Below are positions 1 through 62,000 of a stretch of DNA of 62,000 nt, piece by piece. The notes under the pieces are model-generated. The model saw only the letters and a list, made by a program, of their open reading frames with translations. It was not told the origin of the DNA and did no database searches. The DNA is from Malacoraja senta (Eukaryota). How positions within the stretch are numbered: position 1 is the first letter of the stretch; each line of letters begins with the position of its first letter. The translations under genes and the position numbers were made by a program. The stretch is from NCBI GenBank assembly GCA_038087875.1, contig CM075992.1, positions 1 through 62,000 of the forward strand, in the 5' to 3' direction.

Positions 1-2215
1 CTTGCGGTACCCCACTAGTCACTGCCTGCCATTCTGAAAAGGACCCGTTAACTCCTACTCTTTGCTTCCTGTTTGCCAGCCAGTTCTCTATCCACATCAA
101 TACTGAACCCCCAATACCGTGTGCTTTAAGTTTGTATACTAATCTCTTATGTGGGACCTTGTCGAAAGCCTTCTGAAAGTCCAGATATAACACATCCACT
201 GGTTCTCCCTTACCACTCTACTATTTACATCCTCAAAAAATTCTATAAGGTTCGTCAGATGATTTACCTTTCATAAATCCATGCTGACTTTGTCCAATGA
301 TTTCACCACTTTCCAAATGTGCTGCTATCCCATCTTTAATAACTGACTCTAGCAGTTTCCCCACTACCAATGTTAGACTAACTGGTCTGTAATTCCCCGT
401 TTTCTCTCTCCCTCCCTTTTTAAAAAGTGGGGTTACATTAGCTACTCTCCAATCCTCAGGAACTACTCCAGAATCTAAAGAGTTTTGAAAAATCATAACT
501 AATGCATCCACTATTTCTGGGGCTACTTCTTTAAGTACTCTGGGATGCAGCCTATCTGGCCCTGGGGATTTATCGGCCTTTAATCCATTCAATTTACCTA
601 ACACCACTTCCCGGCTAACCTGGATTTCACTCAGTTCCTCCATCTCATTTGACCGCCGGTCGCCTGATATTTCCGGCAGATTAATTACTGTAAGTCTTCC
701 TTAGTGAAGACAGAACCAAAGTAGTTATTCAATTGGTCTGCCATGTCCTTGTTCCCCATGATCAATTCACCTGTTTCTGACTGCAAGGGACCTACATTTG
801 TTTTAACTGATCTTTTTCTCTTCACATATCTATAAAAACCTTTGCAGTCAGTTTGTATGTTCCCTGCCAGTTTTCTTTCATAATCTATTTTCCCTTTCCT
901 AATTAAGCCCTTTGTCCCTCCTCTGCTGGACTGAATTTCTCCCAGTCCTCTGGTAGACTGCTTTTTCTGGCTAATTTGTATGCTTCATCTTTTGTTTTGA
1001 TACTATCCCTGATTTCCCTTGTTATCCACGGATGCACTACCTTCCCTGATTTATTCTTTTGCCAAACTGGGATGAACAATTATTGTAGTTCATCCATGCA
1101 GCCTTTAAATGCCATCCATTGCGTATCCACCGTCAACCCTTTAAGAATCAATTGCCAGTTTATCTTGGCCAATTCACGTCTCATACCCTCAAAGTTACCT
1201 TTCTTTAAGTTCAGAACCCTTGTTTCTGAATTAATTAAGTCACTCTCCATCCTAATGAAGAACTCAACCATATTATGGTCACTCTTGCCCAAGGGGCCAC
1301 GCACAACAAGACTGCTAACTAACCCTTCCTCATTACTCAATACCCAGTCGAGAATAGCCTGCTCTCTCGTTGGTTCCTCTACATGTTGGTTTAGAAAACT
1401 ATCCCACATACAATCCAAGAAATCCTCTTCCTCAGCACCCCTGCCAATTTAATTCACCCAATCTATATGTAGATGGAAGTCATCCATTATAACTGTTTTA
1501 CCTTTGTTGCACGCATTTCTAATTTCCTGTTTGATGCCATCCCCAACTCCACTACTACTGTTAGGTGGCCTGTACACAACTCCCACTAGCGTTTTCTGCC
1601 CCTTAGTGTTTCGCAGCTCTACCCATATTGATTCCACATCCTGCAAGCTAATGTCCTTCCTTTCTAATGCATTAATCTCCTCTCTAACCAGCAACGCTAC
1701 CCCACCTCCTTTTCCTTTCTGTCTATCCCTCCTGAATATTGAATATCCCTGGATGTTCAGCTCCCAGCCTTGGTCACCCTGGAGCCATGTCTCCGTGATC
1801 CCAACTATATCATAGTCATTAATAGCTATCTGCACATTCAACTCATCCACCTTATTACGAATGCTCCTTGCATTGAGACACAAAGCCTTCAGGCTAGTTT
1901 TTACAACACTCTTATCCCTTATACAATTATGTTGAAAAATGGCCCTCTTTGATTTTTGCCCTGGATTTGTCTGCCTACCACTTTTACTTTTCACCTTGCT
2001 ACCTATTGCTTCTACCCTCATTTTACACCCCTCTGTCTCTCTGCTCACACATTTAAGAAACCCACCACCTCTTATTCTCTGTTTATTATCTTTTTCTTCT
2101 TTCCCCCTTACATGTTGGATCTGAGTGCTGCCCTTCTCTGCCTCCTGCCTCACACACTGTCTACTAGCTTTCTCTATTTGAGTCCATCCCCCCAACCGTT
2201 CTAGTTTAAAGTCTC
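1..2215 (-). mobile_element. CR1-clade LINE, ORF2 (AP endonuclease + RT N-half), frameshifted; runs off the window start
   Basis: ORFs 1449-2402, 1080-1418 and 233-643 carry APE motifs (CLNARS, GITETW, GGGVA, YRPP, SDH) and RT motifs (KSPGPD, NYRPVSL, QHGF). Colinear with the copy at 57472-59520. Confidence 0.95.
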
Positions 2216-2438
2216 CCCAGTAGCCTTTGCAAATCTCCCCGCCAGGATATTGGTCCCCCTCCTTCCGTAGCAATGAATTCCACAGATTCACCGCCATCCG
2301 ACTAAAGAAATTCCTCTCACCGTGCAGTATGCAGTGCAATGCAGTAAGTGTGTGGACAAAAAGATACTCCTGTCTACATTCTCCAGAGATGCTGCCTGAC
2401 AATCAGAGTTAAACTGGTACTTTGTCCACATATCAGAT

Positions 2439-2660
2439 GGGCCTGCAGTGCAGTGGATCACCAAAGGGTGGGAGTGTTGACCACAAACTGGACGGGTCTG
2501 CAGTGCAGTGGATCACCACATGGTGGGAGTGTTGACCACAAACTGGACGGGTCTGCAGTGCAGTGGATCATCACATGGTGGAAGTGTTGACCACAAACTG
2601 GACGGGTCTGCAGTGCAGTGGATCACCACATGGTGGAAGTGTTGACCACAAATTGGAGCG
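2439..2660 (+). repeat. 55-bp tandem repeat, 4 units (CTCF-motif-like family)
   Basis: Unit GGGTCTGCAGTGCAGTGGATCACCACATGGTGGGAGTGTTGACCACAAACTGGAC starts at 2439, 2494, 2549 and 2604. Confidence 0.95.
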
Positions 2661-2676
2661 ACCCGTTACACAAACT

Positions 2677-3148
2677 CAAGTTCAAGTTCAAGTGAGTTTA
2701 TTGTCATGTGTCCCTGATAGGACGATGAAATTCTTGCTTTGCTTCAGCACACAGAACATAGTAGGCATTTACTACAAAACAGATCAGTGTGTCCATATAC
2801 CATAATATACATATATACACACATGAATAAATAGACTGATAAAGTGCAAATAACAGATAATGGGTTATTAATGGTCAGAGTTTTGTCCGAGCCAGGTTTA
2901 ATAGCCTGATGGCTGTGGGGAAGTAGCTATTCCTGAACCTGGTTGTTGCAGTCTTCAGGCTCCTGTACCTTCTACCTGAAGGTAGCAGGGAGATGAGTGT
3001 GTGGCCAGGATGGTGTGGGTCTTTGATGATGCTGCCAGTCTTTTTGAGGCAGCGACTGCAATAAATCCCCTCGATGGAAGGAAGGTCAGAGCCGATGATG
3101 GACTGGGCAGTGTTTACTACTTTTTGTAGTCTTTTCCTCTCCAGGGCA
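2677..3148 (-). mobile_element. Rex1/Babar-like non-LTR element, 3' fragment
   Basis: (CTTGAA)n tail at 2677-2692. Near-identical to 8076-8570, which encodes LLPSGRRYRSLKTATTRFRNSYFPTAIRLLN. Confidence 0.75.
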
Positions 3149-3321
3149 CTGCCTCACTGCACATTTGGAGCGCTGTCTACAAATTAGATTAAATTGTTCT
3201 CTTTACTGCAAAATGTTGCTCGATTGCTTTGTGACCCGTTTCCTTTCCCCATAAAGCACCCATAGCCCAGATGCCAAAGTTTGTAAAAGCCCTGAAATCA
3301 GGGAAGATTTGGGATGAAAAT

Positions 3322-3510
3322 CAAGGAACTGCAGCTGCTGGTTTACAAAAAAAGACACAAAATGCTGGAGTAACTTAGCGGGTCAGGCAGCATCCCTGCA
3401 GAACATGGATAGGTGACGTTTCACAGAGTGCTGGAGTAACTCAGCAGGTCAGACAGTATCTCTGCAGAACATGGATATGTGACTTGTCGGAACAGGACCC
3501 TTCTTCACAT
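3322..3510 (-). mobile_element. Penelope-like element terminal (pLTR) fragment with an internal duplication
   Basis: GCTGGAGTAACT(C/T)AGC..GTCAG.CAG.ATC block present twice; degenerate ACCCTTCTTCA hammerhead remnant at ~3497-3507. Confidence 0.7.
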
Positions 3511-3621
3511 TGTACTAAAATAAATACATTAAGACCAACTAAAATATGGGTTGCTCAGTAGTAGAGTTGCTGTCTTACAGTAACAGAGATCTGGGTTTGA
3601 TCCTGATCTCTGGTGGTACTT

Positions 3622-4021
3622 TAGGTATGTGAAGAGAAAAAAATTAGTTAAGACCAAAGTTGGACCCTTGAAGACCGAAAAAGGTGAATTTATTATGGGG
3701 AACAAGAAAATGGCAGATGAGTTGAACAGGTACTTTGGATCCGTCTTCACAAAGGAGGACACAAACAATCTTCCTGATATAGTAGTGGCAAGAGGATCTG
3801 GGGTGACGGAGGAACTGAAGGAAATCCACATTAGGCAGGAAATGGTGTTGGGTAGACTGATGGGACTGAAGGCTGATAAATCCCCAGGGCCTGATGGTCT
3901 GCATCCCAGGGTACTTAAGGGAGTGGCTCTAGAAATTGTGGATGCATAGGTGATAATTTTCCAATGTTCTATAGACTCAGGATCAGTTCCTGTGGATTGG
4001 AGGGTAGCTAATGTTATCCCA
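3622..4021 (+). mobile_element. CR1 ORF2 internal fragment
   Basis: ORF 3629-3949 (LNRYFGSVFTKED...KSPGPDGLHPRVLK). No 3' tail. Confidence 0.9.
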
Positions 4022-4140
4022 GGAACTGCAGATGGTGGTTTAAACTGAGGATAGATACTAAAAGCTGGAATAACAGCAGGCAGGCAGCATCTCTGGAGAA
4101 AAAGAATAGGTGATGTTTCAGGTTGAGACCTTCAGACTGA
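4022..4140 (-). mobile_element. Penelope-like terminal fragment
   Basis: GGAACTGCAGATG...GCAGCATCTCTGGAG...GAGACCTTCAGACTG, same layout as 6219-6351. Confidence 0.7.
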
Positions 4141-4269
4141 AGAGATTGAAAACCAGCCATAAAACACAATAACTGGAGATGTGTGTTATCGAACTGATGG
4201 CAGAAATCAGAATCATGTGTTCATCTTTATTGACGTGACACAATAAATATTACAGAAAAAATAATTTAA

Positions 4270-4505
4270 TGCGGTGGCACGGCGGCAGTGTTGCTGCCTT
4301 GCAGCACCACAGACCCAGATTTGATCCTGACTACGGGTGCTGTCTGTACAGTATTTGTATATTCTCCTTATGACCACATGGTTTTCTCTGGATATTCCGG
4401 TTTCTCCCACATCTGAAAGAAGTGCAGGTTTGTAGGTTAATTGGCTTCTGTAAATTGTCCATGGTGTGTAGGATACAACTGGTGGATGGTAGATTGCTGA
4501 TCGGT
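4270..4505 (+). mobile_element. tRNA-derived V-domain SINE (HE1-like)
   Basis: GGCACGG head; degenerate B-box (TTTGATCCTG); ACTACGGGTGCTGTCTGTAC...TCCGGTTTCTCCCACA central domain. Confidence 0.75.
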
Positions 4506-4509
4506 GAGC

Positions 4510-4720
4510 TGACCCGCTGAGTTACTCCAGCACTTTGTGAAATGTCACCTATCCATGTTCTCCACAGATGCTGCCTGACCCGCTGAGTTACTCCAGCACT
4601 CTGTGAAACGTCACCTATTCATGTTCTCCACAGATGCTGCCTGACCCGCTGAGTTACTTCAGCACTCTGTGAAACATCACCTATTCATGTTCTCCACAGA
4701 TGCTGCCTGAGTTACTCCAG
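4510..4720 (+). repeat. 66-bp tandem repeat (~3 units) derived from the Penelope terminal sequence
   Basis: Unit TGACCCGCTGAGTTACTCCAGCACTCTGTGAAACGTCACCTATCCATGTTCTCCACAGATGCTGCC. Confidence 0.9.
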
Positions 4721-5400
4721 TCACGGAAACAGGCCCTTCAGCCCAAAGATCCTATACCGAGCAAGATAGATCACTCGACGAAAAAGATCAACGTAGTACG
4801 GTCATGGGCAGATACATGGGTAATTTTCGGCCCCATTTCCGTAACCGGCTTCCGTCTCTGCACCAAAGATCCCATAGGATACTAGTGCGGAGACGGAAGC
4901 CGGTTACGGAAACATCCTCGTAAAAATACATGTTATTTGGGAAAAATCTTCTCCTCATTTTCAGAATTATAATTTATTAACACAAACTGTTCCCCCACAA
5001 CGTTGATTACGCTGCGGGTCGGGTTACTGAAATGGTTGAAAAAAAGGCCCACGTTCCGCTCCGTTGCGTACTACACATCAGCTCATTGCATTTAGAAGGA
5101 GGTGTCTATCTTGCTTGCTATAGGAAATTTGCTTCAGCCCAACATGCCCACAGCGACCAACATGCCCCATCTACACTAGTCCCAGATTCACGGAAACAGG
5201 CCCTTCAGCCCAACTTGCCCATACTGGCCAACATGCCCCATTTACACTAGTCCCACCTGCCCGCGTTTGGCCCATATCCCTCCAAACCTGTCCTATCCAT
5301 GCACCTGTCCAAGTGTTGTGATAGTCCCAGACTACTTCCTCCGGCAGCTCGTTCTATACACCCACTACCCTCTGTGTGGAAAGGTTTCCCCTCAGGTTGA
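4721..5400 (-). mobile_element. CR1 3'-end fragment, interrupted by a hAT MITE and partly duplicated
   Basis: CACGGAAACAGGCCCTTCAGCCCAAC 3'UTR hairpin region occurs twice; LRGNLSTQRVVGV C-terminal motif. Confidence 0.75.
4744..5131. mobile_element. Non-autonomous hAT-type DNA transposon (388 bp)
   Basis: Imperfect ~30-bp TIRs (CAAAGATCCTATACCGAGCAAGATAGA / TCTATCTTGCTTGCTATAGGAAATTTG). 8-bp TSD CTTCAGCC at 4736-4743 and 5132-5139. Confidence 0.85.
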
Positions 5401-5484
5401 CATTCTCAATGTGAACAATTTGTGAACCAGCGAGCTGGTGTGGAATAAAAAATGGAATTGTGGATAGAAAAATAACTAAAAATG

Positions 5485-5745
5485 GGTTGGCACGGTGGTG
5501 CAGCGGTAGATTTGCTGCCCCACAGCGCCAGAGTGCCATCCTGACTACGGGTGCTGTCTGTACAGAGTTTGCACGTTCTCCCCGTGACCTGTGGGTTTGT
5601 AGGTTAATTGCCTTTGGTAATTTGGTAATTGTAAAACTGTCCCTAGTGTGTGGGATGGTGTTAGTGTACGGGGTGATCGCTGGTCGGTGCGGACTCGGTG
5701 GGCCGAAGGGCCTGCTTCCGCGCTGTATCTCTAAACTAAACTAAA
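5485..5745 (+). mobile_element. tRNA-derived V-domain SINE (HE1-like) with CR1-type tail
   Basis: GGCACGGTGGTGCAGCGGTAGA A-box head; V-like domain; GGGCCGAAGGGCCTG tail; (CTAAA)n end. Confidence 0.85.
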
Positions 5746-6070
5746 AGGATGTTTCCATTAGTGGGAGAGTCTAGGACCAGAGGGCACAGCATCAAAATTA
5801 AAGGACGTTCCTTTAAGAAGGAGGAGGAATTTCTTTAGACAGAGGGTGGTGAATCTGTGGGATTCGTTGCCACAGACGGCGGTGGAGGCCAAGTCAGTGG
5901 ATATAATTAAGGCAAAGATAGATAGATTGTTGATTAGTATGGGTGTCAGGGGTTATGGGGAGAATGCAGGAGAATGGGTTTGGGAGTGAGAGATAGATCA
6001 GCCATGATTGAATGGTGGAGTAGACTCGATGGGCCGAATGGTCTAATTCTGAAATGGTCTAATTATGATT
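5746..6070 (+). mobile_element. CR1 3'-end fragment
   Basis: SRTRGHS...QRVVNLW-type coding end followed by the GGGCCGAATGG 3'UTR. Confidence 0.85.
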
Positions 6071-6218
6071 CTTGTGTGTTATGGTCTTCTCTGACTTAAG
6101 GAAATGCAAGCAGCCACTTTGTGCAAAGAGCAATTAGTCAACAGAGGGCAATTATTGTCCCGCAGACAACTACTGCCCCAGTTGCATATCATGACGTATG
6201 CAACAAACATTGATTGGA

Positions 6219-6351
6219 GTGTTAAAGAAGGAACTGCAGATGCTGGAAAATCGAAGGTACACAAAAATGCTGGAGAAACTCAGCGGGTGCAGCAGCATCT
6301 ATGGAGCGAAGGAAATAGGTAACGTTTCGGGCCGAAACCCTTCTTCAGACC
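6219..6351 (-). mobile_element. Penelope-derived mini-insertion with a minimal hammerhead ribozyme motif
   Basis: 11-bp TSD CATTGATTGGA (6208-6218, 6352-6362). Minus strand reads GGT-CTGAAGA-A-GGGT-TTCG-GCCC-GAAA-CG-TT-ACC. Confidence 0.85.
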
Positions 6352-6465
6352 CATTGATTGGACACTGGTGGGCAAAGGGTTAATGTGGTAATTGGCTTGA
6401 TTGGAACTGATTAGGAAATTGTCAGCTGCTGTGTATAAAAGGGGGAGTTGTGGGAGTGTCTGAGT

Positions 6466-6660
6466 GCAGTTGGTCTGGGCTGTGGATGGAAGTCGTGGTT
6501 CTGGGCTGTTGTGGGCACCAGTGGTCCTGGGCTGTTGTGGGGACCAGTGGTCCTGGGCTGTTGTGGGGACCAGTGGTTCTGGGCTGTTGTGGGGACCAGT
6601 GGTTCTGGGCTGTTGTGGGGACCAGTGGTCCTGGGCTGTGGATGGCAGCGGTGGTCTTGG
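6466..6660 (+). repeat. 26-bp minisatellite (~7 units)
   Basis: GGGGACCAGTGGT(T/C)CTGGGCTGTTGT repeated with period 26. Confidence 0.95.
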
Positions 6661-6743
6661 GACGCGACAGGGAGTCTCCGCTTGTGTCTGATGTGGATCT
6701 ACATCTCCAGGGCTTGAGGTGTGTGAGAACACTACAGCTTTCT

Positions 6744-7790
6744 TTTTTTTTTTAATTATTTTTATTAGAAGTACGGTAAATTACAGTACTACACAACACT
6801 TATATCTTAATACATTTTTTATGCCGCTTCATTTTTTTTTAGCTTTAAGAGAAAGATAGAAGTAAGAAAAGTAAAGAAAGTGCGCAAGAGTCGTGAGGTG
6901 CAAGAGAGTGTTGTGAAAAGAAAGCCCCTCAGAAAAGAAGTTAGAGAAGGAAGTAAAGTAAGAAAGTAGATCCTAGAAAAGAAAGAAAAAGAAAGTAGGA
7001 ACAATCGCAGAAAGGGAACCACCGACCAAGTCTGTTTTTATTGTTTTATCTCCCATTACCAGGTCCTGATACCATTCTTTATTTATTTATTTTTTAAATT
7101 ACTATTGCACCTCATGCTTGTAATAGGTCCAAAAACGTAGACCACGTCTTTTGGAATTGGTCTGCTTTCCCTGCTAAGAGGAATCTCATCTCTTCCAGAT
7201 GTAATGTTTCCAACATGTTTGATGTCCACATTTTTATTGTTGGTGTGGGCGCATTTTTCCAGAATTTAAGTATGAGCCTTTTTCCCATTATTAGCCCGTA
7301 ATTGAATAAGTTCTTCTGATACACGTTTAATTCAGGGATACCTTCCGATATTCCAAAAATGATCCATTCTGGTTTTGGTACCAGTTTTATTTTAATTAAT
7401 TTTGAGAAAATATCAAATATTTCATACCAAAAATTTTGAATTTTTGTACAAAAAACAAAAGAATGCGCTATGGTAGCTTCTTGAGATAGACATTTATCAC
7501 AGATTGGTGAAACATTAGGAAAGATTTTATTTAATTTAGTTTTTGAATAATATAGTCTATGTAATGTTTTGAATTGGATGAGCGTATGTCGTACGTTGAT
7601 CGAACATTTATGCACCTGTAGTAAGTGGTTATCCCAGCTCTTTTGAAATTTTTATAGCTAATTCTTGTTCCCAGTCTCTTCTAATTCCTTCTGTTGTGGG
7701 TATTTCTATGTTTAAAATGATATTATATAAGTACGATATTAGATTAGCTGATTCTGCCTTTGTCTTCATTGCTTCATCTAGTAAGTCGGA
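6744..7790 (-). mobile_element. 5'-truncated L1-clade LINE (ORF2 C-terminal cysteine-rich domain, 3'UTR, polyA)
   Basis: ORF 7112-7615 has the FKTLHRLYY..CDKC..HSFVFC zinc knuckle. AATAAA plus A-tail at the left end. 16-bp TSD AACACTACAGCTTTCT at 6728-6743 and 7791-7806. Confidence 0.92.
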
Positions 7791-8075
7791 AACACTACAG
7801 CTTTCTCCTGAATTGTGTTTGCTTCTTTGATTAATTGTGCTGACTTTTCCTTTCAATTGTGTCATTTGTGGTGTCCTGGGTTTTTAATTATTATTTTTCC
7901 TGGTGCAACTTGAATTGTGCTGTATCTCTGACCACTAGTGGGAAAGACTCGGACCAGAGGTCACAGTGTCAGAATAAAAGGATGTATCTTTACTAAAGTG
8001 ATGATACCCTAACCTTATCACAACTGAAATTGAATCTGGTTGGTGTAAAATATGTAAAACTGTAGATGTTGGTTT

Positions 8076-8570
8076 AAGTCAAGTCAAGTGAGTTTATTGT
8101 CATGTGTCCCTGATAGGACAATGAAATTCTTGCTTTGCTTCAGCACAACAGAACATAGTAGGCATTGACTACAAGGCATTCTATAAATATATACACACAT
8201 GAATCAATATACTGATAAATTGCAAATAACAGTATTGGGTAATAAAGTTCAGTGTTATGTCCGAGCCAGGTTTAATAGCCTGATGGCTGTGGGGAAGTAG
8301 CTGTTCCTGAACCTGGTTGTTGCAGTCTTCAGGCTCCTGTACCTTCTACCTGAAGGTAGTAGGGAGATGAGTGTGTGGCCAGGATGGTGTGGGTCCTTGA
8401 TGATACTGCCAGCCTTTTTGAGGCAGAGACTGTGATAGATCCCCTCGATGGAAGGGAGTTCAGAGCCGATGATGGACTGGGCAGTGTTTACTACTTTTTG
8501 TAGTCTTTTCCTCTCCAGGGCGCTCAAGTTGCTGAACCAAGCCACGATGCAACCAGTCAGCATGCTCTCT
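8076..8570 (-). mobile_element. Rex1/Babar-like non-LTR element, 3' fragment
   Basis: ORF 8255-8617: ESMLTGCIVAWF...IIKDPHHPGH..LLPSGRRYRS..RFRNSYFPTAIRLLN. (CTTGA)n tail. Confidence 0.8.
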
Positions 8571-8821
8571 TTTATACACAGATAGTCACAGTTGGAGTAA
8601 TAAACTCGTTTATACACAGATAGTCACTTTGCTGGAGTAACTCAATGGGTCAGGCAGCATCTCTGGACAAACAACAGATTTTGGGATGGAACAGAAGGGT
8701 TCTTACCCAAAATATCACCCATCCTTCTCCTCCAGAGATGCTGCCTGATCCGGTGAGTTACTCCAGCACTCTGTGAAACATCACCTATCCATGTTCTCCA
8801 CAGATGCTGCCTGACCCGCTA

Positions 8822-11430
8822 GTTACTAGAGAATTGGAAGAGCAAATATGTAAGGAGATAGCAGATATTAGTAGTAAGCACAAGGTAGTGATTGTGGGAG
8901 ATTTCAATTTTCCACACATAGACTGGGAAACACATTCTGTAAAAGGGCTGGATGGTTTGGAGTTTGTAAAATGTGTGCAAGATAGTTTTTTGCAGCAATA
9001 CATAGAGGTACCTACTGGAGAAGGGGCAGTGCTGGACCTCCTGTTAGGAAATGAGACAGGGCAGGTGGCGGAGGTATGCGTCGGGGAGCACTTCGGGTCC
9101 AGTGATCACAATACCATTAGTTTCAATATAATTATGGAGAGGGTCAGAACTGGACCTAGGGTTGAGATTTTTGTTTGGAGAAAGGCTAACTTTGAGGAGA
9201 TGCGAAAGGATTTAAAAGGAGTGAATTGGGACATGTTGTTTTATGGGAAGGATGTAGAAGAAAAATGGAGGACATTTAAGGGTGAAATTTTAAGAGTACA
9301 GAATCTTTGTCCATGTTCGGTTGAAAGGAAATAGTAAAAAATGGAAAGAGCCATGGTTTTCAAGGGAAATTGGACACTTGGTTCGGAAAAAGAGAGAGAT
9401 CTACAATAATTATAGGCAGCATGGAGTAAATGAGGTGCTTGAGGAGTATAAAGAATGTAAAAAGAATATTAAGAAAGAAATTAGAAAAGCTAAAAGAAGA
9501 TATGAGGTTGCTTTGGCAAGTAAGGTGAAAGTAAATCCAAAGGGTTTCTACAGCTATATTAATAGCAAAAGGATAACAAGGAATAAAATCGGTCCATTAG
9601 AGAGTCAGAGTGGACAGCTATCTGCAGAGCCAAAAGAGATGGGGGAGATATTGAACAATTTCTTTTCTTCGGTATTCACGAAGGAGAAGGATATGGAATG
9701 ATGTGAGGTAAGGGAAACGAGCTGAGTAGCAATGGAAACTGAGTTTCAAAGAAGAGGAGGTGCGGACACTTTTGAAAAATATGAAAACGGATAAGTCTCC
9801 AGGTCCTGACAGGATATTCCCTAGGACATTGAGGGAAGTTGGTGTAGAAATAGCAGGGGCTATGACAGAAATATTTCAAATGTCATTAGAAACGGGATTA
9901 GTGCCGGAGGATTGGCGTACTGCGCATGTTGTTCCGTTGTTTAAAAAGGGTTCGAAGAGTAAACCTAGCAATTATAGACATGTTAGTTTGACTTCAGTGG
10001 TGGGCAAATTAATGGAAAGGATACTTAAAGATAATATATATAAGCATCTGGATAAGCAGGGTCTGATTAGGAACAGTCAACATGGATTTGTGCCTGGAAG
10101 GTCATGCTTGACTAATCTTCTTGAATTTTTCGAAGAGGTTACTAGGGAAATTGATGAGGGTAAAGCAGTGGATGTTGTCTATATGGACTTCAGTAAGGCC
10201 TTTGACAAGGTTCCTCATGGAAGGTTGGTTAAGAAGATTCAATTGTTGGGTATTAATGGTGGAGTAGCAAGATGGATTCAACAGTGGCTGAATGGGAGAT
10301 GCCAGAGAGTAATGGTGGATGGCTGTTTGTCAGGTTGGAGGCCGGTGACTAGTGGGGTGCCTCAGGGGTCTGTGTTGGGTCCACTGTTGTTTGTCACGTA
10401 CATCAATGATCTGGATGAAGGTGTGGAAAATTGGATTAGTAAGTATGCAGATGATACTAAGATAGGTGGTGTTGTGGATAATGAAGTAGATTTTCAAAGT
10501 CTACAGAGAGATTTAGGCCATTTGGAAGAGTGGGCTGAAAGATGGCAGATGGAGTTTAATGCTGACAAATGTGAGGTGCTACATCTCGGCAGGACAAATC
10601 AAAATAGGACGTACACGGTAAATGGTAGCGAATTGAGGAATGCAGTTGAACAGAGGGATCTAGGAATAACTGTGCATAGTTCCGTGAAGGTGGAATCTCA
10701 TGTAGATAGGGTGGTAAAGAAAGCTTTTGGTGTGCTGGCCTTTATAAATCAGAGCATTGAATATAGAAGTTGGGATGTAATGTTAAAATTGTACAAGGCA
10801 TTGGTGAGGCCAATTCTGGAGTATGGAGTACAATTTTGGTCGCCTAATTATAGGAAGGATGTCAACAAAATAGAGAGAGTACAGAGGAGATTTACTAGAA
10901 TGTTGCCTGGGTTTCAGCAACTAAGTTACAGAGAAAGGTTGAACAAGTTAGGTCTTTATTCTTTGGAGCGCAGAAGGTTAAGAGGGGACTTGATAGAGGT
11001 CTTTAAAATTATGAGCGGGTTAGACAGAGTGGACGTGTATAAGCTTTTCCCATTGAGAGTAGGGAAGATTCAAACAAGGGGACATGACTTGAGAATTAAG
11101 GGACAGAAGTTTAGGGGGAACATTAGGGGGAACTTCTTTACTCAGAGAGTGGTAGCTGTGTGGAATGAGCTTCCAGTGGAAGTGGTGGAGGCAGGTTCGA
11201 TGTTATCCTTTAAAAATAGATTGGATGGGTATATGGACGGGAAAGGAATGGAGGGTTATGGTCTGAGTGCAGGTAGATGGGACTAGGGGGAAGTATTTAT
11301 TTTTAATTTAAAAAAAAAATAATAATAATAATAATTTTTTTAAAAAATTAAATGTTCGGCACGGACTTGAAGGGCCGAGATGGCCTGTTTCCGGGCTGTT
11401 ATGGTTATATGGTTATATGGTTATATGGTT
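8822..11430 (+). mobile_element. 5'-truncated CR1 LINE inserted into a 66-bp repeat array
   Basis: APE C-half (GDFNFP, SDH), then RT, 3'UTR hairpin and (TATATGGT)n tail. Flanks rejoin as (G)AGTTA|CTCCAGCAC. Confidence 0.95.
9760..11286 (+). CDS. CR1 reverse transcriptase domain, open frame (508 aa)
   Basis: QHGF, MDFSKAFDKV, GVPQGSVLGP, YADD motifs and a normal CR1 C-terminus. Upstream ORF2 is broken by a frameshift and stops. Confidence 0.85.
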   Translation: MRTLLKNMKTDKSPGPDRIFPRTLREVGVEIAGAMTEIFQMSLETGLVPEDWRTAHVVPLFKKGSKSKPSNYRHVSLTSVVGKLMERILKDNIYKHLDKQGLIRNSQHGFVPGRSCLTNLLEFFEEVTREIDEGKAVDVVYMDFSKAFDKVPHGRLVKKIQLLGINGGVARWIQQWLNGRCQRVMVDGCLSGWRPVTSGVPQGSVLGPLLFVTYINDLDEGVENWISKYADDTKIGGVVDNEVDFQSLQRDLGHLEEWAERWQMEFNADKCEVLHLGRTNQNRTYTVNGSELRNAVEQRDLGITVHSSVKVESHVDRVVKKAFGVLAFINQSIEYRSWDVMLKLYKALVRPILEYGVQFWSPNYRKDVNKIERVQRRFTRMLPGFQQLSYRERLNKLGLYSLERRRLRGDLIEVFKIMSGLDRVDVYKLFPLRVGKIQTRGHDLRIKGQKFRGNIRGNFFTQRVVAVWNELPVEVVEAGSMLSFKNRLDGYMDGKGMEGYGLSAGRWD

Positions 11431-11575
11431 ACTCCAGCACTCTGTGAAACGTCACCTATCCATGTTCTCCAGAGATGCTGCCTGACCCACTGAGTTACTC
11501 CAGCACTATGTGAAACGTCACCTATCCATGTTCTCCACAGATGCTGCCTGACCCGCTGAGTTACTCCAGCAATTT
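11430..11575 (+). repeat. 66-bp Penelope-terminal tandem repeat (continuation of 8740-8821)
   Basis: Same unit as 4510-4720. Confidence 0.9.
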
Positions 11576-11885
11576 GTCTATGTGTGGTACAATATTGATC
11601 AGTGATAATTGTTAATGATTGAAGCACAATGTGGAGCTGGAACTGATGCAGGGTGAATGTAAAATATTGGGCTGAAGAGACCTGAGGGGCATTCTTACTG
11701 TGAACCCAGTGATTTGGGACAATTAGTTTGCTGTGGATTGGAGTAAGGATGTGTAAAATTCCCCAAAGAGCTGATCCTATCTGTCTCCAATGTTTGAAGA
11801 CCCTTTGAAAGAGTGCAGATGAGATTTATGAGGATATTGCCAAGAATTGTTGTTGCTGCCAAGTCAAACCAGTACTATGTCCACA

Positions 11886-12292
11886 GTTTAGAAGGATGAG
11901 GGGGCTCTTATAGAAACAAATAAAATTATAAAAGGACTGGACAAGCTAGATGCAGGAAAAATGTTCCCAATGTTGGGGGAGTCCAGAACCAGGGGCCACA
12001 GTCTTGGAATAAAGGGGAGGCCATTTAAGACTGAGGTGAGAAAAAACGTTGTCACCCAAAGAATTGTGAATTTGTAGAATTCCCTGCCACAGAGGGCAGT
12101 GGAGGCCAAATCACTGGATGGATTTAAGAGAGAGTTTGATTGAACTCTAGGGGCTAGTGTAATCGTGGGGACATGGGGAGAAGGCAGGCACAGGTTATTG
12201 ATTGGGGATGATCAGCCATGATCACAATGAATGGCGTTGCTGACTCGAAGGGCCGAATGGCCTGCTCCTGCACCTATTTTCTATGTTTCTAT
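11886..12292 (+). mobile_element. CR1 3'-end fragment
   Basis: FRRMRG.LIET.KI..GLDKLDAGKMFP...; CTATGTTTCTAT tail. Confidence 0.9.
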
Positions 12293-12295
12293 ATG

Positions 12296-12420
12296 ACGGG
12301 CCTTCAGGGCAGCGGATCACCACACGGTGGGAGTATTGTCCACAAATTGGATGGGCCTGTTAAATGAATTTGCTGCACATTGGGAGCGCTGTCTACAAAT
12401 TAGAGAAAATTGTTCTCTTT
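12296..12420 (+). repeat. Dispersed copy of the 55-bp CTCF-like family (1 unit plus 1 degenerate unit)
   Basis: GGATCACCACACGGTGGGAGTATTGTCCACAAATTGGA. Shares the downstream flank GGAGCGCTGTCTACAAATTAGA..AAATTGTTCTCTTT with 3155-3204. Confidence 0.8.
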
Positions 12421-13871
12421 GCATTAGGGTTATGAAGACTGGTTTTCAGTTGATGACTAATTGTTATGATTAAGAAGACAGTGAGGAATTTAAAGTGGAT
12501 CTACATTGTGTTTGGTTGAGGAAAGTTAATATGAACTAGTTGTTAACCACTTGTGTGAAATGGTTAATGTTAACTACCCTAATCAAAGCTTGTTTATTAT
12601 GAATTCTTATGAAGGACTTTTAGGTGAAAGGAATCTGTGTGGTGTGAGTGGTCATTCGTTGAGCTTTGGACTGGACAGACTGTTGTAGAGATTTGTAAAG
12701 ATATTTGGATGCTCTTGCTTAAAAGACACAGTGCTGGAGTAACTCAGCGGGTCAGACAGCATCTCTGGAGAACAGGGATAGGTAATGTTTCAGAGTGCTG
12801 GAGTAACTCAGCGGGTCAGGCAGGATACCGATAGTAAAGAGTACAGCTTTGGTGAGTAACTCGGTGAGTTCACTGTTTGTGTACATGGTTTGATGCCCAT
12901 AGTAAAGAGTTACAGCATTGGGCAGCTCAGTCAGAGAGTTCACTTTTTGTGTGAAGTATTGTCTTTGATATAGCTGGCATGTTGCTGTGACAGTTTGATT
13001 ATGAATAGATAATGTATTCTTCTACCCTGTAGGATTCACTACTGCAGACACATTTGAATTTCACTGTCACTTAATTGGTACATGTGGCGATAAACTGACC
13101 TTGAAATATTGGGCCTAGTTATTTTTCCAGGCCCTGTCCATCCAGTGTTTGATATTTTAAGGTGAATGTAGAATCTTCTCGCCAACTGCTGTTTCTCCCT
13201 CTACAGTTATTCTACTTGTTTCTGGTTGATGAGTCAAGGTCTTTGGAGATCTTCTAATGTCCACAGTTTGCTATGGTTTGTGATAGATGGGCTTTGTCAA
13301 CTTGCTGTTCCAAGTACTGCTTGTGATGGAGGGTTTGATCAAGGATGTCAGGAGATTTCAATCATTGAAGTGATCTATTATTTTTTTGTTATAACCAAGT
13401 CTATCTAATCTAGTCTTTGTGAAGATATGAAGATAAGGCCCTTGTTTAGACCCTCTCGTGGTTTCAATCGGGATGAATCTTTGAGAAAGATTAACAATGG
13501 CTTTTCCTAATTGCTTTGTGGTCACGTTCCTTGTATTTCAGGGTGCTGGAATGTTGAGCAGAAGTGCTGGAGGAACTTTGAGGGTCAGGCAGCATCTGTG
13601 GGGGAAATAGACAGATGGCATTTTGGGTTGGAAACCTTCAGACTGGAGTAGGGGGAGAAGGATGGAAAGTGGGGGTGGGACAAAGCCTGGCATGTGGGGG
13701 TGGGTGATTGGCAGATGGAATAAGTGACAAAGGCCAGAGGTGAAAGTGATAAAACATGTTGGATAAGAAGGGTAGAGGTGTGGAAGATGAAGCCAGAGGG
13801 AGGTTTATGGGTGAATGGGACATGGGAGGGGATGAAAGGGAAATGTGGCATGGAGGTGGGAAATCAGCGCA

Positions 13872-14036
13872 CTGGTGATGGGAGCCCCCTCGTTCCCTGC
13901 ACCCCCCACCCTGGTGATGGGAACCCCCTCTTTCCCTGTACCCCCTACCCTGGTGATGGGAACCCCCTCATTCCCTGCACCCCCCACCCTGGTGATGGGA
14001 ACCACATTTTCCATGCACCACCCCCCCATCCTGGTG
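13872..14036 (+). repeat. 39-bp minisatellite (~4 units)
   Basis: CTGGTGATGGGAACCCCCTC.TTCCCTGCACCCCCCACC at 13872, 13911, 13950 and 13989. Confidence 0.9.
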
Positions 14037-14189
14037 TGAACACTTCCCTCAACACCTTGTGCACACGCACAGGCAAACACTAAACTGAAGATAGACACAA
14101 AGCTGGAGTAACTCAACAGGTCAGACAGAATCTCTGGCAAAAGGAAAATATTATATTTTGGGCTGGGTCTGAAATGGGTTCCTGCACAC

Positions 14190-14330
14190 CTTTGGAATGT
14201 GGAAGGAAACAAGAGCACCCGGAGAAAACACATGCGGTCAAAGGGAAAAGTAGCAAACTCCATACAGACAGCACCCATATTCAGGATCAATTCTGGATCT
14301 CTGGAACTTTTAGGCAGCAACTTTATGGCC
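14190..14330 (-). mobile_element. V-domain SINE fragment
   Basis: Reverse complement of the GGGTGCTGTCTGTATGGAGTTTGC...TCTCCGGGTGCTC core. Confidence 0.7.
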
Positions 14331-14477
14331 CCATAGTCTTGAACTGAATTATAACATACAGTAGCTGTAAAGGGGGACATAGCGTCACTTGGAGATTTAA
14401 GACTGAAAATGGATAATTTCTTTTTTAGTAACCAAAGTTATCAACATATAATTTTTTGTGTGTTGGAAAATAAAATA

Positions 14478-14690
14478 TAGTGGCAGCTGGTGGACTTGCT
14501 GCCTCACACCAGAGATCTGTTCGATCCTGCCCTCGGGCACTGTCTGTGTTGAATTTGCACATTCTCCCTGCAAGCGTGTGGGTTTCCACTCGCATCCCAA
14601 AGACACATTGGCTTTGTTGGTTAACTTGTCTCTGTATAATGTGTAGGGAGTGGGTGAGGAAAGTGGGATAACAGAACTTGTATGAATGGG
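14478..14690 (+). mobile_element. V-domain SINE fragment
   Basis: GTTCGATCC B-box; CTGTCTGTGTTGAATTTGCACATTCTCCC core. Confidence 0.7.
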
Positions 14691-14697
14691 TAGACTA

Positions 14698-15072
14698 ATG
14701 CTGGAGAAACTCCGTGGGTGAGGCAGCATCTATGGGCGATGATTCGGGTCGAGACCCTTCTTCAGACTGATGGGGGGGGGGGGGGAAGAAGAAAGGAAGA
14801 GGCAGAGGCAGTGGGCTGAGGAAAAGCTGGGAAGGGGAGGAGAAAGTACGGACTACCTGAAATTGGAGAAGTCAATGTTCATACTGCTGGGGTGTAAACT
14901 ACCCAAGCAAAATATGAGATGCTGCTCCTCCAATTTACAGTGGGCCTCACTCTGGCCATGGAGAAGGCCCAGGGCAGAAAGGTTGGATTTGGAATGGGAG
15001 GGGGAGTTAAAGTGCTGAGCCACTGGGAGATCAGGTTGGTTATTGCGAACCAAGTGAAGGTTTTGGGCGAAT
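14698..15072 (-). mobile_element. Penelope-like element 3' end (GIY-YIG C-terminus plus hammerhead-like terminus)
   Basis: PDLPVAQHFNSPSHS...LEEQHLIFCLGSLHP..MNIDFSNFR. Minus-strand CTGAAGAAGGGTCTCGACCCGAA at 14743-14768. Confidence 0.85.
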
Positions 15073-15639
15073 TCATATTTATTCATGTCATATTTATCAC
15101 GCACCTCTAAACATTTAGGCAGATACATGTATAGAACAGGCTTACAGGGATATGGGCCAAATGTGGGCAGGTCAACTAGTGTAGATGGGACATGTTGGCC
15201 GGTGTGGCAAGTTGGGCTGAAAGGCCTGTTTCCATGCTGTTAGACTCCATGACTCTATGACTCTGCCCTCATCTATATGTTGACTCTCATCCCATTTATG
15301 ACCCTTCAAGAAACCAACGCAACCGTAGCGTTCATAGATGCTCCAGTCTCCTTCAATGAGCAGGTAAAGAGAAGCTAAAATTATTCACGCACCATTCATC
15401 ACGAACTTGTAAGTGCTTTGGAAAGGCACTATACACTACGACAGTGCCTAAAGAGTCATTCAATATAGAGCCACAAAACTGTTTTTCTTCATGAAAAAGT
15501 CTCTCTGCAGCATGTGATTCCAACCATGCTTAAAGCTTCTAATGATATATAACACCAGCCAGTCTAGCTATTTCATGCCAACAAATGTCTCCAGACCTGC
15601 TTGTGAGCACATTATATTCGGTTGCTCTGTAAATGCATC

Positions 15640-15965
15640 TTATAATCCCTCTCCTGTTTAAATTGACAAGTTCTCCAAATCCACTCCATGCAGGCCTTTC
15701 ATTATTCTTTAAGTTTCAATGAGACCCACCACGCCCCTCTCCTAATCTTTCTAAACTCCAGTAAGTACAGGCGCAGCGCCTTTGAACGCTCCTCATACAT
15801 CAACCCTATCATCCCGTGATCATTCTTGTAAACCTCCCTTGGATCATCTCCAATGCCAGCACATCCTTCCTCAGATATGGGGCCCAAAACTTCTCACAAT
15901 ACTTCAAATGTGGCCTCACCAGTGTCTTACAAAGCCTCAGCAGCATATGCTCATCTCTAAACTTC
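15640..15965 (-). mobile_element. Degenerate CR1 RT C-terminal fragment
   Basis: LVRPHLKYCEKFWAPYLRKDVLALE. Confidence 0.8.
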
Positions 15966-15977
15966 TTCTGGATCAGA

Positions 15978-16173
15978 ATAGACTTGAACACACATCAAGA
16001 TACAACACTTGTTTATTAAATCTACATACAGCAAGGATCTGCCGACATCACCTCTCCGAGCTGCTACTCATTCTAAGTAGCGTAAGCAAGCTTGTGATTA
16101 TATGAAGCGCATACTAGGCGGAGTCACTACTAACAAACACTATAATTGGCTAGTATGAAATAGCCAATCTACA
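15978..16173 (-). repeat. Gypsy 3' LTR (outer end eroded)
   Basis: Direct repeat of 21049-21246. Preceded on the minus strand by the purine tract AAGGAAGGA (16174-16182), then TGTAGA. Confidence 0.88.
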
Positions 16174-16267
16174 TCCTTCCTTGTAGAAACAAAAGGAGCA
16201 TCGGTGGCTAAGCAATATAGGTGGAATGTTAATGATACATTTGCAAAATTACATAAAATCGCCATAT

Positions 16268-17584
16268 CTAACGGGTGGCACTGCAAACCCTTCCGGCCCG
16301 CGTGCGGTACGAGTCCGCCTCACCTCCTTTTACTGTAGAAGATATTGGGGAGGGAAATGGGGAAACGACCGGTGGCCCGACAGGCAGGGAGGGTGATGAG
16401 ATAGGCGAGCTAGTTGCCAAACGCCGCATGGAGACTGCAGTGGGAACAGTAGGTGGCAGCGGAAGCGAGACATCAAGATACGTAGTCGCAGGACACTGTT
16501 CCTTCACCGGAAGGATATGTTGACGGTTGCGTCTGTAAATGACTCGGTCCGCTTCGACCAGATAAGAGCGCGGCTCTTTGGCAGGGCTGTAGATGTGTCC
16601 CAGACGTGCATAGCCCTTGTTTATCTGGAGACGGGCCACTTGTCCACGAGTGAGAGGTTTAAGTGGCTTGCTGGACTTATCGAAGAAACGTTTCTGCGCG
16701 TCACGTTTGGATTGTAGTTGCTTCTGAACTGCAGGCGGAAAACGAACTTGTGGCTGCAAAAGCTGCTGGGACACAGGCAGTGGAGCACGGGTTTGGCGAG
16801 ACATCAGTCGTTGGCTGGAGAACCCAGTATGGGATCCTGTGCAATATTCCTTGGAGTTGAGCAAGTCCAGATACACATCTGTTTTGGCAAGGTATGACTG
16901 CTCCATGAGTTGTTTTGCACTCTGGACCGCGCGTTCGACAAGTCCGTTGGACTGGGAATTTGGGGCTGCTGGTAATATGTTGAAAGTCCCATTGTTTTGG
17001 AAAGTTTTTAAAAGCTTGGCTGGTGAACTGTCTGCCGTTGTCGGACTGGATACATGCAGGGGAGCCGTGCACGGAGAGGTGGCCATGCAACTTTCGATTA
17101 CGGCTTCAGAAGTAGTGGTTTGAAGTAAATGGATTTTGAACCAGCCACAGTAAGAGTCTACAAGAACCAGATAATGTTTCCCATGCCACTCGAAGATGTC
17201 GGTGGCTAACGTGGACCACGGGAGAGGTGGGACTGGATGCGGCAGTAAAGGCTGCTTTTGCTGATGTGGTGTCAGGCTTTTGCAGACGGCGCTAACTTCG
17301 TTTTTTTCTCGTATGTATTTGGTCATTCCGGGCTAGTAAAACATGCTTTGGAGGGTTGCCTCCACGCCAGGGTGGCCCCTGTGGTTGTTGTCAAAGTATT
17401 TGTCCCGGAAGGCTGGTGCGACCACTGCCTTGTGGCCCTTGACAATAATTCCGTCCTGTAATACCGGTTCATCGTGAAGCAGGAAGTATGGGCGTATCTC
17501 GAGCGGGGTATTGTGTTGTTTATCCAGCCAGCCACACCGGATGACTGCGGACAGCAATTGTAAGGTCTCATCAGCAGTCGTGTT
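16268..17584 (-). pseudogene. Gypsy integrase region (frameshifted)
   Basis: ORFs 17333-17602, 16268-17326 and 16701-17090 give the zinc-finger HRGHPG, then D..SDNGRQF..ER motifs. Confidence 0.88.
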
Positions 17585-19860
17585 ACATAGAAACATAGAC
17601 AATAGGAGCAGGAGGAGGCGGCCCTTCGAGCCAGCGCCGCCATTTCCTTGTGATCATGGCTGATTGTCTCCAATCAATGACCCGTGCCTGCCTTCTCCCC
17701 ATATCCCTTGATTCCACTAGCCCCTAAAGCTCTATCTAACTCTCTCTTAAATCCATCCAGGGACTTAGCCTCCGCTGCCCTCTATGGCAGGGAATTCCAC
17801 AAATTCACAATTCTCTGGGTGACATTTTTTTTTTCTCACCTCGGTCTTAAATGGCTTCCCCTTTATTCAAAGACTGTGGCCCCTGGTTCTGGACTCGCCA
17901 AACATTGGCAACATTTTTCCTGCATCTAGCTTGTCCAGTCCTTTTATAATTTTATATGTTTTTCCCCTCATCCTTCTAAACTCCAGTGAATACAAGCCTA
18001 GTCTTTTCTAACTTTCCTCCATCCCAGGGATTAATCTCGTGAACCTACGCTGCACTGCCTCAATCACAAGGATGTCCTTCCTCAAATTCGGAGACCAAAA
18101 CTGGACACAGTACTCCAGATGTGGTCTCACCAGAGCCCTATACAACTGCAGAAGAACCTCTTAACTCCTATACTGAAATCCTCTTGTTATGAAGGCCAAC
18201 ATTCCATTAGCTTTCTTCATTGCCTGCTGTATCTGCACGCCATCTTTCAGTGACTGGTGTACAAGGGACGCCCAGATCTCGCTGCACCTCCCCGTGCCCT
18301 AACCTAACCCCAATGAGATAATAATCTGCCCCCTTATTTTTGCCGCCAGTGGATAACCTCACATTTATCTATATTATACTGCATCTGCCATGCATCTGCC
18401 CACTCACTCAACCTTTCCAGGTCACCCTGCAACCTCCTAACATCCTCTTCACAGTTCACACTGCCACCCAGCTTTGTGTTCATCCGCAAACTTGCTAGTG
18501 TTGCTCCTAATTCCCTTTTCCAAATCATTAATATATGGTAAACAGTTGCGGCCCCAACACCGAGCCTTGCGGCACTCCACTCGCCACTGCCTGCCATTCT
18601 GTAAAGGCACCACTCCTACTCTTTGCTTCTTGTCTGCCAACCAATTTTCTATCCATGTCAACACCCTACCCCCAATACCATGTGCTCTAATTTTAGTCAC
18701 CAGTCTCCTGTGCAGGACCTTATCAAAGGCTTTCTGAAAGTCTAGATACACTACATCCACTGGCATCCCTTCATCCATTTTACTTGTCACATCCTCAAAA
18801 TTCCAGAAGATTAGAAACATGAATTCCCTTTCATAAATCGATGTTGACTTGGACTAATCCTTTTACTTCTATCCAAATGCCCCATTATAACCTCTTTAAT
18901 AATTGACTCCAGCATCTTTCCCACCACCGAAGTCAGGCTAACTGGTCTGTAATTCCCTGTTTTCTCTCTCGCTCCTTTCTTGAAAAGTGGGATAACATTA
19001 GCTATCCTCCAATTCACAGGATCCTGAATCTATTGAACATTGGAAAATGATCACCAATGTGTCCACTATTTCTAGAGCCGCCTCCCTGAGGACCCTGGGA
19101 TGCCAGACCCTCAGGCCCAGGGGATTTATCATCCTTCAGTCCATTAGCCTACCCAATACTATTTCTTGCCTAATGAAAATTTATTTCAGTTCCTCTACCC
19201 GCTTAGATCCTCTGTCCTCCAGTACATCAGGGAGATTGTTTGTGTCTTCCTTAGTGAAGACAGATCAGAAGTATCTGTTCAACGCTTCTGCCATTTCCTT
19301 GTTACCCATAATAATTTCACCCGTGTCTGCCTTCAAGGGACCCACATTTGACTTTGCTACTCTTTTCCCTTAACATATCTAAAGAAGCTTTTACTGTCCT
19401 TCTTTAAATTCCTGGCCAGCTTCCCTTCGTACTTCATCTTTTCAGCTCGTATTGTCTGTTTTGTTTCCTTCTGTTGTCCTATGAAAGTTTCCCAATCCTC
19501 TGGCTTGCGGCTACTCTTTGCTGTGTTATACATCTTTTTCTTTTAGTTTTATTCTATCCCTAACTTCTCTTGTCAGCCACAGTTGCCTCCTACTCCCCTT
19601 AGCATCTTTCTTCCTTTTTGGAATCAAATGATTCCAGATTATGCCCAGAGATTCCTGCCATTGCTGTTCCACTGTCATTCCTGCTAGGATCCCTTTCCAG
19701 ACTACCTTGGCCAGCTCCTCTCTCATGCCTTCATAGTCCCCTTTGTTCAACTGCATCACTGACATTTCCGATTTAACCTTCTCCTTCTCAAATTGCGGAT
19801 TAAAACTAATCATATTATGATCACTACCTCCAAGCGGTTCTTTTACCTCGAGTTCTCTTA
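17585..19860 (-). mobile_element. 5'-truncated CR1 inserted in Gypsy pol between RNase H and integrase
   Basis: Starts at EPLGGSDHNMISF; RT fragments follow; (CTATGTTT)-type tail at 17585-17600. Gypsy flanks rejoin as LAE..TTADETLQ. Confidence 0.92.
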
Positions 19861-21030
19861 TCTCTGTTTGTTCTGCTAGGCTGCTTAAACAGTCAGTTGG
19901 CACAAACAAAACCTTCATTACTGAGAATTGATTCTGTACGGAGAGTTGTTGTTTGTTAGTTTTACGCGGGGCTCTGGATAGAGTGTCTGCTATGTGCATG
20001 TCTTTGCCTTTCTTGTAGACAATGTTGAAATCAAATCGCTGCTGTTGCATCATCATACGCTGTAGTTGTGCTGGGGCAGCGTTGATGGGTTTGTTCAAAA
20101 TGGTGACCAGCGGCTGGTGGTCAGTCTCGATAGTAACAGACTTACCAAAGATAAAGTCCTTGAATTTAGTGCAGGTGAAAACAACTGCGAGCAGTTCCTT
20201 TTCGATCTGGGCGTAACGCTGTTCAGTGTCAGTCAGGGTACGGGAGGCGTACAAAACGGGCTTGAAATTGCCACCGGTAGTGGTCTGTAGACACGCTGCG
20301 CCTAGCCCGTACTGGGACGCATCGCAGGTGAGCGCTACCGGTAATTCCAAAGCAAAGTAGGCGAGAGTAGGTGCGCTAGCCAGCTGCAATTTGAGAGTGC
20401 CAAAAGCTGTTTGGTGTTGCAGGTACCAGGACCACGCCGTGTCCTTGTGTGTCAGTTCTCGCAGGGGGCCAGATATGTCACTGAGGTTGGGAATAAATTT
20501 ACCCAGGTAGTTGACCATTCCGAGGAACCTTTGTAAGCTCATGACGTCAGTAGGAACCAACATTTCGTTGATAACTGGTTTTCGACGGGTCTGGTTTGAG
20601 ACCATCACTAGTGAACACATGTCCGACGTAAGTAACCTCTGGAACTCGAAACCTGCACTTCAGGGGATTGAGTTTGAGCTGAATGTCTTTGGCACGGTGA
20701 AGTACTTTCTTCGGACTGGTGTCATGTTCAGCCAGATCGCGTCCGTAGACGAGAATATCATTAACAATGATGGCGCATGGGTACTCTGCAAACAATTGTT
20801 CCATGGTGCGCTGGAAAACTTCGCTGGCAGAGTTGATGCCAAAGTGCATTCTCAGAAATTTATATCGGCCAAAGGGGGTGCCGAACGTAGTGAGATTGGA
20901 CAAGTCTGGGTCCAGTGGAATCCGCCAAAATGAGCTTTTGGCATCCAGAACTGAGAATACTGCTGCGTATCCTATCTGGGCAGCAACTTCTTCTGTCGTA
21001 CGCATTGGGTAATGTGGGCATTTAATGGCA
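19861..21030 (-). pseudogene. Gypsy RT-RNase H (one frameshift)
   Basis: ORFs 20547-21005 and 19526-20620 (Gypsy part). Confidence 0.9.
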
Positions 21031-21031
21031 G

Positions 21032-21048
21032 TCCCACTTCTGACACCA
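21032..21048 (-). other. Primer-binding site complementary to the tRNA-Leu 3' end
   Basis: Minus strand TGGTGTCAGAAGTGGGA directly after the 5' LTR's terminal CA. Matches the vertebrate tRNA-Leu(CAA) end ...UCCCACUUCUGACACCA (from memory). Confidence 0.85.
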
Positions 21049-21246
21049 TGTAATGAGTGGACTCAAACACACATCAAGATACAACACATGTTTATTAAAT
21101 CTACATCAGCAAGGATCTGCAGTCATCACATCTCCAAGCTGCTACTCATTCTAATTAGTGTACGCAGGCTCTTGATTCTATGAAGCACGTAATAGGCGGA
21201 GTCACTACTAACAAACACTTGGCTAGTATGAAGTACCCAGTCTACA
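21049..21246 (-). repeat. Gypsy 5' LTR
   Basis: TG...CA termini; AATAAA on the minus strand; repeat of 15978-16173. Confidence 0.9.
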
Positions 21247-21254
21247 GTTCTACT

Positions 21255-22150
21255 GCATGGGAACAGGCCCTTTGGCCCAACTTGCCTGCACCGACTAACA
21301 TGCCCCATCAACACCAGTTCCCACCTGCCTGCATTTGGCCCATCTCCCTCCAAACCTGTCCTACCCATGTATCTTCCAAATGTCACTGAAATGTTGTTAT
21401 AGTACCTGCCTCAACTACCTCCTCTGCAGGTTGTTCCTTATATCCGTCATGCTCTGTGTGAAAAAGTTACCCCTCGGGTTCCTATTAAATCTTTTCCCCT
21501 CGCTTTAAACCTATGTCCATTTGTTCTTAATTCCCCTACCATGGGGGTAAAAGACTGTGCATTCACCTCATTTATTGCCTACAAGATTTTATGCATAAGA
21601 TCACCTTTCATCCACCTGAACTCTAAGGAATAAAGTCCCAGCATGCCCAATCTCTCCCTATAGCTCAGGCCCTCAAATCCGGGCAAAATCCTTGAAAATC
21701 TTTTCTGCGCCCTTTCCAGCTTAACAACATCCTTCCTTTAACAGGGTGACCAAAACTGAAAATAATCCTTTAAATGCGGCCTCACTAATGTCTTGTACAA
21801 CTATCATATTATCCGGACTTCTATACTCAACGTCCTGACTGATGAAGAGCAATGAGCAGAAAACTTTCTTGACCGCCCTGTCTACCTGTGACTCCACTTT
21901 CAGGGAACTATCTCCCTGCACTACTCACCCCCTCTGCAATCCCCAGAGCCGTACCATTCACTGTGAAGGTCCCGAACTGGTTTGATTTTCAAAAATGTAA
22001 CACTTTGCACTTATCTATATTTACCCGATCCACTTTAGTGTCAGCTGCAAAATTACTAATTATACCTTTTACATTCTCATCCAAATCATTTATATAGATG
22101 ACAAACAGCAATGGGCCCAGCACTGAACCCTGAGGGATACCACTAGTATG
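21255..22150 (-). mobile_element. Old degenerate CR1 3' portion
   Basis: SLKVESQVDRAVKK, GIPQGSVLGPLLF remnants, CR1 3'UTR. Confidence 0.8.
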
Positions 22151-22380
22151 GCCACAAATTTATTTAGTTAGGGGTTCGTGAATTTGTAGAATTCATCGCC
22201 ACACACGGTGGTGGAGGCCAAGTCATTAGGTATGTTTAAGGGAAGATTGACGCAGTCTTGATTAGTAAAATCATTAAGAGTTAAGGGGAGAAGGCAGGAG
22301 AATGAGATGGAATGATAGATCAGCCATGATTGAATAGACTCGATGGGCCAAAGTTAGTTACAGCTGTAAATACAGACTAT

Positions 22381-22637
22381 CGCAATTTGTGGTCAACACT
22401 CCCACCCAGTGGTCACTGCTGTAATTGCAGGCCGTCTCAAATTTTGGCCAACACTCCCACCCAGTGGTCACTGCTGTAATTGCAGGCCGTCGCAATTTGT
22501 GGCCAACACTCCCACCCAGTGGTTACTGCTGTAATTACAGGCCATCAGAATTTGTTGCCGACACTCCCACCCAGTGGTCACCCACTCTAACTACAGGCCG
22601 TTGTAATTTGTGCCCGACACTGCCACCTAGTGCTATG
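22381..22637 (-). repeat. 55-bp tandem repeat, ~4.5 units, same family as 2439-2660 but inverted
   Basis: Units at 22381, 22436, 22491, 22546 and 22601. Minus-strand unit ACGGCCTGCAATTACAGCAGTGACCACTGGGTGGGAGTGTTGGCCACAAATTGCG. Confidence 0.93.
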
Positions 22638-22766
22638 CGCCCTAAGTACCAGGCAGTGGTCGCCACTCCTCGCAATTCCCTGGTCCCACTCGTCTCGTGT
22701 GTCAGTGCATCTCCATCCCCCCCAATAGTTCACGTTCAAGAGTTCAAGAGACATTTATTAGCACAT

Positions 22767-22997
22767 TGTGGCGGGAACTGGCAGGAGTCCAGCCAAAAAC
22801 TAGTCGGACACAAGTTGTGTGCTCTAGACGTTATTCTTCTGCATACAGCTCCCCACTCCTCAGCTGACATGGGCGTTGCCCGGCCTTAAATAACAACTCG
22901 GATACCGATCTCGTGACTTGCGCCTCCCCCACCAAGACGCCGCCCTCTGGAGCCAATGGTTCGTTGTGACCTTGGGTTGCTATCAGGTGCCGCCACA
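22767..22997. mobile_element. Solo LTR (231 bp), Gypsy-type
   Basis: TGTGGCGG...CCGCCACA termini; 4-bp TSD ACAT (22763-22766, 22998-23001). Sits inside a Rex-like tail. Confidence 0.85.
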
Positions 22998-23032
22998 ACA
23001 TGCACCTATTGGTACAGTGAGATTTGAATTAC

Positions 23033-23225
23033 CATAGAAACATAGAAAATAGGTGCAGGAGTAGGCCATTTGGCCCTTCGAGCCTGCACCGCCATTCAAA
23101 ATGATCATGGCTGATCATCCAACTCAGTATCCTGTACCTGCCTTCTCTCCATACCCCCTGATCCCTTTAGCCCCAAGGGCCACATCTAACTCCCTCTTAA
23201 ATATAGCCAATGAACTGGCCTCAAT
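23033..23225 (-). mobile_element. CR1 3' tail fragment
   Basis: CATAGAAACATAGAAAATAGGTGCAGGAGTAGGCC end, same as 56479ff. Confidence 0.85.
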
Positions 23226-23289
23226 ACAATAGGAACTCGCACATGCTTATGATGAGAGGGGAATATTGTATGAAAACAAGCCCTTCGTC

Positions 23290-23540
23290 CCACTGAGTCC
23301 CTGCTGACCCACTGGCATTATTCTACACACTTGGGACAATTTACAATTATACCAAAGCTGATTGACCTACAAACCTGCATGTCTATGGAGTGTGGGGAGG
23401 AAACCGGAGCACTCGGAGAAAACCCACACCATCACGAGGAGAACGTACAAACTCCTTACAGACAGCACCCGTAGTCAGGATTGAACCCGGGTGTCTGGTG
23501 ATGTGAGGCAGCAACTCTACTGCTGGGCCACTGTGCTGCC
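23290..23540 (-). mobile_element. V-domain SINE (HE1-like)
   Basis: Minus strand: GGGCAGCACAGTGG head, CGGGTTCAATCC B-box, V core. Confidence 0.8.
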
Positions 23541-24187
23541 CTAATGTGTCGAGGAGGGTGATTCTGGGATGCCAGAACTAACTGTTGAGCCCTCCCGGGG
23601 TGTCGTGGGCCGAGATGCCCACTTGATAACCCAAATGATAAACTGGCATCTGCACGCAAAGCTTTGTTGTCCCATAGTTTAACTGTGTAAAGGCATTTTG
23701 GATTCTCATGTGCATTAGGATTGGGTTTCTTGGTTAAACATTTTGCTTGTGTGTTTGTCAACATGTAGATATCTTATTGAATATGAAGATAGTTATTGTC
23801 CTTTGGCATATGTGTGTATTGGTAGATACTACTTTGGCATTCAGCTAGTATTGTTTGGTTGAGCATTTATCTTGGTGGTGTAGCACAATTTTTTAGTTAA
23901 TAGCAGTTGCATGAATGATAGCTACTGCTGTGGAAAGACTGAATTAGAAAACTCTTTGCAACAAGCAGCATTCATGCCCATTTATTTTGCAATAACTTTT
24001 GATGACGAGTTGCTCCAATCAAAAAAATTACTTCGTTCAGGACAGCATCATGAAATATATTAGAAAAATTAGTTTACCAATATATTACTAAATAATTTTT
24101 AGTTAATAGACGTTCTATCAAAATAATTATGGCAAGCAGCATTCATTTTCATATGAACAGATGCAGGGAATTCCTCCTAAATCTTAG

Positions 24188-25300
24188 TCACGGAGTGATA
24201 CAGCACGGAAACAGGCCCTTCGGCCCAACTTGCCCACGACGACCAACATATCCTATCTACACTAGTCCCACATGCCTGCATTTGGCCCAAATCCCTCTAA
24301 ACTTTTCCTATCCATGTACCTGTCTAATTATTTCTTAAACGTTGTTATAGCACCTGCCTCAACTACCGCCTCCGGCAGCTCGTTCCATACACCCATCACT
24401 CTCTGTGTAATCAAGTCACCCCTTACATTCCTATTAAACCTTTCCCCTTGTACCTTAAACCTTCTCTGCAGCATTTGCAGCTGAAAAACATCATTCCTAC
24501 AATAGAGTGACCAGAACTGCACGCAATTCTCCAAATGTGGCCTCACCAACATCGCCTCCCAACTTCTCTACTCAATGTTCCAGCTCCAAGGCCCTTCATC
24601 AGAATAAACTGTCCGCAACAACCTACTTGGTGCAGGAGTGTCTGTCCGTGGTCCACCTCTCGCCACCAGGGGCGGTGTTGTGCGGGGAACCACCCCCGCC
24701 ACCCACACCTGAGGCACACCACCTGTCACAGGCCTCCAGTCCGAAAAACAACCTGCCACCATCACCCTCTGCTTCCTTCCATTAAACCAATCTTCTATAC
24801 ATTCAGCTATCTCTCCTTGGATCCTCATGTACAAAACCATGCTGACTATCCCTAATCAGCCCCTGTTCATCTAAATGTATGTATATCCTATCGCTCAGAA
24901 TACTATCTGGTAACCTTTTGACCACAGATGTTAAGCTCACTGACTTTTCCATGCAGCCCTTTCTTGAATAGAGGCACGATATTTGCCTGTATTTGATGAT
25001 GACTCGTTGATGTCAGCCAGGATTCCTGCTTCCCACAGTGTCCTCAGATATATTTGATCAGGCCTGGGAGATTTGTCTACCTTTATACACATCAGGACCT
25101 TCAGTACCTCCTCGACTGTAATACTGTCTGCTCTCTAGACACTTCCAGTGACTGCCTCAAGTTCCTCGGCCCTCCTGTCTTTCTCAGTAAAAGCAGAGGA
25201 GAAAGATGAATGAAGGATATTGCCCATCCCCTGTGGCTTCATGCAGAGTTGACTGCTTTTATTCCTGAGGGGCCCCACTCTCTCTGGTTACATTTTCCCC
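24188..25300 (-). mobile_element. Old, internally deleted CR1
   Basis: LVRPHLENCVQFWS; GRKQRVMVAGCFSDWRPVTGGVPQ. Confidence 0.8.
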
Positions 25301-25509
25301 CTGATGAACATAAAATCAGGTGAACAAAGAGAAAGATGACTGATCTTTATTGCCTAACCTCACAGTGGGAACATTGATTCCGCTGTGTGGGAATGTTCAT
25401 GTGAAACTCTATTGTGTATTGTGTTTTTTATTTGTATGGCTGTAGCATAACTCAAATCTCACTGTACCAATTGTTGCATGTCACAATAAATGAACATGAA
25501 CTTGAAATC

Positions 25510-26525
25510 TCTGGATTATCCTTGGGATAACCTCTCTCTCAATGTCAGCAAAACTAAAGAGTTGATCGTGGACTACAAGAGACAGCAGGGGAGTGGACAC
25601 CTTCCCATCCACATCGGTGATGCTGCGGTTGAAAGGGTCAGCAGCTTCAAGTTCCTCAGTGTGCACATCACTGAGGACCTCTCCTGGACACTGCACACGG
25701 ACAGAGCCCGCCAGCGGCTCTTTTTCCTGAGAAGACTGAGGAAGTTTGGCATGAACGCCAGCATCCTCACAAACTTATACAGATGCACCATCGAGAGCCT
25801 GCTGATGGGCTAAGGGGGAAATCCTTTAAGACCGAGATGAGGAAAAACTTTTTCACACAGAGAGTGGTGAATCTCTGGAACTCTCTGCCACAGAGGGTAG
25901 TTGAGGCCAGTTCATTGGCTATATTTAAGAGGGAATTAGATGTGGCCCTTGTGGCTAAAGGGGTCAGGGGGTATGGAGAGAAGGCAGGTACGGGATACTG
26001 AGTTGGATGATCAGCCATGATCGTATTGAATGGTGGTGCAGGCTCGAAGGGCCAAATGGCCTACTCCTGCACCTATTTTCTATGTATCTATGTATCTATG
26101 TATCACGGTCTGGTACGGGAATTGTTCTGCTGTTCCACAGCCACAAATCACTATAGACAGTGGTGAAGGCGGCACAGCAACTGGCAACTGTCTCCCGGCC
26201 ATTCAGGACATTTTCCACCAGCGGTGCCTGCGGAAGGCACACTGCATCATCAAGGACCACAGCCACCCAGCACCCAGACTGTTCTCCTTGATACCGTCAG
26301 GCAGACGATACAGGAGCATGGCTGCATGCACCACCAAAGAACAGTTTTTACCATCAGGCCATCAGGCTTCTGAACTCATAAACAAATTAATCAACACATG
26401 ACCTTACTAATGTCATTTTTATCTTATTTTATCCTTGTTATATTATTGCTGACTCGTTGTCTTGTCAAACACATTTCATTGTACCGTTGACCCTGTGTTA
26501 ACCTACATATGACAAATAAAACTGT
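25510..26525 (+). mobile_element. Rex1/Babar-like 3' portion, interrupted by a CR1 3' end (25811-26100)
   Basis: NLSLNVSKTKELIVDY...RQRLFFLRRLRKFG...TIESLL, resuming at ITVWYGN...IIKDHSHPA..PSGRRYRS; AATAAA end. Confidence 0.85.
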
Positions 26526-26559
26526 AATGTGTAATGCTATCTGTCAGAGTTACCGTATC

Positions 26560-27480
26560 CTGTCCCCTTTTTGCTTTTCTGATTTCCAGTTTTAGCTTGC
26601 TCCTTAGGTCCTAAAACACCTCCAGGGATACACTTGATCCCAGCTGCCTGTACCTGTCCCATGCCTCTTTCTTACTCTTGAACAAAGCCTCAATTTCCCT
26701 CGTCATCCAAGCTTCCTTACGTTTGCCTGCCTTTCCATTCACTCTAACGGGGACTTGCAAATCCTGAACTCTTGTCTGCACACTTTAAAAATTATCCCAC
26801 TTCCCTGATGTTCTTTTCCCTTCAAACGACCTACTCCAATCAATTTGAGCACGTTCCAATCTCAGACCCTCAAAGTTGGCCTTGACCCACTTGTGGGCCC
26901 GCTTTGTCCCCATCCATAACTATCTTAAACCTAATAGAACAGTGGTCGTTGATCCCAAAAGGCTCATCCACGAACATTTCATCCACTGGCCCCTCCCCAT
27001 TTCCCAAGACTAGATCAAATGTTGCCCTCTCATGTATCGGGCCCCCTACATTTTGCTGGAGAAATTTTTCCTAAATGCATTTGAAAAATTCCACCCCTTC
27101 TAAACCTTTCACACTGTCATATTCCCAATCAATATGACATTCGCCGGCAGAGATCTAAAAATCGCCTAAGTGGGACAGGCCCATTATTAGACCTGCAGCT
27201 GCTTGCAATCTCCTGCCACATTTGCTCTTCTAATTCCCGTTGACTACTTGGGGGGGGGGGGAGGTCTGTAGTACATATTCCACAAGGTTGCTCCTCAGCT
27301 CCACCCATTTAGCCTCACTAGACAAACTGTCCATAATGTCCCCTCTGACCACTGCTGTGGATCCTCCTTAACCAATAACACACCTCCTCGTTTACACTCA
27401 CCTCTGTCTCTCCAAAAGCACCTGTACCCTGGAACATTGAGCTGCCAGTCCTTCCCCTGCCTTAACCAGGTGTAATGTTT
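26560..27480 (-). mobile_element. Old CR1 endonuclease/linker remnants
   Basis: Degenerate WLRQGKDWQLNVPGY and EPFGINDHC-like segments on the minus strand. Confidence 0.6.
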
Positions 27481-30480
27481 AGATCAGGCACTCTGGGCTG
27501 AAGGTCCCGAATCTTTCTATAACGGATATTAATACACAGTCTGATGAAGGGTCATGACACAAAATATTATCTGTCCATTCCCTCCACAGGTGCTGCTTGA
27601 CTTGCTGAGTTCTTCCAGCCATCTGTTTTCTGCTCATTAACACAAAGCTTCAATATTACTGCTCTGTCAGTCACTGTTCATTATTTAACTAGAGATGGGA
27701 ACTTGTCGAATAGAAGTGGGAAATGACAACTATTTAACTCGTCGTTCAATAACAGCCATCCCCACTCCCCTTCATACTCCTTTCCATTTGAACAAAATAA
27801 GGACTACTTCAAAACATTATGCAAATATTCTCCGGAAGATGCAGTTTATTTTGAACTGAAGTGGGAAAATTACCATGTCAATTAAAGTGATTTAAAAAAG
27901 CACAGCTGCATGTGAAAACTGGTGAATATGAAGGTTTGATTCAGCCCGCAGGATGCCATTAATAAAAGGCTCTATTTGGAGTGAATAAATGAGAATCTAT
28001 CTTTGAAAGGCAGGACGTAGGCCTGTGACAGGCTGTTTCCCCATTAGCCTATTGTAGCCAAACAAAACACGCAGACGACCAGTTAATTGTATTGACCTGG
28101 GTCAAAATGGTATTGTGCTGAGATGGATAAACAATCTTTTGTACAGATGCAGTCAAACTATTACAACCAATTTGCCAGCTCTGTGGAGAACATCGTACAA
28201 GCCTGTAACAGCAAGAAGCTAGAAAGAGAGGTTAATGAAAAGTAACATTACAAGAGTAATCCTTTGGTTACTGACAACATTAATTGAACTAAAGCACTTC
28301 TATATCTAAGTGAAATATAAAGCAAGCCAAAATATACTACTTTATATTTTATTTCTCAGAAGAATCTGAGTTATTCCCATTCTCCATTAATCCAATATTG
28401 TTGTGCTCTGACCTATTCTGACTCGAACTCCAATATTAGTTGGTTTGCTGAGATTCTGGCGACCAGTTTTTGCACCTCCCACATTTGCCCGGTTGGTATC
28501 CGTAATGTATTCATGCATATTCATGTATATGTTAATGAGTTGGTGTTGTATATAAGCGGGGAATGTTGGGTAATAAAACTCTCTTGTGATCCAGGCAACT
28601 TGTGTGTAAGTTGTTATTCATTCTGCCGTCCAGAATATAACAATATCCGTATTATAAACAAGAGGGCGCAGGAAGTGTTCGCAATCTGTAACAAGAGCAT
28701 TGGCCAATCGGGTGCTTATCTTCATCACCCGTATCAGATGTTTTCATGTGTTTTACAGAAGATGGTTGCAAAATGAGCTACTTCTGTGGTGAAACCAATG
28801 ACTGGGTTATCGAGTCGAGGCGTGCATGAGGTGTCGGTATTTCTGTATTATGTAATTACGTCTCTGGGTCAAATGGTAATGATGTAGGTTGAAACGGATT
28901 ATCAGCTGACAGCGAGTTTCCTCCTGAGTGATTTCAATGAAGACTTGGAGGCAATTCAGAAGACATTTATCAGGCAAATTCCTGGGATGAGAGGATTGCA
29001 ATAGTTTCATAAAGCTAAACAGCACTGAAACAGGTCCTTCAGCCCAACTTGTTCCTGCCGATAAAGTTACCTAACTGAGCTGGTCTCCCTTGCCTGTGCC
29101 TGGCCCCGATCTCTCCAAACCTTTCCTATTGTTGAATCTGTCCAAGTCCCTTTTAGATGTCATAATTTTACCTGGCTGTACCACTTCTTCTGGCAGCTCA
29201 TTTCATATACATACCTCCCAATGTGAAAATGTTGTCGCTCATGTCCACTCAAGGTTCTTGTGCACTAGAGATACAAGCCCACCAAGTCCGCACCGACCAG
29301 CTTATACTAGCACAATCCCACACATTAGGGACAATTTACAAAGTTAATTAACCTACAAACCTGTAGTCATCTTTGGAGCCCATGCGGTCACAGGGATACA
29401 GACAGCACTCATAGTCAGGATGGAACCTGGATCTCTGGCTGGGCTGTACGGCAGAAACTCTACCACTGTGCTGCCCTCAGTGCATGCACTACAGAGAAGG
29501 ATTGAGCACAGTTGGTTTCAAAGGTAAGGAGAATGAAAAGCAACCTATTGTAAGAAATGAAATTCCAAGAAACGCTTTTGGAGTAGAAACATAGAAAGAT
29601 AGGTGCAGGAGTAGGCCATTTTGCCCTTCGAGCCATTCAATATGATCATGGCTGATCATCTAAAATCAGTACCCCGTTCCTGCTTTTTCCCCATATCACT
29701 TGATTACTTTAACCCTTAGAGTTAAATCTAACTCTCTCTTGAAATGAGTGCATGGTGTTCTCTTGGTGAATCTGGGACTGGAGGCATTGTTTTAGGATAA
29801 GGGTGCCCAGACTAAAAGGTGGAGAATTCTGTGCTGTGGGGTCATCTGTGCATGTACAATCAAAGCTGAGATCAGATCTTAGACTCCAGAAAAATCAAGG
29901 GTTCTGGAGATGGAGTTGATGTCAAATGTTATGCCAGGCAAGACAAAATAGGTGGAGAAACTCAGTGGGTGCGGCAGCATCTATGGAGCGAAGGAAATAG
30001 GCAACGTTTTGGGCTGAAACCCTTCTTCAGACTGATGTGTGGGGGGGGGGGGGGGGTTGCCAGGCAAAATCTTACTAAATGGCAATGTAGGCTTGATGGT
30101 ATCGTCTATGCTATTCCTATTCCTTGTTTTCTTTAGTTTCACAGAGCCCCAAACAGCAGGTGATTGTGTCATTCCCTGATTGGTCTTTCTAGAGCTTGAT
30201 GCAAACAATTTGGTTGCTGTAATTCCTAATGAGAGTGACTAGGCTTCAAAAGTACATATTGGTGCTTTGAAACATTCAGATCTTGTAAAAGACATCACAT
30301 AACTGAAAATCTTTATCTCTCTATGACAGGAGAGAGATTGTAATCTAAATATTTTTGAACCACTGATGTATTGGAGAGATCTTCTGGCTTAGATACTCTT
30401 TATCGATCATATTATGATCTGTATTTAGACAGTAAACTCGATATTACAAATTCAAATTGTTGATGAGGTACAGTGAATTT

Positions 30481-31655
30481 GGAAATCCGACCACTCACTG
30501 ATTGCATCTAACAAAAGCAAACTCACTGAATGACCACTCTGACGAAACGCCACCTAACCGAAAGACTGTGTCGCCTACAAGCCAACAAACCGAATGCCGC
30601 TCAACAGAAAAGTCAAATAATGGACATGACGTTGCCGGGGGGCGGGACTTGTCAGCAATTGGTCCAGACCCCCGCATCCATCACATCACTGGCCGGTGGA
30701 GAAGGGAGGGTGGGGGTCATTTTCCCACACAAGCCATAGGTGACTGAGCACTCTGAACCCGAGCACCACGTTGTAAGCGGCCGAAGGTGTGCATCCCTCG
30801 GGACAGCCCCCACTCTCCCATGGCCGCCCTCCGCCTCATCTCCCCCACTGTCACGGGCTGTGGGTCGGGTGGAGCAGAGGTGTGGGACAGGCTGGTCCCT
30901 CCTCCCACCCAGGGTCACTGACCACGATGCCAAGGGGGGGGGGGGTGAGTGGGAGGAGATAAAATTGTTCGTTGTTATGCACACTTGTCATCGGCCCGCC
31001 AGGGAATGTGTGTGTGTCCCCATGTTTTAAAAGCGATTACTATGTCCCAAGCCATCTTTCCCCGTGGCCGGGGTGGGGGTGAATCACTCGGTGTGGGTGT
31101 CACGGTCCGGGGGTCGGAGGGGGGGGGGAATCACCCTGGTGTGAGGGTTGAGGTCCGATGGCGGTGCATCGCGGTCAGTGACTCTGGATGGGCGGAGGGA
31201 CCAGCCTGTCCCACACCTCCACTCCACCCGACCCACAGCCCGTCACAGTGCGGCCACTGGGGGAGACGAGGCGGAGGGTGGCCGTGGGAGAGTGGGGGCT
31301 GCCCCGAGGGATGCACACCTTCGGCCGCTTACAACTTGGTGCTCGGGTTCAGAGTGCTCAATCACCTATGGCTTGTGTGGGAAAATGACCCCCACCATCC
31401 GGTCTCCACCAGCCAGTGATGTGATGGATGCAGGGGTCTGGACCAATCGCTGACAAGGCCCGCCCCCCGGCAACGTCATGTCCATTATTTGACTTTTTTG
31501 TTGAGCGGCATTTGGTTCGTTGGCTTGTAGGCAACGCAGCCTTTCGGTTAGTTGGCTTTTAGGCGTCCAGCCCTGTCGGTTAGTTTGCTTTTAGGCGTCC
31601 CACCCTTTCGGTTAGTTGGCATTTGGGCTTCGTTTCCATTCGGTTATTTGGCTTC
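30481..31655. mobile_element. Foldback/MITE-like element with ~380-bp inverted arms
   Basis: 30549-30930 is the reverse complement of 31166-31556 (one 10-bp indel). ~32-bp subterminal repeats TCGGTTAGTT(G/T)GC. No TSD found. Confidence 0.8.
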
Positions 31656-31781
31656 CACTTCTTTGCTTCGGCTTCTCGTCCTTCGACGCCACGTCCGCAC
31701 ACGTCCGCACACCCCCAATGTTCACCACTCTGGCATCGACTCCCAGTCTTGGACCTCGCTTAATCTTAACCCGAACATTTA

Positions 31782-32121
31782 AGGGCCTGTCCCACTGTAC
31801 GAGGTAATTCAAGACTTCTCCCGAGTTTTCCCCGATTCGAACTCGGAGAATGTCCGTAACGGGTCCGTAGGCGTTCGTGGATTTCTCGTAGCGGTACTAG
31901 TAAAAAGTAACCTTTTTTTTTCATCACGAGTTTTTTTACTCGTGGGTATTTTTCAGTGTTGAAAAAACGTCACGAGTTTACCGGATTTCCCAAAATGCTA
32001 CTGTTAGCATTACAAACCGCTACGAGACATCCACGAACTCCTACGGACCCGCTACGGACATTCTCCGAGTTCGAATCGGGGAAAACTCGGGAGAATTACC
32101 TCGTACAGTAGGACAGGCCCT
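31782..32121. mobile_element. PIF/Harbinger-type MITE (340 bp, largely palindromic)
   Basis: TIR AGGGCCTGTCCCACTGTACGAGGTAATT / AATTACCTCGTACAGTAGGACAGGCCCT. TTA TSD at 31779-31781 and 32122-32124. Confidence 0.9.
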
Positions 32122-33859
32122 TTACCCACATTTATTTTCACAATCTCTTTACCTCTCTAACACACTGTTGTTTTAAGATGTCCTTTTAAGATGGAGATGT
32201 CAAACCCAGGGAGTGTCTGTTCACTTTCCAATCTGTGCGAAAAGACGAGACGTTAGGTGACCCGTAGAATGCTGCCGAAAGTAAGCGGTACATTGTCTTA
32301 GAATACATGGGATCATGTGTTAATCTATTATCTTTCTGAATTTCTTGCTTTTTTTCCTATTTTCAAGATTGAAATAGTTCAAAACTCAAACAGACAATTT
32401 GCTCCAAGGGATGAATGCTGCACAATGTATCTCTGACTTCCCACCTCCTCCACTTGTCTTCTCCAGTCAGTATCTTCTCACATATTTATCAGGTTTCAGG
32501 TCAAGTCGAGCTTATTGTCAGATGCACGTGCAGAGAGGCACAGGTACAATGAGAATCGTGCTTGAAGCAGTATCACAGACACACAGACAACACAGAAAAT
32601 TATGACCTATACACAGTTTATGAACAGTGAAAAAAAATGGGTAAAAAGAACAACGATACAAAATGCTGGAGTTGTGGCGCCTTCATGCCCACGTTGGTTT
32701 TTGCAAACAGCCTATCACCGCTGGCGACTCACCAGCAGCCTCACGAGAAGGTCCAGCCATAAGAGCTCAATAACTCCAAGGTCAGACGCACTAATTGGCC
32801 TTATCTACACATGGGTTATGATGGGTGAGAATGTAGGTTAAAGGGGCTTCTGGAATACATGTGACACAAGGTGTCTGGCTCAGCTAAGTGTTATTTGTTC
32901 TTAGCTTTCTGTCATTGGATTCAGTAGGTCCTGCAGAGTACCTCAGAGGGCCAGGCGGCATCTCTGGAGAAAAGTGTCAAGTGAAAAGGTGATGTCAAGA
33001 CCCTCCTTCAGATATTAGAGATTAGATGAATATATTAGTGTAAAAATGCAAATCCATGATGGTATGACAGGTGGTCTGTTGTGTTCCACTGCTGTGATAA
33101 GATTCCGATTGTGTAGGCTGGTTTAAGATCGTGATGGCTGTAGGCATATAACTGTTCCTGAACCTGGTGTTCTGTACCTCCTACCCGATGGTGGCAGCAA
33201 GAAGATGGCATTACCTAACAATAGTAACTGTCCTTAAATCACCTCATTTTCTGCAGCACTGAAAGGTGGTAATAAAACAGAAATTCACTCCCAAACAGTT
33301 GTGTCCACTACTCCCAGAAGTTCCATATTCTCACATGCTCTGTGTTAAATGTTGCTCCTGAATTTTCAGCAGATTTCTTTGTGCTCCATGTACAGGCACT
33401 TGACTGCTGTGTTCCCATTTTGTTATTTATGCCCTATGTTCTGCTTCTTTTACCTGAATCCTTTCTAATTTGAGCTATTGTAAAGGCATGTGATTGCATT
33501 CTTCTCAACAGGATCATTTGGTCCTCAGCTGCCCTGTTCTCGAAAGAGCTCTCAATGATTGACAACAAACTGCCCAGCCCTCTTTCTTGCAAACCACTCC
33601 ATATTACTGCATCCTCGACTTTTCGAAGAAACTGACGCTTCAGCCTTGCAGCACATTGTTCCTAATCCCACCATCGTGTCTGACCCATTTCTTCTCGCCT
33701 GTCTCTCCAACACTTTGCTGTGTTGTGTAGGACTACGCATTTCAGAATACAGTATCATCGTTTCCTTAAAAAAGCAATATTATTATTGTTAGATATTGTG
33801 GTCTATTTTCATTATTTTCCTTAGCCTCTTGATATTCTGATTGTTTATACAATATAACA

Positions 33860-34390
33860 CTTGTCAACCATGCTCCCATTTCAAAGCTGCCAAATCAGCC
33901 CTTGTCCATCTCAATGCCTGTATATCCTATCCCTCAGAATACTCTCGAGTAGCTTTCCAACTGCAGGTGTTAAGCTCACCAGCCTGTAGTTCCCAGCCTT
34001 TTCCCTGCAGCCCTTCCAGAATAGAGGCACAACATTTGCCACTCTCCAGTCTTCTGGCACCTGTATTTAATGATGACTTGCAAATCTCAACCAGGGCTCC
34101 TGCAATTTTCTCTCTAGCTTCCCACAGTGTCCTTGGATATATCTGATCAGGCCTGGGAGATTTGTCTATCCTCATACACATTGTGACCTTCTGCACCTCC
34201 TCGACCTTAATACTGACTGCTCTCGGTACACATCCAGAGACTGTTGCAAGTTCCTCAGTCCTCTTGTCTTTCTCCATGATTAAAACAGAGGAGAAATACT
34301 TATTGAGGGCCGTGCCCGTCCACTGTGGCTCTACGCAGAATTGACCACTTTGATACCTGAGCGGTCCCACTCTCAGTCTGGTTACCCATA
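33860..34390 (-). mobile_element. Old CR1 ORF2 fragment
   Basis: GPLRYQSGQ..LNKYFSSV..DKSPRPDQIYPRTLWEAREKIAGAL. Confidence 0.85.
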
Positions 34391-36559
34391 AAATCTCTTG
34401 GATTATGCCATAACTCAGCTCATGATTATCAAATGATTTGCCTGTGAACAGGGAAAATTAGGGAGGGCAATAAATGCCAATGATATGCACACCCCAAAAT
34501 ATCTTCCTCATATCACCCTTCCATTCATATCACTGAGTGAAAATCCTGAAACACGCTTCCGAACACTCGTCACCACAAGGACTGCGACAATCTGTAGCAG
34601 CACTGCAGTAATTCAAGGAGACTGGAAAGCTTGGAAATCATTGCCCGTAGACACAGCTCAGCTGGCTCCTCATTTGGTATTCCTTGGTGCAATGTAATTT
34701 AAGCTTCTGAATCTTTGCTATGCACTTCACGTTGGATCCAGCATGAAAATACTTACAGAATTAAACAGGTAGTGCAACCTTTGCAGGGGTAAGTCAAGCA
34801 TGGAAAATGAGCACTCCCTCAGCGCTCAGGGAAAGCAGCAATTTTTTGATATGGATATTTTGCTCCATCTCATGCTCTGGTACAATTGGCTTGGAGGGGA
34901 CTTGTCCCCTCAGATACTGAGGGGACAAGTCAGGGCCTTTTTAGTTCCACTTTATGAGTGTTTCACACAGTCGTAATGTAATTAACCTACCATACATATG
35001 TATTTGGTGTGTGGGAGCAAACTGGAGCACCTGGAGAAAACCCATGCAGGGAGAGCTTCTGATTTCACCTAAGATCAGGATTGAACCTAGTCTCTGGATC
35101 TATGAAGGGCAGAAACTCTAACATCCACAACATTGTGGCACCCCACTAAGGATAAGGTGTTTGACCTTCTAAACCCGCCCTATCCTTATATGTCTGAAAG
35201 TTGTAATTTTTTCCATTCTATAGCATCCTCTGGCTGCTTGTTCCAGATACGGACTGCCCACGGAGTGAACAAATATTCCTTGATATCCTCTTAAATCTCT
35301 CTCCTCTCATCAAAGAGTGTGTGCCCTCTAGTTGTCGAATCCTCTACTCTGGGGGGGGGGGGGGGTGGAAACTGTGAGTGTTCACTTGATCCATGTGAAC
35401 TCTTGATCTTGTACACCTCAATAAGGTCATCCCTCAGCCTCCTAGGCTCCAAAGAAAAAAGTCCCACCTATCCAACCTCTTCCTATAACATAAGCCCACA
35501 AGCTCAGGTAATACCCTGGTGAATCTTAATGATCAGAACCGCACACAGTATTCCGAGTGTGGTCTCACCAGTAACATACAGCTGCAACATTCAACAGGGT
35601 ATTGAATTTGGAAGATCAGCCTTGATTATATTGAATGATGGAGCATGATCCAAGATCCAAGAGACTTTTTCCTCCTATTTCTATGTTCATATTTTCGATC
35701 CAAGTTATTATTATGCTGAAATTGACCCTAATTCTCATTGGTCACAATAAAATATAATCTACTGTGATGAGCAACAGAACAGGAGAATGCATAAAGGAGA
35801 ATGCAGTAGAATCCATGTAGTCTTGGACAAAATTGGCTGCAGCTTCCTGCATTACAGCCACTCAAGGTACAAGGTGCGTGGGGATAGAGAGAGGCACGGC
35901 TGAGAAGCTGCTTCATGAACTGGACCTGCCAAGAAGGGTGGGGGAAGGAGCGAAATAAATACATGGTGATGTTTCAATTTCCAACAACATTTGCATTGCG
36001 CCTACTTCCTCCCAACCGGTAGTGTCATTCCAGAAGCTCAGTATCCCTGCATTCTGCATGGACCAAGACCATGCAGTCTTGTTATGCATGCAAGACCCTG
36101 TCCCACTGAGTTACTCCAGCATTTTGTATCTATCTTGGACCAAGACCACGTCTGACCCAACGTTGCCACTGCAAGGTCTTCTCTGGGGTCGGGAGTAATT
36201 CACTTGAGCGGCTTGTAATTTAGCTGTTTTCTATTAGCCAGCTGTTTGTTTCTCAGCCACAGCTCCTTATCTCCAGTTCTGCAGGCCAGTGTTGGCTGAG
36301 CAAGCCAGGATTAACTGTCAGCACTGTGATACTATCTGTAAATTGCTTTTCTGTGCAATGCCCTAATGTAATGGGACTGTTTTCTTGTGCTATTAATTAT
36401 GCATCAATACAAAATGCCTGTCTTTTCCACAATGCTTTCAGAAAATTAAAATTCTTTAAGACATAAAACTGTTTACTCTCATTTCTAAATAAATATCCTT
36501 TTCCTCCCCATCATGGATTTTTAAAAATCATTAACATTTTAGCTCCCTGTTTGTCTTGT

Positions 36560-36810
36560 GTGGAGTGGGGTATCATCTGCACTCTCTCCCTGGCCAACAT
36601 CCCCAGAATTGTGGGCTGAATTCTAGACAGGCTGCTCTGGTGGGAAAGCCATCTTGCTTGCATGCCCAACACCAGATCCCACAAAAACAGCCAAACAGAT
36701 TCACTAACACGTTCAAAGCCTCTTTGATAAACTGCACCATCCTTGAACCTCTGCCCCACAGTGGCTTAAACCTGAGATACAGCATTCAGGATGGCATGAA
36801 GACCCTAGCC
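36560..36810 (+). mobile_element. Old RTE-like 3' fragment
   Basis: QKQPNRFTNTFKASLINCTI...YSIQDG resembles the RTE C-terminus (KRFKDTLKASL). Confidence 0.45.
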
Positions 36811-37018
36811 CATTTATTGGGTCGACACGGAGGTACAGCATTAAATCACTTCTCATACTTCCCCATCGACAACACTATTAACATCTGCTCCACCTGCAGC
36901 AGAATATGGATCCCAGAGTGGCTTATTCAGCCATGGAGTAATGCTACACAGAAAGGCGCCCTTCAACCCATCAAGTCTGTGCTGACCACCTACCCTGAGT
37001 GGCATACATGGACCCACA

Positions 37019-38226
37019 CAGGGCCGGATTTACGTATAAGCTAGACAAGCTTAAGCTTAGGGCCTCGAGATCTAGGGGGGGCCTACTCACCTTGCTGCCT
37101 CACCGGACCCGTCGAACCTCACCGACCATCCGCCCACCGGGACCTCCTACTCTTTGCCCGCTGACCCTGGCCACTCCACCGCCCTCCAGCAGCCCGCAGC
37201 CGTCGCCTTACCTGCAGCCTGGACTCAGCACTGGGCCTGAAGTTTCCACGCTGCAGACTCCAACTCCCCTGGGTTTGACTGCGCTGAGTCCTAGTGCTAG
37301 GCCCCCCAACCTTGGTAATCTCAGTGGCTGATCCACTGGGTCTTCCTCACTCCCCTCAAACCATGTGACCCCAGCTCTTCCCCACCCACACTATAGTCCT
37401 CATACCCCCCTACCACCTGACCACCCCTCCAGCAGACATCGCCTTGGCCTCAGTCCACTCACCTGCCTTCCTCCGGCCCCAACCCCCATCCCTGCCGTGT
37501 GTTCACCATCCCCCCTGACCTCCCCCTCTCAGATACCGAACGGTCTGTCCTCAGCAGAGGCCTCACCTTTGTCCCCCTCCGTCCCCACCTCAATGAGTTC
37601 CGCGCCCGCCGTGATTTGGAACTTTTCTTCCGTCGCCTCCACCTCACATCGTTCTTCCATGGGAAGGAGTCCTCGCCCCCATTGATGATCCCTTTTCCCG
37701 TCTCCAACGGACCCCCTCCTCTTGGACCCCCCCTCATGGCCATTGGTACAATGAAATTTGGGGGTCACCATGTGACGTCGGAACGGGAGAACATTCTCAG
37801 CAGCTTGGACTTCCGAATCGGCCACTTCCTACTGGAGAACGCGGCTCCCGAAGTCCACAGGCTGAGCTGGGCGGAGATCCACGCTGGCGGCCCTCGGCAA
37901 AGGGTTCCCAGGGCTCCACGATATTAAAATCAGCGTGGCCCGAGGCTGGAAGCTCCGCAAACCACAGCTCCATGATGTTGAAGCAGCAGGCCCAACACTC
38001 CAGAGCTTCAAACGGTGATCCAGGTAAGGCATCACCCGCTCCGCAGTGAATCCAATATGTATTTTAAAACCAACTGTTTAATGACAACATACAGTAGGAT
38101 CTAAAAGTGTCACACTGTCACTGTCGGGTAGTCATGGTCCTCTAGTCGTGGGGGTGGGGGATTGGGAGGGGCGGGGCCTCACAAGTGAAATAGCTTAGGG
38201 CCTCTCTTCATCTAAATCCGGCCCTG
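37019..38226. mobile_element. Non-autonomous hAT-type element (1208 bp) carrying a Penelope ORF fragment
   Basis: TIR CAGGGCCGGATTTA / TAAATCCGGCCCTG. 8-bp TSD GACCCACA at 37011-37018 and 38227-38234. Subterminal GCTTAGGGCCTC near both ends. Inserted in a V-SINE tail. Confidence 0.9.
37490..37745 (+). pseudogene. Penelope-like ORF N-terminal fragment
   Basis: FTIPPDLPLSDTERSVLSRGLTFVP...DLELFFRRLHL matches the LS..E..VLSKGL.F.P motif upstream of the PLE RT. Confidence 0.75.
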
Positions 38227-38770
38227 GACCCACACTAACCTACCTAAATCCATTTTTTATTATCCCCACATCCCCATCAACTCTCATCCAGATTATACTG
38301 CTCATTTGCACATTTGGGGCACCTTCCAGCAACAATAAACCTCCCAGCACATCTTTGGGATATGGGAAGAAACCCATGCAGTCACAGGGTAAAACGTGCA
38401 AACTCCACATAGACTGCAATGGAGGTCAAGATCAAACCCTGGATGCTGAAGCAGTGCAATCATTCTAGCTCCTCCCGATTTCCTCTAAAATTTAAGAAGA
38501 AAAAGAATCTTGATGAAACCCGACAGAGCACAGTATCATAGCGGCCATGTTATCATAGCGGCCATGTTAATGGGCAACCCGACAGAGCACAGTATCATAG
38601 CGGCCATGTTAATGGGCGATATGGGATACATTCATGCCACAGTAACAGGGGAATTTAAATTCTGCTAATTAAATAAAGCCACAAAATGTTGTGTCAGTAA
38701 TGTCCGTGTAATAATTGAATTGTACAAATGGCAACTGATTTATGCTTCCAATTTTATTGAGTCTGGTGAC

Positions 38771-39520
38771 TCAAATTCAAATTCAAATTCAAAGCACTTT
38801 ATTCATCCCCAAGGGGCAATTTAAAAGGGCGCATTACAGTAGTTTTTTAAAAAAAGAAAGGGACACAAACAACGTAACGAAGAGACAAACATTCAAAGCT
38901 ACTCTCTGCACCGACCGGTCGACCGCACGAGCAGTGACCCGGCAAGGATTGGGTTATCAGCAGCGATACAATAATAAAGAACACACAAAATGTAACACAA
39001 ACATCCACCACAGCATTCATCACTGTGGTGGAAGGCACAAAAATTTGGCCAGTCCTCCTCCATTTCCCCCCGTGGACAGGACCAGAGTCCAAAGTCAGTC
39101 CAGGATCGGCTCTTCCTCACCGGAGACCGCGGCTTTAGATTGTTGTAGGCCGCAGGCCGGCGGTCAAGATTTAAAGTCCCCGCCGCAGCCAGAAGCACCG
39201 TAGATTGCAGGGCCGGCGGTCGAAGCTCCCCTCCAGGGGTGATGGTAAGTCCATGCCGGCCCCGCGGTAGGTTGGCCGCGGGCCGGCAGTGATGGCTTCT
39301 TCTTTCCCCGGGTCCCCCACGAGGGATGCCGGGCTGTAGACGCCGCACCAGCTGGAGCTCTGCAGACCGCGGCTTCAGGCTGCCGGCTGCCCCGGGCCAG
39401 CGAAACGGAGCGCTCCCCTCCAGCGAGCCCCAGCGAGGGTTCACCCGCTCCACGCCGAGAGTCCATGCTGCGCCCGCCGCTGAAGCCCCGGGCACGTCTC
39501 CGGGAAAGGCCCCAGCCCCA
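38771..39520 (-). mobile_element. Non-coding retroposon with an L2/Rex-type 3' end and a CpG-rich body
   Basis: Minus strand ends ATTGCCCCTTGGGGATGAATAAAG..(TTTGAA)n. GC/CpG-rich at 39090-39520. Confidence 0.6.
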
Positions 39521-41743
39521 TAGACAATGAATTTCCTCCCAATATAACCTATCAGCCACTGCCTTCTCACAATGCCAGCTCACCCCTAACAACACAAAGA
39601 AAATTAAGGAATGACCAATTCTACAAACAAATGAACTCATGTTGGACAAATGCGGTAGAGGTTGTGAGGTCAAATATCACAATGGAAATTAATGAATTAA
39701 TTTAAGCTATTTTGTTTTAAAAAATAGACCTGATGCACTAATTCCCTTTAGTGAGGTGACCTGCTGTGGTCACCTTGCTACCACATGTCCCTTCAGCCCA
39801 ATCTTAGTTGATGTTTGATGCTGTTAGGTTAATTAAGGATGGATGCAATATTGACAATAATGATTGCTTTCGCCTTGGTTAAGTGTGTTCCTGGAGATGT
39901 AGCCACTCTCAAAGACCAGCCATAGGTCATGTAGAAACCATCTCCCACCCCAGGCCCTAGTTGAGTAACATCAGTACATTCATTACAGAGTTGGTCTACG
40001 AGGAGCACTCCTGCTCATGAGTCAGAATCTGGTTCAACAGTTCCCATGGGAGAAAGATCAAAGCTTTGGGTCACAGAGAAAGATGATTGGTACCAGAACC
40101 AATGCCTGGAAAAACTTTAAAATCCGGTGTGTGGTTTAGAACATACAACCTGGGAGGTGGTGAGGAGACAGGTGAGTCAATCTACAGAGTAATATTCACA
40201 TGGAACATACAGCACAAGAACAGGCCCTTCTGTCCATTATATCTGTGCGGAACATGATGATATAACCATCACATCTACCTGTAAATATGGACCCATTGCC
40301 TGCATCCCCATATGCCTATCAAAAAATCTTTTAAATGCCACTAATGTATCTGCTTCAACAACCACGCCTGACAGTGCATTCCAGACACTCACCACCTTTT
40401 CACCACACATCTCTTAAACATTGATCCTCTCACCCTAAAGCTATACCCTCTAGTATTTGAGTTTTCCATCCTGGGAAAAAGATTCTGTTTGTCTACCCTC
40501 TCATAATTTTACATACTTTTCTCTGGTCTCCGTGTAACCTCCGTTGTTCCAGAGAGAACAATCCAAGTCTGTGCAAACTTTCTCTGCAGCTAATACCCCC
40601 TCAATCAGGCAGCATCATGGTAAATCTCCTCTGCACCCTCTCCAAAGCCTCCACCTTCCTCGTGTAATGTGGGCGACTGCAATACTCCAAATGCAGCCTA
40701 ATAGAGTCATGGAGTCAGTCCTACAGTGTGGAAATGCCGTAAAGGGTCATGACATTAGTTGTACATTTTCCCCTTACATTTGACCTCCCAAAGAACAACA
40801 CCACACACATGCTCAAACAACACTCCATCTGTATACTTTGGCAGCCTTCATCATAGCCTGTGATCCTAGCAATCTTAGTATCATCTGCAAACTTACTAAC
40901 CAACCCATCTACATTTACATCCAAGTCATTCTTTTTATCTCATACATTCTTTTTATCTTTTTATCTCATATTGTGTTTCCACCATGACCCTCTGACAATA
41001 GACAATAGACGATAGACAATAGGTGCAGGAGTAAGCCATTCGGCCCTTCGAGCCAGCACCGCCATTCAATGTGATCATGGCTGATCATCCCCAATCGGTA
41101 CCCCATTCCTGCCTTCTCCCCATATCCCCTGACTCCGCTATTTTTAAGAGCCCTATCTAGCTCTCTCTTGAAAGCATCCAGAGAACCTGCCACCATCGCC
41201 CTCCGAGGCAGAGAATTCCACAGACTCACCACTCTCTGTGAGAAAAAGTGTTTCCTCATCTCAATTCTAAATGGCTTACTCCTTATTCTTAAACTGTGGC
41301 CCCTGGTTCTGGACTCCCCCAACATCGGGAACATGTTTCCTGCCTCTAGGGTGTCCAAGCCCTTAACAATCTTATATGTTTCAATGAGATACCCTCTCAT
41401 CCTTCTAAACTCCAGAGTGTACAAGCCCAGCTGCTCCATTCTCTCAGCATATGACTGTCCCGCCATCCCGGGAATTAACCTTGTAAACCTACACTGCACT
41501 CCCTCAATAGCAAGAATGTCCTTCCTCAAATTAGGGGACCAAACTGCACACAATACTCCAGCTGTGGTCTCACTAGGGCTCTGTACAACTGCAGAAGGAC
41601 CTCTTTGCTCCTATATTCGATTCCTCTTGTTATAAAGGCCAATATGCCATTCACTTTCTTCACTGCCTGCTGTACCTGCATGCTTACTTTCATAGCCTGA
41701 TGTACAAGGACCCCCAGATCCCGTTGTACTTCCCCTTTTCCCA

Positions 41744-41840
41744 TTGGTCTGAAGAAGGGTTTCGGCCCGAAACGTTACCTATTTCCTTCGCTCCATAGAT
41801 GCTGCTGCACCCGCTGAGTTTCTCCAGCATTTTTGTGTAC
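41744..41840 (+). mobile_element. 97-bp Penelope-derived mini-insertion with a minimal hammerhead motif
   Basis: 15-bp TSD CTTCCCCTTTTCCCA (41729-41743, 41841-41855). Identical to the reverse complement of ~6256-6351. Confidence 0.9.
41746..41779 (+). ncRNA. Putative minimal type-I hammerhead ribozyme
   Basis: GGU/ACC stem I, CUGAAGA core, stem II GGGU-UUCG-GCCC, GAAA, palindromic ACGU stem III, UH site. Confidence 0.65.
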
Positions 41841-43279
41841 CTTCCCCTTTTCCCAACTTGACGCCATTTAGATAGTAATCTGCCTTCCTGTTTTTGTTAC
41901 CAAAGTGGATAACCTCACATTTATCCGCATTAAACTTCATCTGCCATGCATCTGCCCACTCCCCCAACCTGTCCAAGTCACCCTGCATATTCATAGCATC
42001 CTCCTCACAGTTCACACTGCCACCCAGCTTTGTGTCATCTATCTGTAAGCCAGTTCTGAATCCATACAACCAAGTCACTATTAATTGCAATCATCTTAAT
42101 CTTCTGGATCAGCTTATCATGGGGGACATTATAAAATACCGTACTAATATCCAGATTGAAAAGGAGCTGGGCAAATCTGAAATAAAATAATTTTAAAGTT
42201 CATGTTAAAGGTGGGAGAATAGCATTTACTGGATTGCAATTACATGCAGTCAGTACCTGCTCAAAGGGCTGAACAGCCTTCTTCCTTGCTATGACATTTG
42301 AGACTGATACTCATGTCCAATGCTGAGGTGATGCTCCATTGTCTAAAGGGCCAGGTTTTGTCTGACATTGGAATGAAGCATGTTAGCTCTCACAGGTTGT
42401 CTGTCCATTTCCTCAACAGATGCTGCCTGACTTGCTGAGTTCCTCCAGCACTTTGTGCTTTACTCAATATCCCAGCATCTGCAATCTCTTGTTTCCATCT
42501 TGATGCAAAACTCAGTCAATTGTTGGTTCATGCCAACTATTCCCATCTCACCTATGCAATTCAGCTCGTGGTCTATGTTTGGACCAAGGATGTAATAAGA
42601 TATTGTCCTGATCAAACCCAAACTTGGCATCAGTGAGCAGGTTATTGGTGAATTAATACAACACAATAGTTATGTTGAAAACATCGTCCTTCATGCCGCT
42701 GCTAGTGCAGCAGAATGATGGGATGGATGAGCATTAGCTGGATACGATTTGCCCAAATTGGGCAATTTCCCACAAAGTTTGGTAGGTGTCAGTGTTGTAA
42801 CAGACACAGGCAGCTCGGCTACAGGCCAAGTAACAGTGGTCGATATCACTGCTGTCTGAGGGAGCTAGCTATGACAAATTGGTTGCTGCATTTTCTATTA
42901 TAACGGTGACTACATATCAAAAGGATTAAGTTGGCTGCATGGCCGATGTCCCGAAGCTTTGCAGGTAATTTACATTTCCTGTCTATTAACTAATTGCCTT
43001 TAAAAAAATGATGGTAGCCTTTCAAGGAGAGACAGACCAAATGGTAATGGTTCTCCTGTGCTCAGTTAGACCCAGAAGTGATGAACACGGTGGATACAAG
43101 GATATGCAGATGCTGGTTTACAAAAAAAGAAACAAAGTGGTGCAGAAACTTAACAGGTCAGGCAGCATCTCTGAAGGATATGGATAGGTGACGTTTCAGG
43201 TCGGGACCCTTGTTCAGACAGGGGGGGGAGAAAGCTGGAGGAGAGGTGGGAGTGGGGCAAAGCCTGGCAAGTAATAGGT

Positions 43280-44408
43280 TGAAGGTAGACAAAAGTGGTG
43301 GAGAAATCAACGGGTGCAGCAGCATCTATGGAGCTAAGGAAATAGGGAACGTTTCGGGCCGAAACTCTTCTTCAGACAGATGTAGGGTGGGGGGGGGAGG
43401 GGGGTGCGGGGAGAAGAAATGAAAAAGGAAGAGGAGGAGCCCGAGGGCTGAGGGAGAGCTGAGAAGGGGAGGAGACAGCAAGGGCTACTGGAAATTGGAG
43501 AATTCAATGTTTATGCCGCTAGGGTGCAGACTGCCCAAGCGGAATATGAGGTGCTGCTCCTCCAATTTCCGGTGGTCCTCACTCTGGCCATGGAGGAGGC
43601 CCAGGACAGAAAGGTCAGATTTGGAATGGGAGGGGGAGTTGAAGTGCTGAGCCACCGGGAGATCAGGTTGGTTAATGCGGACCGAGCGGAGGTGTTCGGC
43701 GAAACGATCGCCAAGCCTAAGCTTGGTCTCACCGATGTAGGTCAGCTGACATCTAGAGCAGCGGATGCAATAGATGAGGTTGGAGGAGGTGCAGGTGAAC
43801 CTCTGTCGCACCTGGAACGACTGCTTGGGTCCTTGAATGGAGTCGAGGGGGGAGGTAAAACGACAAGTGTAGCATCTCTTGCGGTTGCAAGGGAAAGTGT
43901 CCGGGGAGGGGATGGAAGGGATGGAAGGGAAGAATTGACCAGGGAGTTTCGGAGGGAGCGGTCTTTGCGGAAAGCAGACAGGGGGGGAGATGGGATGATG
44001 TGGCGAGTGGTGGGGTCACGTTGGATGTGGCGAAAATGACGGAGGACTATTTGTTGTATGTGACGGCTAGTGGGGTGAAAGGTGAGGACTAGGGGGACTC
44101 TGCCCTTGTTACGAGTGGGGGGATGGGGAGAGAGAGCAGTGTTGCGGGGTATTGAAGAGACCCTGGTGCGAGCCTCATCTATAGTGGAGGAGGGGAACCC
44201 CCGTTCCCTGAAGAATGAGGACATTTCCGATGCCCTGGTGTGGAACACCTCATCCTGGGAGCAGATGCGGCGTAGACCGAGGAATTGGGAGTAGGGGATG
44301 GAGTCCTTACAGGAAGCAGGGTGGGAGGAAGAGTAGTCTAGATAGCCATGGGAGTCAGTGGGTTTATAGTGAATGTCAGTCAGAAGTCTATCACCTGCGA
44401 TGGAGTAA
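43280..44408 (-). mobile_element. Penelope-like element: RT C-terminus, GIY-YIG endonuclease and hammerhead terminus
   Basis: TDIHYKPTDSHGYLDYSSSHP..KDSIPYSQFLGLRRICS; FTCTSSNLIYCIRCSRCQLTYIGET..RFAEH. Minus-strand CTGAAGAAGAGTTTCGGCCCGAAACGTT at 43348-43376. Confidence 0.92.
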
Positions 44409-45979
44409 GTTGATATGGGTGAACAAAGGTCAGAGATGAATTGAAGACAAAAGGCTGTGAGTTGAGATGGAGAGTGAAATGGACACCCAGAGGAAGGGAT
44501 GTCAGTGGACGGAGACATGGGGGAAGAGGTACAGCGGCAGGATGGTGGGAGAAATTGGTGCACATTCAGGTCTAGCATAGGAAAGAGAGGTGGGTGTGGG
44601 GGGAGAGGGGAGTGGGAATGTTTGGCTTGTTACCCAAAATTGGAGAATTCAATATTCAGGCTATTCTGTTGTAAGTTACCTAAGCCGAATATGAGGTGCT
44701 CTTCCTCCAGTTTGCATGTGGCCTCACTCTGGCAATGAAGGAGGCCTCAGACAGAAAGGTCAGTATTGGAATGGGAAGGACAGTTAAAATGGTTAGCAAC
44801 CAGGAGATCCAGCAGGCCTTGGCGGACCAAACGCAAGTGTCCGGCTAAACGGTCGCTGAGTCTACATTTAGTCTCGCCAATGTGAAGGAGGCAACAATGG
44901 GAGCACTGAATAGATGAGGTCCAGCTTTTTGTGTCTATCTTAGGTTAGAGGAGGTGCATGTAAACCTTTTTCTCACCTGGAAGGACTGCTGGGGTCTCTG
45001 GATGGATATGAGACTATTTGTTGTATGTGACGGCTAGTGGGGTGAAAGGTGAGGACTAGGGGGACTCTGCCCTTGTTACGAGTGGGGGGATGGGGAGAGA
45101 GAGCAGTGTTGCGGGGTATTGAAGAGACCCTGGTGCGAGCCTCATCTATAGTGGAGGAGGGGAACCCCCGTTCCCTGAAGAATGAGGACATTTCCGATGC
45201 CCTGGTGTGGAACACCTCATCCTGGGAGCAGATGCGGCGTAGACCGAGGAATTGGGAGTAGGGGATGGAGTCCTTACAGGAAGCAGGGTGGGAGGAAGAG
45301 TAGTCTAGATAGCCATGGGAGTCAGTGGGTTTATAGTGGATGTCAGTCAGAAGTCTATCACCTGCGATGGAGTAAGTTGATATGGGTGAACAAAGGTCAG
45401 AGATGAATTGAAGACAAAAGGCTGTGAGTTGAGATGGAGAGTGAAATGGACACCCAGAGGAAGGGATGTCAGTGGAAGGAGACATGGGGGAAGAGGTACA
45501 GCGGCAGGATGGTGGGAGAAATTGGTGCACATTCAGGTCTAGCATAGGAAAGAGAGGGGGGGTGTGGGGGGAGAGGGGAGTGGGAATGTTTGGCTTGTTA
45601 CCCAAAATTGGAGAATTCAATATTCAGGCTATTCTGTTGTAAGTTACCTAAGCCGAATATGAGGTGCTCTTCCTCCAGTTTGCATGTGGCCTCACTCTGG
45701 CAATGAAGGAGGCCTCAGACAGAAAGGTCAGTATTGGAATGGGAAGGACAGTTAAAATGGTTAGCAACCAGGAGATCCAGCAGGCCTTGGCGGACCAAAC
45801 ACAAGTGTCCGGCTAAACGGTCGCTGAGTCTACATTTAGTCTCGCCAATGTGAAGGAGGCAACAATGGGAGCACTGAATAGATGAGGTCCAGCTTTTTGT
45901 GTCTATCTTAGGTTAGAGGAGGTGCATGTAAACCTTTTTCTCACCTGGAAGGACTGCTGGGGTCTCTGGATGGATATGA
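44045..45979. repeat. 967-bp near-perfect tandem duplication (44045-45011 / 45012-45979)
   Basis: Only a handful of differences seen. Each unit is a young PLE RT piece plus an older PLE GIY-YIG remnant. Confidence 0.95.
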
Positions 45980-47559
45980 GGGAAAAGTATAGATACAGGT
46001 GTTACATTGTATGTGACGAGGTAGTGTTTGGGAGGGAACGGATGAATGAATGAGGGAGCGGTCTCTGCTAGGCCTTACTGTGTCCACTTGATCCTGAGGG
46101 GCAAGGGCCATGGGCTGTGGTGCCGGAGGGAATGGGAGGGCTAACAGTGTGCTTTTTACACCACAGATTCTGCTTTGTGATGTGGTCTGGAGCAGCTTGT
46201 AGGACCGTCGCTATTGCAAACTATCATATTGTAATTCCATGACTAACAATGCAATTACATGTCAATTGCTTTTGCTATTACATTGATGTCAGCATAGCAT
46301 TAACGGATATTAATCCCTCCTCCACTGCAAACCTTACACAGCTGTCCAACCAGACCGTGCTCCTGTGCCTACACTGTCATTTACCCCACTGTAAGTTTTC
46401 TATCTGCTCAAAGTAATTTGTTTCCGGTTGAGGAAGCTTCCTTATCACCTTGTGTGTGCATTCCTTTTTCCTTGTGTGTTGTCCCTGGAGGTTACAGGAC
46501 CTGCTGCAGCGCAGGGTGAACCTGACAGGTGCCATAACAGAAATATGCAAACACGTCATTTGTATTAGGCTAAACATTCCTGTTGACCAAGATGAGAACA
46601 GTCCCCTTCCTGCACTAATTAGGACAGATAACACCAATGCAAAATGCCAGATTCACAACTGTCATGGACTATGAATAATGTCAGTTGAAATAGACTGTGT
46701 TTCTTGCCAGGATCAAACATCTGCTGCTAAATATTCTAATTGTTATTGCTCTTTTCTATTTCTGGATTTATTGGCTGGTGCTGTGACCTTGCAAGGTTTA
46801 CAGGAGGGCAGTTGTGTCAGGAAAGTGAAAATTGCATTGTGTTTAGGGATTTGCAAGTCAAATGATTAACTCTTTTCCCTTCTTGGGAACTTGCTTGCAC
46901 TTCCTAGGGAGGGGATGTAGGCATTTTGGGGGCTTGGTCTGGCTGTGGCAAACCTGCCTCTGCTCCACAGGATGTCTTACGTCCAGTCCTAAAACACTGC
47001 CTCTGCTACTCTGCTATGACAATGCTCTCTCTCTGTTCTGGCACCTCCTTATCTTCTAGCAATCCTGCAGGCCCAACATGGATTAACCCAAAGTCAACCT
47101 ATTTCCACATTTTATAGATCCCGCAGGGAATTTAGGCAAAGCAGCTATCAGGCGAGTTCGTATTATCAACTTATTCTATTTAATTATTAAAAAGCTGTTC
47201 AAATGTCACACAAATTCATCAAGTTTAAAATAGCAACTATAATTCACTTTAGAAGGACATAGGTCTGCAGTATCAAGGGTGTGCAGAGTGGGCGAGATGG
47301 TGCAATAAATCATGATTCGTTAAGCCCAGCCAACATTGATTTCAAAAGCCGGAAATCTGTAGAAAGGAAGGACAGGAAATCAGAATCTCCATTGCTTGAC
47401 GATCAGGATGATGGCAAGTTCATTGACAGACCGTGATTCTAGCAACTTTGGGTTGTGGAACAAAAATTATCACCTTTAGAGACAGGAGGCCATGAGCATG
47501 TCTTGGTAATGCGAAAGCAAGGTCTATGAACAATATTGCCAGCAGGTGACAAGCAAGGT

Positions 47560-47985
47560 ATATAGAAACATAGACATAGAAAATAGGTGCAGGAGTAGAC
47601 CATTCGGCCCTTCAATATGATCATGGCTGATCATCCAACTCAGTATCCTGTACCTGTCTTCTCTCCATACCCCCTGATCCCTTTAGCCACAAGGGCCACA
47701 TCTAACTCCCTCTTAAATGTAGCCAATGAACTGGCCTCAACTATCTTCTGTGGCAGAGAGTTCCAGAGATTCACCACTCTCTGTGTGAAAAATGTTTTTC
47801 TCATCTCGGTCCTAAAGGATTTCCCCTTTATCCTTAAACTGTGACCCCTTGTCCTGGACTTCCCCAACATCGGGAACAATCTTCCTGAATCTAGCCTGTC
47901 CAACCCCTTAAGAATTTTGTAAGTTTCTATAAGATACCCCCTCAATCTTCTAAATTCTAGCGAGTACAAGCCGAGTCTATCCAGT
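47560..47985 (-). mobile_element. CR1 3'-end fragment (same subfamily as 56479-59540)
   Basis: ORF 47640-47969 YSLEFRRLRGYLIETYKILKG...GYGEKTGTGY plus tail. Confidence 0.9.
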
Positions 47986-49559
47986 ACCTAATGCAATGTT
48001 TCACTAAACTCAACAGGGAGAAACCCACAGCTCCCACTTAACACAAACCTCTCACGTGCTGCTCGAGGAAGTGACTGTCAGTCAATTTGAGGAATCTAGG
48101 GCCTATCTTAATCCACATGGGTTTTAAAGATACGTGCGGCTCCATTAGTTTATCAGACTTGTAATAAATGCCAGTCTCTCCCATCATAGACGTCAAACCC
48201 AACTTCCCTCTGATAGCGACAGTCACTCCCAATGACAGATTGCATTTTCTTGTTTACTAAACTGTCATAAACTGTCTCTATTATTTCAGCTCTGCATTTC
48301 TGTTTGTTTATACAGTGAAACATGAAAGCACAGTCGGAGAGCAGGAGCGAAGAAGAACTCGTATAGTGTTGTTATACATGTTAATATTCTGCATATCAGT
48401 TGGGTGTCACCCTTTCTGACAAGGAACACTCCATTTACATTGTAGAATGAACGCTATTCTAACCAACAGCATCATCTTACCTTCCTAAGCACAAACATGG
48501 AGGCTTGGCTCTAATATGCTCCCTCATGCTGGCGATACAGAAATAAGCAGATTATCTGAACAATAAATGTGAAGAGAGGTGAGGGGTGAGGAGGGGGTGT
48601 GGGGAGAGGAATGCCACAGAAGTTCCCCACTTGACCCTTGGCAGGCCTGGCACAGCAGGACAAGGGCAGGGTCAGTGCCTCAAGGCCAGAGGCAGCACTA
48701 TAGCTGACCGCACTGACACTGGGGCATCCTAATGGGCCGAGATTAATGAAATCAGCCTCAGCTTGCAAAGATGCTCTGGAAATGTGTTTAGTATAATAGG
48801 ATCTCTCCTGTGGGTTGTGCGAGGGAAGGCGTGGAAATTAATTAACGAGAGGCCAGACCAGGGAGTGTCACTGTGGATTCTATATCTGGCCAAGAGCAAC
48901 CTCCAGTCCAGAGGGAGGAGGGAATGATGTATTGTACTGAGCTGGCTGTGGTGTGGATGATGTTACACATCACCTTCACTAGTTGCTGAGAGATGTGATG
49001 GACAAATGCTTTGGTCTTTATTCTGTACAACTCATTACTCCTGGTCCAAGATTTTCTTTAACCATTCTCTGATTGGCTGGCAACCATCTCATGCAAACTA
49101 ACTACGGAACACATTTGATATTCACGCACTATCTGCTAAAGAGGTGAATGCCGAGTACATGGTGAAGGTGAACCCTTCTTCAGAATGGGTTTGTATTTAT
49201 GAAATTACACTTGGGATGTACCACTGTTACTTGTATTGACCATTAGTCTGAAGAAGGGTCTTGACTTGAAACGTCATCCATTCCTTCTCTCCAGAAATGC
49301 TGCCTGTTACTTCAGCATTTTCTGTCTAGCTTCGATTTAAACCAGCATCTGCAGTTCATAGAAACATAGAAAATAGGTGCAGGACTAGGCCATTCAGCCC
49401 TTCGTGTCAGCACCGTCATTCAATATGATCATGGCTGATCATCCAAAATCAGTACCCCGTTACTGCTTTCTCCCCATATCCCTTGATTCTGTTAGCCCTA
49501 AGAGCTATATCTAACTCTCTCTTGAATACATCTTCCTTCCTAGTGATAATGAGACACTG

Positions 49560-50720
49560 CAGGAATTACCTTATTAAAACTTAAACCACCTAAGATAAAC
49601 CCTGTATGGAAATACACACTCCAGGGTGATCCATGTAACAATTGATGTACTCCAGGGAATACCATTAACAGTGATACATCTCAGGTGTAATTCCATAAAT
49701 ACAAACACACAGCAACGAATACTATCCATTCCAAGGAATGCCTTATAAATACCGATACACTCTAGGGAGAGCCTTTACACAGTAACCAAGTCCAGGGATT
49801 AAGCCATAAATACTGACCTACTGCAGGTAATATTGTGGTTTTTGACACACAGAGGTATTCCTGCAAATGCTGTCACATTCCAGATAATATCTTCTGTGCA
49901 TTGGCACATTCCAGACATTACACTATGAATACAGACACACTTCAGGGAATACTCTGTAGATATCAGAACAATCCAGAATTACTCTGTAAACGCTGACTCA
50001 CTCTGGGGGGAGGGGGGAGGGGGGGGGGCAACAGCTATGCATGTGTCCATATATTAACATGGCCCTCATATGTAATGACATACTCAACTGAAAATACCAA
50101 TACATTTGGGGAATATTCCATAAATAGTAAGATTCCAGTGATTACCCTGTAGAATGTAACACACTGCAGGGAAATACTGGAAACATTTATTTGGGACACG
50201 ATGGGAGAGCCATTTGCCCAATCGAGTCAATGTTAACACATTGACTCATTGTTGAATCTGAAGAAGGGTCTCAACCTGAAACGACACACTCCAGCGAGAT
50301 CTGTGTAGATACCAACACACTGCAAGCAGCTCCCTCTAAATACCCACACTCTCCAGGTAATTCCGAAGATCCCGAGGCTCCTGGCTCACTGTAAATAGTG
50401 ACAACCAGCAGGCAATCTCCAGGAATAGTTCTGGAAATATCGACACACTCTTAAAAGTTCTGTAAATATAGACATAGTCTAGATAATACCCTGAAAACAC
50501 GGACACACTCCAGTGAATGCCCAGTAACTACTCAAACACTCCTGGGATTACTTTGTTAATCTTGATACATTAATAACCTGTATATGGGAATGGACTCCGT
50601 AATCTGAAATAACACAATTTGTAGAAAACACAGATATACACTTCAGGAAGAGTTCTAAGAACGCTGCCACACTCCATAGGAATACCATGCAAATACCGAC
50701 ACACTCCAGAGGAGTCATAG
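49560..50720 (+). repeat. Ancient degenerate ~31-33-bp minisatellite
   Basis: Recurring (G)ACACACTCCAGGGAATA..TGTAAATACTG consensus. Confidence 0.75.
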
Positions 50721-50729
50721 AGGTATGAA

Positions 50730-51100
50730 TATTGACCTCTAACTTCAACCAACCCTTACTTTCCCTGTCTATCCATCCCTCCTCCATCCTAGTTCTCCAA
50801 CTAGTTTCACTGTCCTCCTGGTTAAATTTTACTGTTTGTATGCCTTGTTGTCACCTTCCCCTCAGCTAACAATGAACCATTCTACATTTCCTTGATCATC
50901 ATCCCCTTTGATCTGTGTTTTCACACCTTACCCTTCCTGTCTTTATGTCTCCCTCTCCGCTGACTCTCAGTCTGAAGAAGGATCTCATAACCCAAACATT
51001 ATCTATTCCTTTTCTCCAGAGATGCTGCCTGTTCCACTGTTACTCCAGCATTTTGTGTCTATCTTTGGTGTAAACCAGCATCTGCACTTCCTTCCTACAC
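50730..51100 (+). mobile_element. Penelope-like 3' terminus (degenerate hammerhead)
   Basis: ATGAATATTGACCTCTAACTTC (end of GIY-YIG ORF), CT-rich UTR, AGTCTGAAGAAGGATCTC, GATGCTGCC..TTACTCCAGCA. Confidence 0.75.
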
Positions 51101-54100
51101 ACGGTGTATTTACCCTCTCTATTCTCCTCGTGATCTTGTACACCTCTTTAAGATTACCCCTCATCCTCCTGCACTCCAGGTGGTCATGCAGTGGAGTATT
51201 GACCAATCCCCAATCAACACAGCGAGAATTTGCGAGGGAGTGGATGAGAACAATGGTCCATTGCTTCACAAAAACCAGCAGGAGTTTCAACCTCACTGCT
51301 CGAAAGAGTGGTAGATGACAAAATCCTCTCCACATTTTACAAAGTATCTGCTGGAGTACTTGGAGAACTGTAACTCTGCAGAACCACGCTCTAAGAGCTG
51401 GAATGAAGGATTGACCATTATGGGTTGACATTCACAGTTGTTTGTAGCTAAGATAGGAGCGTTGACATTGTCCAATTTTGTTCAAGGTCAAGTTAATTGT
51501 CAAATGCTTGAGTATGGTGAGGCCACTGTACAGAATGCTTTCTCGTTGCATTCTCATATACATGCTCACTTACAAAGGGCAAAGATTTGCAGATGAACTT
51601 GGTGTTGCATCTTTAATACCCAGTTCACTACAAACACTTAAAGCCAAAGTAATTTCACAAAAGCCGAACAATGCCACAGATATTCTTCAGAACAAAGATA
51701 TATTGGAGGACACCCAGAAAGCCAAGTGCATTGAGTGGCTGGCAATCGATCCGGCTCCATGCAGCCTCTACATGTGTACAGTCACGAAGATTCTGTGCTT
51801 TAACGTGGATCCAGAGATGTGCTCAGGTTCCAGCTGTGAATTTCAGTTCAGCAAATTAAATAATGTGGAATAAGTACCCAGCATCAGTACGGTCTAACTA
51901 CACTCTGTGGTGAACTTCAAACATTGCAGCTGAGACGTGAACAAGAAAAACAAAGCCATGGAAAAGTAATATTGATGTTTATCAATGGTGGTAATTTGCA
52001 AATATCAGTCAGCATATTTGTTGCCTAATCTGCTCAACTGGTTTTCAGATTTTACTCAGCCCCAGCACATCACTCCCGTGACCAATCCATATTCTCCAGA
52101 GATGCTGGATTATTGCTCTCACTTCCCTGGATGAGTATAGCTCCTGGAACACAAGAAGCTAAAGACTATCCAGGGCAGAACCACCTGGTTCATTGGTGTC
52201 CTATTGCTCATGCTAAATATTCATGGCATCCACCACTGGTGCCCTCTGGCTGCATTGAAGAAAGTCCATATCGATGAACAGAGCACAGTTTGATGGTGTT
52301 ATGTTCAACCATGGTTCCTACTGGCAAGGCAGGGCCGCTAAATTTAATTGACTTTGTAAACCACACTTCGACCACTATGTTTTTTTCTGGTTCTGTGGAG
52401 TGGAGACTTGCTACTATATGGAATATGGGTGATAGAGGGAATGCAACAAAGGTTATTCCTGGTATGGGCTGATTTGTTCTCAAAGCAAAGATTAAGCAAA
52501 ATGGGCATATGTTCCAAGAAAAGACACAAACTGTTGGAATAGTTCAACAATTGTCTTGCATCTCTGGAGAATATGGATAAGTTATGTTTCAGATTGGGAC
52601 CTTCAAACTGTTTGGGGAGGGGAGGGGGAGAAAGCTGGTAGAAAAATAAAGGGGAAAAACGGCTAGTGTGGGGCTGGTTTGGTTAATTACCTAAAATTGA
52701 AGAATTTAATGTGAGGTGTCTAGAACCAGGGTCCATAGTCACTGAATATGGTGTCGGCCATTAAGGACAGTGAGAAGCAGAAACAACTTTACCCAGACGA
52801 GGGAGAGGCGATGGACTGCTGAGTTTGTTCAAGAGAAAGATCGGTAGAATGTTAGATACTGTGGGAATCAAGAGAGGATGAGTGCAGGAAAATAGCGCGG
52901 AGGTAACAGATCAGCCATGACATCATTGGGACAAAAAGGGTTCTAATGCTTCCTCTATTTTTATCTCTATCTAACCATGGGACATTGACTCTCTTTGGAC
53001 AGATGCTTCCCAATTTACTGTGCATTTCCGGAATTCTCTGTTTTCATTTCAGACTTACAGTGCTTCAATATTTTGCTTTTGTCTTTTTGTCAACAAAGTG
53101 CCATCCTTCAGGCCCCATTTTCACAAGCTGCAAAATGTGAGCAGATGGTAGATAGGTTGCGAGCAGTAGAAGGGCGCTCTAGGGCTTTAAGTTCCAGCAC
53201 ATGACCCTTGATGATGAGTGGAAAGGCAGAGAATACACCTTCCAGAATCCATGGTTTTCCCATCACTCAATATATTTGTGGGAAATGTTGACCACATCAC
53301 AAAGCAGTTTGCACACCTCCGGGAGAGCATCACAGGATAAATGCTTCTGGTGCAGGAGTCTGGAACTATGGAGCAGAGTTTGAAAGTAAAGGCTGATTAG
53401 AGGAGGAATGCCATCCCTTGATCTTTGGACTTCAGCGACAGTCACTGGATATATTCAAGACGCATTTGGATGATTTTCGTTCCATGGGCGAGTCAAAAGT
53501 CAGAAGGAATGGGCAGGAAAGTGAAACTGAGATCAGACCGACCACGATCTCATTGAATGATGGAGCAGGCTCAAGGGGTCATGTGCTGGATCCTGCTCCT
53601 CATTCTCATGTTCCAATGTTCATACATCTCAATGCAATCCTACTATAAAAGGGTTAAACCATTTGAACTCTGGTAGATAAGCTGGTCCCCAAGATAAGCA
53701 GATTCATATGCTACCATGCACAGTTGTGTTCTTGTTGCCTGATAGGAAATTTGTATGCAAGTCTCTCTCTGACATTTATTTTGTACACATACAGTAGCTG
53801 CTGAGTCTATAGGGATCTCTGAGCCTTGGAATTTATCCAGCAAATTGCAAAATGTGCCTATGTTTGCAAACCAGCAGTCACCTTCCTGGAAGACTGTTAG
53901 CCACCAACTAGTGACTCTGCACAAAATGACAAACTAATCCATGACCTCTCCTCCTGCAGCAGGATGTCAAGTGCAATCATTTTACATTTTGCTTCCCTCT
54001 CTCTCTTGTTGCATTTAACCCTCTGAGTACTCTACCTGGTAATGGAAGGGTTGTCCACATCAGTGGCTGGCAGCTAATACAATGGTGAAATGCACCGATG

Positions 54101-55829
54101 CGACAGATTATCTCCATACCCAGGCTGTAGATATGCAGCTGCAGTATGAGAAGACTTCCTATTGAGATTGGGTAGAATAATCAAGTAAAGCCTACTTCTC
54201 ATCTCTTTAACCATTCGGGTTCTGTTTCTTTAACCTCTACCAGGTGTTGTATTAGATCACACTCCACGTTTGCTGCAGTGGTGGTTGTAGTACTCCCACA
54301 TTGCCCTGAGGTGGTGCCTGCAGGTTTGTGGCTGACAGTCATGCTGCCACAGGCTTGGCTCCAACCCTCCAGAGCTGCCTTAGCACAGCACAGCACACCC
54401 TGTTATATGGAACACTGTGATTAATATCATCCATCATCCAATGGACATCATGGATAGACTTCCTGGTCAATGACACGGCTTTCAACACCAGAGGGCAATA
54501 ACAAGGAACTCCGCGAGACAATAACCAAAGCAAATCACTATTATCCAAAAGACAGTGCTTTCAATAGTGGAGTTTTCTGGCTGAGGACCGAGATTTCCAC
54601 CAGTGGCTCTGGAATGGAGTTGAAGCTACAAGTTTTCCAAGTCAATAAGCTACTGACTGAGCCACAGCATAATCTGAAGGAGCACAGGGGCAGAGATGAA
54701 GTATACCCCATCCTGGGACAACAGGCTGAATGATCAACCTGACCTCAAACCAACCAGAAGTCACGCTCACCCCTCTGGACCAACTGCTGCATTACATAAA
54801 ACCTCGTACACAGAACAGTAGAGTACAGGAACAGGCCATTCGGCCCACTATGTCGAATATGAAGCCACGTTTAACTAGCTCCCTCTGCCTGCACGTGATC
54901 CATATCCTTCCATTCCCTGCATATCCACGTGCCTGTCTAAAAGCCTCTTAAACACCACTGTCATATCTGCCTCCACCACCACCCCTGCAGCACATTGCAG
55001 GCCCCCACCACCACTTGCTCCGCACACCTCCTTTAACTTTGCCCCTCTCACCTTAAAGCTATGCCCTCTAGTCTTTCCACCACTATGTTTCAGTGAATAT
55101 TTTTAAGGCAGAGATAGGTAGATTCTTGATTAGTACAGGTGTCAGAGGTTATGGGGAGAAAGCAGGAAAATGGGGTTAGGAAGGAAAGATAGACCAGCCA
55201 TGATTAAATGGTGGAGTAGGTAATGGGCCAAATGGCCTAATTCTACTCCTATCACTTGTGACCTTAGGACCACCCTCAGTGAAAGATTCTGACTGTCCAC
55301 CCTATTCACGACTTTGGTTTACACCAGCCCTTCCCAACTGAACTCCGCCTTCCCATAAATCCCATAATATCTTTTCCAATAGCTACTACAGATCATTGAC
55401 CTGAAATGTTACCCATGTTTCCTACTCCATAGCTGCTGCCTTCCTCATTGAGTATTTCCAACATCTTAAGTTTCAAATTCATATTTTGCTAATCATTTTA
55501 CTTCATGTTCCCTCATTTCTGATTCTTCATCTTCTGAGACATTCTTTCATGGAATAAACTTGACAGATTAATTTATTCATTAAGTATGCGGATATCCTTG
55601 TACAGCATTGGCCAGTGCCAAATTTGTTCCATGGCCTGACTATCGTGGTGGGTCATTTCAGAATCAACCACACTGGGCAGTCTGGGCATTGGGCACTGGG
55701 CAACCACATAGTCCAGGCCAGCTGAGATCTCCTTCTCTGAGGAAATTAGTGAAGCAGATTGTTTAATTTTTAATCTGTCAATCCTGCAGTTTAAAGTTTA
55801 CCAGCTCTGCAACTGTATACAACATTGAT

Positions 55830-56340
55830 TGTATTTACGACCACTAAAGGTCAACGGAGGATGCAATCTTGCTGGTACACCACTCTGTACTGGATCACTT
55901 GGACAATAAAAACACTTACATCAGGCTGTTGTCCATCGACTACAGCTCAGCGCTCAACTCCATCAACCCTTCCAATATGTTTCCCTAGCTCATGGAACTG
56001 GGTCTCTGCAAATCCCTCTGCAACTTGATCCTCAACTTCCTCATTAACAGAACATAATCTGTACGAATCCTCCTTGATAACATTAGCACAGGAGTACCTC
56101 AAGGCTGTGTACTCAGCCCCCTGCTCTCTACTCATGACTGTGTAGCTGAACACAGTTCAAACTCCATCTTCAAATCCGCTGATGACGCTACAGTTGTTGG
56201 ATGAATTACAGATGGCAACAAGTCAGAGTACACAGCACTATTCAAAGGCTCAGAGTGTATTCAACTGACCGAGTGGTGCCAGAACAACAACCTTGCTCTC
56301 AACATCAGCAAAACTAAGGAACTGATTGTTGACTTTGGAA
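55830..56340 (+). mobile_element. Rex1/Babar-like RT fragment, degenerate
   Basis: HLDNKNTYIRLLSIDYSSALNSI, GVPQGCVLSPL, KSADDATVVG, NNLALNISKTKELIVDF. Confidence 0.8.
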
Positions 56341-56478
56341 GATTAATTCAGAGAATGGAGGGATATGAATGACGTGCAGTGAGAGGAGTTCAGTTTAACT
56401 TGGTCATGTTCGCCTTGGACATTGTGGGCCTAAGGACCTGTTCCTGAACTATACCACTCTGTGTTCCATTTTCATGTC

Positions 56479-59400
56479 CATAGAAACATAGAAACATAGA
56501 AAATAGGTGCAGGAGTAGGCCATTCGGCCCTTCGAGCCTGCACCGCCATTCGATATGATCATGGCTGATCATCCAACTCAGTAACCCATCCCTGCCTTCT
56601 CTCCATACCCCCTGATCCCTTTAGCCACAAGGGCCACATCTAACTCCCTCTTAAATATAACCAATGAACTGGCCTCAACTACCTTCTGTGGCAGAGAATT
56701 CCACAGATTCACCACTCTCTGTGTAAAAAATGATTTTCTCATCTCGGGCCTAAAAGACTTCCCTCTTATCCTTAAACTGTGACCCCTAGTTCTGGACTTC
56801 CCCAACATCGGGAATAATCTTCCTGCATCTAGCCTGTCCAACCCCTTAAGAATTTTGTAAGCTTCTAAATTCTAGCGTGTACAAGCCGAGTCTATCCAGT
56901 CTTTCTTCATATGAAAGTCCTGCCATCCCAGGAATCAGTCTGGTGAACCTTCTCTGTACTCCCTCTATGGCAAGAATGTCTTTCCTCAGATTAGGAGACC
57001 AAAACTGTACGCAATACTCCAGGTGTGGTCTCACCAAGAACCTGTACAACTGCAGTAGAATCTCCCTGCTCTTATACTCAAATCCTTTTGCTATGAATGC
57101 TAACATACCATTTGCTTTCTTCACTTCCTGCTGCACCTGCATGCCTACTTTCAATGATTGGTGTACCATGACACCCAGGTCTCGTTGCATCTCCCCTTTT
57201 CCTAATCGGCCACCATTCAGATAATAGTCTACTTTCCTGTTTTTGCCACCAAAGTGGATAACCTCACATTTATCCACATTATACTGCATCTGCCATGCAT
57301 TTGCCCACTCACCCAACCTATCCAAGTCACCTTGCAGCCTCCTAGCATCCTCCTCACAGCTAACACTGCCCCCCAGCTTCGTGTCATCCGCAAACTTGGA
57401 GATGTTGCATTCAATTCCCTCATCCAAATCATTAATATATATTGTAAATAGCTGGGGTCCCAGCACTGAGCCTTGCGGTACCCCACTAGTCACTGCCTGC
57501 CATTGTGAAAAGGACCCGTTTACTCCTACTCTTTGCTTCCTGTCTGCCAGCCAGTTCTCTATCCACATCAATACTGAACCCCCAATACCATGTGCTTTAA
57601 GTTTGCATACTAATCTCTTATGTGGGACCTTGGCGAAAGCCTTCTGAAAGTCCAGATATAACACATCCACTGGTTCTCCCTTATCCACTCTACTAGTTAC
57701 ATCCTCGAAAAATTCTATAAGATTCGTCAGACATGATTTACCTTTCATAAATCCATGCTGACTTTGTCCAATGAATTCACCACTTTCCAAATGTGCTGCT
57801 ATCCCATCTTTATTAACTGACTCCAGAATTTTCCCCACCACCGATGTTAGACTAACTGGTCTGTAATTCCCCGTTTTCTCTCTCCCTCCCTTTTTAAAAA
57901 GTGGGGTTACATTAGCTACCCTCCAGTCCTCAGGAACTACTCCAGAATCTAAAGAGTTTTGAAAAATTATCACTAATGCATCCACTATTTCTGCGGCTAC
58001 TTCCTTAAGTACTCTGGGATGCAACTTATCTGGCGCTGGGGATTTATCGGCCTTTAATCCATTCAATTTACCTAACACCACTTCCCGGCTAACCTGGATT
58101 TCACTCAGTTCCTCCATCTCATTTAACCCCCGGTCCCTTGCTATTTCCGGCAGATTATTTATGTCTTCCTTAGTGAAGACAGAACCAAAGTAGTTATTCA
58201 ATTGGTCTGCCATGTCCTTGTTCCCCATGATCAATTCGCCTGTTTCTGACTGCAAGGGACCTACATTTGTTTTAACTAATCTTTTCCTCTTCACATATCT
58301 ATAAAAACTTTTGCAGTCAGTTTTTATGTTCCCTGCCAGTTTTCTTTCATAATCTATTTTCCCTTTCCTAATTAAGCCTTTTGTCCTCCTCTGCTGGACT
58401 CTGAATTTCTCCCAGTCCTCTGGTAGGCTGCTTTTTCTGGCTAATTTGTACGCTTCATCTTTTGTTTTGATACTATCCCTGATTTCCCTTGTTATCCACA
58501 GATGCACTACCTTCCCCGATTTATTCTTTTGCCAAACTGGGATGAACAATTGTTGCAGTTCATCCATGCAGTTTTTAAATGCCTTCCATTGCATATCCAC
58601 CGTCAACCCTTTAAGAATCATTTGCCAGTCTATCTTGGCCAATTCACGTCTCATACCCTCAAAGTCACCTTTCTTTAAGTTCAGGACCCTTGTTTCTGAA
58701 TTAACAATGTCACTCTCCATCCTAATGAAGAACTCAACCATATTATGGTCACTCTTGCCCAAGGGGGCACGCACAACAAGACTGCTAACTAACCCTTCCT
58801 CATTACTCAATACCCAGTCTAGAATAGCCTGCTCTCTCGTTGGTTCCTCTACATGTTGGTTTAGAAAACTATCCCGCATACATTTCAAGAAATCCTCTTC
58901 CTCAGCACCCCTGCCAATTTGATTCACCCAATCTATATGTAGATTGAAGTCACCCATTATAACTGTTTTGCCTTTGTTGCACGCATTTCTAATTTCCTGT
59001 TTGATGCCATCCCCAACTCCACTACTACTGTTAGGTGGCCTGTACACAACTCCCACTAGTGTTATCTGCCCCTTAGTGTGTCGCAGCTCCACCCATATCG
59101 ATTCCACATCCTCCAAGCTAATGTCCTTCCTTTCTATTGCATTAATCTCCTCTCTAACCAGCAACGCTACCCCGCCTCCTTTTCCTTTCTGTCTATCCCT
59201 CCTGAATATTGAATATCCATGGATGTTCAGCTCCCAGCCTTGGTCACCCTGGAGCCATGTCTCCGTGATCCCAACTATATCATATTCATTAATAACTATC
59301 TGCACATTCAACTCATCCACCTTATTACGAATGCTCCTTGCATTAAGACACAAAGCCTTCAGGTTTGTTTTTACAACACTCTTACCCCTTATACAATTAT

Positions 59401-59540
59401 GTTGAAAAGTGGCCCTTTTTTATTTTTGCCCTGGATTTGTCTGCCTGCCACTTTTACTTTTCACCTTGCTACCTATTGCTTCTACCCTCATTTTACACCC
59501 CTCTGCCTCTCTGCTCTTGCACCCATCCCCCTGCCACATC
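56479..59540 (-). mobile_element. CR1 LINE with nearly complete ORF2 and 3' tail; no ORF1 seen
   Basis: (CTATGTTT)n tail at 56479-56500; continuous APE+RT frame. Confidence 0.96.
56846..59353 (-). CDS. CR1 ORF2, 835-aa open frame (APE + RT); native C-terminus lost by a 23-bp deletion
   Basis: GITETW, YRPP, GDFN, SDH; NYRPVSL, QHGF, LDFQKAF, GVPQGSVLGP, FADD. The C-terminus continues out of frame in 56578-56841. Confidence 0.9.
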   Translation of the reverse strand: MCLNARSIRNKVDELNVQIVINEYDIVGITETWLQGDQGWELNIHGYSIFRRDRQKGKGGGVALLVREEINAIERKDISLEDVESIWVELRHTKGQITLVGVVYRPPNSSSGVGDGIKQEIRNACNKGKTVIMGDFNLHIDWVNQIGRGAEEEDFLKCMRDSFLNQHVEEPTREQAILDWVLSNEEGLVSSLVVRAPLGKSDHNMVEFFIRMESDIVNSETRVLNLKKGDFEGMRRELAKIDWQMILKGLTVDMQWKAFKNCMDELQQLFIPVWQKNKSGKVVHLWITREIRDSIKTKDEAYKLARKSSLPEDWEKFRVQQRRTKGLIRKGKIDYERKLAGNIKTDCKSFYRYVKRKRLVKTNVGPLQSETGELIMGNKDMADQLNNYFGSVFTKEDINNLPEIARDRGLNEMEELSEIQVSREVVLGKLNGLKADKSPAPDKLHPRVLKEVAAEIVDALVIIFQNSLDSGVVPEDWRVANVTPLFKKGGREKTGNYRPVSLTSVVGKILESVNKDGIAAHLESGEFIGQSQHGFMKGKSCLTNLIEFFEDVTSRVDKGEPVDVLYLDFQKAFAKVPHKRLVCKLKAHGIGGSVLMWIENWLADRKQRVGVNGSFSQWQAVTSGVPQGSVLGPQLFTIYINDLDEGIECNISKFADDTKLGGSVSCEEDARRLQGDLDRLGEWANAWQMQYNVDKCEVIHFGGKNRKVDYYLNGGRLGKGEMQRDLGVMVHQSLKVGMQVQQEVKKANGMLAFIAKGFEYKSREILLQLYRFLVRPHLEYCVQFWSPNLRKDILAIEGVQRRFTRLIPGMAGLSYEERLDRLGLYTLEFRSLQNS

Positions 59541-60704
59541 CAGCATCCTATGTTTGTATTGCTAATCTCAACAGAAGACTGCGCTGGTTCTAAGTGGGAA
59601 CAAGGTTGGAGAATTAAAACAGAAAAGTATGGGGTAAAGATGCCTCGCAAATTGGAAGAAGTTCATAAGTTTATGTCATAGGAGCAGAATTAGGCCATTC
59701 GACCCATGGCTGATCGATCATTCCCTCTCAACCCCATTCTCCTGCCTTCTCCCCATAACTGTTGACCCCCTTACTAATAGAGAATCTGTCAATTTCCACC
59801 TTAAAAATACCCAATGACGGCCTCCAGAGCCGTCTGTGGCAATGAATTACACAGATTCACCACCCACTGGCTAAAGAAATTCCTTCTCAGAGGAAGGTTT
59901 GGGCTGTTATTGCATCACAGTTTGAGAGGTGGAACTACTTTTAGATGACTGCCTGACTTCCAGTATCTCGTCATGAGGATTAAGGCCTACGCCCAATATT
60001 ATCTACTCTATCAAGAAATGGATTCTGCGGCAATTTATCTAAAAGCTGTGATAGCTTGCTCTACACTAAAGACTGTTGTCTATTCACTGGGTGTGACAGG
60101 CAATACTCAGCATACAAACATGGCAATTTGTAATGAGCATGGGCGAGGAATGGCACTCTTTCTGTATAATGTGTTTTCAATTGCTGCAGCCTGACAACTA
60201 AAATACCAATGACTTTGAACAGGAGATAGTGAACAGATGCACATAGCTTCTTCAAAAGTGATTACAGCTTTTATTTTATAAGGGACAGGCCAATGAGAAT
60301 GTCTTCTCATATCTATATAATTAAAAGTCTCATCTTGACCACTTCCTGTCTGCGCTGTATATTGATTTTAGACAATACGCTACCACATATCGCTATGATT
60401 TTTGGCCATCTTACTCACAGTCTTCCTCCACTGAGTAGGCCCCGAAGATTTTTCCCATCGATGAAAAATAAAAAAGTTATGAATGTTTTAAAAACCTTAG
60501 GTCCTCTCGCCTGTCAAGCACCGTGATGAAGGTAACGCCCCTTCCGGGGGGTGGGGGGGCAGGACTATAATACCCCGGATGCCTGGACATGACTCAGTCT
60601 CTCTGCAAGATCGTGAGGGAGAGGCCACGACTCTCATTCTAAGCTGTGAATCAACTGATCTGTGAGTCTGCAATGTACTTGCAATAAATGATTTGTTAGC
60701 CCTT

Positions 60705-61162
60705 AATGAAAATGAAATGAGTTGTTTGGCCTGCCCTGTGCTTGAAACTGCAATGGCAATGGAAGTGAATGAAAATGTAATCAGCTGTTTGCCCTGCCCT
60801 GTGCTTGAAACCACAATGGCAATGGAAGTGAAATGAAAATGCAATCAGCTGTTTGGCCTGCCCTGTGCTTGAAACTGCAATGGCAATGGAAGTGAAATGA
60901 AAATACAATCTGCTGTTTGGCCTGCCCTGTGCTTGAATCTGCAATGGCAATGGAAGTGAAATGAAAATGCAATCAGCTCTTTGGCCTGCCCTGTGCTTGA
61001 AACTGCAATGGCAATGGAAGTAAAATGAAAATACAATCAGCTGTTTGGCCTGCCCTGTACTTGAAACTGCAATGGAAATGGAAGTAAAATGAAAATGCAA
61101 TGAGCTGTTCGGCCTGCCCTGTGCTTGAATCTGCAATGGCAATGGAAGTGAAATGAAAATGA
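60705..61162 (+). repeat. 64-bp tandem repeat (~7 units; resumes at 61836-61910)
   Basis: AAATGAAAATGCAATCAGCTGTTTGGCCTGCCCTGTGCTTGAAACTGCAATGGCAATGGAAGTG, period 64 (60831, 60895, ...). Confidence 0.95.
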
Positions 61163-61164
61163 AA

Positions 61165-61832
61165 AAGGCTGATAAATCCCCAGGGCCTGATAGTCTGCAT
61201 CCCAGGGTACTTAAGGAAGTGGCTCTAGAAATCGTGGATGCATTGGTGATAATTTTCTAATGTTCTATAGATTCAGGATCAGTTCCTGTGGATTGGAGGG
61301 TAGCTAATGTTATCCCACTTTTTAAGAAAGACAGGAGAAAGAAAACGGAATTATAGACCAGTTAGCCTGACATCGCTGGTGGGGAAGATGCTGGAGTCAA
61401 TTATAAAAGATGAAATAGCCGCACATTTGGATAGCAGTAACAGGATCGGTCCGAGTCAGCATGGATTTACAAAGGGGAAATCATGCTTGACTAATCTTCT
61501 GAAATTTTTTGAGGATGTAACTAGGAAAATGGACAAGTGAGAGCCAGTGGATGTAGTGTACCTGGACTTTCAGAAAACAATTGATAAGGTCCCACATAGG
61601 AGATTAGTGGGCAAAATTAGGGCACATGGTATTGGGGGTAGAGTGCTGACATGGATAATAAATTGGTTGGCAGACAGGAAACAAAGTGTAGGGATTAACG
61701 GGTCCCTTTCAGAATGGCAGGCAGTGACTAGTGGGGTACCGCAAGGCTCGGTGATGGGACTGCAGCTATTTACAATATACATCAATGATTTGGATAAAGG
61801 GATTCAAAGTAACATTAGCAAATTTGTAGATG
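61165..61832 (+). mobile_element. CR1 RT internal fragment (no 5' or 3' end) inside the 64-bp array
   Basis: KADKSPGPD..NYRPVSL..QHGF..GVPQGSV..SKFVD; ends abruptly. Confidence 0.9.
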
Positions 61833-62000
61833 TCTCAATGGCCTGAGCTGTTTGGCCTGCCCTGTGCTTGAAATGGAAATGGAAATGAAATGAGTTGTTT
61901 GGCCTGCCTGAAACCACTAATTTCGGCCCACAAGGCCCCTATTAGCCGTGAAACCAGTCCCTTTTGACCAAAATGCCCGTATTAGCCCAGGAGGAGCATT

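Follow-up and report, generated by a model that had tools for sequence, protein, structure and literature searches.

A multi-copy 55-bp repeat in the skate Malacoraja senta whose units resemble a full-length CTCF site with an off-consensus core

The array, its relatives and its surroundings

The sequence analysed here comprises positions 1 to 62,000 of contig CM075992.1 of Malacoraja senta (GCA_038087875.1), referred to below as the window, and near its beginning lies a tandem repeat (array 1; Table 1) that Tandem Repeats Finder delimits at 2439-2657, with a period of 55, 4.0 copies, 95% matches and zero indels. The 55-bp tandem array proposed for this site in the initial annotation is therefore real, consisting of four 55-bp units that are 95% alike, and any two units are identical at 49-53 of 55 positions. 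All four contain an upstream block, CTGCAGTGCA, with a core-like block 5 nt further 3′, as that annotation had described, but the core it quoted, TCACCACATGGTGGGAGTG, is matched exactly in unit 2 only. Core positions are counted here from the first C of the core, after the numbering used in PMC10484683.

Array 1 had been read as a minisatellite; however, it does not stand alone: the window contains three loci of its family, which is multi-copy and has a common head and tail. A search of the window with a 21-base pattern returned 10 matches against 0.02 expected, and these fall in array 1 (+), a single unit at 12296-12350 (+, locus 2) and five units at 22364-22657 (−, locus 3). A head of 30 bases and, at the other end, a degenerate last unit with a tail are common to loci 1 and 2, whose likeness ends there, and both loci have been split by later repeat insertions (2679-3152 and 11892-12292, respectively), the former of which is flanked by 4 identical bases (2675-2678 and 3153-3156). 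The units of locus 3 are identical to those of array 1 at 29-38 of 55 positions, which is below the identity within array 1. The CTCF-like motifs of each array run in one direction, with four units on the plus strand at 2437-2656 and five on the minus strand at 22364-22657, and the two arrays face each other 20 kb apart with mostly transposon DNA between them. On inspection by eye, a 9-base word in the head of array 1 (2414-2422) recurs within the edge unit of locus 3, in its upstream part (about 22644-22652, −). The head may be the deletion product of a first unit similar to that edge unit.

Table 1. Features of the three loci of the repeat family, with scores in bits for the core alone and for the core plus upstream motif (composite)
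Feature	Position	Strand	Core	Composite	Remarks
Array-1 element head (about 30 bp, in part degenerate unit end)	2407-2436	+			Aligns to 11862-11891
Array 1, unit 1	2437-2491	+	4.6	12.6	Upstream motif from 2444, core from 2461; A at core 4, G at core 6, G at core 12
Array 1, unit 2	2492-2546	+	7.5	15.5	Sole unit with the quoted core; T at core 6, G at core 12
Array 1, unit 3	2547-2601	+	6.8	14.8	T at core 1, T at core 6, A at core 12
Array 1, unit 4	2602-2656	+	11.6	19.6	T at core 6, A at core 12
Degenerate terminal unit, first part	2657-2678	+			Split by insertion; aligns to start of locus-2 terminal unit
Repeat fragment inserted in array-1 element	2679-3152	−			Likely LINE 3′ end; second copy 8079-8274, 81% alike
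Remainder of terminal unit and tail, array-1 element	3153-3204	+			45/48 identical to 12373-12420, where likeness ends
Locus 2, head	11862-11891	+			Aligns to array-1 head
Retroposon 3′ fragment between locus-2 head and unit	11892-12292	+			Probably CR1-like; several paralogous window copies
Locus 2, one full unit, then terminal unit and tail	12296-12420	+	7.4	7.2	Family-majority C at core 6
Locus 3, four units	22364-22601	−	10.1-11.7	12.9-21.0	Diverged subfamily; 32-38/55 identical to array 1, ungapped
Locus 3, edge unit	22602-22657	−	14.2		A at core 6 and C at core 12

Eight runs are listed as containing the repeat; contigs from four of them, each from a different organism (A, B and C among these), were aligned to 2400-2680 at 80% likeness and show related sequences to be abundant. 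The numbers of aligned contigs per run were 180, 152, 462 and 280, with summed depth peaks of 7.9e3, 1.8e4, 1.4e5 and 1.8e5 over the core and downstream part and a lowest single-contig depth, among those listed, of 4, 4, 6 and 60; neither contig counts nor summed depth equal copy number, and they suggest, as a rough estimate, that the loci of the family number in the hundreds and its units in the thousands. In organisms A and B, contigs continue from 2657-2678 into the terminal unit without the insert, and the 30 bases at 11832-11861 of the window recur as the loose end of a 199-base contig of organism B that continues into units without the 400-base insert. Locus 2 is therefore likely older than its insert and than the split from organism B. 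Loose ends before 2417 in contigs of organisms A and C agree at just 0.63-0.71 (4 contigs each). The family is probably clustered, because under random spread a second locus within 10 kb would be improbable: with 500 loci in an assumed 2.5 Gb the estimated chance is 0.004, and with 10,000 loci 0.08. No RNA run was found among the listed runs holding the repeat, and three scans of metagenome and viral contigs with exact short patterns of the repeat all gave 0 matches.

Several element classes were considered for the family and set aside. A non-autonomous DNA transposon (MITE, hAT type) was rejected on account of a head and tail without terminal inverted repeats, no arm pair joining the two having been found in the three regions scanned, and inspection by eye for Helitron or LTR ends gave nothing consistent between loci and no target duplication. 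A structured RNA or tRNA-derived element was rejected with 0 Rfam matches and 0 tRNA genes, a hairpin with a unit that folds no better than its shuffles (z-scores of −0.84 to 0.76 in 4/4 sequences), and a coding repeat with a period that is not a multiple of 3 and a 154-aa frame over locus 3 that lacks a Pfam match.

The window as a whole is rich in transposons, 43% of it lying in self-repeats. Pfam matches were obtained in 8 of 31 open reading frames of at least 150 aa, every one of them to a retroelement domain, and in one of 63 shorter frames, this set being drawn from 77 listed, the remaining 14 of which are located in sequence previously assigned to retroelements. The single match among the shorter frames, to ALKBH8_N (25490-25810, +, E 1e-9), is in LINE-looking sequence, and this model is one that we take to match LINE ends. 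No host gene near the array was recognised by Pfam among the frames tested, a search that could miss short exons, and there was no support for the further idea of a setting in a protocadherin- or Ig-type gene cluster. For a CR1-type reverse transcriptase frame, the closest named sequences by identity among the 120 relatives listed are those of Leucoraja erinacea (90%), Mobula hypostoma (83%) and Hypanus sabinus (74%), which places the host among the skates or closely related batoids. Broken pol fragments of LTR retrotransposons (RT and RNase H by Pfam) at 16268-17332 and 19526-21062 (−) are split by a CR1-like insertion, and a foldback-like element at about 30545-31655 has inverted arms that are several hundred bases long and ends in 32-base tandem repeats. 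Terminal inverted repeats were seen by eye at about 31780-32122 and 37020-38226, which are likely non-autonomous DNA transposons, and a near-identical direct duplication of about 970 bases, LINE-like in sequence (about 44045-45000 and 45015-45990), may be either recent or an assembly artefact. An unrelated 64-base tandem array at 60705-61161 (7.2 copies, 92% alike) has no CTCF likeness.

Likeness of the unit to the two-part CTCF site

Cores were scored with a matrix reconstructed after JASPAR MA0139.1, in which p<1e-4 corresponds to 7.85 bits, and the upstream motif with a matrix built by hand from motifs quoted in PMC12885311 and PMC10287918; because the latter matrix was made after the unit had been seen, the composite test is somewhat optimistic. 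On the core alone just one of the four array-1 units reaches p<1e-4, and the scores of units 1-4 are matched by 17.7%, 6.8%, 4.6% and 0.9% of 1000 shuffles, while at the other loci the threshold is passed by all five units of locus 3 (10.1-14.2 bits) and by 0/1 at locus 2. The composite scores of array 1 are reached by 11, 1, 0 and 0 of 1500 dinucleotide shuffles. When about 124,000 positions of the window are ranked by this score, the first nine places go to nine of the 10 family units, the locus-2 unit, whose upstream motif is damaged, comes at rank 20, and the other tandem-repeat rows tested score at most 1.1 bits (14/14). Owing to the common ancestry of the units, these nine top ranks have to be counted as one or two events rather than nine. 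The initial annotation had expected that a scan with core and composite matrices would place the units above their shuffles, and this is borne out for the composite, which at most 11 of 1500 shuffles reach, but is borderline for the core alone.

The spacing of the two blocks, which the same annotation had taken to fit a CTCF core and upstream motif, does so. In the Spec-seq reference site given in PMC10287918, TGCAGTGCCC starts 17 bases before the core, and the array-1 upstream block likewise starts 17 nt before the first C of the core and is identical to the reference upstream part in 8/10 letters; in all four units the motif thus lies within the 17-18 bases before that C that are expected of a full-length vertebrate CTCF site. 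Judged from scores and spacing together, the CTCF-like layout of the unit is beyond chance.

A comparison of the two subfamilies, with one unit taken from each, shows that they are about two-thirds alike overall and that the likeness is distributed in blocks: 5/6 of the first six upstream bases, 13/15 of core positions 1-15 and 6/6 of positions 16-21 are identical, against just 2/11 for the last four upstream bases and the spacer, and the 17-base offset is retained. The low spacer identity can also be aligned as two offsetting one-base gaps. The 3′ linker is identical at 8/10 positions, and as the block common to the subfamilies thus extends past any CTCF contact, its conservation need not reflect CTCF. 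Positions 19-21, where ZF1 of CTCF is described as reading GAG (PMC10484683), are GAC or GGC in 8/10 units, and GAC in array 1.

Across the whole window, CTCF core matches at p<=1e-4 with the reconstructed matrix number 27 against 12.4 expected. Single core matches of 13.9-16.3 bits that lack an upstream motif are found at 54482 (+), 16443 (+), 35337 (−) and 47536 (+). Adjoining locus 3 is an element of about 235 bases (22765-22999) with short inverted ends, solo-LTR-like in appearance, which holds a 15.8-bit core match at 22956 (−) in the same orientation as locus 3.

Core mismatches and variation among related contigs

The consensus core, CCNNNAGGGGGCGC, as quoted in PMC10287918, has A at position 6 and C at position 12. 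Neither base occurs in any of the four array-1 units, and among the 10 family units of the window the combination is confined to the locus-3 edge unit, whose core begins with G and whose upstream motif is poor. The two mismatches extend through the family: position 6 is occupied by C or T, and position 12 by G. Within the window, A6 is absent from 9/10 units and G12 is found in 7/10. In the reconstructed core matrix, G is the rarest base at position 12 (−5.3 bits). C12 is read by Glu362, a residue conserved across vertebrates according to PMC10484683. The working IL3 insulator site is given with A at core 12 (PMC12885311), the base found in array-1 units 3 and 4. For cores of intermediate strength, a strong upstream motif adds as much as 4 kT, but it does not rescue a defective core, according to PMC10287918, and in the upstream-motif study as described there positions 6 and 12 are left unvaried. 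Within array 1, unit 4 is, on its predicted core and composite scores, the strongest CTCF candidate.

Among the contigs of the four organisms, C makes up 51-91% of depth at core 6 (position 2521) and the remainder is mostly the T of the window, and at core 12 (position 2637) G makes up 95.6-99.3%; a change to A6 or C12 was found in none of the 40 difference rows listed out of 45 for the four organisms, with variants of at least 5% of depth included. The T at core 6 most likely represents CpG decay of C and not a change from A. Of the two deviations at conserved core positions named in the initial annotation, both are present, and family-wide, but derivation of T6 from A is less likely than the decay of C. 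The C/T ratio at core 6 of the CpG at core 6-7 (2521-2522) varies widely, and no G>A at core 7 is listed at 5%. In three of the four runs, by contrast, about 10% of the spacer CpG carries G>A. The lack of listed G>A at core 7 could reflect selection on a G in putative contact with CTCF, or subfamily structure.

Origin of the repeat and its place among CTCF-bearing repeats

Taken together, the full-site layout and the difference at two key contact bases suggest that the unit is likely the attenuated descendant of a CTCF site, and a weak binder at best. On balance we consider it probable, from the DNA as read here, that array 1 belongs, as a single locus, to a skate repeat with many copies, that the unit of this repeat derives from a full-length CTCF site and was multiplied in tandem after two core contact bases had been lost, and that it would now bind CTCF weakly or not at all. 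Under this scenario an ancestral full-length CTCF site would have been duplicated into the 55-base unit, A6 and C12 would have been lost early, the units would have been homogenised within loci, and the array would have been multiplied together with its head and tail. The locus-3 edge unit, with A6 and C12, may be a relic that escaped homogenisation, although it could have gained both bases by chance. Present-day CTCF binding would be weak, and best at array-1 unit 4 and at locus 3. We thus infer descent from a true CTCF site, local homogenisation of the units and low affinity. The two-part resemblance pointed out in the initial annotation is real, but its wording that every unit is a full CTCF site and that the repeat multiplies insulator sites overreaches, given core mismatches that run through the family.

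A stronger functional reading, which widens the proposal of the initial annotation from the array to the whole family and in which the arrays are working CTCF platforms whose moderate sites use ZF9-11 and ZF1 contacts to offset the two core mismatches and whose same-direction units jointly stall cohesin, is possible but unlikely. It draws on the upstream motif at the exact offset with 8/10 reference letters, on an upstream effect that is greatest on middle-strength cores (PMC10287918), on cores that pass the threshold by themselves in array-1 unit 4 and throughout locus 3, and on a core-7 G without listed CpG decay; furthermore, a screen cited by PMC12885311 obtained insulation from 2-4 tandem sites with the upstream motif, and both the orientation-biased motifs at TAD borders of skates (PMC10115646) and the two-part motif of lamprey CTCF (PMC5504073) speak for it. 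However, the cores of 3/4 array-1 units miss p<1e-4, G12, the rarest base of the matrix, dominates the family, variants toward A6 or C12 are absent among the rows listed, and a strong upstream site is reported to leave a defective core unrescued (PMC10287918). Array 1 and locus 3, moreover, converge over a distance of just 20 kb, which is largely transposon sequence and in which Pfam recognised no host exon. A still more elaborate version is speculative and somewhat more doubtful. In it, skates would possess short arrays by the hundred, made of CTCF sites that are full-length (ZF1 to ZF11) but attenuated in a CpG-containing core, and these arrays would act as tunable multi-site cohesin barriers, clustered in certain chromosomal regions and giving up core strength in exchange for copy number.

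It is improbable that the units serve another protein, such as another zinc-finger protein, RUNX or a transposase of the element itself, with the CTCF likeness as a side effect. Conservation and depth are both greatest in the latter half of the core and the downstream linker (bins 2510-2549), where all four array-1 units match the RUNX pattern RACCRCA perfectly, and the CTCF mismatches are fixed rather than scattered; yet a degenerate 7-base pattern would be matched by chance in a few percent of 55-mers and was noticed post hoc, the upstream motif at −17 in two subfamilies would be left unexplained, and for a transposase the terminal inverted repeats that mark DNA transposons are lacking. More improbable still is a neutral minisatellite with a chance likeness to CTCF sites, for which it can be argued that the core scores of units 1-3 do not clearly exceed those of shuffles, that the top ranks reduce to one or two events through common ancestry, and that the upstream matrix postdates the first sight of the unit. 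What counts against chance is the rarity with which shuffles reach the array-1 composite and the low scores of all 14 other repeat rows, together with an offset that equals that of the independent published site (PMC10287918) and is kept in two subfamilies.

CTCF logic applies to the skate and batoid group: CTCF motifs at TAD borders of the little skate are orientation-biased (PMC10115646), the CTCF of a batoid restores loops when placed in human cells (10.64898/2026.10.19.760054), and the combination of core and upstream motif is in use as early as lamprey CTCF (PMC5504073), each as reported in the source given. Among known systems, the Dxz4/DXZ4 macrosatellite (PMC5899087) resembles the skate array in carrying CTCF-type motifs head to tail, in one direction, within a tandem repeat. 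As described there, however, Dxz4 is one locus with demonstrated CTCF binding and a structural role, whereas the skate family has many copies, with 55-bp units in arrays of 1-5 units and off-consensus, putative CTCF cores. The lamprey hAT-Tip100 repeat 274 and other repeats (PMC5504073), which carry a CTCF-type site to many places in the genome, and the sites borne by rodent B2 SINEs (PMC10982698) are likewise comparable as multi-copy repeats. These transposon-borne sites are reported to have canonical motifs under ChIP peaks (489/586 copies for repeat 274) and belong to a known element class, in contrast to the tandem copies, two fixed core mismatches and missing terminal inverted repeats of the skate family. 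At the level of the site itself, IL3-type insulator sites (PMC12885311, PMC10287918) have a TGCAGT-type upstream motif at a regular offset before a CC-starting core, as do the skate units; in these papers they keep A at core 6, unlike 9/10 of the skate units, 7/10 of which have G at core 12. If the skate repeat functions at all, it would do so in the manner of the same-direction motif bank of Dxz4 or of transposon-borne CTCF sites. It fits neither type, since its core departs from the consensus, the marks of the element classes looked for are absent and its binding of CTCF is a predicted one.

The spread of CTCF sites by repeats is already known for mammals and lamprey; in our literature search we found no description of a CTCF-site-spreading repeat in sharks or rays, none of core mismatches in tandem CTCF sites and none of this 55-bp repeat, which may already bear a name in repeat libraries (Dfam, Repbase). 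PMC6251859, PMC9605692 and 10.1101/2025.06.08.657570 likewise contributed no information about it. If the arrays do not bind CTCF, they would constitute an unremarkable repeat in which the erosion of an old CTCF site can be read. If they do bind, they would provide a natural many-copy test of how upstream and downstream contacts and tandem copies offset a poor core, and may be a source of lineage-specific boundaries in skates.

Follow-up and report, generated by a model that had tools for sequence, protein, structure and literature searches.

The tandem array A2 is one locus of a multi-locus minisatellite family with units of 55 or 56 bp, rather than one of a pair of arrays in the window, as the whole stretch of 62,000 nucleotides analysed here is called. 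The family unit carries an upstream motif followed by a CTCF-like core of medium strength, and A2 may well be a cluster of four or five co-oriented candidate CTCF sites, a reading on which we are evenly divided. The array is real, belongs to a family more widely spread than was first noted and is plausibly bound by CTCF.

Tandem Repeats Finder reports a period of 55 with 4.9 copies and 83% matches at 22363-22632. The first-pass annotation placed the array at 22381-22637; the array stands, but its five units lie at 22386-22661 (Table 1), and the two right-hand ones have 56 bases, with 6 bases between the upstream motif and the core. A2 had been described as a second, diverged and inverted 55-bp array, and indeed it aligns in inverted orientation with 2427-2655 (71% identity over 241 columns, E 2e-20). 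A segment that had been called a homologous flank is homologous, but it belongs inside the repeat unit and is hence no flank. The homology of A1 and A2 also holds, but one more locus, at 12292, had been overlooked in counting two arrays. A profile of the unit, built from the same ten units that it finds, recovers ten units at three loci in the window with 38-58 bits (48.6 bits for the single A3 unit at 12292-12346) and nothing else above 7.4 bits. The degenerate ends of A1 (3157-3204) and A3 (12373-12420) are identical at 45 of 48 bases (94%). The units of A1 and A3 are oriented to the right and those of A2 to the left; the loci thus face each other over 10-20 kb. On its left, the truncated sixth unit of A2 adjoins a LINE-like repeat, which we take to be the 3' end of a CR1-like LINE.

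Table 1. Positions of the family loci, the candidate CTCF sites of A2 and the adjacent features in the window.
Feature	Position	Strand	Basis or remark
Array A1, four units	2433..2657	+	Unit profile; 7/7 upstream motif with 5-base spacing
Degenerate end unit of A1	3157..3204	+	Shifted away by a repeat insertion
Locus A3, one A1-type unit and shared degenerate end	12292..12420 (unit 12292-12346)	+	
Interspersed repeat abutting A2	22157..22352	+	
Truncated sixth A2 unit	about 22357..22385	-	Upstream-like word and linker, core broken off
Array A2, five 55/56-bp units	22386..22661	-	Tandem repeat call and unit profile
Core and downstream block	22384..22413	-	High-depth 30-base piece
A2 core, 11.9 bits	22397..22415	-	Upstream CTGCAAT at 22424-22430, spacing 5
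A2 core, 11.9 bits	22452..22470	-	Upstream CTGCAAT at 22479-22485, spacing 5
A2 core, 10.3 bits	22507..22525	-	Upstream 6/7 at 22534-22540, spacing 5
A2 core, 11.9 bits	22562..22580	-	Upstream 6/7 at 22590-22596, spacing 6
A2 terminal core, 14.3 bits	22618..22636	-	Upstream decayed, 4/7 at 22646-22652
Single-copy flank anchoring A2 orthologs	22662..22735	.	
Solo LTR-like element	22767..22997	.	8-bp inverted ends, 4-bp target duplication ACAT

The bit scores of the CTCF-like cores rest on a mammalian matrix which we take to be similar to JASPAR MA0139.1. Each tandem unit of A2 has a CTCF-like core in the same orientation, and the five cores score 10.3-14.3 bits (p about 4e-6 to 4e-5). With the same mammalian matrix the A1 cores reach 4.8, 7.7, 6.9 and 11.6 bits, and the A3 core reaches 7.7 bits with an upstream motif of 5/7. 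In four of the five A2 units, an upstream motif with 6-7 of 7 letters precedes a core of 10-12 bits by 5 or 6 bases. The word CTGCART is found 15 bases ahead of the core in all four A1 units (7/7) and in three A2 units (7, 7 and 6 of 7); in the unit of 56 bases at 22562 the distance is 16 bases and the match 6/7. The units generally carry two high-information core mismatches: the consensus A at position 9 is missing in nine units out of ten, as is the consensus C at position 15. The arrangement CTGCAATTAC-5 nt-TGACCACTGGGTGGGAGTG, which had been given for the array, is exact in two A2 units, but the remaining three deviate, one of them reading CTGTAATTAC and TAACC instead. The terminal core GCACTAGGTGGCAGTG was found exactly as described, at 22618-22633 on the minus strand.

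A core of at least 11.9 bits occurs in 187 of 20,000 dinucleotide shuffles of one unit, while a core preceded, 5 or 6 bases away, by a complete upstream motif (7/7) occurs in none. Each of three units gave the same null result for a 7/7 match (0/20,000), and with at least 6/7 letters the counts are 1, 1 and 9 of 20,000; these shuffles concern single units rather than a genome-wide search, and the preselection of the case makes them somewhat weaker. Of the 141 window cores that reach 3 bits, eight are accompanied by an upstream match of 6/7 or better, and each of these eight lies in a family unit. Only one of the eight other tandem arrays in the window contains a core that reaches 8 bits, and it contains just one. 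All five A2 cores exceed 8, the cut-off applied to CTCF motifs of skate in PMC10115646, although the scaling used here may differ.

A two-part CTCF-like architecture of the unit is supported by these matches, since its geometry equals that of a tested site and both of its spacings are recognised by CTCF. The tested site is the IL3 insulator, which consists of an upstream 10-mer, 5 bases and the core, and the two recognised spacings between upstream site and core are 5 and 6 bases (available text of PMC12885311 and PMC10287918, respectively). The latter source gives TGCAATACCC or TGCAATCCC as the best upstream site in vitro. In the portion available, it also states that the upstream site matters most on cores of middle strength in vitro, and that a defective core is not rescued by a strong upstream site; the cores tested there deviate at positions other than 9 and 15, which are the ones concerned here.

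Comparison of the two subfamilies without gaps, a pattern underlain by about two independent comparisons, gives identities between A1 and A2 of 0.74 for the seven upstream bases, 0.78 for the core, 0.24 for the linker and 0.82 for the eleven bases downstream of the core. The three bases following the upstream word (0.07) and the ten preceding it (0.36) are poorly conserved. The linker had been said to diverge, which agrees with these values (24% in the linker, 74% in the upstream motif, 78% in the core), and substitutions are not spread evenly over the unit. Part of the linker difference is due, in a gapped alignment, to one insertion and one deletion which cancel each other, and the spacing of 5 is kept in both subfamilies despite these offsetting one-base indels. 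The annotation proposed to ask whether conservation concentrates on the bases contacted by CTCF. In favor, the thirteen motif columns are more conserved than the remainder (0.80 vs 0.56, permutation p 0.024); against, a circular shift gives p 0.073 and the downstream eleven bases are 82% identical. These eleven bases fall outside the known contacts of fingers 3-11, and they make up part of the longest identical run between A1 and A2 (21 bases, P 0.019). Within A2 alone, the contrast between motif columns and the rest has p 0.15-0.18, and identity between A1 and A2 within the core does not track the information content of its positions (rho 0.13, p 0.61). The pattern is thus uneven but, as judged from these columns, it is no clean CTCF footprint. 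Common descent from one family consensus explains much of what had been read as retention of the motif.

The orthologous sequence gives a second view of the array. A search of sequencing runs covered 18 runs from five organisms, of which 17 contain part of the A2 stretch; contigs of runs X2, X3, X4 and X11 were compared at 80% likeness, X5-X10 and X12-X17 (organism E included) being left out, and the counts of differences and pieces are those among the ones listed. Run X2 comes from organism A, whose runs X1 and X2 are possibly the source sample, and its contig over 22462-22780 has zero differences among those listed. In X3, X4 and X11 (organisms B, C and D), one contig each leads from the array into the adjoining single-copy sequence and differs at 11-13 listed positions, and we identify these contigs as A2 orthologs in three related organisms. 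The depth over 22602-22713 is flat and comes from a single contig in all four runs. Coverage is missing over the high-copy repeat at 22730-22777 in X4 and over 22330-22393 in X2, of which 88% was read and in which the high-depth piece is absent too; these gaps are given no weight as evidence.

The changes at 22613, 22622, 22633 and 22649 are common to X3, X4 and X11. The letters of the relatives match the family consensus, and the state of the window at these positions is therefore derived. Three of the changes of the window's lineage fall on motif columns of the terminal unit. The terminal core of the three relatives has the consensus C at position 4 and a G at position 15 (12.5-12.8 bits), whereas the window has the reverse (14.3 bits). 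The near-consensus terminal core that had been emphasized is thus real in the window, but it is specific to one lineage and absent in the three relatives; one favorable base was here exchanged for another. As for the unit at 22562, each of the three relatives differs from the window at core positions 1-2 and in the linker (-3 to +2).

At the orthologous loci no excess retention is seen: with species too close for the comparison to have power, the array is no better conserved than the flank among the differences listed (7/113 in the array vs 3-4/118 in the flank for X3, Fisher p 0.37, and vs 1-5/118 for X11, likewise not significant). No sign of purifying selection on A2 is seen at the short distance of X3 and X11. 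The proposal that binding has been selected, as opposed to neutral drift, keeps the observation that the differences lie mostly in the linker, but the downstream block, the off-consensus positions and the orthologs speak against it, and selection on binding at the A2 locus is at present weakly backed. Separately, the interval 22613-22649 contains four lineage-specific C/G transversions in 37 bases, compared to about one shared change in the 74-base flank. This group may be a local conversion or a mutation cluster.

The family extends beyond the window. Four longer contigs of X2 (611, 444, 160 and 338 bases, depth 15-40) fit the units in part and then pass into other sequence, and X3, X4 and X11 have contigs of the same sort; these are further family loci with other flanks. 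In X3, X4 and X11, the 30-base piece at 22384-22413 reaches a depth 147, 277 and 717 times that of the ortholog, respectively; since summed depth is not copy number and the records behind this piece are unseen, hundreds of family copies can only be roughly estimated from it. Unit identity of the paralogs is at least 80%, and no paralog covers 22602-22713 at 80% likeness in the four runs compared, so that what the loci have in common at this threshold is the unit and not the flank. Two loose ends of paralogs, from X2 and X4, are alike, and the window itself lacks the word found in the paralog flank (one weak match compared to 1.84 expected). No terminal repeats, target duplication or coding region are seen for the family arrays, but their ends are disturbed by later insertions and an old element could look the same. 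The arrays are not LTRs of the nearby Gypsy element, as comparison with the LTRs at 15981-16173 and 21060-21246 rules this out. An immunoglobulin or protocadherin cluster with a 10-kb unit was rejected, as the homology of A1 and A3 ends after 48 bases. The unit pattern has no match in viral contigs, and its one match in metagenomes (L001) covers 21 bases outside any unit context, which we take as chance. The family is undescribed in the literature searched, which included few subscription papers, and it may be an unnamed Dfam or Repbase entry.

Run X4 may carry a chromatin signal. Its contigs total 73 million letters, compared to 1,765-2,603 million read for the other three runs, yet the A2 ortholog and the single-copy sequence beside it reach depth 30.5 in this run, and further pieces of the family 8-201. 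The four small runs of organism C, among which only X4 was aligned, hold 0.14-0.19 of the words, compared to 0.14 in the two large runs of the same organism. The paralog pieces in X4 span a PstI site, which speaks against a PstI digest library. The depth hints at a library enriched for open or bound DNA, and it would fit an RNA or another reduced library as well.

If A2 is a cluster of CTCF sites, the family probably spread first, and binding would have followed because the consensus already fitted CTCF. Fingers 9-11 would grip the upstream word and offset the two off-consensus bases of the core, and tandem copying would turn one mediocre site into a cluster. The left-facing A2 would slow cohesin loops coming from the left and would face the right-facing loci at 2.4 and 12.3 kb, the roles of which are putative too. 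The array has no known target, since the window yielded no host gene. Of 358 stop-to-stop frames (at least 45 codons, self-unique), 357 gave Pfam hits solely of retroelement kinds (RT, endonuclease, RNase H, integrase, GIY-YIG, and ALKBH8_N beside RT) and one sub-threshold DUF816 hit, and the 358th is a LINE ORF2, although short exons escape such a search.

A neutral repeat family, whose likeness to CTCF sites is due to descent and which spread by slippage, duplication or as cargo of mobile elements, would be unbound or bound to no consequence. The many loci and their high depth in the relatives agree with this idea, as do the 48-base end which A1 and A3 share at 94%, as copies of an element would, the level of conservation of the array, which does not exceed that of the flank, the failure of positions 9 and 15 to improve in most units, and the abundance of retroelements in the region. 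Still, the two-part match is improbable in one ancestral unit (0/20,000 shuffles), the differences are concentrated in the linker, paralogs keep at least 80% unit identity yet none covers the A2 flank, and several loci are found at depth in X4. We consider a neutral family somewhat unlikely, but it is the strongest competitor of the CTCF cluster.

The conserved block GGTGGGAGTGTTGACCACAAA raises the possibility that another protein, alone or beside CTCF, binds the unit, either a lineage-specific zinc-finger protein or RUNX, whose motif we take the ACCACA word of this block to be. The block is the longest identical run between the subfamilies, keeps the G at position 15 that disfavors CTCF and coincides with the high-depth piece in the relatives; conservation beyond the CTCF core is also described for DXZ4 and ICCE. 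Such a protein would, however, leave the upstream motif at exactly 5 or 6 bases unexplained. A G directly after the core marks finger-1-dependent CTCF sites in the available section of PMC9878928, so that the block could partly be a CTCF contact, although the register of this G relative to GGTGGGAGTGTTGACCACAAA could not be fixed. On balance a second binder seems improbable. A function of the array as an RNA or a single-stranded fold is very improbable: run X4 could be an RNA library, as DNA is only a guess at its kind, but the window has no Rfam match and the array folds no better than its shuffles (z -1.0). No RNA run is listed among those that contain the stretch, which counts neither for nor against this idea.

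Repeat-driven spread of CTCF sites is documented in mammals, and the rodent B2 SINE carries such sites. The sites in LTR13, LTR41 and L1 are similar to the present ones in that one fixed CTCF word is carried to many loci, and those of LTR13 and L1 depend on finger 10 (PMC9878928, part available); their carriers are retroelements, while the present carrier is a minisatellite with no transposon hallmarks around A2. DXZ4 and ICCE (PMC3491370, PMC6125249, both in part) are likewise related tandem repeats at separate loci with a common CTCF motif. They have kilobase units, are X-linked and have proven binding, with conservation confined to the motif over mammals, whereas the present family has 55-bp units, few copies per locus and many loci, its conservation spills past the motif and its sites are predicted. 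The human subtelomeric 61-bp repeat of TERRA promoters (10.1101/2025.05.15.654290) is a CTCF minisatellite of similar size at many loci, and is likened here by description only; in the part of that report available, it belongs to a 61-29-37 promoter that adjoins telomeric repeats, and the tandem repeat call shows no companion repeats of this kind next to A2. In architecture the family is like the IL3 insulator, which shares the upstream 10-mer, the 5-base linker and a non-C at position 15. It differs from the present family by a consensus A at position 9, by A rather than G at position 15, and as a tested site at a single locus. According to the same partial source (PMC12885311), tandem sites with an upstream motif insulate, and tandem copies strengthen insulation at IL3-type sites.

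Domains of cartilaginous fishes are bounded by oriented CTCF motifs, and skate domain boundaries bear them (PMC10115646, as far as available), while no CTCF-site repeat family of these fishes was found in the literature searched. The minisatellite may have seeded hundreds of full-length CTCF clusters (fingers 3-11) across the genomes of this fish lineage, with the spacing kept through offsetting indels in two subfamilies. It would then parallel, in cartilaginous fishes, the expansions of CTCF sites by SINEs in mammals and shape domain boundaries particular to the lineage; we regard this extension as rather doubtful. If the sites are bound, they provide a natural series (the same word, one to five copies, spacing 5 or 6, a weak core with a strong upstream motif) that tests how copy number and fingers 9-11 make a boundary of a mediocre site. 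If they are unbound, the family is an ordinary old minisatellite and a caution against inferring selection from one terminal "consensus" copy.

The window is chordate DNA rich in retroelements: it contains frames of LINE ORF2 and a Gypsy element, besides numerous interspersed repeats. The clusters to which the LINE protein belongs are mostly of Chordata, and the repeats are presumably of the type found in skate-like cartilaginous fishes. The solo LTR-like element to the right of A2 contains a 15.8-bit CTCF-like core (22938-22956, minus strand) in the orientation of A2, as well as CCAAT- and TATA-like words on the minus strand, and the ortholog contigs of X3 and X11 extend into its first bases. 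A Gypsy-type element at 15981-21246 (minus strand, LTRs 86.5% identical) has broken RT/RNase H and integrase frames with inserted LINE pieces, and bears a core of 16.2 bits at 16443. Lone strong cores with no upstream motif are located at 35319, 47536 and 54482 (13.9-16.3 bits). The non-family cores of at least 13.5 bits number five, compared to a shuffle mean of 1.7 and maximum of 5, which is borderline, and at 8 or 11.5 bits the non-family cores of the window show no excess over shuffles. Other minisatellites lie at 60705-61161 (64 bp), 6471-6655 (26 bp) and 13872-14003 (39 bp); the 26-bp one has one core of 9.9 bits and the other two have none. An inverted pair of 306 bases, 93% complementary and 404 bases apart, occupies 30545-31560. 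Finally, a near-identical 967-bp duplication at 43444-45856 lies within a Penelope-like (GIY-YIG) element and is possibly an assembly or pseudo-LTR feature.
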